Source: Penicillus capitatus | Lineage: Eukaryota > Plantae > Chlorophyta | Length of the DNA: 64,000 bases | NCBI GenBank assembly: GCA_965649825.1 | Contig: OZ287707.1 | Location: forward strand, 550,292 to 614,291 | Reading direction: 5' to 3' | Made by a program: the position numbers and the translations under genes | The notes under the pieces: model-generated | Told to the model about the DNA's origin: nothing | What the model saw: only the letters and a program-made list of their open reading frames with translations | Database searches by the model: none | Shown here: in pieces, positions 1 through 64,000 of the stretch | Layout: the number at the start of each line of letters is the position of its first letter | How positions within the stretch are numbered: the stretch's first letter is position 1

Positions 1-289
1 TGCCATAAACCCACTTGACAGCACCAAATCCACGCCCTCTGGTTCTTGCCCTTCACAGAGGACGCAGAGATGACGTCCTATGAGAGCATAACATTTTACC
101 AGCCGCCTTCCCCCTGTGATCTGCACGACTGTCCACTGATCGTGTCCTCGAAGCCATCGGCGATGCGGCATGCCCCGAGAGAGGCCGCTGATTCCATGGA
201 CGGACACGCATCATGGGATCGGACAGAAGGAGGACTGTCAGCAGACGATGGCAAGATGTTCGCAAGATTCCGAAATTCTCATGTTCGTC

Positions 290-1859
290 ATGTTGCTTGA
301 TGTCTCGATTCTGCGGCTACTCGGTAAAGATGATTTTCGCGTCCTGCGCGCCGTCGAACTCGGAATGCGCAATGTAAGCGGATTGTACGTTTGGTTGCCC
401 ATAGTGATGTGGTGAGTGTAGCACGAGATCGTTCCGGTGCCCCTGATCGTGCAGGTGGCCCGTCTGAGACAGACTCTCTCCCTACGCTCCATTCGCGAAC
501 TGTTGAAGCACAAGCTGCTGCATCACGAGAATGTCCAATACGACGGATATCGCTTAACGACAGCTGGATATGATTTTCTGGCCATTCACACTTTGGTCTG
601 TCGCGGGAAGATTTATGGTTTTGGTCGTCGGATAGGAACGGGAAAAGAATCGGATATCTACGAAGTGCACAACGAAGCGCATTTCCAGAGAGGTGAAGCG
701 ACATTGGATATGCAGGTGACAAATGAAGAGGGGGAAGTTATGGTCATGAAACTGCATCGACTGGGGCGCATTTCTTTTCGCGCCGTCAAGAATAAACGGG
801 ATTACCTGCGCCATCGCAAGAATTTCAATTGGCTTTATCTGTCTCGACTAGCCGCTCTCGGAGAATACGCCTTCATGACGGCGCTCTCCAAAAGAGGCTT
901 CCCCACTCCAACACCTATCGATCAGAACAGGTACGTGCTCTCATGCCTGAAATCCATCTTCGCCATAAGAAGCACCTTTAGGCATGTCGTGTTAATGTCG
1001 GTGGCAAAGGGCTATCCCTTGTCTCAGATAAGGACGATGGGACATCCAGATATGGTGTTCGAGAAGATCATGCATTGGTTTGCTAAGTTTGTGGAAGTTG
1101 GTCTGGTGCATTGCGATTTCAACGAGTTCAATATCATGATCGATGAGGACGAGGAGATCACGATTATTGATTTCCCTCAAATGGTATCGGTATTCCACGA
1201 CAATGCCGAGGAGCTGTTCAACAGGGACAGACAATGCATCATCACGTCTGCACGATGATACAGTTGGACGCCGAACACGTTTCTGTCTGTTCTTAGTTTT
1301 TTCAAGAGGCGGTTTCATTTCGATCCAGATCGGGATGCACCTGAGGAAGCTGTTTGTCCTGAGTTCCGTTCCTTGATGGAGAGATACGGCGAGTTAGCGT
1401 CGTCGCAAGATGTGGACAGTCCGCTAGATCAGGAACTCCATGCGTCGGGTTTTAAGCGATCGCACAGAGAGGCGCTCGCGAAGCATGCTCAGGGAGACGA
1501 TCTTGATGAAGTTTCTTTTTCGGAAACGGCCTCGATCGATTCCGCATCGACAGACGCTGAGAAATCCGATGGGTACATCGCCTTGATATTTCTCTTGGCA
1601 AACGGATCGCATGTGTGAACAGAGAATACAGAGATAGCGAAAGAACAACGGAAGAGACGCTTCAGCCGATGACTTCTCTTTCAGGCAGCACCAAAAAAGT
1701 GCGTCTCTCTTCTTTTAGAACTGCCCCATGTGTCAGGCTTAGGATGTGGCCCAAAGAGTGACGCTCGAGCAGAGAAGAATGATGGCAAAGAGCATCAAAC
1801 ATCGTCGTTCCAGGAATAACAAGGACAAAAGACACAGCAAGCATTCGATAACGATGTAG
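290..1859 (+). CDS. RIO2: RIO2 atypical Ser/Thr kinase (40S biogenesis), spliced
   Basis: MLLDVSILRLLGKDDFRVLRAVELGMRN|HEIVP N-terminus, GKESDIY, KLHRLGRISFRAVKNKRDY, VHCDFNEFN, IIDFPQMVS. About six GT-AG introns of 44-51 nt. The basic C-terminal exon ends at TAG 1857-1859. Confidence 0.93.
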
Positions 1860-1922
1860 AGGATACATGCTGCTCATACCGTTCTTTCACATCTCATCAC
1901 GAGCCCGAAACATGTCTGGTGA

Positions 1923-2352
1923 TCAACCGACTCGCGCTACAGCGTCTTTTACCCGATTCTCGACAATGTTTATCTCCATAAGATGCCACAGCGCATGGCT
2001 GATGACGGTCGTCTTAACCGTCGTTGCCGGGCGATCCAGCATCAGTTTCGTCTCTCCTAGCAAATGCCGATTCGTCGATCGATGGGTAGTCGCATCTTTC
2101 GATTGCAAATGGCAAAAATGTCTGCACCTCCTTTCTCTTCAATCCACACGCTGTCGCTGTTTCGACCGGGACTCGTGAAAAGCTTCGACGCGAATCTGTG
2201 GATATCTTTGTCAAGAAATGCTAACAGATGGGAATCCTATTGGCGCGTCCTTGTCGAAACTGTCTCATCATTTTTGTGTACGATCTTTGTCTGTCGCACT
2301 TTCTGCTCTCTGCAATGCCTTTTCCCTTATTACGCAGCAGTACATTGGCCAT
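1923..2352 (-). CDS. small hypothetical protein, exon structure uncertain
   Basis: Open frames (LDKDIHRFASKLF..., GETKLMLDRPATTVKTTVISHALWHLMEINIVENRVKDAVARVG*) can be joined across GT-AG introns. No family recognised. Confidence 0.3.
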
Positions 2353-2419
2353 GACACATAACAAAACCTCCAGCGATAGTTTCTTCTGTTTGAGAAACAT
2401 TGTTTCTTGCATATCACTG

Positions 2420-4488
2420 TCATGCTTCGCCTTTCCGAATGAGTTGTATCACGTTTCTCTCTTTCTGCAACATCTGGTCGACTTTCAAACTGTCCACATG
2501 CGCTTCCATCTGCATAAACAATATCATTGATATCAAGTGTCGGATGACAAGGACTGGATGGAGAGTACTTACCGTCTTGAACGCAGTCGATATGATAGCA
2601 ACCAACAGTAACAGGTTAAGAATGCCAATGGCAGTTCCCAGCCAGAGCTCGCAGAGCAAATCGAGCGACATGCAACACACGATAACGACAAATAAAAAAC
2701 AAGCGCCGAAGAGCCGAGTCTGAAATAGGCTCTTTCTGAGGTGATGCAATGTCTCCTTTCCTGGGATCACTCCTCTGATACCCACTTCCATCTGACAGCA
2801 AAAGTGTCAAGTTATAGATAGGAAGGGGCATAAGTACTCCGGAGAGGTGTTCCGTAATGTTCGTCGCATTTTGTCCGATCGGCAGCAGAGCGACAAGAAA
2901 AGCAACAGTGGCAAACAGCAGGATCTGTGCAAAAGTGCCTTCCGTCATTCTGCTCAAAGATGGCCACCGTTGGAGAAGCACAGTGAGAAGACATGTCAGC
3001 GACGAAGAAATGAACAGAGCCTAGATTCAACCGGCACTGTTGAAGGCTGTTATCCACTCGGCAATCACACCGTTATTGCTGTCTGTGAAATCTGGAGAGG
3101 AAAATAAGGGGCACTCGTGATGGAGACCGGCATTGGACGCTTCGTGGGTATCAATCTCCTCACATTCGCGTCATATGACGCCTAACACAGATCGACTGTC
3201 GAACAGCATGACTCAGCTAACAGACCATACCTTTGAGGGCCGCATGCTATAGTTGGTAAGTGGCAATCGGACTTGGACTTCATTAAAGATGGTGCACAGA
3301 GTGACGACGCCAACGTACAATGCAAACACAACTCCCACCTTCCAAATAGGAACAGTCCCCTGCCTGACAGACATCGCAATAGACCAGAGCCTCTTTCCAA
3401 ATCCTGTCGAGCAACATAAAGACGAAGTCTATTTCGTATGCCGTGTCTCGTGCCTGAAAGCGTCAAGGCCAAGAGCAAGAATCCTGTCCCCTCTCCGAAT
3501 CCGTAGTGCTGAATGATGTTACAGCAGAACCGAGTGATTGTGAGCGCAGCGAGCATGTCTGCCACTGCGATCGCAAACAAAAGGTTTGTCCCAGGAATGA
3601 ATGTCTTCAGGAACAGTGCCTTGTGAAACGCCTGGATATCACATGAGAACTATCGCACTCTTAATAAGGTTACAGACCAGGAGAAATCCAATGAACAAGG
3701 CAACGTTGAATGACACCTTCTCGATCTCTCTCTATGGACAGCCTTCAGAAAAGCGCATACGATTGCGAATGCATTTGTTCTTACGTTTGTTAACGTACCC
3801 ATCTTTTTCCTGCTCAGTATCTCCTGGAAAGGGCCTGGGAGTATTTGAAAGACGGGTACGTTAAGTACTAGCTGCATCAAGAATCCAGAGACAATGATAG
3901 GTCCAATGCCAAGCAGTGCAATATTCAGAGGAATGCTGTCCTCTGCCATAAAGATCCGCTCCAACATTATCTGCTCTGCGATGTACATTCCAATCGCCAT
4001 CTTCGCATGACCATGGCAAGATTCACCTGGTGAACTGAGCTGCAGGTTTTCTGGGATTTTGTTTGGCTCGATGCCCGTGATCGGCAAAAAGTATAGCCCA
4101 CGAATAACGCACAACATGGACAGGGTTGTCCAGATCTTGTCAATGATCGTCCAGTCACGAACAAACGGAAATAGAGGCTTAATCAACTCAACCAGTCTAG
4201 ATCCACAGATCCATGTCGAGAAGAGCATCACAGTTGCCATGCGTTTGTTTACTCAGAATTGCGTTTCTTGAACCCTAGTCTATCAAAACCGCTTCCGTCG
4301 GATGTGTCGCCTTCGGATGACAAGCAAACTGACACATTTCCTCTTTTAGGCCGATGGATGGCTCGAAATCCAACACAGCGAGACACGGCTCTCCCAGTCG
4401 AGGAGAGATGCTGGCGTTTTGACGCAGGGATGCTGAGGATCGACCGCCGTGGCGTTGTCGACATCACCCTGCCCGTTGCCACCTTCAT
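2420..4488 (-). CDS. SCY2: divergent plastid SecY-family translocon subunit, SCY2-like
   Basis: Ser/Arg-rich transit-like N-terminus (MKVATGRVMSTTPRRS...). SecY segments: KIWTTLSMLCVIRGLYFLPITG, LGIGPIIVSGFLMQLV, TRFCCNIIQHYGFGEGTGFLL, GVIPGKETLHHLRKSLFQTRLFGACFL. The GFG and TRLFG segments resemble plant SCY2 more than SCY1. Confidence 0.7.
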
Positions 4489-4550
4489 CGACCAAACTGT
4501 ACGACACAAGAACCACTATCTCGGTCTTTGTCTTCGTTACTGTCGACCAG

Positions 4551-5924
4551 ATGCTGCGTCAAGCGACGCTCTTTCCACACAAAGACCTCGCTTCGACGTT
4601 TCTTTCGCCGACGACGCGTTGTTCGGCACAGGGCGAGGATACGGGTTCAGATGAGAGGGCCGTCCAGTCTCTGGCGCCAGACGAAGCGTTGAGATTTCTT
4701 GAGGAAAAGCAAAAGGCGCTGCAGAGATGGCACGACTCGGTGGCTTCCCTGTACCACAATGCATTCAATTTGTCTGGACGTGTTGTCGATCTCCCAACGG
4801 AGAAGCAGAATTTCGCAGAGCTCAGACGCGTCAATCAGACCAGCACCGGACTGTCGATTTTCCTGGATGCGTTGCTGAGAGACGAAGAACCTATACCCCT
4901 TTCTCAGACGGAAGATGCAGAGAAGCTACGTACTCTCAAGAAAACGCGACAAGATTATCAGCGTGACAATCGCACCCTCGCGTCCTCTCTGTCTACACAA
5001 TATGAATCTCTCACTACTTCGATCGATGACGCCGTGCAGAGACTGAAGGAGTTGATATCTTTGAACCCTCTTCATAAACGACGTGAACAGATGGTCTCGC
5101 GGAGAGAAGCTCTGAATCAAGCAATCGAGGCAGAAAAGCAAAAGAGCATGACATTACTCTCTGAGATTCAGGAGATCGATGCCGAAGGAAAGCATTTCGA
5201 AGAGGCTGTGCAAAAAGAGACTGCCGAAATCAGTGTTCTCAGAGAAACGATCCAAAGACGACAGCAGGACACGCGATCGAGACAGGAGTGTCGAGAACAG
5301 GAACGACGAAGAACGCAGCAACGTTTAGGCGAAGTGGAGAAGATGGGACAGCTGCTGGCGAAGATCGGGGGGATCGAGATCGAGGGTGTGCCAAACAATC
5401 CCCTGACTTTAAAACTGAGGACAGATGTCCAATGTCCAACGATGGTAGCAGGAAGAGAGACATCCCGTCGTTTTGAACATCACCTAACGCTGGAGCTCAA
5501 TCCAGCTTCGCTCACTGTCTGCTCAGCTCGTTTGGTACCGCAGGAGATCATCTGTCTGGAAAGTGTGACGACGGGACACGCACTCTCTTCTGCCGTGTCG
5601 CATATTAGAAGTTTGTTGTTTTTGGTGTTGAGTCGACGGGCACATCTGGAGGCTCTTTCGGATTATCAGTTTGTTGGGATCGAAGGAGAGGACGGTGTTT
5701 GGAGAGTGGTCTTGCCGAACGGTATGGCGGCCGAAATCCTGCTGCCTAGAAACTGGCCATTCGGTCCAAAAGCCGAAATCAGACTTCTGGATGTTCAAGG
5801 GCCTTCAACATCTATCTGTATCCGTCCAGCGATGACCAAGATCCAAGAGCAATGCTTCACGGATCTGGGCACCTTGCTTCGATCATTGTGCCAAGAACTG
5901 GACGTACTCATCGCGACGTCGTGA
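4551..5924 (+). CDS. coiled-coil + putative tandem RWD protein, Zwint-1-like kinetochore candidate
   Basis: A long coiled coil is followed by HHLTLELNPASLTVCSARLVP and AEILLPRNWPFGPKAEIRLL (RWD-like xWP motif). Uninterrupted ORF. The ATG at 4551 was chosen over the track's alternative start. Confidence 0.55.
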   Translation: MLRQATLFPHKDLASTFLSPTTRCSAQGEDTGSDERAVQSLAPDEALRFLEEKQKALQRWHDSVASLYHNAFNLSGRVVDLPTEKQNFAELRRVNQTSTGLSIFLDALLRDEEPIPLSQTEDAEKLRTLKKTRQDYQRDNRTLASSLSTQYESLTTSIDDAVQRLKELISLNPLHKRREQMVSRREALNQAIEAEKQKSMTLLSEIQEIDAEGKHFEEAVQKETAEISVLRETIQRRQQDTRSRQECREQERRRTQQRLGEVEKMGQLLAKIGGIEIEGVPNNPLTLKLRTDVQCPTMVAGRETSRRFEHHLTLELNPASLTVCSARLVPQEIICLESVTTGHALSSAVSHIRSLLFLVLSRRAHLEALSDYQFVGIEGEDGVWRVVLPNGMAAEILLPRNWPFGPKAEIRLLDVQGPSTSICIRPAMTKIQEQCFTDLGTLLRSLCQELDVLIATS

Positions 5925-6002
5925 ACAGAGACGCGTTTGGGAAAAATCAAGATTCCTCAAAAAGAGGTCCGGGTTCAAAAATGTAAGATATGGTGTGGAG
6001 TT

Positions 6003-6826
6003 TTAGGGAAAAGCAGCAAATTCCAGAACCTTCCCCACAATTTCAAATCCTGTCGGAATCTGAGATGCAAAGAGAAGCACGTTCGCGACATTAAGGGCAA
6101 TATGCATGGTCCGTGCTGTGTCATTTCCTTTCTGCATATACGGCACAAGCGCTGCTGCTGCAGCCCATAACACAACAATGGCTGCTCCGGAATACAAGTG
6201 AGGACCTGGAAAGAGCTTATTCGTGCGGAGATAGGTATTCGCACATCCAAACACGGCGGTAAAGGTGCCTCCACCTAACAAGAGTGAACCCATGTCCCAG
6301 TGTTTGTCACGAAAACCGCCAGCAGCCAGTTCTTTGCGTGTCTGCGACAACACGATGCTTCAAAGCTATGTGCGAGTGAAGAGGGGTTTTTCACCGTCTC
6401 TAGAGATGCAATCTGATCGGCGACAGGTGAAGGTGGCACGTTGCCTTCGGCATCCGGTTTGGGTAGTTGCTTCTTGAGATCGCGAATCTCGTTTCCCACT
6501 TCCCTGAGACGTCGCCATTGCCATCCAAGCCATCCGGCGTAGACAGTGGCGCCAAACAGTCCCAGCATGACAGCAGGATGGACAAGGGATATGGTGGCCC
6601 CTTCCAGGATGCCATACTCGCGATCCACTGCCCAGGCACGACCCGTGGCGCCAAGCCATGTCAGTGCGGTGCCAGCCGCGATCGCTCTTGCTTTTGAAGG
6701 GATCGTCTCCATAACCTCCCCATTCGACTGCGATGTCTTTTCAGCGTTCGCCACAATCGAAGGCCGAGCCGGACGCGGCGTTGTCAATGTGCAGACGCTC
6801 CTTCCGATCGACCGTGTCGCCGTCAT
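6003..6826 (-). CDS. DUF4079 plastid membrane protein
   Basis: HPAVMLGLFGATVYAGWLGWQWRR, RDKHWDMGSLLL, KLFPGPHLYSG, ARTMHIALN, QIPTG. One 53-nt intron and a transit-like N-terminus. Confidence 0.85.
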
Positions 6827-7164
6827 TCCTGCTTACCAAATCAATCAGTTATTATCGATGTCGTATCGCATTGTCTGTCTCCATACCTTGCTCATGCACC
6901 ACGCGTAAGGAAGCTGTGCGGAAGCGCGTCGCAACGCAGACTACTCGCGAATCGATTCGGTCTCACTCTAACACACAAGTTGCCGTCGTCAAAACCTAAG
7001 AATCGCATCATCATTATCATCATCGACCCAAAGGATCAAAAACGCTGAAGTCTGTGAAACCACAACGCTATCCTTTTGATGATCTCAGTTCACCATGCTC
7101 AATAAAGAGATTCAGATGAGTGAATGCATGAGCGAGAGACGAGAATCAAAAGAAAACAGAAGAT

Positions 7165-7797
7165 CTAGACAGTTAAACGTTGATCTTTTTGATCATGCAA
7201 GGTGAACACCAATTTCCCGCTCTCCAGGATCTTCAAGTGCTGCTTCAGCTGTTTTCCCACACTTCGCATCGCATCGTCATTTTCACCATTCCGTGTCCAC
7301 AGCTGCATACGGAAACGTCCGGAACGAATGCTGCAAAAAAGACCGCAAATCTCATCGCTTTCATCAAATTGCTCTCCCACCACAGCCATGGAGGCATTCA
7401 TCCACAGACTATCGATATCGGGCAAGTTACGCGTATTCTTGTCGATATTGAGTGTCCAGGAACCACCGTTTCCATTACTGGGGTCCTCCCATTCGGGATC
7501 GATTCCTTGCTTGAACAGGAGGTAGTCTGTTCCGGGTGGAAACTCGCTCGGGAGTTTGATATTGTTGTACAGCCGCCAAAAATCTTCGACGGTGCTAAAC
7601 GTGTAGACCTTGCGTCGGCTCTGTCCATACGTTGACGTGTTCTGCGATTTTTGGTGGCTGTCGAACCACAAGACCCATGTGTACTCGAGTTTGTGATTTC
7701 CTTCTTCGTCCAATTCGCCTTCGTCTTTCTCATCCGTTGTCTGTTCCGCCGTCTCTTCTGCAGGCACGGCTTCAGCTGGTGCGTCCGCTTTCGACAT
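7165..7797 (-). CDS. EIF4E: eIF4E-family cap-binding protein (Tyr at the W56-equivalent position)
   Basis: HKLEYTWVLWF, FSTVEDFW, FKQGIDPEWED, GGSW, QLW. Intronless, 210 aa. Confidence 0.92.
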   Translation of the reverse strand: MSKADAPAEAVPAEETAEQTTDEKDEGELDEEGNHKLEYTWVLWFDSHQKSQNTSTYGQSRRKVYTFSTVEDFWRLYNNIKLPSEFPPGTDYLLFKQGIDPEWEDPSNGNGGSWTLNIDKNTRNLPDIDSLWMNASMAVVGEQFDESDEICGLFCSIRSGRFRMQLWTRNGENDDAMRSVGKQLKQHLKILESGKLVFTLHDQKDQRLTV

Positions 7798-8070
7798 TGT
7801 GATGGAGGCTTTTGCGTCGCGAACGTACCAACAACGACAAACAATCGAGATAACGTTGACGACGTCGACGGGAATGGAAACGTCGAGGCGACAGTGATGT
7901 GACCGTCGTGTACGTCTCTCGACGTCGTCGCTTCAAATACTAAACTTGACGGTGTCTTTCTATCGTCACCTTTCGCTTGTGCGAGCATCGCTCTTTCCGC
8001 GCACGTGTGCTGTCGGTACGTTCGTTGTTGAGGTTATCGCTTTTCCTTTTCGGTTGGTACGCGGTTCGTC

Positions 8071-9224
8071 ATGACAGACTCCGCAAAAGAGACGACGCCG
8101 ACAGCCGTCGTCTCCTCCAAGTCGGCAAAGAAGAAAGCCGGCAGCGTCGAGGGGAAGATTCAAGAAAACGAGGTGCATTTTCTATACCGCGACGCATCGA
8201 TGAGATAGACATACGGCTTCTCAGATTCGCGTAACGGCTCAAGGCAAGATGCGGAACTACGTTGCTTACGCCGCCACGATTTTTTCGGTAACATCGGTCG
8301 ATTCAGTGACTCTTCATTACCTCGTATCTTGTCTTGCGACAGGAAAGCAAATCACATACCGTCGTGCTGAAAGGCATGGGACGCGTCATCAACAAGACGG
8401 TTTCTCTAGGTAAGCGCCGACGCAAAGACGTCGCGATAACGCGTCTGTGTTCGATAGCCGAGATTCTCAAGAGGAGAGTGAAGGGATTGTACCAATTGGC
8501 TGAGATTGGATCGATTCAAGTCGTGGATAAGAAAACAGGCAAAGTGGAAGGAGAGACGACAGAAGTTGTTCGTCTGTTGTCGGTGATCAAGATTGTGCTC
8601 ACGACAGAGCCAGAAGATAAAGCAAAGTATCAGGCACCGGTGGACGAATCTCAGGTAGAGCCCCTGGCGACATCAACGCCCAAGAAGACACGGGAGAATC
8701 GAAATCGTAAGAAATCGAAGGCATCGAAGAAGATCGAACAGGAAGCGAAGGAGACTGTCCCTGTCGTGAAGGAAACGGAAGAACCTCCTCCCACAGAGAA
8801 AGCCCCATCTCAGAAAGATGAAGATCCCAAAGAAGAGACCCAGCCACCGCCGATGGCGGAAACTGGGGAAGCCAGCGACGAGAAGAGGAATGCCAAAAAA
8901 GCCAAACGCCGCAACTATAAGAAAGCCAAGAAGGCGAAGAAAGAGGCGGCCGTTGCTGCTGCAGCTGCTGATAAGGAAGTGGAGGAGGAAGAAGAAGAAG
9001 AAGAAGCGAAGATTGACGTAGGAGCGAAAGAGACGAAGAAAGAGAAGCCCACGACGACCGCTGACACAAATACCACGACTACCCCTAACACTAACACGAC
9101 GAACAGTACGAACACCACCACGAAAGAGGCCAAGAAAGAGAAGCCAGCACCTTCCAAGGAGACCGAGAAAGAGCAATCGTCGGTGGAGGCTGCTGCTCCG
9201 GCCCCCGAAACAGTCAGCGCCTAG
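8071..9224 (+). CDS. Alba/RPP25-like nucleic-acid-binding protein with a long K/E/T-rich tail
   Basis: Spliced EIRVTAQGKMRNYVAYA...VVLKGMGRVINKTVSLAEILKRRVKGLYQ. Introns of 52, 55 and 48 nt. Confidence 0.85.
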
Positions 9225-9529
9225 TCTGACTGTTTGTGCGTCATTTGTTTTGATGACAGAAAGATCTCAGCGCCTGGGATCATACTAGTAGGATGATTGT
9301 CGTAGTTGTGTTGTAATTCTTTTCTTTTTCGTGAGCGAGTGCCTGTGCTTGTGGTTGGTTTGTTTTCTTATACGTTGGGTGGGGCAATTCTGTCTGTTCC
9401 TGTTTGAGAAACGCATCCTCAGCGACAACGCATGTGTCTAAGACTTGCAGTATTAACCTTTCACATTACTGAAAACCTTCATCCCTCACGTGTATGGCAG
9501 CTATGATGATTGCGAGATAGATGATCCCA

Positions 9530-10276
9530 TCATGAACGCGACTGGCTCCTGGGAAAGAGTTCGTCGATTCTTTGCATCATTTTCAAAGGACCTTCTGGGA
9601 CATAAGGAACGGGCCTGAATGTCGTGACCAAGCACAGCCTCTGAAGCAGAATCTGAGGTGTCGCTGTCATCTGTGATAAGACGTGCCGTTTTGTTTCATC
9701 TGTTGTTTGGTTGGGCATATTACCAGATGTCCCATCCGCTCGAGGCGATGCGCAAGCTCGATCTGATGGTTGTGCATGAGACGGGCATTGGGCACAACGA
9801 GCAGCAGCTTCTTTGCCTGTAACCCTTCAAATACGCTTCCCGCCCCTAAACACCGATCCATCACTCTCTCCAATAACCGCATCGTCCGTCATCTACCGGC
9901 ATGGCAGATGATGAGAGTCGATTTCGCCACGTACTCGGCAACCGACTTAACATACTCAAAGCACCTGTCACATCACATGCAGATGTTTCCTGAACCGGTG
10001 GGTCGGCCATCAACAAACCGTACCGAACAGTCAAGCCACACTCCAGGATGTTGCTGGTCTCTCCTGCTGACAGCAGATGATGGACGCGATATCTTCCCTT
10101 TCCTTGTTGGATGATGAGCTCTTTGTATCCCATAGAGACGAGTGTCTCCGCTACTTGTACATCGTCTACAGCTCTGTTTCGTTTCTTTTTTAACGAACTC
10201 ACGTAAGTGGTGGGCTCTACTGGATCAACTCATCGAATTCGGTGCTGCCGACGGTCACGAAAGCGGTCTTCTCCAT
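9530..10276 (-). CDS. ALG13: UDP-GlcNAc transferase catalytic subunit ALG13
   Basis: MEKTAFVTVGSTEFDELIQ|AVD..., LIICHA|GAGSVFEG, LLVVPNARLMHNHQIELA. Confidence 0.9.
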
Positions 10277-10305
10277 TAGATGATACCATTCATGCTCATT
10301 TGGCC

Positions 10306-13084
10306 ATGACTCGATCACGAGCACTGACCCAGAGCCTATGGCTCCTGAGGAGGTATGGCGAAAGCAGTCTGCGCCGAACCGAGTTTCCTTTTGTATTCCT
10401 TGGATCCCAACACACAGCTCATAATGGCGGGGATCTTGACACACAGTCGTCTGGAGCTATCGTCAATCAACGTCCTTCGCAGATGCGTTCTCTGGGAGGA
10501 TACTTCTTTCATCGCGGCAGAGTGTTGTTTGATTATCCTTGCACGACTCTTTTCTTCTCGAGACGCATCTCATACGACACCTCGAGAGTGATCTTAGGAT
10601 TTCGCACATTCTCAGCCCAGCCGCTACCTGCCAAGACGTCCGAAGAACAGAAAACGGATCCGGTGCATGAGTTTCCTACAGGCGGGTCTGCAGAGACGGG
10701 CAGGATGGTCTCTGCCTCGGCAACAGACGTGGACAAAGCGTTAGAAGACTATGACAAGGTCTTGGATCAACATCGGAAATACTACGCATCCAGATACGAC
10801 TCGACACCGTATGTGATGTGGAGCTACCTCCGTGGGGCATTGAAAATCTTTCCAATGATGTGGCGATTGACAATCTCCTTGCCTGGGATGCTGTGGAGAG
10901 CGACATTCTCCCCGTGGTCTGCCAAGAAGGAATGGTCGGTCCAACAATGGAAACACATGAAGGATGGAACGAAGCATTACTGGGTGACAATCGAGCACTC
11001 TCGGATTGATCAGCGAGCATTTGCTGCTGTTAGGTTGGGACGAAGCTCCTAGCAATGGATATTCGAGTAGCTTCTCGTCTGGTCCTCAAAGTGCTGAAAG
11101 GCAAATCGCTGAGCCGGTACGTGGCAATGCCCTGAAACGGGGCTCTAGTTTTATGTCGTCAGGCGGGAGAAACGACAGTTGTCGAGAACGGTGGCAGATT
11201 TGTTTCGTATGGTTCCGATGATCATTTTCTTCGTAAGCCGATGTCCGTTGCCGGAAGTGTGATACTGATGTGATCTCCTGCAGCTCATCCCATTCATGGA
11301 GTTCTTGCTTCCCGCCGCCATTGCTTTGTTCCCCAATATGTTGCCGTCCACCTTCGAAGACAAGCTGAAGAAAGAGGAGCACCTCAAAAAGAGGCTCACA
11401 ATAAAGTTGGAGGTGGCACAGTTCTTGCAGGACACTGTAGCCGTGATGGCGGATGACCTGAAGCAAAAAGCGACGGGCGAAAACACAGCATCAGCAGCAG
11501 AGCTCTATCAGTTTATGAAAGATGTTCGTTCTTCTGTCTCCCACAACAGCAGACAGGCGTCCTGTGATAGATTCGACGTGGTGTGGCTGTACACAATGAA
11601 GATATCATTCGTTTCGCACAGCTCTTCAATGATGAATTCACATTGGACAACCTCGATCGTGTTCATCTGACAAGTCTCTGTCATGTAAGCAGACAGAACA
11701 CTGACACAGTCTGTTCATGATGATGGTATGGTGCACAGTTGGTTGGTCTGTCGCCTTTCGGCACAGACAATTTCCTTCGGACGCGGCTACGTGCTCATCT
11801 TGGAGCTTTGAAGCGAGATGATCGGCTTATCCGTGAAGAAGGACTCGAAACTATGACAACGGATGAACTGAGACAGGCGTGCAGGGCTCGTGCCATGCGT
11901 GCACTGTTTGGAGAAGGTGCACATGAGATCATGAAGCAGAGAATGGATGACTGGCTCGAACTCAGTCTGGACAGGTTTAGCCTATTTCGATGTGACATGC
12001 TGCAGATCACATGAGTGTAGGAATCTGCCATCGTCTTTGCTGCTGCTCTCTCGAGCGTTTACCGTCACGCAGCCGGTGCAAGACAAGAAAACAGTGGATC
12101 TGACCAACCTCGCACACACATTGTCGACTCTACCTGACGAAGCTGTCGAGGATGTGGAGTTAGAAGTGCTTGGAGATGCCACGCAGTTGGAGAATGCAAA
12201 AATGCTTGAAGTCATTCGCCGGCAGGAAGAACGTATAAAAGAAGAAGAGAGCGAGATGGCAGAGACAGAACAGCAGCAGGTTCATACCGAGGCGATGACA
12301 AAGGACTCCGCACAGGACATGGCAGCCACGGCAACTGCCGCCGCCGTTGTGCAGGCCGCCGAGGCACAGATGCTAAAGGATGCCTTCCAAGCCGACACAG
12401 AAGAGAGTGCCGAGGAGATCAGTGCCAAGATCGCACAGCATCGAGAGCAGAAGCTCAAAAAGGTACGTCAATCACGCCGACGACCCAGATCGCAACGAGG
12501 CCATAGGTTTTGAATGCACTGGCTGTGCTGACATCATCATCCGGTGTTTCAAACGAGCGATCGAAGTTTATGGAACTCGTTCAGAAAGAGATCGATCGCA
12601 TTCAGGGAGAAATGACTCAGAAGGGTGGCGCCAGTTTACGCTTCAGCAGTCGAGGATTGGAAGCTTGGCGACCATCCGATGCGCCCGAACTGCCACAAGA
12701 GAACGTCTCTGCTCGATTGCAAGATCGTGTGGCAACGCTCATGCACAAAATCGAAGCAGACATGGACAAAGTCGACGACCAGATTGGAGCCAAAATGCAT
12801 ATCTGTGATCTAGATGGAGACGGCATGGTACGTCTCGCTCTTTCTTGTATCGTCCCGCGCGTTTAGCAAAATTTCTTTAGATCTCTCTGGATGAATTGCA
12901 AACTGCTCTGGGCTATCTCAAAGAGCAATTGGGTGAGCCAGAATTGCAGCTGTTGCTTGAGGAGCTCTGCAAAGCGGCGCAGAAAGATTCAGGAATCGAT
13001 GTGAAAGAACTCATGGAGCTCGCCAATAAGAGATTCGATCCGACGTCGAGTCTCTTACAGCGACAAGACGCTCGTTCATCTTAA
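10306..13084 (+). CDS. LETM1: mitochondrial LETM1/MDM38-like protein with a C-terminal EF-hand
   Basis: KHYW|[72 protein letters not shown]|ISLDEL. The start codon is uncertain. Confidence 0.92.
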
Positions 13085-13139
13085 ATGACCTTGACGGCCG
13101 AACGTACACACTGTGCCACCCTTATAAACGCGGCGCACA

Positions 13140-15322
13140 ATGCAGAACACGACTGGACGTACACGACGCCAGACTCGGCAAAGCGCAGCGGCCCAGGCAG
13201 CTTCGACTCCTGAACAGAGCGGTTCGAAAAACGCCGGCTTACCTTCACCGCACGGACGGAGAAACGTACCAGGTGCTGGTATCAGCTATCCTCCAGGTGC
13301 TACGTCCAACAGGACGCCACCGACGACGCGTGTCACGCGACGCAGCGCAGCAAGGGGAGGGGTCGCTCCAGAACAGGATGTCGCCGTGAATCGACAGCAG
13401 GCCGAAAAAGGACGAATCGCCACCTTTCACAAGGCTGTGCAGATTCTCTTACAAACTAACCAGCTCATGCGCGACGAAGCAGAGCGGCTCATCAATGGAT
13501 CCGTCAACATCGAGGCACAAACGCTGCTCTGTGTGATCGTCGGAACGCACACGGAACGCATTCGTAGGCTGGCAAGCTCATGACGTACCTGGAAGACAAT
13601 GTCGGAAAAGAGCGCTTGAAGAGAGCTGCCCTAGCACAAGTGGGAAACACCCAAGCGAATCAGCAACTTCAGAATCAACAGTGAGTGTCATCGCAAGGTG
13701 TGATATGCCCAATTCATAGAACCTTTGTGTTAGGAGGGCACAGACGGCTGTCATGCAGCAAACGGCGTTGACAAATGCAGGCGGTGTTGCTCGACCGGCT
13801 GCTTACTCGATGCAAGTAAGGTCGATGTCGTTGTCGAGGCGAAGCTCAAAGTGTGATGGATGGTAGAGACTGATGGGACAGTTTGGAATGCCGCCGGCAC
13901 AGATGGGAGGGTCGGTTTTGGCCCAACCGACCGTCCGTCCTCTGTCCTACGGTCAAGGTCAACATTCAATTCCCTTATTCTCCCGGGAGAATGCGATCTC
14001 TTGCTTCAGGATTACCGCAGCAGTTAAATCAGAGACCAGGCCAACAAGCTTTCCCGCAAGATGCATTGGGATATCCTATCAGTCAGCGCACGATTCCCGG
14101 ATCGCCAAATCTTTCTGCCGTCTGTGCCAGAATGTCAGGTTCGCAGACACGGGTCAGCGGTGAAGTGGCGAAGACATTGATGCCACCAAGAACAGATGGT
14201 CAGATGCTGTCCTATACACCTGGGGGATATTTTGCTGTATCTGGGCCTCAAATGCCAAGACCTGTCGGCATGCCTCTCGAATACAGTCGCCCGCAGCTTA
14301 CTAACGAAAGCAGAATAGCTGCAGATGCCGTCTCCATCAAGAGAACAGCCATGGCACCCATAGAAAACCCAGTTACCAAAGCAGCACGAAACAAAAGGGC
14401 AAAACGACCTGTAGAAGATCCCAGTGCTCCAGATGTCGGAGATATGGATGTCGTGACAGAAGCCGACATTCAGTTGGCAGAAGAGCAAGAGGCATTGCTG
14501 ACGGATGTTCCTTCCCAGGGCGTCTCAAATGCAGAAGGCCAACTCATCGAGAGCAAGATCCTGAACGTGCAGGCTGTTCAGCTAAGATTCCAGCAGCTTC
14601 TGAGAGAACGGGGAATGAATCTGTCAGGGCCAGATGCTGTCGATGTGCTGATGCAAGGGATGGAAGAAAAGTTTGAAGATTTCCTCATGAAGGCCACCAA
14701 GCGTGCCATCCATCGCATCGAAACGGGACACGTCAATGACGACAGCGAAACAAAGAAAGTGACGTCCGACGTGCGAACCAAGCTCCGAGAGATCAAGAAA
14801 AAACAAGAACAGAACAAAGCCGACAAGCTCAAAGAAGAGAGGGAGAAGCTCGAGCAGTTGGCAGAGACTGCTTCGAAGAAAGAACTGGCCAGTAATAAAG
14901 AACTGGCGGCAAAGGTTGAGAAGGTCAAGCGCGAAAAACAGTTCAATGCTGAAGCGGAGGCGGCCAACCGAGCACTCAGCAATGCTTTGGGCGGTTTTGG
15001 ATTTGAGAAGTATCGCAAGATGAAGAAGGACAAGGAGGCAAAGGAAGCAGCAGAGCGATCTAAAGCATTGGCACGACCGGCAGCGCTCCCAACAACGACG
15101 CCTCCTCCACTCTCTTCCATTCCTACTGGACTGCCGCCGTTACCCAATCAACCTCCATCCCAACCAAAACCCAGTCCAAGTCCTGCTCTCAAACCGTCAA
15201 CGCCTGAGGAGAAGCGTCCAATCGTGCTGCATGTGAAGGATCTGATCTCCGTTATGGAACAGGACAGGCACTACAGCTTTTCGCCGACACTGTATGGACT
15301 GCATCTCTCGTCGACGATGTAA
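13140..15322 (+). CDS. TAF4: TFIID subunit TAF4-like (RST-like region + TAF4 histone-fold region)
   Basis: LMTYLEDNVGKERLK, then LNVQAVQLRFQQLL...MQGMEEKFEDFL...IHR, ANRALSNALGG, and a C-terminal VKDLISVMEQD. Confidence 0.75.
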
Positions 15323-15329
15323 CAATAAA
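15318..15329 (+). terminator. putative polyadenylation signal (TGTAA overlapping the TAF4 stop, followed by AATAAA)
   Basis: The sequence reads ATGTAACAATAAA. TGTAA is the known chlorophyte poly(A) signal. TGTAA also follows other stops (5982-5986, 9312-9316). Confidence 0.45.
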
Positions 15330-15390
15330 GGCTACGCTATACCTAACCCAGCCCACGCTGAGGGAGGGGTCACATCAATTGGAGCTCGAA

Positions 15391-16355
15391 ATGCGATTAC
15401 GCGTTGTGCAAACGCAGGGCGTCTCACAAAAGCGGGGGCTCTGCAGACGTACTGTCCCGAGAAAAAGAATGGCGACCGGTGCAAAAGTTGAAGCAAGGCA
15501 ACAGATGATGGTCAGCAGATGACAGGGATCTGTGGAAGGAGGGATTGGTTCTTGTTTGGCGTAGATACATGTGCCCCCTCACCCTTTGGTGAAACATTGG
15601 ATGGCGATAGCGCGCAACTCCTTGACGCCATCCTCTATGTTTCGAGGCGCCGTGGCGGAACTGGGCCGGATATTGCTGTACGAAGCCGCACGGGATTTTC
15701 TGCCAGTAGTGGAGGCGGTGGTAAGCACGCCATTCGCGGAAACGTCCGTTAGCTATATCGACCCGACGAAGCCTGTCAAAGTGACCACACTCCGAGTGTC
15801 TCTCCGACTGACCTGTGATGGGACGTCTGTAGTTAGTGCCCATCTTAAGAGCGGGTCTCGTTCTGTGCGAACATGCAGATTCGGTCATCCCTGCAAACGA
15901 GACTTACCACATAGGCGTCCAGAGAGACGAATCCACGCTAAAGGTCTGTCGATATCTGCAGAGCACATAAAAAGACATTGCTGCGTGTAGCCACGTCTCT
16001 ACTATACGCGGCTACCGTCATCTTTCTCCCCTGATGATCTTATCATCGTCACAGACGTCATGCTTGCAACAGGTTGCACAATTCTGTTCTCTGTGTGAGA
16101 GCAAGTGAGTGATCGCTATCAGGCGGCTCGATGATGTTTGTATTGGACGAGATTACGCGTCGTGGCGGCTTAGCAAAGAATATTCGCGTTGTCTGTGCCG
16201 TGGCAGCCCCTCCTGCTCTAAAGAAAATGTCGGAGAGTTACCCTGATATCCATGTCTATGCGGGCATCATTGATGCCGAGTTGAACGAGAAAGGATACAT
16301 CGTTCCCGGTTTAGGAGATGCCGGAGATCGTGCCTTCGGTACTCTGCGTCCTTGA
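15391..16355 (+). CDS. UPP: uracil phosphoribosyltransferase, probably plastid-targeted
   Basis: PPHPLVKHWMAIARN, ELGRILLYEA, GIIDAELNEKGYIVPGLGDAGDRAFG. The upstream exon looks like a transit peptide. Confidence 0.92.
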
Positions 16356-16414
16356 AATGCTAAACATGTTGTTATCTTTTCAGAGAATCAAAGAAACGAA
16401 AAAACTTGTCCCCG

Positions 16415-18294
16415 TCAGTGAGCACTTGGGTGTATATATGCAAGTATAACGCCTTGATTATTATCATCAATCTCTGCGCACAGTCCATCACTCTTCAGGA
16501 ATTCCAAAACAGCTGGACGCAAGACAGGAATATTATCTACACTATTTATGCCCTTTCCTGTAATAATCTTCAATCGATACATAGTCTTTACGTCTTCTAC
16601 GAAAGACTTCAGTCCATTAGTGACTTTCTTCAACCGCGATATGGCTTCCTGAAGGTGGAGATGATGCAGATCGATGGTGTGGGTGTTCACTCTTCCCAAG
16701 TTGCTGGCTTCAAAAGCCAACCGCTCTGCCTTGTCTGTGTGTTCTCTGTGCAAGAGTATAGCTTCAGTTGATACACGATTGTATTCATCCCCCATTTCAC
16801 GGTGCCCTTCACGATAAGCAGCCCTCGCTTTCTCCAAGTACTCTTCACCCCTCTTCTGTTCCTTCCACGACGCCTGACGATGTTTCTCACTTTCAATCCT
16901 TAAACGCAAACAGAGCTTTGCTGTCAGAAAGCGCAGAGGACACGAAAAAGAGACAATCCAAACCTTAGCTCTGCCTGCTGTTTTTTGAAGTCTTGCTGAT
17001 GCTGCCTTTGATCGATGGGGGATCGTGAACTGGAAATCTCGAGCGACCGCTGTGAGGTCTTACCTCCCACGTGTAGTACCTTATGTTCCAATTCACGTTC
17101 GTCTGAAAGATGCAACATCCCACGGCACGCTGAAGCCGATTCAGTCTTCTCTATCTCTGGGCGTCGTTCAACAGCAGATTTATGATGCATTGAATTCTGA
17201 TTGTGACAGTGATCCCGGAAGACAGGAGCGTCGTGTCTGGAAGAAAAGCTGTCTTGTGCAAGTAGTCGTTGAATCTCGTCGCTTGGTCTTGCATCTGAGG
17301 ACAACTCTTCCAAGGGACTCGGTTGGGATGTGAGATCAAGTCCAACATCATCCTCATCAACCGTCTCTTCGATTTCGTTTTGCTCGGCAAATTTCCTTAA
17401 GGCACTCAATTCGATACCAGTCTCGACGTAGAATTCCTCGTCTGAGAACAGAATCTTGCCATTGTCCATCTTTATTCCCACAACGCCTTCCAATGGAATG
17501 GGAAACACCCATTTCTCAAAGCTTCCTTTGCCTTTCATTGCTGCAATGTCTTTCTTCAGCACCCGTTCAGCAAATGAGATCGTCACGTGTGGATGTGCCT
17601 TGTGAGAACAGAGTTCGTGAGGACCCTTCAAAGCAACCTGCTGGGCGACGACGCCACATTTCTCTCCATAAGCCAACAGCTTCACCGTTTTTCCGAGAGG
17701 GATCTTTAAAAGAGCTGCGGCACTTGGGTGGTGCATCAAACTCATGTGATCCGCCGAGACTCGGCTCAGTTTGGGAGTGCATTTCTCCAACAGGGCCTCC
17801 TTGCTTGCTCGATTCAGATACACAGCAGCAGAGGATACGCGCCAGGTTGGGATCTGTTCTAACAGCTCTTCTTTTGTTTTACACGGTAGTTGAGGTTTGG
17901 TCAACGGTCCCTTCTTCTTTTCTATGGGATGCGTCTGCATGTCGACGGGCGTTTCTGGCGGTGGAAACCATTTTCGCGAAGGTTTTTCGAGTTCGCCCCA
18001 CGAGGCCGTTGCATCTTCATAAAGCTTCATGACGTCCATCACTTCTTGTATATGAGATGACGCAGAGCCGTCAAGACGCAAGAGTCTATCCACGAAGGTA
18101 CCGTTGTCTTGACTTGACTTTTCGGTGGACGGCGGGCCATCAGACGAAAAGAAACGCCACAAATCATTTGGTTGAGGAGAAGGAAGTCGCTTTCGCATAG
18201 CGCACGGACGCGGATGCGATAGAGAGGACGACGGAGTCGGAAAAAGTCGATTCCATTCGGTAAACTCCACGTCTTCAGCAACGCACCGAAACAT
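16415..18294 (-). CDS. 2H phosphoesterase + DUF1771 + Smr domain fusion protein
   Basis: The N-terminal half has two HxS/T motifs (DHMSL, PHVTI). The C-terminal exon has YLEKARAAYREG...AFEASN (DUF1771-like) and TIDLHHL...IITGKGINS...LRPAVLEFL...NQG (Smr). A 65-nt GT-AG intron joins them in frame (ELR|IESEK). The start is uncertain. Confidence 0.75.
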
Positions 18295-19196
18295 TCAATT
18301 CGACAAAGATAAAAACAGCGTTTCATTCAATGCCGTCCATATCATTTATACTGGCTGGCAACGCTGCCTGTCTTTTCAATGAGTGGACACGAACGAACGG
18401 ACGCTGCACGCGAAGAGAGATCGCCACGCCGACACCGCGAACGCATGACGTCAGTAAAAGCCTGCATCTGTTCTGTTAGCCTGAAAAGGGACACAGATCA
18501 CGAAGAGATGGATCGATGCACATCCATAGTGGAGGAGAGACTTCAGCATGAGGATTTGCGTGGCGTGGGGGTCCTGTGGGACGGTCGAAGGATTGAGGGA
18601 TGCATAGACAGATGCTACCGTTGCATGAATGCGACGCAGATCGCCCTGATCACACGGCCACGGAGAAGACCATTGTGAAATACAGCGGACATACATGTAC
18701 ATCATCACAGATACTTCGCACATTTGTTATCGCGGGGGGAATACCCTTCATGCCCAATCTCCACGGCATGTGCATCACAGTCCTGAAAGAACAAGCCTCC
18801 GTCGCTCACGAGGCATAGATATTCACAGAAGTGAACCGATATGTATGCGACTGTGCATTCGAGTAGGAATGCGTGTGCGTTTGTTCTTTCACAAAAGTGG
18901 GACCCTGATGGATGACGGTCTTCCAGGTGGAGGGCACCGTGATGTGGGAGGGATAGGTGATGCGAGGACACACATTGTCATCCGCTTTCTTGCGTCGCAG
19001 ATGCCATCCTGCGCGATGCCATGTCTATGTACAAAGTGAAGGCGCATGCGTTGGGTGGCGGACGGCGCATGGACCATGGATTCACGTGTCCGTCTCTGCT
19101 TCATCGTGGTATGATCGTCGCCTGCATTCTTTTCATTTTGGACAGTGACTGAAGCATTGTGATTGTTTCTCCGTGCGCATTGTTGTTTTCTGCCGA

Positions 19197-19655
19197 ATGT
19201 CGAGCGAATTGCCTCGTCGTATTATTAAAGAGACGCAGCGTCTGCTGCAGGACCCTCCTCCTGGTATCACGATCTCGCCTGACGAACAGAACCAGCGTTA
19301 CTTTTCGGTCATTATCGAAGGACCGGCACAGTCACCTTATGAATGCGGTATTTTCAAACTGGAGCTGTTTTTGCCGGAAGAGTATCCAATGTCGGCGCCC
19401 AAAGTGCGTTTCTTAACGAAAATCTATCACCCCAATATCGACAAACTCGGACGCATCTGCCTGGATGTTCTAAAAGACAAGTGGTCGCCAGCATTACAGA
19501 TAGGCACTGTTCTGATCAGCATCCAGGCGTTATTGAGTGCACCCAACCCAGAAGACCCATTGGCAGACGAAGTGGCGAAGGAGTGGAAGGAGAATGAAGC
19601 CAGAGCCATTCAGACAGCTCAGGAATGGACACAGCTGTATGCGCAAGATGTTTAA
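19197..19655 (+). CDS. UBC13: E2 ubiquitin-conjugating enzyme UBC13/UBE2N (K63 chains)
   Basis: [50 protein letters not shown]. Intronless. Confidence 0.93.
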
Positions 19656-19695
19656 CAGCAGTCATTGAGTGATTGATGATGATGTGACTGTTTGT

Positions 19696-21029
19696 TTAAC
19701 AAGCATTCTCAGTCGTGGAACGTTCCACCTTAATCAGACGGACCGAATCATTGCAGTCCACCAAATTTATGTGCAGACGCCAGGATTGGCCCATGGGCAT
19801 GTTATTGATGTTTTGCACATGACCGGACGGCAATACTTTAATGCACAGTGACGTTTCATCTGTTTCACAATCCAAATCCATCTCGATCCGACGCCCCTCG
19901 TGCAGAACATTCGGCGGAATGGTGCAGGTGGTTGCCTCTTGGCGTTCACCCGCCTTCCAGAGACCACCTGTTAATGCAAGAGTGAGAAAAGAGTGAGAGA
20001 CATATGTACAGGCAGATGCCTTTGTCTGCCCATCCGTAGGCTGTGGGGTTGCCATTGATACTGGAATCACTGATCGACTTCTGCGAGGACCTCTCTTCGC
20101 TCATGACACCGAAGAACATCCACGGATTATGCAGCTTCTCTATCTCGAGTTCGAAATGAACTCTCTCATTCTGATAGACATCCTCACCTATGACAGACAG
20201 ACACTCTTCTCACTCTCCCCGCCACACATCCATCAACGTTACTCAAAACGTATCCCATTCCGGACGACGTATTGGTGGCAACCACACCGTCTGTTGATAT
20301 GACGATGAACGGACTTCTGAGAGACGTACTAAAGCAGGACATGCCTGGCAAAGAACCTACACTTTGTTGCAAACGGATGAGGAGATGCCGTATCTTACGC
20401 GTGTAGATGGATGCCTCCACTTCCAAGAATTTTAACATCAGCTTGAACTGGGGCATCTGTTTTTCGTCCACATCAGGAAATGGAATGTGATCACTGCCAG
20501 CCAGTCTTCGATTTGTCAGATAGTCCAAGAGTTTCCTGAACAGGAATGGGGAGACATCCATGAAGATGTGGCCCTTTTCATCTTTCGGTAGTTTCTCTTT
20601 CCATCTGCCATTAAACATATAAGCCAATCGTGTTTCAGGAAACTGCCGACACCCACATGTCCCATCACAAATGCATGAGAAGGAGAGTGAGACATGACTT
20701 GAATCAGTGTACTGCGCAATGTACAGAAAATCTCTCCTTGGACATTTATGGTGACGATGTCTTCGTTCGTCACAGGAATTTTTGCCATAGCTGCTTTCTC
20801 TTTCTCAAGAGCTGCAAGTTTGCGCTCAAATCTGGAAGAACGCCGATTATTCAAACTGTTGGGAGTAGAGCGACGGTTGTGACTCGCGCCGTGCTTCGTC
20901 CAATTCGGCTTTTATCTGGCGGACGCCTTCGCTTTCGGCCTTTAGTGCCGCCTCTTGTTTGTAGACCTCTTCTTCGCGTTTCTTGACTTCGTCGAAGTTC
21001 TGTTTGATCTTGTCAAAGATATCATCCAT
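19696..21029 (-). CDS. coiled-coil + BTB/POZ (KCTD-type) + SPRY-like beta domain protein
   Basis: IVTINVQGEIFCTLRSTL, MFNGRW, IFMDVSPFLFRKLLDYL. The C-terminus includes GRRIEMDLD and WRLHINL. Confidence 0.7.
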
Positions 21030-21081
21030 GGCAGACGCGAAAACAATGAGTCGTTTAAGAAGTCATTCATGCAAGATGCGA

Positions 21082-23298
21082 TTAGTAGTAACTCGCAACA
21101 ATGCGACGATGCACCGCCGTTCGTGCAGTGGCATCGGACACTTTTCCATCGTCTACGATGCAATAGGTAATCCAATGATCGGATGTTTCCATTCGACTCT
21201 TGACGGTGCATTCCATGTAAGCAATGGCTTTCTCCAGAATGGGAGAGCCGTTGTTGGACGGAAACCAATCCACGCCATCGAAGCGATCCTGTCCCGGTCC
21301 AAAGCGCTGGAGGAAGTGCTTCATGATTGGACCGTAGGACATGGCTCCAAGACAATTGAGCGCAAAGGAATCGCCGACTTGGAGGAGACTCTCGATGGCA
21401 CGATCCTTAGCCACGGCAATGGTGAATCCCAATGGTTCAAAACTCGCTTGGGCGACCCAACTGGCGACCATGGCGCTGCGAACGTCGCCATGCGCAGCAG
21501 TGACGATATACAATCCACTGGAGATCTTGGCCAGTGCCTTGGAGACGTCTGCCGACATACTGTCTTTGACTTTGCTTACTGTCTCTTTCTTTGTCAGCGC
21601 CTGAGCAAGATCTGTACCTGCTTCCTCAAATGCTTGGTAGACGAGTTCGTTGGGCGATTCCTTGACGCGTAGAGGATCCATCGAGAGGAAGGCACCGACG
21701 CTGATGAGATTTGAGCGCAATGTATCGACCGGTTCATCTGTGCCGCCAAAACTCTCGGCAATCAAGATCTGTGTGCCAGAAGGATATCTGCTCTGTCGTT
21801 TGTTTGGAGAATTCTCACCTTCTGTTTTGGTTTTACGGCGGAGAGAAGGAGTCCCATTGTTTCCTGTGCTGCGGTCGACGTGGTGGGTGGGGACATGACG
21901 ACGATCCCAACATTTCTTTTGAGAATTTCTACCAGTTCTTGTGGATCCACCGACAAGAGGTCGACCATCTCAACACCGACGCCTAAAAATCTTTGCTTAT
22001 TCACCATCACACTATTATTTGAGTGACCAGATTTCGTGATGCCCTTTGCGATGGATTGACCCAATCGATCGCTGAATCCATAATCGCTGCTGTACAGAAG
22101 AGCAACGGATGCAGGCGCCTTGCCTATGGCTGCACTCCAATCACGGTAGCGCTCCACGAGCTCGACCATGTTATAGCTGCGCAAACAAACACCCTCACCA
22201 CAGAGTACAGCAGGAGGCATGTGGTACTTGATGAGAGGACCATGACCATTGGCAATCGTATGATATGGAAGGTCTTTGATTCTTTTGAGGGCTGTTAGCA
22301 CAGATCGTGCATTTGGCTTCATCAGGCAATCATAATAGAATCGATAGTGCGATTCGATCTCGGACAGATGCGAATCGAAGGGGTCCTAAACAGCACGAGC
22401 TCTATCCAAGCACACCCCTTACCTGCCAGTCGTGCAGAATTGACCTGGGTACAGTAGTGCAGGCCAAAGGCATCGCAGGTGAAGAGGATTCCTGTTGCCG
22501 GATCAAAAGTAAACATCGTGTCTGGCCAATGCAGATTTGGTGCTGGAATGAACTGCATCTCGTGTCCCTGTCCCAAGTCAATCACATCACCTCCTTTGAC
22601 AGCTTGGGATCGAAAAGAGCGATTCGTCAAACCCTCCAAAAACTGAATACAAATCTAGATAACGCGCAGAACTGTCATCTGTTCGGCACAAAACGCATTT
22701 CTGACCTTTGTCCCCACAACCGTGGCATCTGGAAACATGTCCAGAATTTCAGGGATGAGTCCTGAATGATCCGGCTCTGTATGCGAAACAAAGATGTAGT
22801 CGATCGATCGATCGTGTCGATCAAGTTCTTCTTTCATCGTTTGGATATACAGTGGATTGAATTTTTCGTGAGAGGCATCGATCAGAGCTGTCTTGTCTCC
22901 CATGATCATATACGAATTGTAGGTGGTGCCATTTTGAAGGCCGAATTCGATATCGAATCTTTCGCGGTCCCAGTCCAGCGAACGAATGCAGATGGTGTCC
23001 TGGGCCAACTGAAAGTGCTGGGTCTGCAAACGTCTGTTGTCATTCCACAGGGACACCTCTGACATTTCGTAGCCGATCTTCTCCTGTTGAACGACGTTAC
23101 GCACTCAAGACGGCATCATGCGATGCGTACGGGTGTGATGGACACGGATGCGTGTGTGCGTACAGAAGGCCGCTTTGCAGAGGCATTTTGGCGTAGAACC
23201 CGGTCGTGTGGTGTTTTGCAGCTATGCGTTGTTGGATGATCGAATCCGAGACGCGAAGCGACCCGTAGTGTCGCGCATTGTGCGATTCGTGATGACAT
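21082..23298 (-). CDS. FLVB: plastid flavodiiron protein, Flv3/FLVB type
   Basis: RSLDWDRERFDIEFGLQNGTTYNSY, canonical diiron motif HTEPDH, HWPD, CDAFGLH, a flavodoxin domain, and a C-terminal flavin-reductase domain (SGLYIVT, ASWVAQAS, DHWI). Confidence 0.9.
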
Positions 23299-23869
23299 CG
23301 ACTGGCTGGCTAAGGAAAGCACCGTTTTTACTTCATTGCCTGAGTCATTAGTCGATGGGACGTTGATTGGGACACTAATGTCAATCTAAACAGCTTGTCC
23401 AGTGGAACTGTAAAAAAGAATCCTGTGGCGACTCTCGCGCATCTTCAGAAGCATTGCATTTCGTTCAATACGACAAGAATTGTGGATTGTATGTAACCAG
23501 ACACATCACCAAATTGTTTCGGTCTTATTCCTGTCTCGTGAAAAACAAAAAGAAAGCAGGAAGCTCTCTGAACACACGAAGCTTGGATTTGTTTTCTAGA
23601 GGCCGCTTGTCATGTTTTCTTTTCTCGATCTCTGTACGCGATATGCGACACAAATGATAAATGGCGACTATGTTTGAGCTCTTTCGGCGGCATCCTTACA
23701 CTGTTTCGAGTGAACCCCTATGACTGTCTCCAACGTAACAGAACAGGTTGCCATATACGTGGAGTGTTCAGAACCGTTCAAGTGTCGACATCAAAACAAG
23801 GCCGTGCTCAACGAATCGCACGGGTAGAAATGACTGATAGATGGTAAAATCGGCGGGGTCCGCATTTGA

Positions 23870-25190
23870 ATGACGAAGACAGTCGAGCGGACAAAAGTTG
23901 TCGTGCGTCGACTTCCCCCTTACTTAAGAGAAGAGGACTTTAAGACAGAACTCGAGAAAGTGGCCTCGGGTTCTTTCGCATGGTTTCGTTTCTGCCAAGG
24001 AAAAACGAGGTAACAGCTATCCAGACCTTACCCACTGTTATCGTCACACTCACACCACTGCTCTGCAGCGCCAAGCGACAGACGTATTCACGAGCCTATA
24101 TCAATTTCAATGACAGCAAGGCTGTAGTGGATTTCAAGTCGAAGTTCGACGGGTTTGTCTTCGTGGGAGCTCGTGGCACTCAGTATCGATGCGCCATCGA
24201 ATTTGCACCATACCAGCGTCTGCCAAAGCAAAAGTCCAAGACAGACCATCGAGAGGGGACCATTGAGACAGGTGATGCATCGCATCTGATCATATGGAGC
24301 AGGAATCGTGCATGTTGGATGCAGATCCTGATTTTATCGAGTTTCTGGAGAATCTGGACAAAGAGCCAGTGATGTTACCGAGCGCCCAGCGACAATACGA
24401 AGAAGAACAGGCGCAGAAAATAGCATCTGGGGAGGATGGAGATACGATGGTGCTCACACCTTTGATGCAGTTCATCATCAACAAACACTTCAAGAGATCA
24501 ACAAGATCAGGCGTCCGTTGCCATTTAGAAAGACAGCGATGGACACCAATCGAGTGCCAATGTTCCTAGAGACGGGATCGGAGAGAGGATCGACGAAAGG
24601 AATCCGACAAACACCATCGCCATCGATCGAAGACATCCCATGCACCAACAAAGGTGCTCTTGAAAACCCGACCCCCATCAAAAGGATCCGCCGAATTCGC
24701 AGAGAAGACAAAGAAACCGAGTACGAAGCAAGAACTCCGTTCTTGTCAGTGATTGCTGGGTCGCAGGTTCGACGATGGAGAAGGAGAAGAAGTCGGTCAA
24801 GGTCCGTGCCGGGCATCAGGTCTGGGTCCCGAAAGTTGTGATGACTGGAGTGCGCTGTGTCTTTCTCTGTATCTTATGCACACAGCGTTGTGTTTGGTGA
24901 AGGTGAGCAGTTTTGATGCGGCGAACGATAAGAATAGCAATGCCTCAGAAAATGCAGAATCAACACGTCCCAACAAATCAGAAAAGAAAGGGTGCGTGGC
25001 ACTCGGCCATAGCAACGTTCCTTCAATGCTTATGAAGGATCTGTGTTGTGTCTGCAGTTCAATGGTAGAGTCTTCTCCGAGTGGGAGAGGCAGGGGTCGT
25101 CGCCACAGAAGTGGAAAGGGCCATCCAAGCAAATCACCAAACGCAAAGGTTGTCTGGGTCCAAAAAACTGAGAAACAAGGAGGAGAATGA
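23870..25190 (+). CDS. UPF3: nonsense-mediated decay factor UPF3
   Basis: TKVVVRRLPP, YSRAYINF, FDGFVF, IEFAPYQR, EGTIET|DPDFIEFLE, TPLMQF, then a basic tail. The 3' exons are approximate. Confidence 0.85.
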
Positions 25191-25613
25191 AGCGTCCGTT
25201 GAACGCATGTGCTTCGGCCATGTTGTCTGGATCTTATCTCCCAGATCAACGACTCTGCACTGCAGGGAATGCCATTCCTCTTTTGCATTCAGCTGCCACA
25301 TGGTGTGAACTTTGGCGAACGCATGGCATGTCTAGTTTGTGTGAAGAATGCAAAACCGAATCTGATGTTAATGACCTCGACGATGACGACGATGACTTCG
25401 TGATTCGATCGTATACTCGCGCCCAACGGCCTCGGATCTACGTGAGATAGCCTTCTCTCGTCGATCACGCATCGAGGCATCCGACAGGATCATCTTCGTG
25501 AGACAGTCCATCAATAAACGCGACGGTTAACGAACCATCTGCCTCGAACGTCACATCACAGCGCTACGTGCATTGCCCATTCTGGATGATGAATCCATTC
25601 ATTCCATTGTACA

Positions 25614-28223
25614 ATGGCGACGGGAATTGCGACATTGAGTCCAAGTGATATCGTGACACTGAGTGCTACGAAGGTTCGGTTCTTAATGGCAGACTTGCAT
25701 GCAAGACGGAGTGGTCATCTAGGTGATCAACCAGAAGGCGTTTGCGAATAGTCTCGGCATCCCGATCGGGGCTGTTGTGCATGTGCTGCCTTCTTGGGCA
25801 GAAAGTGGCGTGCCTCGTTTGACAAAGCCTCCATTATGCTGTCGGCGATGTGGAGCGTTCGTGAATCCTTATTGCTCGGTGCTGCACTGCACAGACATGC
25901 CATCTCGAACCCATGTTCTTTATTTTCAGATGGAAACGCAGGTTGGCAAATGGAAATGCAATTTTTGTCAATACGTGAACACGGTTGATGCGGAACAGGA
26001 TGCCGTTCCCCTAAAAGTCTGCTCTGTTTTCTCCTCAATAGCAAACATTGGATGACAATGAGCAGACGTCACTTGAATGGACGGAGACAGCTGTGGACTA
26101 CGTCATACCTGCTGCTGATGCGGAGGAAAGTGGACTGAAAGGCGAAGTGCACGTTGTGGTGTTTGTTGTGGATCTGACATTCAGCAAACACCAACGGCAT
26201 CTGGTCACCGAGTCGATCAAGAGAGTAGGATATGAGACTTCGATGCATCCATCATTGCTGATAGTGATGGACGGTACTGTCTAGGCAGTCGATCAGATGG
26301 ATCAAGATGTGCATGTGGGTTTGGTCTTGGTGGATGCTTGTGTATCGATGTGCAACTTAAACGGGAAGCCTGGAATGCTCGATCTGCATTGTGTTCCTGG
26401 CCACACAGTGAACATGCCAGCCACTTTGCGTCACCCCGCAGATGGATATGCTTCATACATTCGGCCACTGTCTGCGTGCTCGTCCATTCTGATGTTTGCA
26501 TTGGATACGCTGACGACGAGCAAACCAGGCCTGTCGGAAAGGCAACGCCCACGATGTCTTGGGACTGCCATCCACGAGGCTCTCACCGCTATCAAGGAGA
26601 CAAGAGAGATGGGTAATTCTTTCGCCGTCACCCACATGCATGCACACGGATCAAACTGAGTGTCCCTTAGATTCGGATCACATGCGACGAGAACGCATCG
26701 TGCTCATGACCTGTGGTCCACCAACACGAGGTCCTGGAGCAGTTCCTCATGATTTCGTGAGCGATCATCCACGATTCAACGATGCCAAGAAACACAGTCA
26801 AGAGTTCTTTGATCGGTTGGCAGATGTGGCTGTGGGCCTTAATGTGAAAGTGGATCTCTATGGTATCAGTTTCTCGCCAATTGGCCTTGCCCTCGTTCGA
26901 AGTCTACCAAAAGCAACCTGTGGCATCATTTCCTTGCACTCCGTCATCACTCCCGATCTCTTCGGTCACCAAATCGCAGATTCGCTCCATCGGACATTCG
27001 GCGATCGTGGAATCTTCGATATCCGCTTGTCCAGAGGGATAAGACTGACTTCCATCATCGGCGATGTTACAGAGAGGCTGAGAGCAGAAGAGGCAGGCGA
27101 GAGAAAGCTCACGACGAATGCCTGTCTATTACGATCTGTGGAGATTGGCTCATCGATAAGCCTGTATATGGAAGCGACATCCGATTTTGGACAAGAGGAT
27201 CTGTACATACAGGTGGTGGCCTTTCTTCTCTTGACCCAATGCATCAATGTTTGTTGGTAACGATAGGTCTATCTGAGTTGGCAAGATAGAAAGCGTCGTT
27301 CGCAGATAGAGAGAGTGATCACCTGTCCTTTTTCGCCAACTGGAAATCTGCAAGAATTCCTGAAGTCTATCAACAGTGCTACGGTTGGCGTGCTGATCGC
27401 CAAGAAATTAGTGATGGACTGCACCGAAATGATCAAGAATAATGAGAAGACAAAACTGATGAATGCCAGAAATGGACTGGCTTACAGGTTAGGATTCATG
27501 GTCGAGAAGTTTGGCAAACTCCTCGAGAGCAAGACTGGATTCTTGGGATTGCGTCAAGAGAGAAAATGGGGCTGCCCTCAGGAGCTATGGTATGTTGCCC
27601 AGTCCCTCTACCATCTTCACAGAGGGTTGTTGCTGGGGCATCCAGATTCGCACGGAGAAGAGATCTCCTTTCTCCAAATGCTCTTCCTATCGGCACCGTT
27701 AGAAGCAGCCGATCGGATGATCGTACCCAAACTGTTTGTCGTCGATCCAACGGCGGGTGGACTCGTCGAACGTCCTGCTGTCACGACCGCTGTCAATTCC
27801 CATTCAGTGATGTTCATCGATCATGGATTCTACATGTTCACTTGGATTGGAAGCAAAGTCTGTACACAGTCCTCCGATGAAGATGCCATTATTCGGCCAT
27901 TGATTGATATTTGCAGCAACTATGCCAGAGAGAAGTGCGCGAAGAGAGGCATGATGCCGGAGTTGATCGTCATGAGGGAGGGAAACGATGATCTGTCCGT
28001 CTACAGTCATCTGACACCCAGTCACAAAGATACGGCGCAGGATCAAGCCGCACAAGGTGCTGCTGCTGCCCATGGACCACCATCGACAGAAGAGGCAGAT
28101 GTCGTTTCATTTCCACACACAGAAGGGCTGAGCTTTTACGAATGGTGTCGGATGGTTAGTGCCGAGCCACCGAAGCTGAACAAAGACATGAAGTCTCAAG
28201 TTCTAGAGGGACAGGGTTGTTAG
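25614..28223 (+). CDS. divergent Sec23-like COPII protein (plant SEC23A-type)
   Basis: Zinc finger CRRCGAFVNPY...WKCNFC, VFVVDLT, RCLGTAI, GPPTRGPG, and a gelsolin-like end (LFLSAPLEAADRMIVPKL, DHGFYMFTWIG, LTPSHKD, LSFYEW). Confidence 0.8.
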
Positions 28224-28273
28224 AATTTTTCATCTTCTTCCCTTGGCGTCTGGTCTTGTCTCGCTCTGATTGT

Positions 28274-30647
28274 TTAGAGATGCCATATCTGTCGGATGGT
28301 CTGTCTGGATGTTAGCAATGCATTTGATCCGAGGAGTATTCTCGGTTTCCATGGTCCCTTGCCATTCTCTTCCACCTCTGCCGCAACGCTCGCGATTTCA
28401 TGAAGCGAAATTCCGCCGATGACATAGACGATGACTAAGTTATGTTTGCCGATGCCAGATTCCTGCTGTCTAGCGAAGCCCAGTTTTCCGAGTCCTTTGC
28501 TCAACAGTCCTGTGCCGGGAGCTCCGTCCAGCAGTCCATGAAAGCTCGATGTCACGTGCTGAAGATCGTGGAGACTCTTATCTTGTAGAACCATAGAAAC
28601 GAGATTCTGAATTAAGGGTCGATGCTCTGACGTCGATGGAGATGTCAGACGTCGCAGTTCTTTCAGACCTCTTCGAACAGCAGCCATCTCCTTGACTGCA
28701 TTCAACCTGTCCTGCATTGCAGAACGCACATCCATTTTCAGAATCGAGGCAGATAGGGTATCGGCTGCTGGACTCAGTGTACGGAGCACAGTTGGATCCG
28801 GATGATCCAAAATGCACTGCACAAATGCTTCGAGAATCCACTTTTCTTCTGTCGGATTGAACGGATGGTCTGTTTCGTCATGCAGGATGGAGTAAGCAAA
28901 AGCCAATAAGCCACAGACGTCGTAAAATGTCACCAGTGCCTAAGAACAGTCCTGGTCATCGAGCGACAGCAGGTATTGCCATACAGTTGGTTTGGTCACA
29001 TTGAGGAGAAGGTCTGGAAAATACTTCACCAGATCATCCGCAGTCGGCATATTGAGGATCTGTTTCTCGTTACTGTGCAGAAGTTCAGCGTGTGTACGCA
29101 GATCCGTTTCCGGGTCCAGTGCCTTTGCCGTGGATAGCGCCAGAGTTTGGATGGCCTGTTGCCTGGAAGTTCGAATGGAATCTCTCAGCAAAGCGACGCC
29201 AGTCACAAACTCTTCCGCACTCGGTGCTCCAGATTTGGGTTTGTATGCAGATCTGAGATCTGCTGCACGGATCTCCTCCCGGATCCATTTACGAACATAC
29301 AGACTAGCATCGCGACATGTTCTGCCCAGTAGATGTGTGACCAGAGGAGGAAGATCGGGCGGTTCAGCAGAGAATATAGGCACTTCTGAAGTCGGTTGAT
29401 CTGTCTGCGTTTCCCGCTTTATGTTGAGATCTGACAGTCTATGTCACGAAGGATTTTGGTCGCAGTACGTTAAGAAAAAGTGTAACCTTGGGATGCCAGT
29501 TGAGTGAGAAGTGCTTTCCGTTTCAATCGCCTCGACAATTCTATCGATCAGTGTATCTGCACGGTGCAGTGGAGCGACCAGGTCAAAACAACGATCTACA
29601 AGGACGAGAGCAGCAGAGTCCTCTGGCGGCATCTCACGAAATCCAAGAGGAACTCCCATTTTCGCCACTTCGGCGCCTATTGCTGCGCATTGCATGACCC
29701 GTGTGGACAGCGAAAGCATTACCAACTGCTCGAGAATCAGGTCCAAGAGCAAACACGTCGAGCTTTCGTCCCAGATGGCTTGCCAATCCGACAAGGGCAT
29801 GGCTCAATGTATGCACGTCTTGAACATGATCTGCTTGTCGCTCATGCGGGGCATCCGAGTGAAGACCAAGGGAAAAGTGCCTATGGAATTGCTTTAGCTG
29901 ATACTGAAAGAGCGATCGTGTGATGACCTGGAAGGGCTTTGCGGTAGAAGAAAGGCTTGAGATGTGATGCAGCTGTACAACCAGGGACAGAAACGAATGC
30001 GGATCTCGACAGTATCTGGCAAAACCACAATGAAAGCTGAACGTGCTGGTTCAGAAAGGGACAAGATAGACGACCTCTTTTGCCAAGACTCTGCATCTCT
30101 GCTGCCAATCTCGATTCGAAATCTGTGTAAGCGTTCGTTATGGCCTTCTCGGGTGCCATCTGTGCATGTGCATCGACAGAGTATATGCAGAAGATGAGCA
30201 TCTGATCGCATGTGGGATGCATCTCATATCACACACCGTTTCATGCCAGTGACCTATCGAACCTTGGGTATACCTGTATTAACCGAATGAGATCTTCGAG
30301 CGCTTCATTCAGTAGTCGTGTCAGAAAGACCACAATCTTTGGCGTCTTATCCCCCGTTGAGCCCTCCCATGAGCAGAGCATGGCTCCCACAGCAGCATCC
30401 CTCTCAGTGGCGCAACTCAAGTGATGCACATTGACAGCGCCCATTTCTGATCCGGCGTGAAACGAATGCTGTGCAGAAGCATCGATTTTTGGCACATACT
30501 TAATAGTGCAGCACATCCGACGGAGCAGGCAATGCAGTCTGAGGCCCCATCGTCCAAGTACACGATGGCCTTGTACAGTTCGGGGCTCAAAGAAGAGAGA
30601 GATGTCTGCATCGCAGAGCGGATGTCCGTTTCGGAGGAGATCGACAT
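28274..30647 (-). CDS. Sec1/Munc18-family SCFD2/MIP3-like protein
   Basis: AIVYLDDGA, LVLVDRCFDLVAPL...TLIDRI, C-terminal VIVYVIGGISLHEI...ILLGS. Confidence 0.75.
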
Positions 30648-30837
30648 TTCCGTTCCCGTTCCCGCGCCAAATCGACGTTTCAACGACTCTTCTCCGAATG
30701 TATGTGACAATGACAAGCGACAGCAGTGTCGGTTGGACGACACCCTGCTGTTTTCATTCACAGTTCTTCCGACCACTGCCTCGTTCGTGCAGAGTGAGAA
30801 GCATCTCCCTGTCAGCGAAAGACGATACAAATTACTC

Positions 30838-31116
30838 ATGTTTATCTACACGTTCCCAGAAATTCTGTTTACTTTCTCTCTTGGAGCACTTGTATTGTTG
30901 GCATTCATACAAGCTATCTGCGTGCTCTGTCGAGGAAGAAATTCGTACGACGACGCCCAGACACCGTGTCCTGGAGAAACACCGAAAGAGGCAAAGCCTG
31001 ACATTCAAGAACAAGCCATTCAAGTCCTAGTTGTCAGTCCTACCGGGTCACTATCGCTCGGCATGAACCAAAATTTCTCGGGATCCAACGATTCTGCGAA
31101 TTCTTCGGTTCCGTAA
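30838..31116 (+). CDS. small single-pass membrane protein, hypothetical
   Basis: Hydrophobic ILFTFSLGALVLLAFIQAICVLC followed by a polar tail containing VLVVSPTGSLSLG. Confidence 0.4.
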   Translation: MFIYTFPEILFTFSLGALVLLAFIQAICVLCRGRNSYDDAQTPCPGETPKEAKPDIQEQAIQVLVVSPTGSLSLGMNQNFSGSNDSANSSVP

Positions 31117-31803
31117 TTGTCGGAAGTATCATTCACCTTTCCCACCGCCTCGATTCTTCGCTGAGGGAGGTCTTCTCAAATTGATGCTGTATCAGCATAG
31201 CCTATAGTGACTGCTGCCAAATTCGCGAGCCTGCGATTCCTCTCTGGCTTCTAACGATCAAACCGATTTTCGTGAACACCAGACTGACACTGACACAATA
31301 CTTTACTAATGACGCGAGTTCGTGATTGACCCTTCGGGATCTGCACTCACTGTTGTTTATGGTGGAAGAACATGCAGTTTATTATATCGGCATAGCACGC
31401 ACTCTATTTAAGCAGGATTGGACACACTCTTAGAGGATAATAAACTTTATCTGGCTTCTGTTGAGTTTTTTCTAAAACTCTTTTTGAATGGAAAGGAATA
31501 ATGAGGATATCGTGACCAAGTGCAATAAACCGCATACTGCTGTTCACTGGTTGGACGACAGAGGATGGATAACCGAAAGCTATTCGAGAGCCAGTCTTTA
31601 TCATGCGACTCATGAACTGTCTCGGGAATACAAACATAGAGATCTTTACATGAACGGACTTTATCTCGAGTATCGCCGCAGAATGCGACGTCTTTAAACA
31701 GCTGATTTTGCCTGTCATGTCTTGACATGTCGCGCATGGGTCTCTTCGAGGCTAGTACAGATTGATCCCATGGGATCTCTCTGATGAGATCGTTTTCCCG
31801 CCA

Positions 31804-33311
31804 ATGAGACCTTGGCCAGTGTTATCTCGAACCTCCCTTGCATCGTGCAACGCTACGAAAACGGCGCGGCGCGTTCGAAGATGTACGAATGTACCTTCTC
31901 ATCGTTCCATTTTACAGGGATCTTCCGCAAAGCAGACGATTCTGATCCCAAACGCATCGTCGAAAGACAAACCGGCTGTCGAAGAGAGCGGTTCTCATGT
32001 AAACCGGGCGCTGATTGACGCCGAGGACGCTCTTTCCGCTGCTGAAGAATCCGTGAGCTTTATTCCGACGCTTCCGAGCGCATACCCTCCACATCCAGTA
32101 CATCTGCCAGAACGAACGCACACGCACGGTTAACTGTGTGTTGCCAGGCCGTGACCGTTATGAAATGGACCGCTAAAAGATTGTTAATAGTGGGAGCAGT
32201 GTTTGCTATGGTGTATCTGTTGAATCTTGGTTCAAGTTGGCTCCGCTACGTGTCAGCTGTGGTATTCCCTCTAGCTATCAGCACCTACTCGTTACGCAAA
32301 GGGTCTCTTTCGCCATCGGGTGCTGTTGCTGCGTCCTTGGTGGGATGTGGCACATTACTTGCGGGATTTCGCCCAGTCGCCATTCTACTCTCTTTTTTCA
32401 TCAGCTCGTCGGCACTGACGAAATTCAAAGAGGATACCAAAGTTAAGACGCTGGCAGATCATAAGAAAGGAGGGCAGCGTGACTGGGTTCAGGTACATCT
32501 GGGAAATGCTTGTTTGGTAGGAGATGTGCGTCTCTAGGTATTCTCGAACGGATTCTTCGCAACCATCTTCTGTATTGTCTATGCCATCGCTTCTGGATTT
32601 CAAGACCTTCCTCTTGGAACAGCGTCAGCAATTTGATTGACTGAAGGAATGACTGTAACGCCTCGCTGTTCGCAGTGGAATGTCCAAGTTGAGTACGTTC
32701 ATGTTTGGCGGCGTGCTGGGGAACTACGCTTGTACCTGTGGAGATACATGGGCGTCGGAACTGGGAGTTCTGTCCAACACAACTCCCCGACTGATCACGA
32801 GTCTGCGTCCCGTGCAAAGAGGCATGTCCACCGAACACGGCTCCCTTGCATTGTGATGAAGACCGTCGTGCGTTTGGTACAGGAACGAATGGCGGCGTGA
32901 CGTGGCTGGGATTATCAGCAAGTCTAGGGGGTGGTCTCTTCGTAGGCATGATGTGCTATCTCGGAACGCTTGTGTGCATGATTGGACAACCCCTGTTGCC
33001 TGTAATGCCTGCCCGCCATCGTGCCATGTCCCATCGGTTTGCAGGTGGCGATATCGCAGTGGCCAGTGGTGGTGTTGGGATTGGTGGGAGGATTGATGGG
33101 ATCTCTTGTGGATTCTCTGTTGGGTGCAACCCTTCAGTTCTCAGGTTACCATCTGAAGCTCAAGAAAGTCGTCAATCGACCAGGAAACGATCCAACAGTC
33201 GTGCTTCCGATCAACGGTATCAACGTTCTGTCGAACAACCAAGTCAATCTTATCTCTAGCCTCATCATGGCCATCGTTATTGGCTGGAGCACTCTCCGAA
33301 TCTTTCACTGA
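31804..33311 (+). CDS. TMEM19: TMEM19/DUF92 membrane protein
   Basis: SLSPSG, KKGGQRDWVQV, CGDTWASELG, PRLIT...G|TNGGVT, GSLVDSLLGATLQ, LSNNQVN. The core starts at about 32160. The extension to 31804 is inferred through a 95-nt in-frame intron. Confidence 0.85.
32822..32882 (+). other. GC-AG intron in TMEM19
   Basis: AG|GCATGT...TACAG|GA is the only junction I found that restores VQRG-TNGGVT. Confidence 0.8.
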
Positions 33312-33415
33312 CGGACGAAGAAGAATCTGTCGATCATTTGTGCACTCGTGCCAATGTCTAATGAATGCCATTTCGTACATGAAGCACTCTCTGTTGGTTC
33401 ATTCTTTTTCAAACA

Positions 33416-34910
33416 ATGGACTGTTTCGACGCTATCGTCGCGCTTTCGGATTCAAAACAGAAAGAGGATAAATACAATGCGATCTTTCAAGATATCATGG
33501 CAGCAAAAGACGCAGATCGGGCGAGAGCTTATCTCCGACACTGTACGAAGGCAAGGCAGGTCGAAGTGGATGAGACATGTGACGTGTAGTGTTATCGGAC
33601 GCTGTGCCACTCGTCGTGAGTCGCAGAGTGGTTGCCGTCTTCGCTCAGCGCGTTCCAGAACTGCCGGCAGACCAACACAAAGATATCGCAGGATTGTAAT
33701 GGCCAGCTTTTATGTCACCCGATCGATAAGACTCTTGTCCTTGCTGTTGTCAGTGCACTCGAAATCCTTCAGCCACGCGTGGTCAGCTTTGTCGAGCAGT
33801 GCTCAACGATCCGGGAGAACCTGGCAAAAGTTTTGGAAGAAGAGGAGAGCTGGAGCGAAGCTGCACGCGTACTGAGTGGCATTGACTATGAATCGAGTAT
33901 TTGGCAAGGGAATAGTTTAGCAAGACTGGAGAAATACATAAAGATTGCTATGCTATACTTGGAGGATGCCGATCACGGAAATGCCGAAGTCTTTATCAAA
34001 AGAGCTGCATCGTACATCGGCGACTGTCAAGATGACGCCCTTCAACTGCAGTACAAGGTAAAGAGGCTTCGCAAGATGTCACGTCCTCCAGGAAGGATCG
34101 ATGTTCAGATGTGTTACGCGAGAGTGCTCGATGCCAAGAGGCGGTTTCTGGAAGTGGCCATGCGGTACTATGAGCTGAGTCTGTTGGGCAAAACAGAAAT
34201 TGGAGGAAAGAAAGTACGAGAGGAGGAGTTGGAAATGGCCCTGATGGCATCCGTGAAGTGCACCATCCTGGCAGCCCCCTGTCCACAGCGCTCCCGCATG
34301 TTGGCAACTCTCTACAAAGATGAACTCACTGCCCGACTGCCAGTCTTCCCTTTCTTAGAAAAAGTGTTCATGGAACGCATCTTGAATAAGTACTCGACAT
34401 CTCCGTGGGTTCCACTTCAGAAAGATCTTCTGTAGAGAAGAGGTCGAGCAGTTTGCATCGACGCTGGAGCCACATCAGCTTGCCAGACTACCTGATGGAT
34501 CGACAGTTTTGGATAAAGCTGTATTACAGCATAATATTCTGGCAGTCAGCAAGCTCTATTTGAACATAGCTGTGGATCAACTGGCCTCTCTTTTGGGAGT
34601 GGATGCAGACAAGGCAGAGACGGTCGCAGCCGAGATGATTTATGAAGGGAGGTTGAAGGGATACATCGATCAGGTGCCATAGACTTTGCTTGAGAAAACC
34701 TTGTATAGATGTATGGAACGACAGGTTGCTGGTTTTGTCTACTTCTCCGATGACAGCGATGATCCACTGCGTCGATGGGATCAACGCATCGAGAATGTCT
34801 GTCAACGTGTGAACAGCATCGTGGACATGATAGACAAGAAAGGAATCAAAATCGAGACATCGGCACTGACACCGACTCAAGAAATGGCTGGTCCTTCATC
34901 ATCGTCTTGA
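33416..34910 (+). CDS. CSN4: COP9 signalosome subunit 4
   Basis: LSDAVPLVVSR, QPRVVSFVEQ, CYARVLDAKRRFLEVA, ILAAPCPQRSRMLATLYKDE, and a PCI domain (AEMIYEGRLKGYIDQV). Confidence 0.92.
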
Positions 34911-34950
34911 AAACGGAGCTCGTCGATGCAACGGACATTGGATAGATAGA

Positions 34951-37900
34951 TTACATGTTCAGTTCAGAAGTCTCTAACTGGACACGCGTTTCATCATCAC
35001 CTTGCATGTCTCCGTCTGCCCTTACTTTCTGCTGTCTACGTTCTGCCACTGTCTTCAAGTTGCCAACGAACCTGTTCATACTACAGCTTACAGAACGCGA
35101 TACACTTCGGAAGGTTTTACCTGTTGACCCATCGAATGCAACCAAGTGATGGAAAACGTCTTCGCACTTGTATAGCCTTCCATGCAGCTTGAACCATTGT
35201 TGCTGCCCAATTGAGGCGTGCATTATTGGGCCAGCGAAAATCGAACTCGATCTGGATGTCTGGCCTCACCCCATCAGGACAGGACCCTGCATGACAGCCC
35301 TGATCGGAATCGCATGATGCACTTGTCTCCCACCTTTCATAAGAGACCACACGTTGTGCGCCGTGATGAGCTTCTTTTCGACACCGTCAACTTTGAAATT
35401 CTCAATACAGGAGGACTGGGAGTTCAAAGCGAGCTTGTAGAGCTTGTGTGCCACCTGGATGCAGAACGCGTTGCCATTCTTATCGGAATTTCTCACTTTG
35501 TAGTCATCTGGTCGATGCATTCGTAGATGGTAATGCATCTCTGGATGTTGTGCATCAAACACATTCTCGTAGCCAAGTCGTTGACAGATGAGGGCCTAGC
35601 GACGTCTGTCACGAACTCTGGTGGATTTTCTGAGAGACCTGTTCTGTGGGCTCTAGCACGGACATGATCAGATGCCACTTGAGTTGGCGATTCACAATCC
35701 GTGCCCAGAAAAGACATACCATTTCAACACGGAGATAGGCATTCGATTTCGGTATTCTCTCAAGCAGATCACATATCTGCGTCGCCTAGGAAAGCACACG
35801 ATGGTTCAATCATGACATCTTGGACGGTATGTTGCAGGAGTCTAGTTACGGTGACGTAGTGTTCGATGGCAAGAACACGGAGGGCTGGTAGAAGTTCCTT
35901 CTGATCTCTGACATCCGCATCCAGAGAGCCATCCCAAGAACGAAACCTAACATTGATGATCAGCATCGCCCCGTTTCTAGATTCCACACCTGTGCAGAAC
36001 GCTGACGATCTTCCTGAGTTGAGGATTGGCAACATCTTGACGAAGGGTTTCCTTTTCGGACAGATCAGATCCCGTCAAGCGATTGACCATAATCCAGAAT
36101 TCTTTGCTATCCAAAGGGGCTGCCTGCGTCGACACTGGACGCAAATCGACAAAACTGACCTATGAAGATGTACGATCAGTATATCCATCATAGGTAGAGG
36201 AGAGACTTTGAGTCTGCCTTCTCTGGGAAGCTGAATTTGGTTTGGATCTGAGATAAAGAGCTGATTTCCATCGAGATTAAAATTTGGCATCGGTGTGATG
36301 CAGGGCAATTGACAGAGTCCCGCATCGAACTGTTGACAGAAGAGTTCAATTAATCTCCGAGCAATGGTATAGTGTGCTTGCTGGCCCAGAACTAAGTCAT
36401 AGACACCTGCGAGCCATATAACTCAATCGAACTCCCTCTTTTGCGAACAGGCAAAACAAACCTGTTGGATTATCAGGATGAAAGAGGGACAAAACGCCGA
36501 TGCTGTCGTTCACGAGATCCTGCTCTCTCGGACGCATGATCTGCATCACGATGCCGAAATTCTCAGGATCGACGATGCGTCCAAAAATCTTAACCAGCAG
36601 GCAACCACACAAATCTCGTCGGAATTGGTGATGATGGCGGATGTCCTACTGTTGTGGCTGCTCTGACTTTGTCGTGCCCATAGATGAATGTCTCCACGAC
36701 GCATTTTGCTTGTTCACATGTGAAGTAGTAATCCCAGCAGAGTGCCTCCAGTAATTCCACTCTCCAGTGCTCCGTCATGAATAGACTGCTCTTGATCGTT
36801 CGATCCATTTCCCATGTCTTCCCAACCAGAGTACTTCCTGGATCCTTGTTAAAACGGCCACCGAATGTCGAGAATGCTGGACACCTATCTACCCCTTGCC
36901 TGTCGGGATACGGTTTGAAATCTCTTATCGGCAGCAAGTCGATGCCAGACGCTATCGAAGGCGCTGTTGCTTAAGGGATGATCTGTAACAGATGGACGTT
37001 TCGATGCTGCAAACTCCACGAACAACTGCCCCTCGCTTGGTATCTCCCATGAGATTTCGCCAGGCTTTCTCATCTAACGCTCGATATGAAGTGCAACATC
37101 ATGGATGTGACAGGTACTTTGGACGACAGATGGAAAGGATAGTCATTAAGCAAGGACGTTCTCCAGGATTGAGCTCCATGTTCTTTCGCCAGCTCCAATA
37201 GCCTCTTGGCAATAAGACGGTCAACCGAGTTAGATAGATCCAGGGAGTATTTGCCGTTTGGGTTTCGCTCGTTGAGTTCTGTGATAGACTGTCCAGCATA
37301 GTTCCTCCGAAAACTGCATCCTCGAATGTCTACATGACGGTCGTTACCTACAGCAAGAACGGCGATGACTGGCATAGTCACATCAACGTATGTCTTGCCA
37401 GATGTCATCGGTTTCAGAAGCATACGGACACCATGCATTCCTAAAGGACTCTCTCTAATTCCGAGTTCCTGCCTCACACGCATTCCCTCATGCGATATGT
37501 TTGTCGAAGAATGGATCGGTGAGTGACTTTTAAGGTTGTGTTTTTCTGAAGCATCGTTGCCAACATGGCACATGTCTGCAGGCTCACTCCATTACCAGAG
37601 ATATCCAGCGATTCTAAGGTGGTGTTTGTTTCTAGCATGGCGATGATGCAACTCGATCCTGTGTCTCCAAACCCACACCACTGAACTGTCAGTGAGGCGA
37701 TTGATTTATTGCAGCGCATCCCTTCGCCGATCAACTTGCCACCACCAAGCTGAAACACAAACACAGTCATTACGGTTTTCAGTTGTTGGCAGAGTGACCC
37801 CCAGATTGTTCCAGTTGAGATTCAAATGTTTCAGCACCCTGAGTCAAATGCAAAAGAACATTGGATCGGTATTATTCGGATGTGATTTTACTTTGTTCCG

Positions 37901-39938
37901 GCAATCAGTTCACCCAGGGCTAAGGAAGAAGATTCTTCCAATCCACAATTCTCAAGCTCTAGATTAGCGAGGCGAGATGAGTGCGATAGCAAGGTTTGAC
38001 ACAGCAAACGAATTCCATCGTCGCCAAGTCGATTTCCAGAAAGAACGAGTTTCTCGATGATTGCACGGGGAACATCTTTGTACCCGACTGCCGTTTTCTT
38101 CCAACGAAGCGCCGCAGATGCGACGGTAAACTGCAGTTGTACGTTGGACATCGAAGCAGGAAGACGTTGATCAATGCAGCAAACCTTGAGAAGGGGCGTC
38201 AATGCATCGATCGCTGCAGAAGTAAGATGATTGTATGCAAGGTTAAGCCTTCGAATTCTTCCTCCTTTTCTTCTGAGCCCATCGATCAGCATTTCTAAGT
38301 TTCTGTCATCGATGCAATTATTTTCCAGTTTCAACTCTTCGACGTCGTTTTTCTCCAGAAGAAGGAATTCGAGGAGTGTTGCGATTTGCTGTTGTCCAAA
38401 GAGTGCATGACTCAAGTCGAAAGTGGATGGATCGGACTGCTTTGAATAGCGTCTCTGCAGTCGGCCGGTATCGCCTGGTTGAAACCAATGGCCTAGATCC
38501 GCCAAAGGAGCTGGATGGCGCATGAACTCTGTTTCGATATCTTCCCTGAGATCTGCATATGACATTCTCTGAGAAGAGTGTGGATGATGCACCCGTCTGT
38601 CTCGTCATTGAGAGGGGGGTCACGGAAGACAGGGATGCTTGTCGAGAGAGGCCTGTCTCGTTGTTCGCGTACGAGTGGAGTAAAGGGAAGTATCGGTTTG
38701 ATCGTAGAAACGCTGTTCACGCGACTTGCCTAAGCACCATCGATTCGAATGAATTCTCGCTGCGATGCGTAACAGACCTGATGTCCGGGATAGATCCAGT
38801 TGCATTCATCTCTCCGCTGACGGAAACACACGTTTGCTGTAGTCGGTTGACTAATTTCGGCTCTTTTTCGGAATGTGGGTTTTCGTGCCAGTTCTCGCGT
38901 GAAGTGCGAAAAAACTTGCTGAAATCCGCTGTCTGACATCCCCTGCACTCGCAGAACAGTGAAATCTCCGACAGGTTAACGACAAGAAACCGAGCCTTGT
39001 CGGTCACTTCCACCGATCTGTGAAGATCTGATTGGCGGAGGGCCAGAAAATCCGCCGTAGACTGAGAGGATTCGATACCAGATTCAATCCGACCGAAAAG
39101 ATACGGCGTCGATCGAGCCGCAGACGGCTCCATACTTCTCAAAGCCTTTAGGCCAAAAGCTTCGCGGATGGACAAAGGAGCAAAGGACGAACTTCGACAT
39201 CTTCTCCAAAGCAGGTATCTATGGAATACAGACTCTCTTCTTCACTTTCGGAAGCATTCCTATCGTCGTCATCAATGGAAGGCTCTTCCGTGATCGTTTC
39301 CACAAACCATTCAGGTCTGTAGGTACGCAAGACGTCCTGTGCCGAACCAAGAGGTCTGCGCCGTTGCAGATGGACGGCGAACCTCAAAGTGCTGATCAAT
39401 GGCTTGTGGACTGGACTGAATCACGGGTTGCGCTACTCGACCCTCTAAAGAAAAGACAGTACGCAAGACGACGACGACGCAATGACGCTGTTACGCAGCA
39501 GAGCATCCGATTGCTGGCGACTGAATGTGTGAAGCTTCGGATTCCTACGATTCGTTTCGATCAATGTCTCTCCGTCGCCGCCTCTAAGTTCAGTGAGTTC
39601 GATCGGGTTCTTTCGGAGAACCACAATGCGCGCGTCTCTCAGAGAGAAGACCTAGCTGTACGCAGCGAGAGGTGCGAATGTCGTGATCGCGACGCAGGCG
39701 AAGTGATCGACCGGACTCTTTCGAGTCGTTTTTTCGGTGTTTCCTTCGGCGATCGTGTCGAGAGCTCTGTTCATATGGAGAACTGTTAAGAGAACCGGAG
39801 AACACAGTCAGGTACACCATTGAGTTTATCATGTTGCCTCCGGCGCAGTTCTCTATTGAACGCATGCTCTTCCAGTTTGTCACGATCGAGTTTAGGAAAG
39901 AGCAGAATTTCTTCGCGACAGACTGCCGCCATTGTCAT
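34951..39938 (-). CDS. large leucine-rich-repeat protein with repeated NPxGxYxLDL-type modules; 5' extent uncertain
   Basis: RNI-like LRRs (LKLENNCID, LNLAYNHL, LVLSGNRLGDDG, LDISGN), then NPNGKYSLDLSNSVDRLIAKRLL, YYFTCEQA and HPEMHYHLRMHRPDDYK. The core 34951-38592 is solid. Exons between 38600 and 39938 are tentative. Confidence 0.6.
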
Positions 39939-40084
39939 CGATTCGCCTTCTTGTTTGCGGTTGCTGTTTAACGAGATGGCGACCTTGCCTTTGACACAAT
40001 CGAGGCAACGCTGTCTCGTCACGGCCGTGTACAGCACGGAGTCTAAATGATCTTCAATGTTTATTATATCAGCCGCCCTTTCAC

Positions 40085-41167
40085 ATGTCGACCTCCGAGA
40101 AGCGCGACGATCTCGTCAATGAAGAGAACAGTCCGGGACCATCCGAACTGGTCCCTGCCGAAGTTCCCGAAGGTTTACTCGAGCAACTACTCGAGATGGG
40201 CTTCTCACGCAATCGAGCCATAAGGGCAATTCACTTTTCCGAAGCCGACGTCGCTGAGCAGGCCATCACTTGGTTGGCTGACAACGAAGACGCTGAAGAC
40301 TTGGACCTTCCTCTCTACGTTAAACCCAAGAAGGCACTGACCCCTGAGGAAATGCGCGAACAAGTCGAGCAATTGCGCAAGACAGCTAGGGAACGCAGAG
40401 AAAAAGAAGAAAAAGAAGCAGAGCGGCTGAGAGAGAAGGAACGCATTAGGATGGGGAAAGAGATGCAGGCGGCGTTGGAAAAAGAGAAAGAACAGGAAAT
40501 GCAGCGCACCATCGAGCTGCGAAAACGACAGAAGGAAGAGGACAAAATCGCCAGGCATGGTGCCTTGGTGGTCTCCAATGCTCTCATGTTGCGTTTTTGA
40601 AGGGATAAGATACGGATGAAGGTGGAAGAGGATCGAAAAGAGAGGCGACGGAAATTGGGTCTCCCCGAAGAACTGACCGAAGAGGAGAAGGAGAAGGAAG
40701 AAAAAAGAAGACAGGCAAAAATGAAGGAAGACGCTCAGAGATTAGAGAAACATGTCGCCTACGCGAAACCGGTGGGTATCACCGAAAAGCTGCGAAAAAT
40801 CCTCGTCGGCATGAAGAAAGGGGCAGGTAAGATGGACGGGTGTCTGTGCTTGTCTCTTTATCTGCTTGCCTCAGGGGATGCTGCTTTCAAAACAAGTTGT
40901 TCTGTTCTGCTGAAATACGTTGGAAACATCGCCAAGAATCCAGAAGAAGAGAAATTTCGGCGGATTCGATTAAGCAATGCGGCTTTTCAGCAGAAGGTGG
41001 CCTCCGTAACAGGAGGCGTCGATTTTCTGGTGGCATGTGGGTTTGGTTACGACACTGATCGAGAGTTCCTTACTATAACACGAGATGCCGTAAATCCCGA
41101 AACGCTTGATGCGGCAGGGACTGTTCTGGATAGCGCAATGAACAATCCTTTTTTCGGGCAGCTTTAG
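40085..41167 (+). CDS. UBA + coiled-coil + PUB domain protein (p97/CDC48 cofactor)
   Basis: LLEMGFSRNRAIRAI (UBA), ERRRKLGLP, LKYVGNIAKNPEEEKFRRIRLSNAAFQ...GGVDFLVACGF (PUB). Confidence 0.88.
40555..40602 (+). other. GC-AG intron in the PUB gene
   Basis: AG|GCATGG...TGAAG|G gives KIAR-DKIRMK. The nearby GT donors all lead to immediate stops. Confidence 0.8.
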
Positions 41168-41575
41168 ATGGCACAGACGCTGTTTTACACGACAAAGATC
41201 GTCACGATATCGACTCCAAACAAATCCAGAATCCATTCGCTTTGCGTGGTCCTGGCCATGTCTTTGTTTCGCAGATAGGCGCATTTCTCCTACCTTTCAA
41301 CCTCGAAGAAGAACAAGCTAAAGAAACCGGCATCCATTGTTGCCTTGCTTATCCGTCTCCCACTTCGCAAAACCGTAAAGAGGTGATGTCATGCAATACA
41401 GCATGACGATCGTCTTGCGATCACGACTCGTGACAGAAAGCTAAAAGTGTGACTGACACGCTTAAACAAAGTCTTCCATGTCGTCAAGCGTCAGTAACCA
41501 GATTGGCGATGGAAGGTATCGATCGCGTCACATCATCCGTGCAGTGGAAGGTGGTCGAATTCTTGATCAATCACA

Positions 41576-43418
41576 ATGGTAGCAACTGCGCTGTGTCTCG
41601 CGCGCTGCACATTCTCTTCGAAGGCAGGACCTATCAAAAACACGCACTGCCTGTTTCCGAGAAAGCGTCCGTTGCGATGCGCAACACGTTCTCCGCGAAG
41701 CTCGAAGCTTATGGCGCAGTCTGAAGACACAACTGGCAGCATCACCGAAGCTGATGCCCCCAAAGAAGACTCCGTCTCTTCCAAGCCCCGAGAGGAACCT
41801 CAACGGCTCTCCTCTGCACGTCAAATTGCCAGTGTCGACCCAGACGATCAAGAGTTCAGTTGGCAAGACTTCTTTCGAGGAGACCTACCAAAGAAACTCG
41901 CTATTCTACTGGGACTGATTGCCTTTTCTCGCGTCGGCGTCTATATTCGGTTACCTGGAGTCGATGTCGATGCCTTTGCTCAGAGTATGCAATCGGGAGG
42001 GCTCTTAGGATATGTCGACACCCTCTCAGGCGGATCGATTTCCAGAGTCGGGTTTTTCTCGCTAGGTAATGACAGATAACGATTCGATGAGGACAACTCG
42101 TCATCTTTTTTGATCCAGGTATCATTCCCTATATCAACGCATCCATTCTCTTGCAGATCCTCTCCGTTGTTTTTCCCTTCTTGAAGAAACTGCAGAGAGA
42201 CGAAGGGCCATCTGTCAGGACAGTTATTGGCGATGAGTGGTGATGTGACGTTTCTGTGTGATAGGGTCGAAAAAGATTCAAACGATATACGCAACTGGTC
42301 GCCATAGGTTTTGCCGTTATTCAAGCAATTGGTCAATTAACGTATCTCAGACCGTATGTCAAAGACTGGAGTTTCTTCTGGCTCGTCGGAAACACAGCGA
42401 TCTTGACAGGCAGTGCTGCTATCCTTATCTTTGTGCGTCTCTCCTGGCCCATTACCATGATCACGTCCTGTGTCAGGTGGCCGAGTATATGTCCGAGTTG
42501 AAACTGGGAAATGGCACATCCTTGCTCATCTTCTCGAACATTGCCTCCTCCTTACCGACATCTTTTGGCGCGACGTTACAGCAGGCGTCTGAAAAAGATC
42601 AATCCAATCTGGTAACATCGCTCTCTCTATACGTTTTAGACAGCTACATCTTGAACAGGCTGTGTTTGGTCTGGCTTTCTTTCTGACGACCTTGGGCGTC
42701 GTTTATGTACAAGAGGCCGAGAGAAGGATTCCGATGAACTATGCTTCGCGGTACAAAGTGGGCGCTCTGGGAAATCAAGCCTATCTCCCGTTCAAAGTCA
42801 ATGCCACAGGGGTGATGCCCGTGATCTTTGCTTCAGCTGTTATGGCATTACCCTCCAGTCTCGCAAGAAACAGCAGCAATGCTGCACTCATCGTCGTTGC
42901 CAACGCCTTATATCCGACAGGCGCCCTCTACGTGCCAGTAAGTGCTTTCTTCTCTGGCAAAACCACCTCTGACGTACCTCCGTGTTAGTTGAGCGTTGCT
43001 CTCATCGCACTGTTCAACTCCTACTACACCTTTATCCAACTGGATCCTAAGGATGTCAGCGAACAGCTGAAGAAACAGGTAGACAGCTAGGCGAATACCT
43101 CCATTCGCAAACGGAGGTATTGTGTGTAACTAGGGAGCCTCCATTCCAGCCGTTCGTCCAGGGAAGGCGACATCAGACTTTATTCGGAAGACATTGACAC
43201 GCATGTCTGTCCTTGGCAGCGGTTTTCTTGGTGCATTGTCTGCTGCCCCTGCTGCCGTGGAAGCAATCACACATCTAACAGCCTTCAGAGGTTTTGCAGG
43301 CACATCTGTGCTGATTCTGGTCGGCGTCGCTTCCGATACAGCCCGACGCGTTCGTGCAGAGCAAGCCATGGGCAAGTATCGTAATTTAGATGACATGTAT
43401 AAAGACATCCGTCTTTGA
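41576..43418 (+). CDS. SCY1: thylakoid SecY (cpSecY1)
   Basis: Transit peptide, FFRGDLPKKL...FSRVGVYI, DTLSGGSISRVGFFSLG|IIP, LGNGTSLLIF, PFKVNATGVMPVIFA, PAVRPGKAT, GTSVLILVG. Confidence 0.93.
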
Positions 43419-43463
43419 GGCCAAAAATTCCGAACGCATTCGGTGTATATATCATTTCTAGAA

Positions 43464-44461
43464 TCACTCTATTGTGTCACGGAAACGGGGGACGGAACCA
43501 CTGCTCCTAAACTTACGCATCAAAGATGGTATGGCACGTACATAGTCACTAAGGACAACATCAAAGGAATTCATCTCGATGAGCTTCTGACCCAAAACAC
43601 AGACGTTCCATCCAACAAGAGCGTTGGAATGGATGTCATGCTCGACAGGAAGACTGAAACTGATACGCATGACAGTGTGTCCTAGATCCGAGTATCTTTC
43701 GATGAAATCCCGAACTAAATCGGATAATGTCTCAAATTTGAGATCTTTAAACATGAGAGATTCCCGTCGACTGATGCCGAGAGCACCAAACTTTGAAGAG
43801 ATACGATCGAAGACGACCAACACGATGTGTCTGCCAGAGACACGGCAGATGTTAGATCAGAGGGACAGTTGGACACATGCCACATGCCTGTGTGTTTGTG
43901 CGGCATTCATTGTTCTGAAGGACAATGTCCATCTGTCCAGATCTTTCCATCCGGCTGTGCAATACATTCCAAGAAACACAGCTTCGATGCATTTGATAGG
44001 CAGTTTTGAATAAATCACTGTCTTTGCTGTTTGCATCAGCTGATAAAACGGTCGTTTCTTTGAAACATTGAAATGATAGCCGGGTGCATAGTTGTACCGA
44101 AAATGACGAATATAGTCCTGTGTATAACACAGAAAATTCTGAACATGTCTTGAATGAAAGCCGGAGTGTCTGTTTACTTGAATAATAGTGAGTCGCTGTT
44201 CCATGCTCTGCGTGACTGGTGGCTTTGGAAGCGGTTGAGGACGCGGTGCATCCAGGCCAAGCTTTTCCAGCTCTGTATCCGAGCATTCATGTATCAGTAA
44301 CTCCTAGAAACGGTACAGTAGATTCGAACACTGTCCTCACGTCTTAGAAAAACGACCGTTTGATGAAACTGCTCGGCATTCAACGGCATCTGTTTCAAGA
44401 TTTTTTCGAGGTGATCCGCCGCGCTTCCATTGACGTCTCTTTCGAGGGGTTTCTTCGTCAT
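43464..44461 (-). CDS. VASH: vasohibin-family tubulin carboxypeptidase (detyrosinase)
   Basis: FRYNY, LPIKCIEAVFLG (catalytic Cys), R|HIVL (catalytic His), FGALGISRR, LSDLVRDF. Confidence 0.85.
43831..43887 (-). other. GC-AG intron in vasohibin
   Basis: AG|GCATGT...GGCAG|A is required to build the catalytic HRHIVL. The GT alternatives shift the frame. Confidence 0.82.
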
Positions 44462-44649
44462 GAAGACGCGGACGGTCGTTTGACGATTCCGAGGTTCGTC
44501 GGAGGATGAAGGATTGGCCGACTGACTTCTGAGAGTCCACTAAATGCGCGGTTAGTACTTAAGCGCAGCATTATCCAATGTTCGATCGCCGTCTTAACTA
44601 CTGTCGCGTCACGCGTGTCCAGATTCCGATACGACTCAGTTTTGTTGCC

Positions 44650-46312
44650 ATGATACCTGCTCCGTTTCGACGTCAGATGCTCAAAGTGCTGAACAGGTGT
44701 ACAAACACCTTCAATCCACTTCCTTTAATCGGTAGACTGCTGAAGCTTCTCTTTCGCCGCGGACGTGTTCCTTCAGGTGGAACCACCATCTCCGCACTCT
44801 CCCTTAGCACCGCCTCGCGTAAAGAGGTCGATTCGATGGGAGAACTTGAAGTACCTGGTGATAAGTATTGGGGCGCACAGACGCAACGCTCATTGCAGAA
44901 TTTTAAGATCGGCGGCCCGCGTGAACGCATGCCGGATCCCGTGATTTGCGCCTTCGGTCTTCTCAAACGCGCCGCGGCGAAAGTGAATATGGAAGACGGT
45001 GTCCTGGATTCCAAAATAGGCAACGCTGTCATCCAAGCAGCCACCGAAGTCGCTGATGGAAAACTCTTCGACCACTTTCCTCTGGTCGTATGGCAGACGG
45101 GTTCTGGGACGCAGAGCAACATGAATGCCAACGAGGTGATTGCCAATCGGGCTATTGAGATGATGGGAGGGAGTATGGGTAGCAAATCTGTTCACCCCAA
45201 CGATCATGTGAACAAAGGACAAAGCTCCAACGATACCTTCCCTACCGTCATGCACATCGCTGCAGTGATAGAGATACAGAATCGACTACTGCCAGGACTG
45301 GAGATGCTCAAGGAGGCGCTAAAGAAGAAGACTGAGGAGTTTAGTAAGACGATCAAAATCGGAAGGACACATACACAGGACGCCACTCCTTTGACGCTGG
45401 GACAGGAATTCAGTGGCTATCTCACTCAGGCAAGCACGTATGTGATATCGGTGCATGCGTGATAGCAAATGGCTCTGCAGGTGGAGTATGGCATCGAAAG
45501 AGTAAAGTCCTGTCTTCCTCGACTTTACCGAGTGGCGCAGGGAGGAACGGCTGTGGGTACAGGTTTGAATACATTGGACGGATTCGATGCACGTCTGGCC
45601 AAGACACTGGCTGCCGACACTGGTCTGCCTTTTGAGACAGCGCCTAACAAATTCGAGGCTCTGGCTGCCCATGATGCCATTGTGGAGGCGAGTGGCTGCT
45701 TGAACGCTGTTGCCGTGTCTCTGATGAAAGTGGCAAACGATATTCGTTTTCTTGGATCGGGACCCCGTTGTGGACTGGGCGAGTTGAGATTGCCCGAGAA
45801 CGAACCGGGAAGCAGCATCATGCCTGGTATGACTGCCGAACATCTGATATTGATGTGACCTTTCATGATGGACAGGGAAGGTGAATCCCACACAGTGCGA
45901 GGCCATGACGATGGTCTGTGCTCAAGTGATGGGGAATCATGTCGCTGTGTCCATTGGAGGCAGCAACGGGCATTTTGAGCTGAATGTCTTCAAACCGATG
46001 ATGATCAGCACTCTGCTGCATTCCATTCGTTTGCTTGGAGACGCCTCTGTGTCTTTCACTGAGAACTGTGTCCAAGGCATTCAAGCCAATGAGGAACGTA
46101 TCTCGCATCTACTGCACAACTCTTTGATGTTGGTGACAGCTTTGAACAACCGTGTGGGATATGACAATGCGGCGGCTGCCGCAAAGAAAGCGCACAAAGA
46201 GGGGACATCGCTGAAGGAAGCGGCTGTTGCTTTGAAAATTGTCACCCCTGCACAATTCGATGAATGGGTGCGTCCAGAGGACATGATTACACCCAATAAA
46301 CTCAAAGCTTAA
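44650..46312 (+). CDS. FUM: class II fumarate hydratase, probably mitochondrial
   Basis: [69 protein letters not shown]|KVNPTQCE. The start is uncertain. Confidence 0.95.
45430..45480 (+). other. GC-AG intron in fumarase
   Basis: CAG|GCAAGC...TGCAG|GTG gives [12 protein letters not shown]. The internal GTATGT donor shifts the frame. Confidence 0.85.
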
Positions 46313-46608
46313 TTCTCTTTGCCCTTTGCACTGTCTGCTAGACAAATCTGGTGTCTTTTCTGATTTATCTGAAAACAATCTCTGGTTTGTTGCTCGGTAT
46401 AAAGGGATCTTTAACAAGACAGACAGTTCATCAAACTCGACTTCTCACATTGAGAAGATGAATAGAAAAGGCAGAGCTTATTCTGCAGGTTGCCACTGCT
46501 TACCGTTCACGCTCTCAATGCAACAAACATAGACTCAAAATATCCCGAATCTATCTCGGCCACTACGACTTCTTGAAATCCATGGCTCTGCGGAGTTGGG
46601 AGAACGTC

Positions 46609-47815
46609 TCAAAAAATGGGATAGACATGGTCAATTCGCCTACAATCAGCTAATCGTGTTATCGTGGGAAAAGAAGCGATCGCTACGCACCTTCTGAAGG
46701 CAGAACCGATACTAACCATTGATTCATTTTTTGCTTGCACGCCGACAATGGCCTGATAGATCTGTTCTCTTGCTTGGTCCAAAAGACTCTTTGGTTTCTG
46801 GCATCCAAAAAGCGCGTGTTATTTATTGGCACAAGAAGATTGCTTAAACAGGTGCTGACCGTTTTTTCATCTTTTGGACTGCCCGTCATGCTAAACAGAA
46901 AGAGGCCTTGGGTGGAATCGAAAGACTTGCCGTCGTGCATCAGCGATCCTTGTTCAGACATTGCACTAATGAACGCCATTGCCTCACTACATATCCAATC
47001 CATCAACGATAGACACCGGTTCAGACATTTAGACAGACAGACACCTGGGATGAATTCTGTGAAGATTTTCAAATCCAATCACCCCACGCGCACAGTCTTT
47101 GAATACAGAGACCATTTGATTTTGCATCTCTCCCTTCAAATCTGCATAGTCTTCTTTGTGTGCCTGATTCGAGATGCATCGCACAGAGTCTCATGTCCAT
47201 TCATGAAGTATTACTTTCATCATCGTGACGCATCCAGAGAGTGCCGGGCAATTCAAACTCTGTTTCAAGCTGAAAATGACGTTCTCGCAGACTTCTGGCT
47301 CTGTCATGCAGTAAAGGACAACGCCCACTCCTTTTCTGTGCCCATTCTTCTGCGCTTCGACGAAGACAGTGGTCTCGATGTCATTCAGGATAGTCGATTG
47401 ATGCGCACGCGGGTTCTCCGGCATGTACTTATCTTTGATAACTTTCAGAGCAGAAGCACGTGGGTCACACGCTTTGTTGGAAGAACAGCAGTCTAGAAAT
47501 CCATCTGTATAATACTTCGCGCAAAAGTGCGAAACGAGATCTACCCAGAAAGTGGCTGCAGAAGAGTGTCAGGAAACCTAAGAGTGTCGGAACGAACATA
47601 CTTTGTTATGTGCCTGTCAGTGCAGCATCCGAAGAAAGCACAGTAGGTGCCGAAGGCGGCCAAAACGCACAGCACACATTCTCGAAGGCCGCTTCCCCAG
47701 GTACGCTGATAGCGCTGACGCGGCGGATTTAGGAGGAATAACATAACGAGTGGCGCACCACTGTTTTTTGCGGCGTCTGTGCTGTTCTTTCTGTAGAGTT
47801 CGGTTCGGTCGTCAT
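46609..47815 (-). CDS. torsin-like / LAP1-LULL1-like degenerate AAA+ membrane protein
   Basis: The spliced product reads ...YADLKGEMQNQMVSVFKDCARGVIGFENLHRIHPSEAMAFISAMSEQG...TQGLFLFSM...SAFRRRIDHVYPIF*. There is a Cys-rich hydrophobic segment near the N-terminus. The 5' exons are less certain than the 3' exons. Confidence 0.55.
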
Positions 47816-49032
47816 TACAGCGCCAGTGAAACCTCACGAAGAAAAAGCCGTCGATCGAAACGACGAAATCGACCCGTAATGAATTGAACGCCATACAACG
47901 AGAATATAATGTCGGATGTGCGTCATCGACGAGAATTCTGTTCAAAAGCCACAGGAACAAGCAAAGTGATCTTGGAGCGAAGGAATCGCCCTCTGCTCTG
48001 AGTCGTTGCCCCGACCAACGCCCATCCATCTCCATCAAGTTTAATTCTCCATCTGATGAGTGTGGACAAATCCTGTGTGACGGCGAAAAGAGGAGAAATC
48101 ATTTCAGATGTGAACTGTTAAATTTGAAAAGGCTGGAGGATGAGAAAAGCGACGTCCTCTCAAGACTGCAACTCTGTTGCGTTTTGACCATTGAATCCTT
48201 GCTTGTCGTTTTTGGCAGACAGGAATTTGGATGATTAGATGCAGAGTTGGATAAGTAGGTGCATTTGTCGTACAAGTTCTGGAGAAAGTTACCCACTCGT
48301 CATCTCAGTCAGAGAGGTGCCCAGATGGAACGCTGTCACTCAAGAGTCGAAAAGTGTAACCTCGACGAAGTAAATGGAATCTCGTAGTTCGGATTTCATT
48401 TGCCCTGATCTGTGTCTTTCGTGGTGTTCACAAGCTCACCTTTTGGAAAATTGGAAAACTAAACAAGAGAGCATGTCGCGCAATCTCATGCAAGGTATTG
48501 CACACATTTTTGTTCCGTGATCATCCGCAATAAATGAATGCTTCACTCACAACCATGCAGTAACCAGACACATTATATTTGGCATCCGCTTTAGGCCCTC
48601 AGCTACGTCGCATGCTTTCTTGCACTGTTTTCTAAATCGAAGAACTGTCCATTGGAGACAGCACATCTGAGCGAAGAAACCACTCGAAACAGTTACTGAG
48701 TTGTAAGAAACAACAGCCTGATATTCATCGATGCCGCATGCTCTAGAGCAGTCTAGATCGACGAATCAAGCTACTGCTGCAAACCTACTCTCCAAATGAC
48801 CCTGCCACTGCATCTCATATTCTCTTAGGAGCGAAATGCGTCTCGTTCCTTGCGATTAAGTTCTCGTACACATCTAATTCAGGTTTCAGATCTTCAGCGT
48901 AACCGTTCTAGGGTCATCTGTCACATCACGTGGTGACGTATAGATTCTGAAGAGACGGTCTTGTCGTGTGTTGCCCTCTCTCCGTGGCTTCGACTCTCAC
49001 GCCATTCCATTTTCTATCGACGGCCCAGTCGA

Positions 49033-50128
49033 ATGGCGTTCGAGATGGACGACCAATTGCCACCGATGGAGAACTTTCTACCATCGGATGTTGCGCAAAT
49101 GCTGGAGGAGACAAGTGACATCGAAACACCACATCGTCTGTCTAGCTCTTCCTCTTCCTCTCCGCGATTCATCCTCCAACCGACGGCACAGCCATTCGTC
49201 CCCGTATGTCGTCAGATTGAAAACGCCTATGCACAAGAGCATGCTCTTCCAGTCTCTCCTACTGCGACCGCGCCGTCTTCTTGGCGGAACGCCTCAGCCT
49301 ATGGATTCGTACGAGCCAGTCGGGACGACCTTCACGACGTAAGAGCGTTGTCAAGTACCGATCTTCGGTTTGATCTTTCTGGAGCTCTAGGATGTCGATG
49401 ACGACAGGAATGATGTTTGAGCTGACGGATCGCCGCATGACGGTGACGGGGGAATCCGTCGAAGAGCACCCGTCGCAGCTTTTATCCGAGTTAATGCGTT
49501 TCGCAGCGCCGAGTGGTATTTGCCAGTTTGACGTTGACGCGCAGCCAATGTGATATGACGTTTATAGGCCCAAGACGTCAAGGAGAGGGCACACAAGATG
49601 AAGCACAAGGAATCCAACACATGTCAATACTCTCGGAGAAGTACTTTATCACGTCATGCCTTCTCAGTGCAAAAGAATGAAACCATCTGCAGTTCGATCC
49701 TGATTCGAATGACCCTTCTGGTGGCGGGATTCATCATCGGTCCAAATGGCGAGAGCGTTCGTGCCATTGTGACGAAGTCTGGGTCCGAGATACACTCCTG
49801 TACCAAAATGATTGAAGGGAAAGAATGCAGAGTCTTTTTCCTCGAGGTCACATGATCCTTCATCTTTGGAATCCATCGGATCCGATGAATTATGTCTCTG
49901 CAGGGAACACTGCCGTCTATGTTCCATGCGATCGATATAATGCTGGAAGCTGTGGGAAGATACAAAGACCTTGCCGAAGGGAAGTTTGTGGGACTTCAAG
50001 TCGATAAGAAGCAGAAAATACAGGGAATAGATTTCCATTATCAGCCACCGCCACGTGATGCCGTTCCTTTTGCTGCAACTTTGCGCTCGGACAGATCCGA
50101 GAGAACCAGACGTGTCGTCCGTACTTGA
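49033..50128 (+). CDS. KH-domain RNA-binding protein with a PAM2-like motif
   Basis: VAGFIIGPNGESVRAI (GxxG loop), AVGRYKDLAEG...YQPPPR. The N-terminus has LQPTAQPFVP. The middle exons are unresolved. Confidence 0.65.
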
Positions 50129-50609
50129 GAAGAAAACACTGTGGCGTTGTTTTGGCTGAGATCGGGCGTTCCACTTTTGCAGAGGGAGTTTTTTCGAACA
50201 TACTGTTATGCATTCCATCACTCAAGTGTGTGGCATGGATTGCATTTTTTTCCTTGGAAGGCAGAACTGGTACCTGTTTTGTCGTCGTCGTCGTCGTTCT
50301 TCCTGGTTGTTGTGTTGCATAAGTTATGCCTTTCTGAATTGCAGGTGTGTTTTGCACGGTTGTTCGTTGACGACTGGATGGTAGCCACTATCTATATTGG
50401 AGGAGATCCTCTTGATGGCTTCCTCCCAGTCACACTTATTGGAACATTGAGACACAAACTCATCGATAGGGATGTAAGGATTGAAGTATGTGTGAGTGAG
50501 TGTCCGGGTGTCCCTAACGTATGTGAAAACCAGAGGGTGGATAATTGTTTTGCCTCGCTAATGCACTATATTAGTAGATGATGCATCAAAGTCGCCTGTC
50601 CCCTCGTGG

Positions 50610-51553
50610 ATGCCCCTTTCCTTCGAGGCGATGCATCTTGCTGTCTCCAATCGAGTGATCCTTCGAGCATGTCCAGGGATTCGCAAGAGAGCCGTTATCG
50701 CACGTGCTCGCGACCGCGGAGAGTTGAGTTGGGTACACCGTCTAGCCCAAGTGTACGAATCGGATGCTGAACTTCTCGGCCTGTAGGATCCCGAAGGGTT
50801 GTTCGGTCGAGCAGAGACAGGACACATTGCCCGTCGGCAACTCGAAAAGAGACTCGAAACGGATAAAGAATTTGCTACAAAAGTCGCAGAAGTGTGACTT
50901 GACGTCTGTGCGTCAGACGGTCGTGATCTCACACTCTGTGCTTGTCCAGGCCAAAACAGAGATGCAGAAGGAGGCAGTGGCACGACGTGCTGTAATATCA
51001 AATCACCTACTTGTCTACTATCTCCTCCTGCTTCTTTGATTAGGGGCGTATCCAACCCGAAACGGAGGAGGGATTCATTGAGTACTTTCTCAATACCGAA
51101 ATGGAAGACATGCAATACGAAGTGTCTCGTTGGCGTCCGAAGCTAACGCCAAGATTCTTTGCCTTGTTGGATGAAACCATTGGAACAGAGCGCTTTGTGG
51201 AATCTCCAAACGAAAGCCGTCTGGCAGAACTCGAATCTCTGCGTGCCTACCTCGAGGCATCTTTCCTCAATGACATCAGAATCGCGTTTTTCACGAAGAC
51301 TGTGATGCAGGAGGCGGTCAAAGTGATCGATCGAGCCGTGAACGAAAGCGCATCCGTTACTGAGCGATTGAAGAAACTGTTGGTGGCGAAGGACAAGAAA
51401 GCGACAATCCTGGAGATGGTGGCGGCAAACGAGATCGACACACTCTTTATCGATTTCATGAACCAGAACATCGAAGCAGCCAAAGCAGCAGAAGAGACAG
51501 AAAAGGCAGGATACATGGAAAAGCTGAGAGATGCTTGTAAACGGTATTGTTAA
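50610..51553 (+). CDS. conserved plant/algal plastid protein of unknown function
   Basis: Transit-like start, then spliced W|DPEGLFGRAETGHIARR...FIEYFLNTEMEDMQYEVSRWRPKL...LKKLLVAKDKKATILEMVAANEID...YMEKLR. It resembles a plant plastid protein family that I cannot name with certainty. Confidence 0.7.
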
Positions 51554-51573
51554 GAAACCTGACGACGAACTCT

Positions 51574-53230
51574 CTAATCGTCCCATGTCCAGTTTGCATC
51601 GAACGAGAGGTTTTGGGAATACGGCGCTTCGGAATCCCACTCAAACCTTTCATCCTTCTCCGATGTGCCCAGCATGTCATGCAGCGCTCGCTGCAGTTCA
51701 TCTACGCCCTCCCCTGTCAAGGCACTGGTGTAAATCATATGATCCGGCAGCGATCCTCCACTGTGAATCTCTCTGCGTTCCTCAGCCGTACGCTGAATTG
51801 AGAGACGTATCTCTTCGAGACGTTCTGCAGGAGTGACCAGATCTATTTTGTTCAACGCGATGAGATGCGGTCTCGTGCAGTACTCTGGATTGTACATCCG
51901 AAGTTCCTCGCGAATGGTCTCGTAATCGGAAGCCGGCTCGGACAGCGAAACGTCGACGACGTGAAGGAGAATTCTCGTTCGCCTCACGTGTCTCAAGAAA
52001 TTGCGTCCCAATCCCCGTCCGATGTGCGCCCCTTCGATCAAACCGGGTAAATCGACCAGAACGGGATCTCCCTCCCGTCCCATCACACCCAGATTTGGAA
52101 CAAGTGTGGTAAACGGATACGATGCAATTTCGGGTCGGGCTTTGGACAGAGCAGCCAAGAGAGCAGATTTACCTGCATTGGGCAATCCGACCAAGCCTAC
52201 ATCCGCAACCAATCGCAGCAGCAACTGCAACATACACTCTTCTCCTGGCATTCCACGCATGTCGGTTCGCCAGTCGTCTTCAACCTCTATTGTCTGTACA
52301 GTCACTTTACTCTAAAAGATGGACGCTTCATGAATGGTAGAAAGGGCTTGTGTGGGCACACGTGCTTTGATGGTGATCGTTTGCGTCGTGGTTTTGCCTT
52401 TTTAGAAGGCACCACTACACCGTATCCTCCTCTGCCTCCTCTGGCAACAGTGAGTTCATCGCCCGTTCCCAGGAGCTCTCCCACGAAACGTCCTGATCCT
52501 TTGCGTTTGATCACCGTGCCCGGAGGTACAGGAATGATAAATGGAGGTGCTCTTCGGCGAGGTCGTTTTAAAGGGGACAGGGATTTGGACCCCTGGCTTC
52601 CTTCTTCCGGATTCCCCTGAGGCCCTTTCTTCGCCGTGTAGACATCCTTCGTGCGAAAATGCAGAAGAGAATCGAGAGACGCATCGCATTTCAGAACGAC
52701 ATCTCCTCCGTCCCCTCCGTCTGCCGGAGCCCCTGTCAGGCAAAACAGAATGTGGACGACAGCGCGTGGACAAATGGCTTTCATGCCAGCTGGCAGCCAA
52801 ATACGCTTGGGAGAACTTCTCCCTGGAGTGTACTTGTAGTTGCGAACGTATTTTCCTGCCTTCTGCTCTACGACCTCACCATCACCTCCACGCCCAGCTC
52901 TGCACAACAGATCTCTCGATGGCACATGCTGACGTCGCGCATCAGTGACCGACCTGACAGTGATGATAGCCTCGTCATAGAACTTATGCTTCTCTTTGCT
53001 CAACTCCTCTAAACACACGAGACCGCCGATCAGCGACGTCAAAAACCGAAGTCGTAACTGTCAGATATCTGCTGAGTCTTCGGAGTGGCGCGAACAATCG
53101 TTCTATCAAATCTCGGTGTGATCGCGCACGGACGTCTCGCCTGAATAGCAGACCTGTCCAAAACAGCGCTGCTATATGGCTTGTGTAAGGCAGCGAATCT
53201 GTGAAGGCCTTCTGAGGACAGGGCACACAT
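51574..53230 (-). CDS. Obg/CgtA GTPase, OBGC2-like (no C-terminal domain)
   Basis: KHKFYDEAIITVR|AGRGGDG, GGDGGDV, ARGGRGG, ADVGLVGLPNAGKS, YPFTTLVPNLG, DLPG, NKID. Confidence 0.9.
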
Positions 53231-53284
53231 GATGACAAGACGTTTGCATCTGTTGAGTACATGTGTGTTTCGGTCTGCAAGAGT

Positions 53285-55644
53285 TCAGTCAATTTGAAAG
53301 ACGGTGTATGTAACGCGCATGCGCTCACAGATGCGCGTTTTTTGCTCCAATGCCAGTGGCCTTGACAGATCAACGAAATCTTTCCTCAGTGACGGCCATT
53401 CGGAACGAGATGATGTGACATCTCGTGTCTGGAAGACATTCCAGCAGGCTCTGTACGTCTTTTCTAGTCGGTAGAGAGCATATCCTTGCGCCTCTCCATT
53501 GTCCACTCCGATCTCATTGCACCGTTCCAGGGCACGATGCAATTCAACCAGTGCCAATCTGAAGGTTGGGAAACCGAATGCGAACGAGATGGGACAGACG
53601 TCGTCATGTGTTACCTGCAGGGTACAAGAGACTTGTACGGATCGGGACCGGTTCTGTTGATCAGCGTCGCAAAAACGAAGTACAGTATTCCTCCGGCAAC
53701 CAGGATGGCAGGGATGGCGGCAATGAGGGCGACGTTGAGTTCATTCGCCCTCAAGATTTGATCCAATTCGAGCATGGCACTCTCGGTATCGACCTTGAGC
53801 TTCTGCACTTGAATCAAAAGAGCTCTAGCCAGTTGTCCATTGATCATGTTCTGCAGCGGACGCTTGAGCTCCGATTCGTATGTTCGCATCAAGATATCCA
53901 TCCCTTCGAGCATAGAATCTTCTGCGTATGCATTCTCCTGCGGAACATGGAGTCCGTTTTGCCGAGTGGTTTGTGCCAGCTATTGTTATCGTCGCTCACT
54001 TCGGTGATCTCTTTGGATTTCTTTCGGCTGGCGTCATCTTCCTTGAAGTCTTTGAGCATCCGTATCAAAGATGCCTTGCTCAGTTCGTAGTCCTCTTTCG
54101 ATACAACTCCGGGTGCCCTGTACGAAGCAGTATGCAAAAACGAAGACAAACGAGAATAGAGCAGTAGATACCCGTGGAAGGTGTCGAAGACTTCTTCTGT
54201 TAGATTTCTGAGAGGCTCGGCGACATGTGTTTCCATTGCAAATTTGACACCCTGTGCCCATTTGTACATGTCTTCGCTGCCGGACAGGGGACTGTGATTG
54301 TAGAGGAATTTGAGAAAGGATAGGCTGATGATCGAGATAACGGCGTAACGAATCCAATGCCTTTGCACACGGTTTGGGCGTTCGACCCACTTCGGAATCG
54401 ACACCAGCGATTCCACCATCCCTGAGATCGTGTACGTCCTCTCCATTGTCTCGTGCACCGATCTATGGACACGCTTTTCTCACAGCAGACGAAGAAGCCT
54501 CTCACCGATTTGGATCGCACACCAGATCAATACTCAAACGATCTCTGACCGTGGCAATAAGTTCTTGCAAAATCGAGATATCTAGAAAGATTGACACCAG
54601 TGCCAGTTTGGACGAAAGAGTGATGGAAACCGTAGTTTGCTTTGTAACTGTCCCTTGGAACATCTTCAGTGATGGAAGAGGCATGACTGCGTGATGACCC
54701 AACGGAGGATGTCACGCGTGAAGGGCTGACCCCTGCCATCTGTTGCTGCATTCTCGAGCGATCTTGCATCAGCGAAGACTCGAGTTGCATTTTTCTCACG
54801 ACATTGCAGATCTTCGTCAGACTGGCATTGATACGTACATGGGCTTTCTTTCCCAGATCTAATTGCTGTCCTTGTGCATTGGTTGACACTTCATCCAACT
54901 TCAATTGCTCTGGAAGCACGCATATGGGGACACCGCATGTCAATCCAATTACTGTGAAGCGCATTTAATGCGTACCAGCTGCATCTCGGACATCGGCTAG
55001 AGATTTTGACAGAAGTTTTTCCACATAAAGAAGGACTGCGATCTGCCGTCACATCACATCGCTGTCTGCAGAGATTTGCTGCGAGATACAGTCGTACTCT
55101 CTCTTCGATCATGTCCGTGGCCGATATGAGTTCTGCCCAGTTTTCTTTGAAGAGACGGAGAGTACGTTTAAATGTTTGAACAGGCCCTCTTTGGACAAAC
55201 ATCAACCACGCATGGTGGGAAGATCGCAAGCTGTGTTGCCAGTATGTCAAATTGGACTCCACTATTCTCATGTCTGCCAACAATCTCACACCATTCCCCC
55301 CATCAGTTTCAGATATCTTCAGAATCCATCCACACTACCTATCCGCCACGATCTGCGTCAACTGTGTGGCCGTCAACCACGCTTCGATGACATTCGGTTC
55401 CTACACAGTCATCACGTCTATTGCTCAGAGGAAGGGATCGGTCTCTTTTCTTCCTTACGACAGGAGCTTGGCGAAGAGAAACGAGAATGGACTGAAGAAC
55501 ACGTTCGTCGAGACCCACGATTGGGAGCTTGGATGCCGGGTCGACACGTCGCATCCTTTTCTTTCGAAAGATCAGAGTCCATAAGCCAATTCGGATGGCG
55601 TTGGGAATGGCAAGGAGACGACGGGTTAAGCGAAACAGCACCAT
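53285..55644 (-). CDS. DGS1: NCA2/DGS1-like mitochondrial membrane protein
   Basis: NRVQRHWIRY, YESELKRPLQNMINGQLARALLIQVQKLKVDTESAMLELDQILRANELN. Confidence 0.85.
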
Positions 55645-55695
55645 TTTGCATGAACATTACCGGTACGTCCGTGATCGGTTAGCCCACTCTCTGTC

Positions 55696-58347
55696 ATGTC
55701 ATGCAGAGTGGCTCGGCTTTCGGCTGCCATTCAAAGGATGTTTGTACAGCGCAGACATCCTGTCACTGGATTCATGGAGTGGGAGGCCGTCCAGGAAATG
55801 ACGGGTAATCCCTACTCGACACCGAAGTCTTGGCGCCAAAGATGTGAGCAGAGGATGTGAAAAGGGATGAGAGTGCCGTGGCCGATTTGATGAAATCGTC
55901 CCTCTATTTGGACATGATAAATGATAGATGGAGAAATCACTCTTACCGTCAGGCAATGCGAAAGATACTCAGACCAGGTAAGCAGAGAAGAGTGCGACAG
56001 AGAGAAAGATGCCGTCGCGCGAAGGACATAGGGTGTTGGATATTGGCACAGGTTCAGGGCTGCTGTCTCTGATGGCATCCGAGTTTCTCAGTCCAGCTAT
56101 CAGCGAGGGTAATGCCAACAGCATTGCCTTAAAATGACGAGGGCGCAACAAACCTACTGCTGTCGCTGTAGACTGCATTGTGGCCTGTGAAGTGTTTCCT
56201 CCTATGGCTTGTCTGGCACAGCAGATCATCGAACAACACAAACGAACAGATCGCATCCGAGTCATCCAGGCGCGATCTGATGAGCTGACTCCAGAAACCA
56301 CAGTGACAGAGTGTTGTATGCGTTCTCGGTGTTTTAGGGTTTGTCTTCCAGGGAGGGAAGTTTGATGTGCTCGTGACTGAGATTTTTGATTCTGGACTGA
56401 TTGGAGAGGGATTGTTGAATACCTTACGCCACGCCGTGCAGCATTTGGCACAGGAGAATGCCATGGTGATTCCTGCCAGAGCCAGAGTTTATGCTCAACT
56501 GGTACAGAGCTCGATCATGCAGCAATGGAAGGTGGGTGGGCAGGTGTCGAATGCCGAAAGAATTGATGGGACTGGTTAGACAGGAAGCAGACCTGTCTGC
56601 CGGATGGATGTTTCCTCTCAAGGAATGCGATCTGTCACCCTTATACCCTCAGCATCTCAAGCCGCTATCGCATCCTGCAGTTGTTTTTGAGTTTGATCTA
56701 TCGAATCCGCCCATGCAAAACAGATGCGTCAATTTGAAGGTTTGTTCCTGCGGAGTTCTGATCGGTTCACCTGTTTCCAGATTCCAATCGTAGATGATGG
56801 AAGAGCAGATGCCATTGTTGTATGGTGGACTCTAGATTGCGATCCGGACGGCGCCATTCAACTTTCGACGCAGCCGGTGTGGATTGAATCAAGTCATGAG
56901 CAACAGAAGTGGAGACAACATTGGAAACAGTGTTGGGCACCATTGCCTTCCGTTACAGTGCAAAAGACAACACATCTCACTCTACAATTCGAACATGATG
57001 ACCTCGATATCACTATCGGAATGCAACCGCAACAAACAGGCACGATAGACACCAAGGAGCAATGAACGATACAGTTGAGTGTGAACAGCAGATCCCCCAG
57101 ACTGTCCTATGTCGAATGCATCCCCCTTGATATGGAAGCAGTATACAACTAGAGCGAGTCCGCGAAGGTTATGGGAGATATCAAACGCTTCAAGGAAAGC
57201 GCATGACGATGATGTCGTGTCTCGAATGTTGGATATCGTGTGTTCGGAGCGTGAGGAAAAGAGTACATTGCACATCATGGTGTTAGGAGAAGGCATCTTC
57301 CTTGCTAAACAGATAGCAGCGAGACTGCCTACAGAGCAGCACGTAACGGTTACACTCGTTCAGGTAATGCTCCTCACACATAGAGTCCCTCCCCACATCG
57401 ATGGTGTGCGATCGATCCAGGAGACGCTTCTGGGATTCAAGGAAGCCTCGGCTCATGCCTCTTTGTGGACGACCGGACATTGCACGTTCCATTCCATCCA
57501 TCTTACAGATCTCCTCGATCGCCCTAAGGACCTGCAATCGAACACGCTCGTCGATGTCGTGATAGGTGAACCGTACTTTTGCTTCCATGAATATCAACTC
57601 CCTTGGATGCATTACGATGCATTTAAGCGATGCGTTGAACACCTGCAGGCGTCGGAACTGCTTGCTCCAGACTGCCGAATCTATCCATCAGGTCATCGTA
57701 TCTATCGGAATGCCATGACGCTTAGTTTAACAGGATATCATCTGCTGTGCTGTGGTGTGGCTCTCCCCGAATTGCACCGAACGCGTCAGAAACTCGATAG
57801 AATTGAAGGGTTGGATCTGACAATGCTCAATGGACCACTCGGAGCTGTGGGGTGTGTCCTATCCACCACTTCAGCATCCATGCACAGATTGCTTTTTATG
57901 TGCTGTTTTCAGATCGAATCTTTCCCCCTTGTCCTCGTTTCCCGGAATCCTATGGCAATGCGGAGGAGAGTTTCAAGTCCTGACTGAAAATTTCATTCTG
58001 ATGGAGAGTTCGATGATCCGTCCCAATACCGAATGGGATGATTCGAGATGCATCCATCTCAGAGGTGAAAGGGAAGGGAGATGTGATGCAGTCCTTGTCT
58101 GGCCAGAAGACAACTTCCTGAACAGCCCGTCCCCTCTTCAACATGTATCTCTACTATCCATCGATAAAGCGCCTCTCCTCGAATTCTTTCTATGTAGAAT
58201 GCATTCCAGCCCAGCGACGACCCGTCGAGTGAGGTCTATGGCATTTGCCTTCTGGGCGATCCCATATATGTGCGACCAGATGAAACGATCACAGTTAAGC
58301 TGGCAAGAGATGCTGACACTTTTAGATTCAGCGCGGTATCCCTTTGA
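55696..58347 (+). CDS. PRMT7: protein arginine methyltransferase PRMT7 (two PRMT modules)
   Basis: RRHPVTGFMEW, YLDMINDRWRN, VLDIGTGSGLL, LVTEIFDSGLIGEG, VVWW, HWKQC, then a degenerate second module (IGEPYF). Confidence 0.85.
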
Positions 58348-58513
58348 CGCTTTGCCTGAGTCTTCTACCGAATGTGCCATAAAGAAGCTCATGTACAGAA
58401 TGCTTGAGGGTATGCATTCTCTGATGAATGAATGATTGATCAGCGCCGATGATGTGACGGACGTTCTCGTTCGCATCGAACGAGGACGTTGTGACGCAAA
58501 CGCGATCCCCGCT

Positions 58514-59384
58514 ATGACGACATCTGTCTGTGATAAAGAGAACATCGCCATGTTCTTGCCACCCCGCTCGATTCCAGATCCCAAACCTGCAAGATACATT
58601 TCCAAAGTCCCTATCGCCACCGAACGCGCTCGTGCCGATCTCAATGCGCACGCAGTTTTCCAGCTCTGTTGGAAAAGAGACGTTCGAAATGGGTGCTCCT
58701 CGAAATTACCATGCGACTATGGGTCTGCCAAATGGACATGCGCGTAACAGAACTGACGCCTTCATGCGGAAAAGGAGGAATGAACGACAGCAATCGTCCG
58801 GAGCAAGCAAGAACATCTAACGGCACCCCGAGCACAGACGATTCGTCCGTTGTCTCAGAAACGGAGAAATGGATTAAACAGAAGATGAAAGCGGCGGTGC
58901 CTGACAGAAAAGAGAAGCCTGTTATGGGACTCGTCAGCGACAAAGACTACGTCTGCACAAATGCCGTGAAGGCGATTCTGTCCAAGCCTCCCAAGGCAGC
59001 ACCGCCGAAAAGATGGACACAGCGAAAGGGCTATGGCGAAACGCCATCGTTTTGCATCGCAGCCGCCGCCGCCTCTCAAGAAAATGCGTCACAAGATTCG
59101 ACACAGGCACGGGTTTTTCGTTTGGCCGTCCGTCTCCAATCCCTCTGCCATGTTCAAAGGAGCAAAGATGGACACAACTTACAGATGAAGAGCGTCGAGA
59201 TGTGCTCAGACATCTGAAAACGAAATGGGCACGTGTTAACGCATCTTACCAGAAGTTGCCGTTCAATTTAGATACCCCTGCGAAAAAGAGATGCAAGGAA
59301 GCGCATGAGCAACTGCTCACACAGATTGAAAAGGACATTCTCTCCCTGGAAGCATCGAAAATCATCGTCGTCTCCGATCAATGA
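58514..59384 (+). CDS. ENKUR: enkurin-family flagellar protein
   Basis: ENIAMFLPP..PKPARYISK, ATMG, KDYVCTNA, KGYGETP, LRHLKTKWARVNASYQKLPF...LTQIEKDILSLE. Confidence 0.75.
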
Positions 59385-59477
59385 TAAGGCAATCTCTATG
59401 ACAAGACCGCTCGAGAAACGACCATCATCGGCGGACCACGCATTTGCGTCTTGTCTCGTCGCGTTGCGCTCGTCAAA

Positions 59478-60647
59478 ATGGCTCTGCGTGCTGTCAGCTT
59501 TGTTACGTGGTGTGTTGTGTTGTGCCTAACGGTGCCCACTGTTTTGGCCCGTCGTCCTATACAACTCAAGGATGAACAGCAGGAGAATTTTCTGGGTACG
59601 TCGTCACGAAGCCACAACGATGCGTTTTTTCTCTTCCTTCCGCTCACGATCGCGCGTTCCTCTACCTCGCCATGCCTTTTTTCGCATCTCCCACCGTTTC
59701 TCTTCTCTCTCGCCTTGTACGTCACATCCGTCTTCGCGTTTGTCGAAAACGGTCTGTGCATGGTTGCTGTGCAAACTGGAGTAGAAGAACACTCTTTTCC
59801 ATAGTGAACGTCTGATATGTTTGCGCATTAGGTATCAAAACCACATGTTTCATTTGTAAGGCCTTCTACGAGCAATTCGGCTTGATCTGCGAACAGGCTG
59901 GTTTTCGAGGACTCACTTGGTCAGATCTTTCCTATCCAGTACACATCCTGAACCCTCGGCTTCGTCTAATGCCTTTGCAGCTGTGCACAGATTTGGAGAT
60001 TCCGCCTCCATTTCCAGCCATCTGTTCACATGCAGTCAATGGAAGTAGGGCTATCCCTGTTCATCAACAGCGCGTCCCTTCAACACTGTTCTTTTCGTAG
60101 CTGTGTTCAGTGCCCGCGTGTTGATTACCACTGGCGAGCTGATAGACACCATTTGCCTGTTGAATCCATTGTGCATTCCGCCGAGCGTGCGTGAGAAACA
60201 GACTTTCTTATCTATGACAACGATCACGAAATGCACAACCTGTAATGTGAGGAATCGTGACGCGATTTTTCTATCCTTCTCTTGACCGTTTGTTGCAGGA
60301 ATTGCAAAGGCAGGTTGTGCCATCCGAATCCTTGATTGTTGGAAATCTCCAGGTCATGGAAACGATTAACCGTTTTTGTGACCTTCTCGTCAAAGAGAAC
60401 GTTATCCATGCGAACGATGCGGGATCCTGCAAGAGACATCTCATACGCGGCGCCCAAGAAGTACAGGCAGTCGATCACACTTTGTCTGTTCTCACTTAGC
60501 CTTGGTCTACAGGAGAAAGGGACGATCAATACCGACCAACTCGTTCTGACACCTCTCGATATGTGTCCATACGTTAACTTGTGTCCCAAAGACACTTCGA
60601 TGGGTTTGAGTAGCGCCAAGCGCCCTACAGTTCTATCAGCGAGTTGA
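59478..60647 (+). CDS. secreted double saposin-B-like protein (gene 1)
   Basis: Signal peptide MALRAVSFVTWCVVLCLTVPTVLA. The spliced Cys patterns are CFIC..LC..IC..ICLLNPLC and CTTC..FC..SC..MCPYVNLC. Confidence 0.7.
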
Positions 60648-60953
60648 TCACTAGATGATCAAATGTTGCATGCAAGAGTTCATGCATCCGGGGACGGAAA
60701 GTTTGCTCCTCAATACAGTCCGTCCGTTTCGATGAATTCCACGTTTCAAACAATTAGACAAATGTCAAACTGTCAAGCTGCTTCACGTTTTTGTCTTTGT
60801 CCCTTGTTTTTTGGCACAGGAGCAAAACGTTCATGCGTTATGAGTCGACGACGTGACGTGTGCATTCTGAGATGCCGTCGCCTTCAACCGTTCCTGACAA
60901 TATTCCGGCGCCGTCATCTCTGCTCGGCTTGTCGATAATTCTCAGGGGAATGC

Positions 60954-63387
60954 ATGATGCTGCGTCCGGCGAAGTGCACTTTGGCTGTCGTCTTGTTATG
61001 CATCGTTCTCCCCATAACAACGGCGAAGGAAGGAAAAAAGCAGCCAAAGGCGGCCAAAGGTAACAGGAAGGACGAGCCATTTGGAACGAAGGGGACATCT
61101 TAAACACCCCTCCGCTCTCTAACTCGCCTAAGAACGCGCAATTTTGTTAATGGTTTTGCGAATCGACCATTGGTACTGCGATCGTAGAGAGATTTGAACC
61201 CTGCGACTACTGCTATGCCCTGTTCAAACTGCAAGCGGAAACACGAGTGGATCTGAAAGGCAATTCATCGGCAGAGGATATACCGGGAAAAGTGTCCATC
61301 CCTTTCGATGTCTGACACGCTGCTCGTGACTCCCGTACTGATGGGCGTTCTGTAGCCGTGCGCACCGTTCGAGAAGAGATCCCAGAAACAGTGCATCGAC
61401 TTTGCAGCTGCCTATGGTGAGAAATAATGCCGATAATGTCCAGAGTGAAAAAGGGGTCATGTGTCAGCTCCCGTGTGGTTGGCGCAGATGTCACATGGTT
61501 ATGATTTTGCGGAAGAGTACTGTCAAGAAATCCTCGTTTGTAAGGCAACCCGATTTCATCGCCCTTTTTACACATCTCAAGGATTCTGCAATAAATGCAA
61601 GGCGAGACAGAGCAACCATTCATCAGATGTGGTCGGACAAACACAGTGTCCACTCTGTTCTTAGGAAGTGGCCAGTGCAGCGCTTTTCGTTTCCTCGGAC
61701 GCTTCAGATGATGTACTGCAAGATGCCATCGCTATCTTCATGTGCAAAACGCTCAAAATGGAAGGCTTTGGAGACAGTCCCTGCATCGCTGACATGCTTA
61801 AGGCATTCAGGGAGGTAAACTTCATTGTTTGCTCCCATAAGACGTCATGCAGTCTGATGAATGATCCAGGTACCTGCAAAAAGGCCGACAAAGGATTTGA
61901 AGCCAGGAGAGATCTGTCGAATGTTTGGAACATGTGAGACTTACGCAAAATGGTATCCTTCTAGACCCTCTGCTGGTTACTTCCACGAAGTTTCCGTCGC
62001 TGAAAGAAAAAGGATCAAGGCTGCGCCATACGGTCCACATGTGGAGGAGAGAGAACGGACGATTTCGATCCCAGCAATCCCGCAGACTGAGTATCGAGAA
62101 ACACACTACGTGAAGACACGTGCAGGCTATGCGCTCCCAATGTTCAAAACGGGGAAATTTCCCGAGTGGTACAAACCGTTGTTACCACCACAGGCGAAGC
62201 CGGAGAAAAAGAAGCACCAAAAGAGATGTACATCAAAGAAGAAGAAAGGATGTGGAAGAAAGAAAGGCCCGAAGAAGCATGAGAAAGCTAAAACAGAGCC
62301 AAGTCCACTACCAAGTTCAACTCTAACGGCGGAATCCAAAATAGAAACGACAACACTTCCAACAGTCGAGGTGCCGTCCGAGTCGCCCGAGATCGAGGTG
62401 GAGCCGTCCGAGTCGCCCGAGATCGAGGTGGAGCCGTCCGAGTCGCCCGAGATCGAGGTGGAGCCGTCCGAGTCGCCCGAGATCGAGGTGGAGCCGTCCG
62501 AGTCGCCCGAGATCGAGGTGGAGCCGTCCGAGTCGCCCGAGATCGAGGTGGAGCCGTCCGAGTCGCCCGAGATCGAGGTGGAGCCGTCCGAGTCGCCCGA
62601 GATCGAGGTGGAGCCGTCCGAGTCGCCCGAGATCGAGGTGGAGCCGTCCGAGTCGCCCGAGATAGTGGTGGAGCCGTCCGAGTCGCCCGAGATAGTGGTG
62701 GAGCCGTCCGAGTCGCCCGAGATAGTGGTGGAGCCGTCCGAGTCGCCCGAGATAGTGGTGGAGCCGTCCGAGTCGCCCGAGATAGTGGTGGAGCCGTCCG
62801 AGTCGCCCGAGATAGTGGTGGAGCCGTCCGAGTCGCCCGAGATAGTGGTGGAGACGTCCGAGTCGCCGGCCACAAAGCCAGTCGTTCCTTCGCCGCGCGA
62901 ACAGAAAAGAGAGAAACTTCATGCAGTGGCGGAGAAACAACGCCGCAGTGAAGTTCCACGGGTGATTCTCGAACCTCATGAACGTACAGTGTCGCTTCCT
63001 ATTATCAGCGAGCCATCTCAGATCTCACCCGAAAGAGAAAGCGACGAGCATGAATTGGACCACGACAATTACGATGGCCCCGATGGCGATCTGGATAAAG
63101 GGAAAGCCGAGACAGGATTGCACAATACACCAGTCATTGGAGACTTGGAGACACAACACCTTCACGATTTCCTCATCTTAAGATCCGGTTCAGCCGATCA
63201 GGCCGAACTCATCCCCCTTCAGATGAAAAGGCAGAGCAGAACTTCCAGACAAAACTCCGATTTCATACGCTTCGGTCGCTTTTCTCGGACAGGAGAGAAA
63301 ATGGGTGCCATGCAGGCGGCAACAGCAATGCGGTTCGATGGCCGTTCAGAAGTCGAGGCAGAAGAAGAAATCTCTGTTGCAGTCTAG
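60954..63387 (+). CDS. secreted double saposin-B-like protein with basic and acidic repeat tail (gene 2)
   Basis: Signal peptide MMLRPAKCTLAVVLLCIVLPITTA. Cys patterns CDYC..PC..QC..YCQEILVC and CNKC..MC..PC..ICRMFGTC, then a K-rich block and about 16 copies of EPSESPEI(E/V)V. Confidence 0.7.
61602..61664 (+). other. probable GC-AG intron in saposin gene 2
   Basis: AAG|GCGAGA...TTAG|GAA gives the saposin-typical CNKCK-EVA. A 36-nt GT alternative exists but inserts 9 residues. Confidence 0.6.
62371..62868 (+). repeat. coding 30-bp tandem repeat, 16 units plus a partial unit
   Basis: GAGCCGTCCGAGTCGCCCGAGATCGAGGTG x9 (the first starts GTG), then GAGCCGTCCGAGTCGCCCGAGATAGTGGTG x7, then a partial unit. 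Confidence 0.98.
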
Positions 63388-64000
63388 AAAAAGGATTACT
63401 CGCTGAAACGCAGTGTCACAAAAAAAGCCCAACATTCCCTTTTACCTGTCCTAACAGTATGAGATCTTTTATTTCTCACAAGCAGCTTATTCACGATGCG
63501 TTAAAGTCCGCGCAAGAGCGCTATACGATTCACGAGATAATCGGTCTTTTCGTGGATGACGTATTCGCCAGTGAATCAGGGGCAGGAGTGTACTTTTGCT
63601 GTCTTTGTTATATGACAGGCGTCGCTTGATGTCATTTCCACGTCATATCGAACGGCAAAAATGGAAGAAAGCGTTATGTATGCCTGTGTGAATCCGTTTC
63701 CGCCAATGCCCCGCCCGTCTACGGAGCAGGATATGCACAAGGGCGCCGAGATCTCAACTTAGTCGTCTTCCCGTGACAAACGCACAGAACAGCTTGCGGC
63801 GTAACGTCGGCATTTCTGAAAGTCGTCGGTCGTCTCAAATCGTCGCTCACGTCTGATCGTCGCATAATGAAATGGCAGTCGGTTGTTGTTCAATGGACTC
63901 GTGTAGTGCACAAATCCATCGAGACAAAACGCAAAGATAATCGGTGTTTCGCCATGGACGCAGGAATCTATGCTTCGCCTAATGCTTTAACAAAATACAC

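Follow-up and report, generated by a model that had tools for sequence, protein, structure and literature searches.

A single gene on the minus strand of the window, i.e., the whole 64-kb stretch of DNA analyzed here, is predicted to encode a 604-residue protein that joins a 2H phosphoesterase domain to an Smr domain. Both the identification of the domains and the reading as one gene are, taken together, very probably correct, and coordinates, motifs and splice agree far better than chance would allow. The protein represents a new, uncharacterized case of a 2H-Smr architecture that has been in print since 2019. Judged from the sequence, a cut followed by opening of a 2',3'-cyclic phosphate is a reasonable idea for such a protein. 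The best explanation overall, which combines the domain layout with an Smr cut and subsequent opening by the 2H domain, stands in our assessment at an even balance between right and wrong.

Gene structure and conservation

The gene spans positions 16415..18294 and consists of two exons; this and all features described below lie on the minus strand. Orthologues of its product share 47-99% identity and the same layout. Exon 1 (16964..18294) covers the N-terminal region, the 2H domain and a linker, and its final base is the second one of codon R444. It is followed by a GT..AG intron of 65 nt in phase 2 (16899..16963) and by exon 2 (16415..16898), which contains the DUF1771-like helical region, the Smr domain and the stop codon. 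With the ATG at 18294, the spliced coding sequence amounts to 1815 nt, corresponding to 604 aa. The conserved part of the protein begins at M33 (18198), and the product would comprise 572 aa if this methionine were the start.

The initial annotation had placed the 2H and Smr parts in one frame across the 65-nt intron. Automatic callers give two ORFs at all four genomic loci, as would be expected if an adjacent 2H gene and Smr gene had been falsely joined via an imagined intron. These callers, however, are prokaryote-style and blind to introns. The exon-1 products P0001, P0002 and P0004 all end shortly past ...QAELR/QAKLR, finishing in a few junk residues where the callers read into the intron, and no separate ATG precedes exon 2, the ORF listed for it beginning at a TTG within the intron. 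A relative with 58% identity (P0003 on L001) encodes the same protein as one contiguous ORF of 585 aa, with no intron. Three genomic relatives have introns in the same codon (L002, 39 nt; L003, 64 nt; and L004), and L005 has one at the equivalent place; phase and position are kept in these four further loci despite differences in sequence and length. Because the P0003 ORF is contiguous and the intron position is shared in L002-L005, we consider the splice real and the joint reading frame sound. On the grounds given here the possibility of two separate genes was rejected, and a gene-model artefact is close to negligible as an explanation.

One copy of the gene is found at each relative's locus, between conserved neighbors. 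A UPRT gene lies downstream of the 2H-Smr gene in L002-L004, and in L003 and L004 an E2 gene is located upstream and TAF4 beyond UPRT. In comparison to the L003 orthologue, dN/dS ranges from 0.02 to 0.26 across all four segments, with values of 0.06 for the 2H domain and 0.024 for DUF1771 plus Smr, indicating that both the 2H and the Smr domain are under strong purifying selection. The sequence data thus largely show a single, expressed-looking, selectively constrained gene encoding a modular protein. A tRNA scan and an Rfam scan of the 64-kb window gave no matches. In a search with RIO2, identity was no higher than 55-59% to land plants and green algae and 51-53% to stramenopiles.

The N-terminal 2H domain

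Profile homology, motif conservation and a structural model identify residues ~150-300 (17395..17847) as a 2H phosphoesterase domain of the tRNA-ligase CPD/CNPase type. Its first motif, H183-M-S-L (DHMSL), is located at 17737..17748 with the His183 codon at 17748..17746. The second motif, H236-V-T-I (PHVTI), is found at 17578..17589 with the His236 codon at 17589..17587. Paired 2H motifs and the Smr motifs discussed below had been noted before, and locating their residues and codons individually bears this out. In an alignment of 85 family members, ADH[MV]TL and PH[IV]T[IV]S are the most conserved positions of the 2H family. At least 90% of the members retain the His and the Ser/Thr of the first motif; in the second motif, for which the family consensus reads P-H-[IV]-T-[IV]-S, H236 does not vary, and conservation of T238 and S240 is 90% or higher.

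The window protein itself matches no 2H family in Pfam (PF08302, PF13563, PF02834, PF10469 and the like), even at E<=10. Profiles A2 and A4 of the 2H domain likewise gave no match among PDB sequences except for a chance hit to YadA (E 0.97). An exhaustive profile search, starting from four orthologues only, retrieved 91 proteins with E<=1e-3 among 1.84 billion, and a word-indexed search with profile A4 returned 25 proteins, mostly small stand-alone CPD-like ones. On the homologous stretch, P0015, P0027, P0051, P0061, P0063, P0066 and P0092 reach the gathering score of PF08302 (tRNA_lig_CPD). As direct Pfam and PDB matches are absent and relatives found by profile reach this score, the 2H identity is a transitive one.

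An AlphaFold model of the domain, as suggested in the initial annotation, showed a 2H-type fold with a pLDDT of 94.2 and a pTM of 0.87. It was computed from a 38-sequence alignment, which was used in place of the four orthologues that by themselves gave a pLDDT of 40. Both 2H motifs lie on beta strands of the model, at positions 39-44 and 92-97. The 50 best PDB matches listed by Foldseek are 2H enzymes only, with CNPase at the top and the Trl1 KIN-CPD structure 6u05 among them; probabilities are 0.84-1.0 (nearly all 1.0), at a moderate similarity with a TM-score of about 0.5 and a best E value of 2.9e-3. The N-terminal domain is therefore a 2H domain of the tRNA-ligase CPD/CNPase clade, as had been claimed, and cyclic phosphodiesterase activity is predicted for it from sequence and model.

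Relatives of this domain occur in a range of RNA-end enzymes. In multidomain RNA-repair relatives the 2H domain directly follows an AAA_33 polynucleotide-kinase-type domain, like the Trl1 KIN-CPD cassette, an order seen only in P0012, P0017, P0018, P0033 and P0044. In 'Swiss army knife' RNA-repair proteins, partners of the 2H module include MJ1316, an AKAP7-type 2H domain, AAA_33 kinase, HAD_SAK_1, R3H and CCCH; the module was also found with RNA ligase and terminal nucleotidyl transferase. Another relative in the 2H family, P0034, shows a weak CUE match.

The C-terminal Smr domain and the DUF1771-like region

Residues 519-604 (16418..16675) form the Smr domain. The match to PF01713 lies just over the threshold (27.0 bits against a gathering cut-off of 25.7, E 5e-6), and the single sequence also matches the Smr domain of N4BP2 (2vkc) with an E value of 1e-5. 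A profile built from eight 2H-linked C-termini matches N4BP2 Smr (2vkc) at E 2e-20 and reaches only E 0.3-0.8 with MutS2. We conclude that the C-terminal part belongs to the Smr domains of the eukaryotic N4BP2/Cue2/NONU-1 family, confirming the earlier assignment of an N4BP2/Cue2-type domain with a retained D-x-H, and nuclease activity is predicted from this sequence relationship.

The motif D520-L-H522-H (16661..16672; IDLHH, residues 519-523) contains the catalytic D-x-H of Cue2/NONU-1. Both D520 and H522 are invariant in ten of ten 2H-linked Smr domains and are also present in N4BP2. The loop T-G-K-G-I-N-S (16541..16561; ITGKGINS, residues 556-563) corresponds to the small-x-small/GxG substrate loop, and its G558, G560 and S563 are invariant in 2H-linked Smr domains. 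In the window Smr domain, the usual DLHG, TGRG and HS are replaced by DLHH, TGKG and NS. It had been suggested that the change from DLHG to DLHH may alter catalysis, and we dropped this suggestion. The residue after D-x-H is variable within the clade: three orthologues have H there, P0003 and the L005 relative have L. Since this fourth position varies while D and H are invariant, DLHH says little on catalysis. In Cue2, D348 and H350 are required for cleavage, and an R402K mutant behaved like wild type with no discernible effect (PMC6598757). The Lys of the TGKG loop replaces an Arg of N4BP2, and through N4BP2, i.e., by deduction rather than by direct alignment, we infer that it occupies the position of Cue2 R402. 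If that Arg indeed equals R402, the exchange of K for R is probably tolerated.

Upstream of the Smr domain, residues 449-509 (16703..16885) resemble DUF1771 at a level below threshold. The match to PF08590 is weak (10.8 bits against a cut-off of 28.7, E 0.64), spanning model positions 3-63 of 64; the corresponding regions of P0008 and P0090 score about 19 bits. The alignment with N4BP2 (2vkc) runs on into this region. A DUF1771 domain directly N-terminal to Smr is thus probable on the sequence evidence.

Recurrence and prior record of the architecture

An architecture search, called for in the initial annotation, retrieved green-algal and metagenomic 2H-Smr proteins. Six further proteins carrying both domains were found, three of them green-algal (Ostreobium quekettii CAD7702553.1, Symbiochloris irregularis KAK9804640.1, Auxenochlorella protothecoides RMZ56024.1/A0A1D2AGP2) and three metagenomic; the combination is also present at L005, the locus of P0006. 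The algal proteins share the order of an N-side CPD-like 2H domain, a long linker, DUF1771-like helices and a C-terminal Smr domain with the window protein. The ADH.T. and PH.T.S motifs and the Smr D-x-H are common to the algal proteins and the window protein, yet their 2H domains are just 25-36% identical. The window clade further differs in having H or L after D-x-H, where the algal 2H-Smr proteins have G, and in the Lys of TGxG. Retention of the fusion in several lineages argues that both activities serve one pathway.

Green-algal 2H-Smr entries in NCBI and UniProt are labelled 'Smr domain-containing protein' or 'hypothetical'. Because Pfam misses the CPD-like 2H module, public annotation of these proteins hides their architecture.

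The protein had been presented as having an architecture for which no characterized example was known. In a literature search, no paper joining an Smr domain with a 2H phosphoesterase or cyclic phosphodiesterase was found, and among the matches listed on cyclic phosphate or phosphoesterase no paper mentioned an Smr domain; the architecture appears to be uncharacterized. It is not unrecorded, given its occurrence in three green algae and a computational survey by Glover, Burroughs, Egelhofer, Pule, Aravind and Arribere from 2019, where section 11 of the preprint mentions '2'-3' cyclic phosphoesterase (2H)' fusions among NONU-1 homologues (bioRxiv 10.1101/674358). The lineages and the 2H subtype meant by this passage (Fig. 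S3C of the preprint) may differ from the algal examples described here.

Proposed mechanism and comparison with known systems

On collided ribosomes, Cue2 cuts mRNA within the A site, and the nuclease of no-go decay (NGD) is presumed to generate a cyclic 3' phosphate together with a 5'-OH (PMC6598757). The literature agrees with the earlier statements on mRNA cleavage by Cue2, NONU-1 and N4BP2 at stalled ribosomes and on a PNK-type kinase domain in NONU-1. For the 5'-OH, the 2019 preprint proposes processing by Trl1 and by the NONU-1/N4BP2 kinase domain (10.1101/674358). The identity of the enzyme acting on the cyclic phosphate in NSD/NGD is unsettled, with Angel1 as a candidate (10.1101/2022.04.28.489582).

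We propose a scheme of three steps for the window protein. During the first step, the Smr domain would dock on stalled or collided ribosomes and cut the mRNA in a metal-free reaction, with a 5'-OH on one side of the cut and a 2',3'-cyclic phosphate on the other. The tethered 2H domain would then hydrolyze the cyclic phosphate of the upstream fragment, with a 3'-OH/2'-phosphate as the expected product by analogy with Trl1-CPD and CNPase. Finally, the 3' end would be opened to 3'-to-5' decay or tailing. The 2H-Smr protein would in this way represent the 3'-end counterpart of the NONU-1/N4BP2 kinase-Smr design with its proposed 5'-OH phosphorylation. For a coupled cut-then-open mechanism in translation surveillance, drawn by analogy, we estimate a chance slightly short of even. 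A stricter version appears rather doubtful; here one surveillance nuclease would 'cut and open' by itself, its Smr domain cutting on collided ribosomes and its 2H domain resolving the cyclic phosphate in cis. Any benefit of cyclic-phosphate opening for exosome decay would be purely conjectural; to our knowledge, a 2'-phosphate/3'-OH product is of no known help to this process.

The window protein shares with Cue2, NONU-1 and N4BP2 the Smr subfamily (N4BP2 being the best solved match), the D-x-H and the GxG loop, as well as the placement of the Smr domain at the C terminus after a helical region. It differs from them in lacking their CUE and PNK-type kinase domains and in bearing a 2H domain, which would act on the 3' cyclic phosphate, whereas the kinase of NONU-1/N4BP2 would act on the 5'-OH. 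At E<=10, Pfam detects no CUE, UBA, UIM or other ubiquitin-binding domain in the window protein; neither a Pfam kinase family nor, by reading of the sequence, a P-loop GxxxxGK[ST] was found in its 604 aa. As ubiquitin-binding and kinase domains are missing, recruitment to collided ribosomes is left without explanation.

With the CPD of Trl1/AtRNL (PF08302; 6u05) and the catalytic domain of vertebrate CNPase, the 2H domain has in common the predicted 2H fold and two HxT/S motifs placed on strands of the model, and its structural neighbors, CNPase and Trl1 KIN-CPD, are those reported for Trl1 CPD (PMC7145591). Relatives of the window 2H domain attain the PF08302 threshold and, like the CPD of Trl1, come after a kinase domain; the window protein itself has no PF08302 match. 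Unlike Trl1, with its LIG-KIN-CPD order, it has no kinase or ligase in the same polypeptide, and Pfam shows no ligase domain beside 2H, just Smr and the weak DUF1771. The His residues of the two motifs are 53 residues apart, compared with 85 in Candida Trl1 CPD, and four residues ahead of the second His a Lys is found in place of the Asn of Candida Trl1 (PMC7145591). The first motif reads HxS in the window protein and HxT in P0004.

Angel1 and Angel2 are 2',3'-cyclic phosphatases of the EEP fold, and Angel1 is rate-limiting in human non-stop decay (10.1101/2022.04.28.489582). Angel1 has been proposed to act on the cyclic phosphate of the Smr-made 5' fragment, the same job that the fused 2H domain would have. 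It differs in its unrelated fold and in existing as a polypeptide of its own, and what it acts on in this pathway is still unproven (10.1101/2022.04.28.489582).

Several points count against the coupled mechanism, among them the missing ubiquitin-binding and kinase domains, the conjectural gain for exosome decay and the Smr domain of MutS2 described below. In addition, the PF01713 score is barely over the cut-off and goes along with the non-consensus DLHH, TGKG and NS, and the 2H domain combines a short His-His spacing (53 vs 85) with a moderate fold match.

Alternative functions

The protein might act in general RNA repair, processing or conflict apart from collisions, cutting tRNA, rRNA, viral or transposon RNA and trimming the end with its 2H domain. 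This would fit the 2H module being a mobile part of multidomain RNA-repair proteins and the failure of Pfam to find a ubiquitin-binding domain. Some eukaryotic Smr proteins are, according to the 2019 preprint, proposed effectors against viral or parasitic RNA (10.1101/674358). However, the gene occurs as one copy per locus between conserved neighbors and is under strong purifying selection. Conflict effectors are lineage-expanded or fast-evolving, and the 2H-Smr gene is neither. Its Smr domain falls into the N4BP2 type linked to DUF1771, the studied members of which act in translation surveillance, and a kinase or ligase that could finish a repair reaction was not found in the protein by Pfam. 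We therefore consider a role of this kind unlikely.

In a second alternative, the Smr domain merely docks on ribosomes or senses collisions without cutting, leaving the 2H domain as the sole enzyme. It would treat cyclic-phosphate ends that other nucleases produce at the ribosome, a candidate substrate being tRNA that bears a 2',3'-cyclic phosphate once the nascent chain has been released. Smr domains can indeed bind collided ribosomes without cutting: B. subtilis MutS2 is reported to bind them via SMR and to split them, with the mRNA uncut (PMC10897456). The cyclic phosphate of the P-site tRNA has been named as an alternative substrate in the pathway (10.1101/2022.04.28.489582), and the Smr motifs of the window clade are off consensus (DLHH/DLHL, TGKG, NS). 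On the other side, the D-x-H dyad that Cue2 needs to cleave is invariant in all 2H-linked Smr domains, and the Lys of the loop is probably an acceptable substitute, provided that the Arg of N4BP2 equals Cue2 R402 (PMC6598757). The nearest solved relative is moreover N4BP2 and not MutS2 (E 2e-20 vs E 0.3-0.8). Taken together, pure docking seems quite improbable.

A DNA-nicking Smr enzyme with an accessory phosphoesterase, in line with the original view of MutS2 and the N4BP2 Smr domain, is very improbable, since all partners of the 2H module are RNA-end enzymes and 2H substrates are 2',3'-cyclic or 2',5' RNA or nucleotide phosphates, which are impossible for DNA. In favor of this idea, Smr was first described in MutS2, which according to a review counteracts recombination and belongs to the MutS family of DNA-transaction proteins (PMC3200294).

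Implications of the fusion

The processing of ends left by Smr no-go-decay nucleases is only partly known, and a conserved fusion of a CPD-type 2H domain with an N4BP2-type Smr domain provides 'Rosetta-stone' evidence for one shared pathway. If the stricter, in-cis version were true, cyclic-phosphate removal would belong to no-go/non-stop decay as an integral step under selection and not as an incidental one. The natural fusion would then document the end chemistry of Smr nucleases directly, and it would offer a handle on the enzyme doing the cyclic-phosphate job where the two activities are separate. The fusion also directs attention to experimentally tractable organisms, e.g., Auxenochlorella. 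As the mechanistic idea derives straight from known chemistry, we regard the finding as more useful than surprising.

The N-terminal region and the linker

Residues ~33-145 form an N-terminal region ahead of the 2H domain. At E<=10, Pfam detects no family in the N-terminal 445 residues of the window protein; a match to ALMT (6.8 bits) was taken as spurious. The linker between the 2H domain and the DUF1771-like region comprises ~145 residues and is of low complexity and divergent apart from one short motif. This conserved 16-residue motif, PSDEIQRLLAQDSFSS (17239..17286), has no family match in Pfam. Its columns P337...S352 are invariant among orthologues down to 47% identity.

Gene model of the 2H-Smr locus

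The initial annotation had placed a 2H and an Smr part in frame across a 65-nt intron. On the minus strand, ORF 1 extends from the ATG at 18294 to 16924, and ORF 2, in a different frame, ends at 16415. Excision of the intron (16963..16899, 65 nt, GTTTGG...TTTAAG) brings both ORFs into one frame, resulting in a CDS of 1815 nt and a protein of 604 aa. Either M1 (18294) or M33 (18198) may serve as start codon; conservation among orthologues is seen from PNDLWRFF onward, and on sequence grounds M33 is the more likely start.

A word-indexed scan across 5.8 billion protein sequences returned only four relatives, P0001, P0002, P0003 and P0004. P0001, P0002 and P0004 are exon-1 products that end a few residues past ...QAELR/QAKLR because the gene caller continued into the intron. 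The rival reading of a two-gene artefact meets P0003 (58% identity), one unbroken 585-aa ORF on the 1884-nt contig L001, which spans the N-terminal domain through the helical region to the Smr domain and crosses the proposed junction without a break (...KQAKLR-AECEDHRQAS...). The 3' end of L001 (1799..1884) encodes, in antisense, the C-terminus of uracil phosphoribosyltransferase (UPRT; GDRAFGALT*), which makes L001 genomic DNA lacking the intron or else a transcript whose 3' UTR overlaps; the P0003 ORF is continuous in both cases. Genomic relatives L002, L003 and L004 share an intron at the identical codon; its length is 39 nt in L002 versus 64 nt in L003, its phase is unchanged in these two, and both spliced products are full-length (557 aa and 574 aa, respectively). 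The more distant P0006 (locus L005) likewise reaches ...DELR, followed by an intron and a DUF1771/Smr exon.

Compared with the 89%-identical orthologue L003, the intron has diverged freely, and dN/dS values were 0.26 for the N-terminal region (residues 33-144), 0.06 for the 2H domain (145-300), 0.16 for the linker (301-444) and 0.024 for DUF1771+Smr (445-604). By these sequence comparisons the locus is one real gene under constraint, and the in-frame claim held, as did the positions of H183, H236, D520-L-H-H and T-G-K-G-I-N-S.

The last UPRT exon (16131..16355, plus strand) converges on the 2H-Smr gene (stop 16415, minus strand), with the two stop codons only ~60 nt apart, and the antisense UPRT end of L001 indicates that their 3' UTRs overlap. 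UPRT lies downstream of the 2H-Smr gene in L002-L004 as conserved synteny, and both L003 and L004 also have an E2 gene on the upstream side and TAF4 on the far side of UPRT. The orthologue sequences derive from metagenome assemblies, with contigs reaching 2.2 Mb.

A 2H domain of the CPD/CNPase type

The 2H motifs are H183-M-S-L (17748..17737, minus strand) and H236-V-T-I (17589..17578, minus strand). Pfam marked no family in the N-terminal domain of the window protein, and PDB sequence and profile searches gave no match for it. Profile A2, built from the four orthologues only, was run exhaustively with HMMER against 1.84 billion representatives and yielded 91 proteins at E<=1e-3. These have in common, in register, the pattern Y-a-V-F-L-t..S..LL...PP.H..v.ADH[MV]TL...P......LPlG..v.l.v.G...D...QAV.V ... 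PH[IV]T[IV]S.A.G, with both His and their Thr/Ser partners as the most conserved columns (at least 90% in 85 sequences). Several matches (P0015, P0027, P0051, P0061, P0063, P0066 and P0092) attain the gathering score of PF08302, the Pfam 'Fungal tRNA ligase phosphodiesterase domain', over the stretch aligned to the window's second 2H motif, and small stand-alone family members have the same precomputed annotation.

AlphaFold modeled residues 145-305 from the 38-sequence alignment A4 with a pLDDT of 94.2 and a pTM of 0.87, placing both 2H motifs on beta strands; with four sequences the pLDDT was 40. All 50 matches listed by Foldseek against the PDB are 2H enzymes, namely the mouse/human CNPase catalytic domain, Candida Trl1 KIN-CPD (6u05), a phage 2H phosphodiesterase and rotavirus VP3, at probabilities of 0.84-1.0 (nearly all 1.0), a TM of only ~0.5 and a best E of 2.9e-3. 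The CNPase neighbor is shared with the cyclic phosphodiesterase part (CPD) of the tRNA ligase Trl1, for which CNPase is also reported as the top structural neighbor (PMC7145591). The proposed resemblance to the tRNA-ligase CPD is thus borne out by profile and fold: residues ~150-300 form a compact 2H domain that falls into the CPD/CNPase clade and has its four signature residues complete, and cyclic phosphodiesterase activity is predicted.

Elsewhere, long multidomain relatives carry the CPD-like 2H module directly C-terminal of an AAA_33 kinase domain, matching the kinase-then-CPD order of the Trl1 KIN-CPD cassette. Companion domains are MJ1316, AKAP7-type 2H, HAD_SAK_1 ('Swiss army knife RNA repair'), R3H, CCCH and RWD, arranged in very long RNA-repair relatives as (RWD)-CCCH-MJ1316-AKAP7-type 2H-AAA_33 kinase-CPD-like 2H-HAD_SAK_1-R3H. 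The module is the second 2H domain of 'Swiss army knife' proteins among P0010, P0017, P0018, P0033 and P0044, and in P0022 it accompanies a Cid1-type terminal nucleotidyl transferase plus an RNA ligase of the T4 type; in most of these six Pfam leaves it unmarked.

The Smr domain and the DUF1771-like region

The Smr domain, with D520-L-H-H (16672..16661, minus strand) and the loop T-G-K-G-I-N-S (16561..16541, minus strand), scores 27.0 bits in Pfam (cut-off 25.7). With the single window sequence, the structures of N4BP2 Smr came up at E 1e-5; a profile built from eight C-terminal regions linked to 2H matched N4BP2 Smr at E 2e-20 and MutS2 Smr domains only at E 0.3-0.8, which places the domain in the eukaryotic N4BP2/Cue2/NONU-1 branch. 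The Smr half of the earlier assignment thus stands. For DUF1771 the match is sub-threshold and lies in the expected place, with relatives scoring ~19 bits; the helical region is best termed DUF1771-like.

D-x-H is invariant among the compared Smr domains. N4BP2 and the algal proteins follow it with G, the window clade and L005 with H or L; this position is relaxed here, and the suggested effect of DLHG to DLHH on catalysis can hardly be read from it. The GxG loop is retained, with Lys where N4BP2 has Arg. In Cue2, R402K had no discernible effect, and changes of D348 and H350 abolished cleavage (PMC6598757).

Distribution of the architecture

Six further Smr-bearing proteins occur among the 2H-domain matches, three of them named entries: Ostreobium quekettii CAD7702553.1 (2H 212-368, DUF1771 635-692, Smr 702-784), Symbiochloris irregularis KAK9804640.1 (2H + Smr) and Auxenochlorella protothecoides RMZ56024.1/A0A1D2AGP2 (2H + Smr). 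All named proteins are green-algal and annotated as hypothetical or 'Smr domain-containing' only. By 2H identity, the three algal entries, P0006, P0007 and alga-like fragments are mutual nearest neighbors, which hints at one Smr-associated 2H subfamily.

Glover, Burroughs et al. (bioRxiv 10.1101/674358) list 2H fusions among NONU-1 homologues. The combination is therefore already in print and the window protein is a further member of an uncharacterized architecture; our literature search found no published study of any 2H-Smr protein, in agreement with the initial annotation.

N-terminal region and linker

Conserved N-terminal elements without family match are PNDLWRFF, EVMDVMKLYEDATASWG and SRKWFPPPE (18148..18171 and ~17960..18040, minus strand). 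SRKWFPPPE is common to P0006 and P0007, whose profile matches begin at positions 27 and 21. Within the divergent linker, the 16-residue motif PSDEIQRLLAQDSFSS (17239..17286, minus strand) is strictly conserved. P0006 carries a PSEEEV... stretch followed by ...LTQQFAGLDKHVARQLLMVSEWNLASAQNYL (L005 ~3400..3560), which has no Pfam match, though it is UBA-like by eye, and is possibly the remnant of a ubiquitin-binding module. Neither a ubiquitin-binding domain nor any other recruiting domain was detected in the window protein.

Proposed mechanism

Smr nucleases of the Cue2/NONU-1/N4BP2 type cleave mRNA at collided ribosomes; the ends left by the no-go decay nuclease are presumed to be a 2',3'-cyclic phosphate and a 5'-OH (PMC6598757; 10.1101/2022.04.28.489582). 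Trl1-CPD and CNPase are described as converting such cyclic phosphates to a 2'-phosphate. Domain composition, intact signature residues, purifying selection and recurrence of the fusion are established directly; given the presumed Smr end chemistry and the CPD/CNPase activity, the simplest reading is that the Smr domain would cut RNA and the tethered 2H domain would then open the cyclic-phosphate end. This would parallel the kinase-Smr design of NONU-1, which is proposed to phosphorylate its own 5'-OH product (10.1101/674358). The logic of the fusion follows from known chemistry, and as a clean natural fusion it bears on which enzyme removes the cyclic phosphate during no-go/non-stop decay (10.1101/2022.04.28.489582).

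The weak points of the cut-then-open reading are the lack of a detected recruiting domain, the unaccounted-for N-terminal ~110 residues and linker motif PSDEIQRLLAQDSFSS, and the predicted 2'-phosphate/3'-OH end, which is not known to favor decay. A non-cutting Smr domain with a docking role only is one rival, to be weighed against the invariant D-x-H. Another, RNA repair or conflict outside the ribosomal context, would suit the company of the 2H module in RNA-repair relatives; the Smr branch points to collided ribosomes. DNA nicking by the protein sits poorly with the RNA-end enzymes that accompany the 2H module. Overall, the initial interpretation is partly supported.

Other features of the window

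The window has a GC content of 49.7%, and scans of all 64 kb returned neither tRNA genes nor Rfam families at gathering score. A RIO2 kinase gene (437..1258) shows best identities of 55-59% to land-plant/green-algal and 51-53% to stramenopile proteins. A multi-exon flavodiiron-type gene (21082..23104, minus strand; Pfam marks taken from relatives L003 and L004) combines metallo-beta-lactamase/ODP, flavodoxin-like and C-terminal flavin-reductase domains, a three-part form typical of oxygenic phototrophs. Taken with the green algae that supply all named 2H-Smr proteins, this tentatively points to a green-lineage or related protist as the source. A 508-aa ORF (61861..63387, plus strand) contains ~17 tandem head-to-tail copies of the 10-residue unit EPSESPEIEV, with later units reading EPSESPEIVV and basic, Lys-rich flanks.
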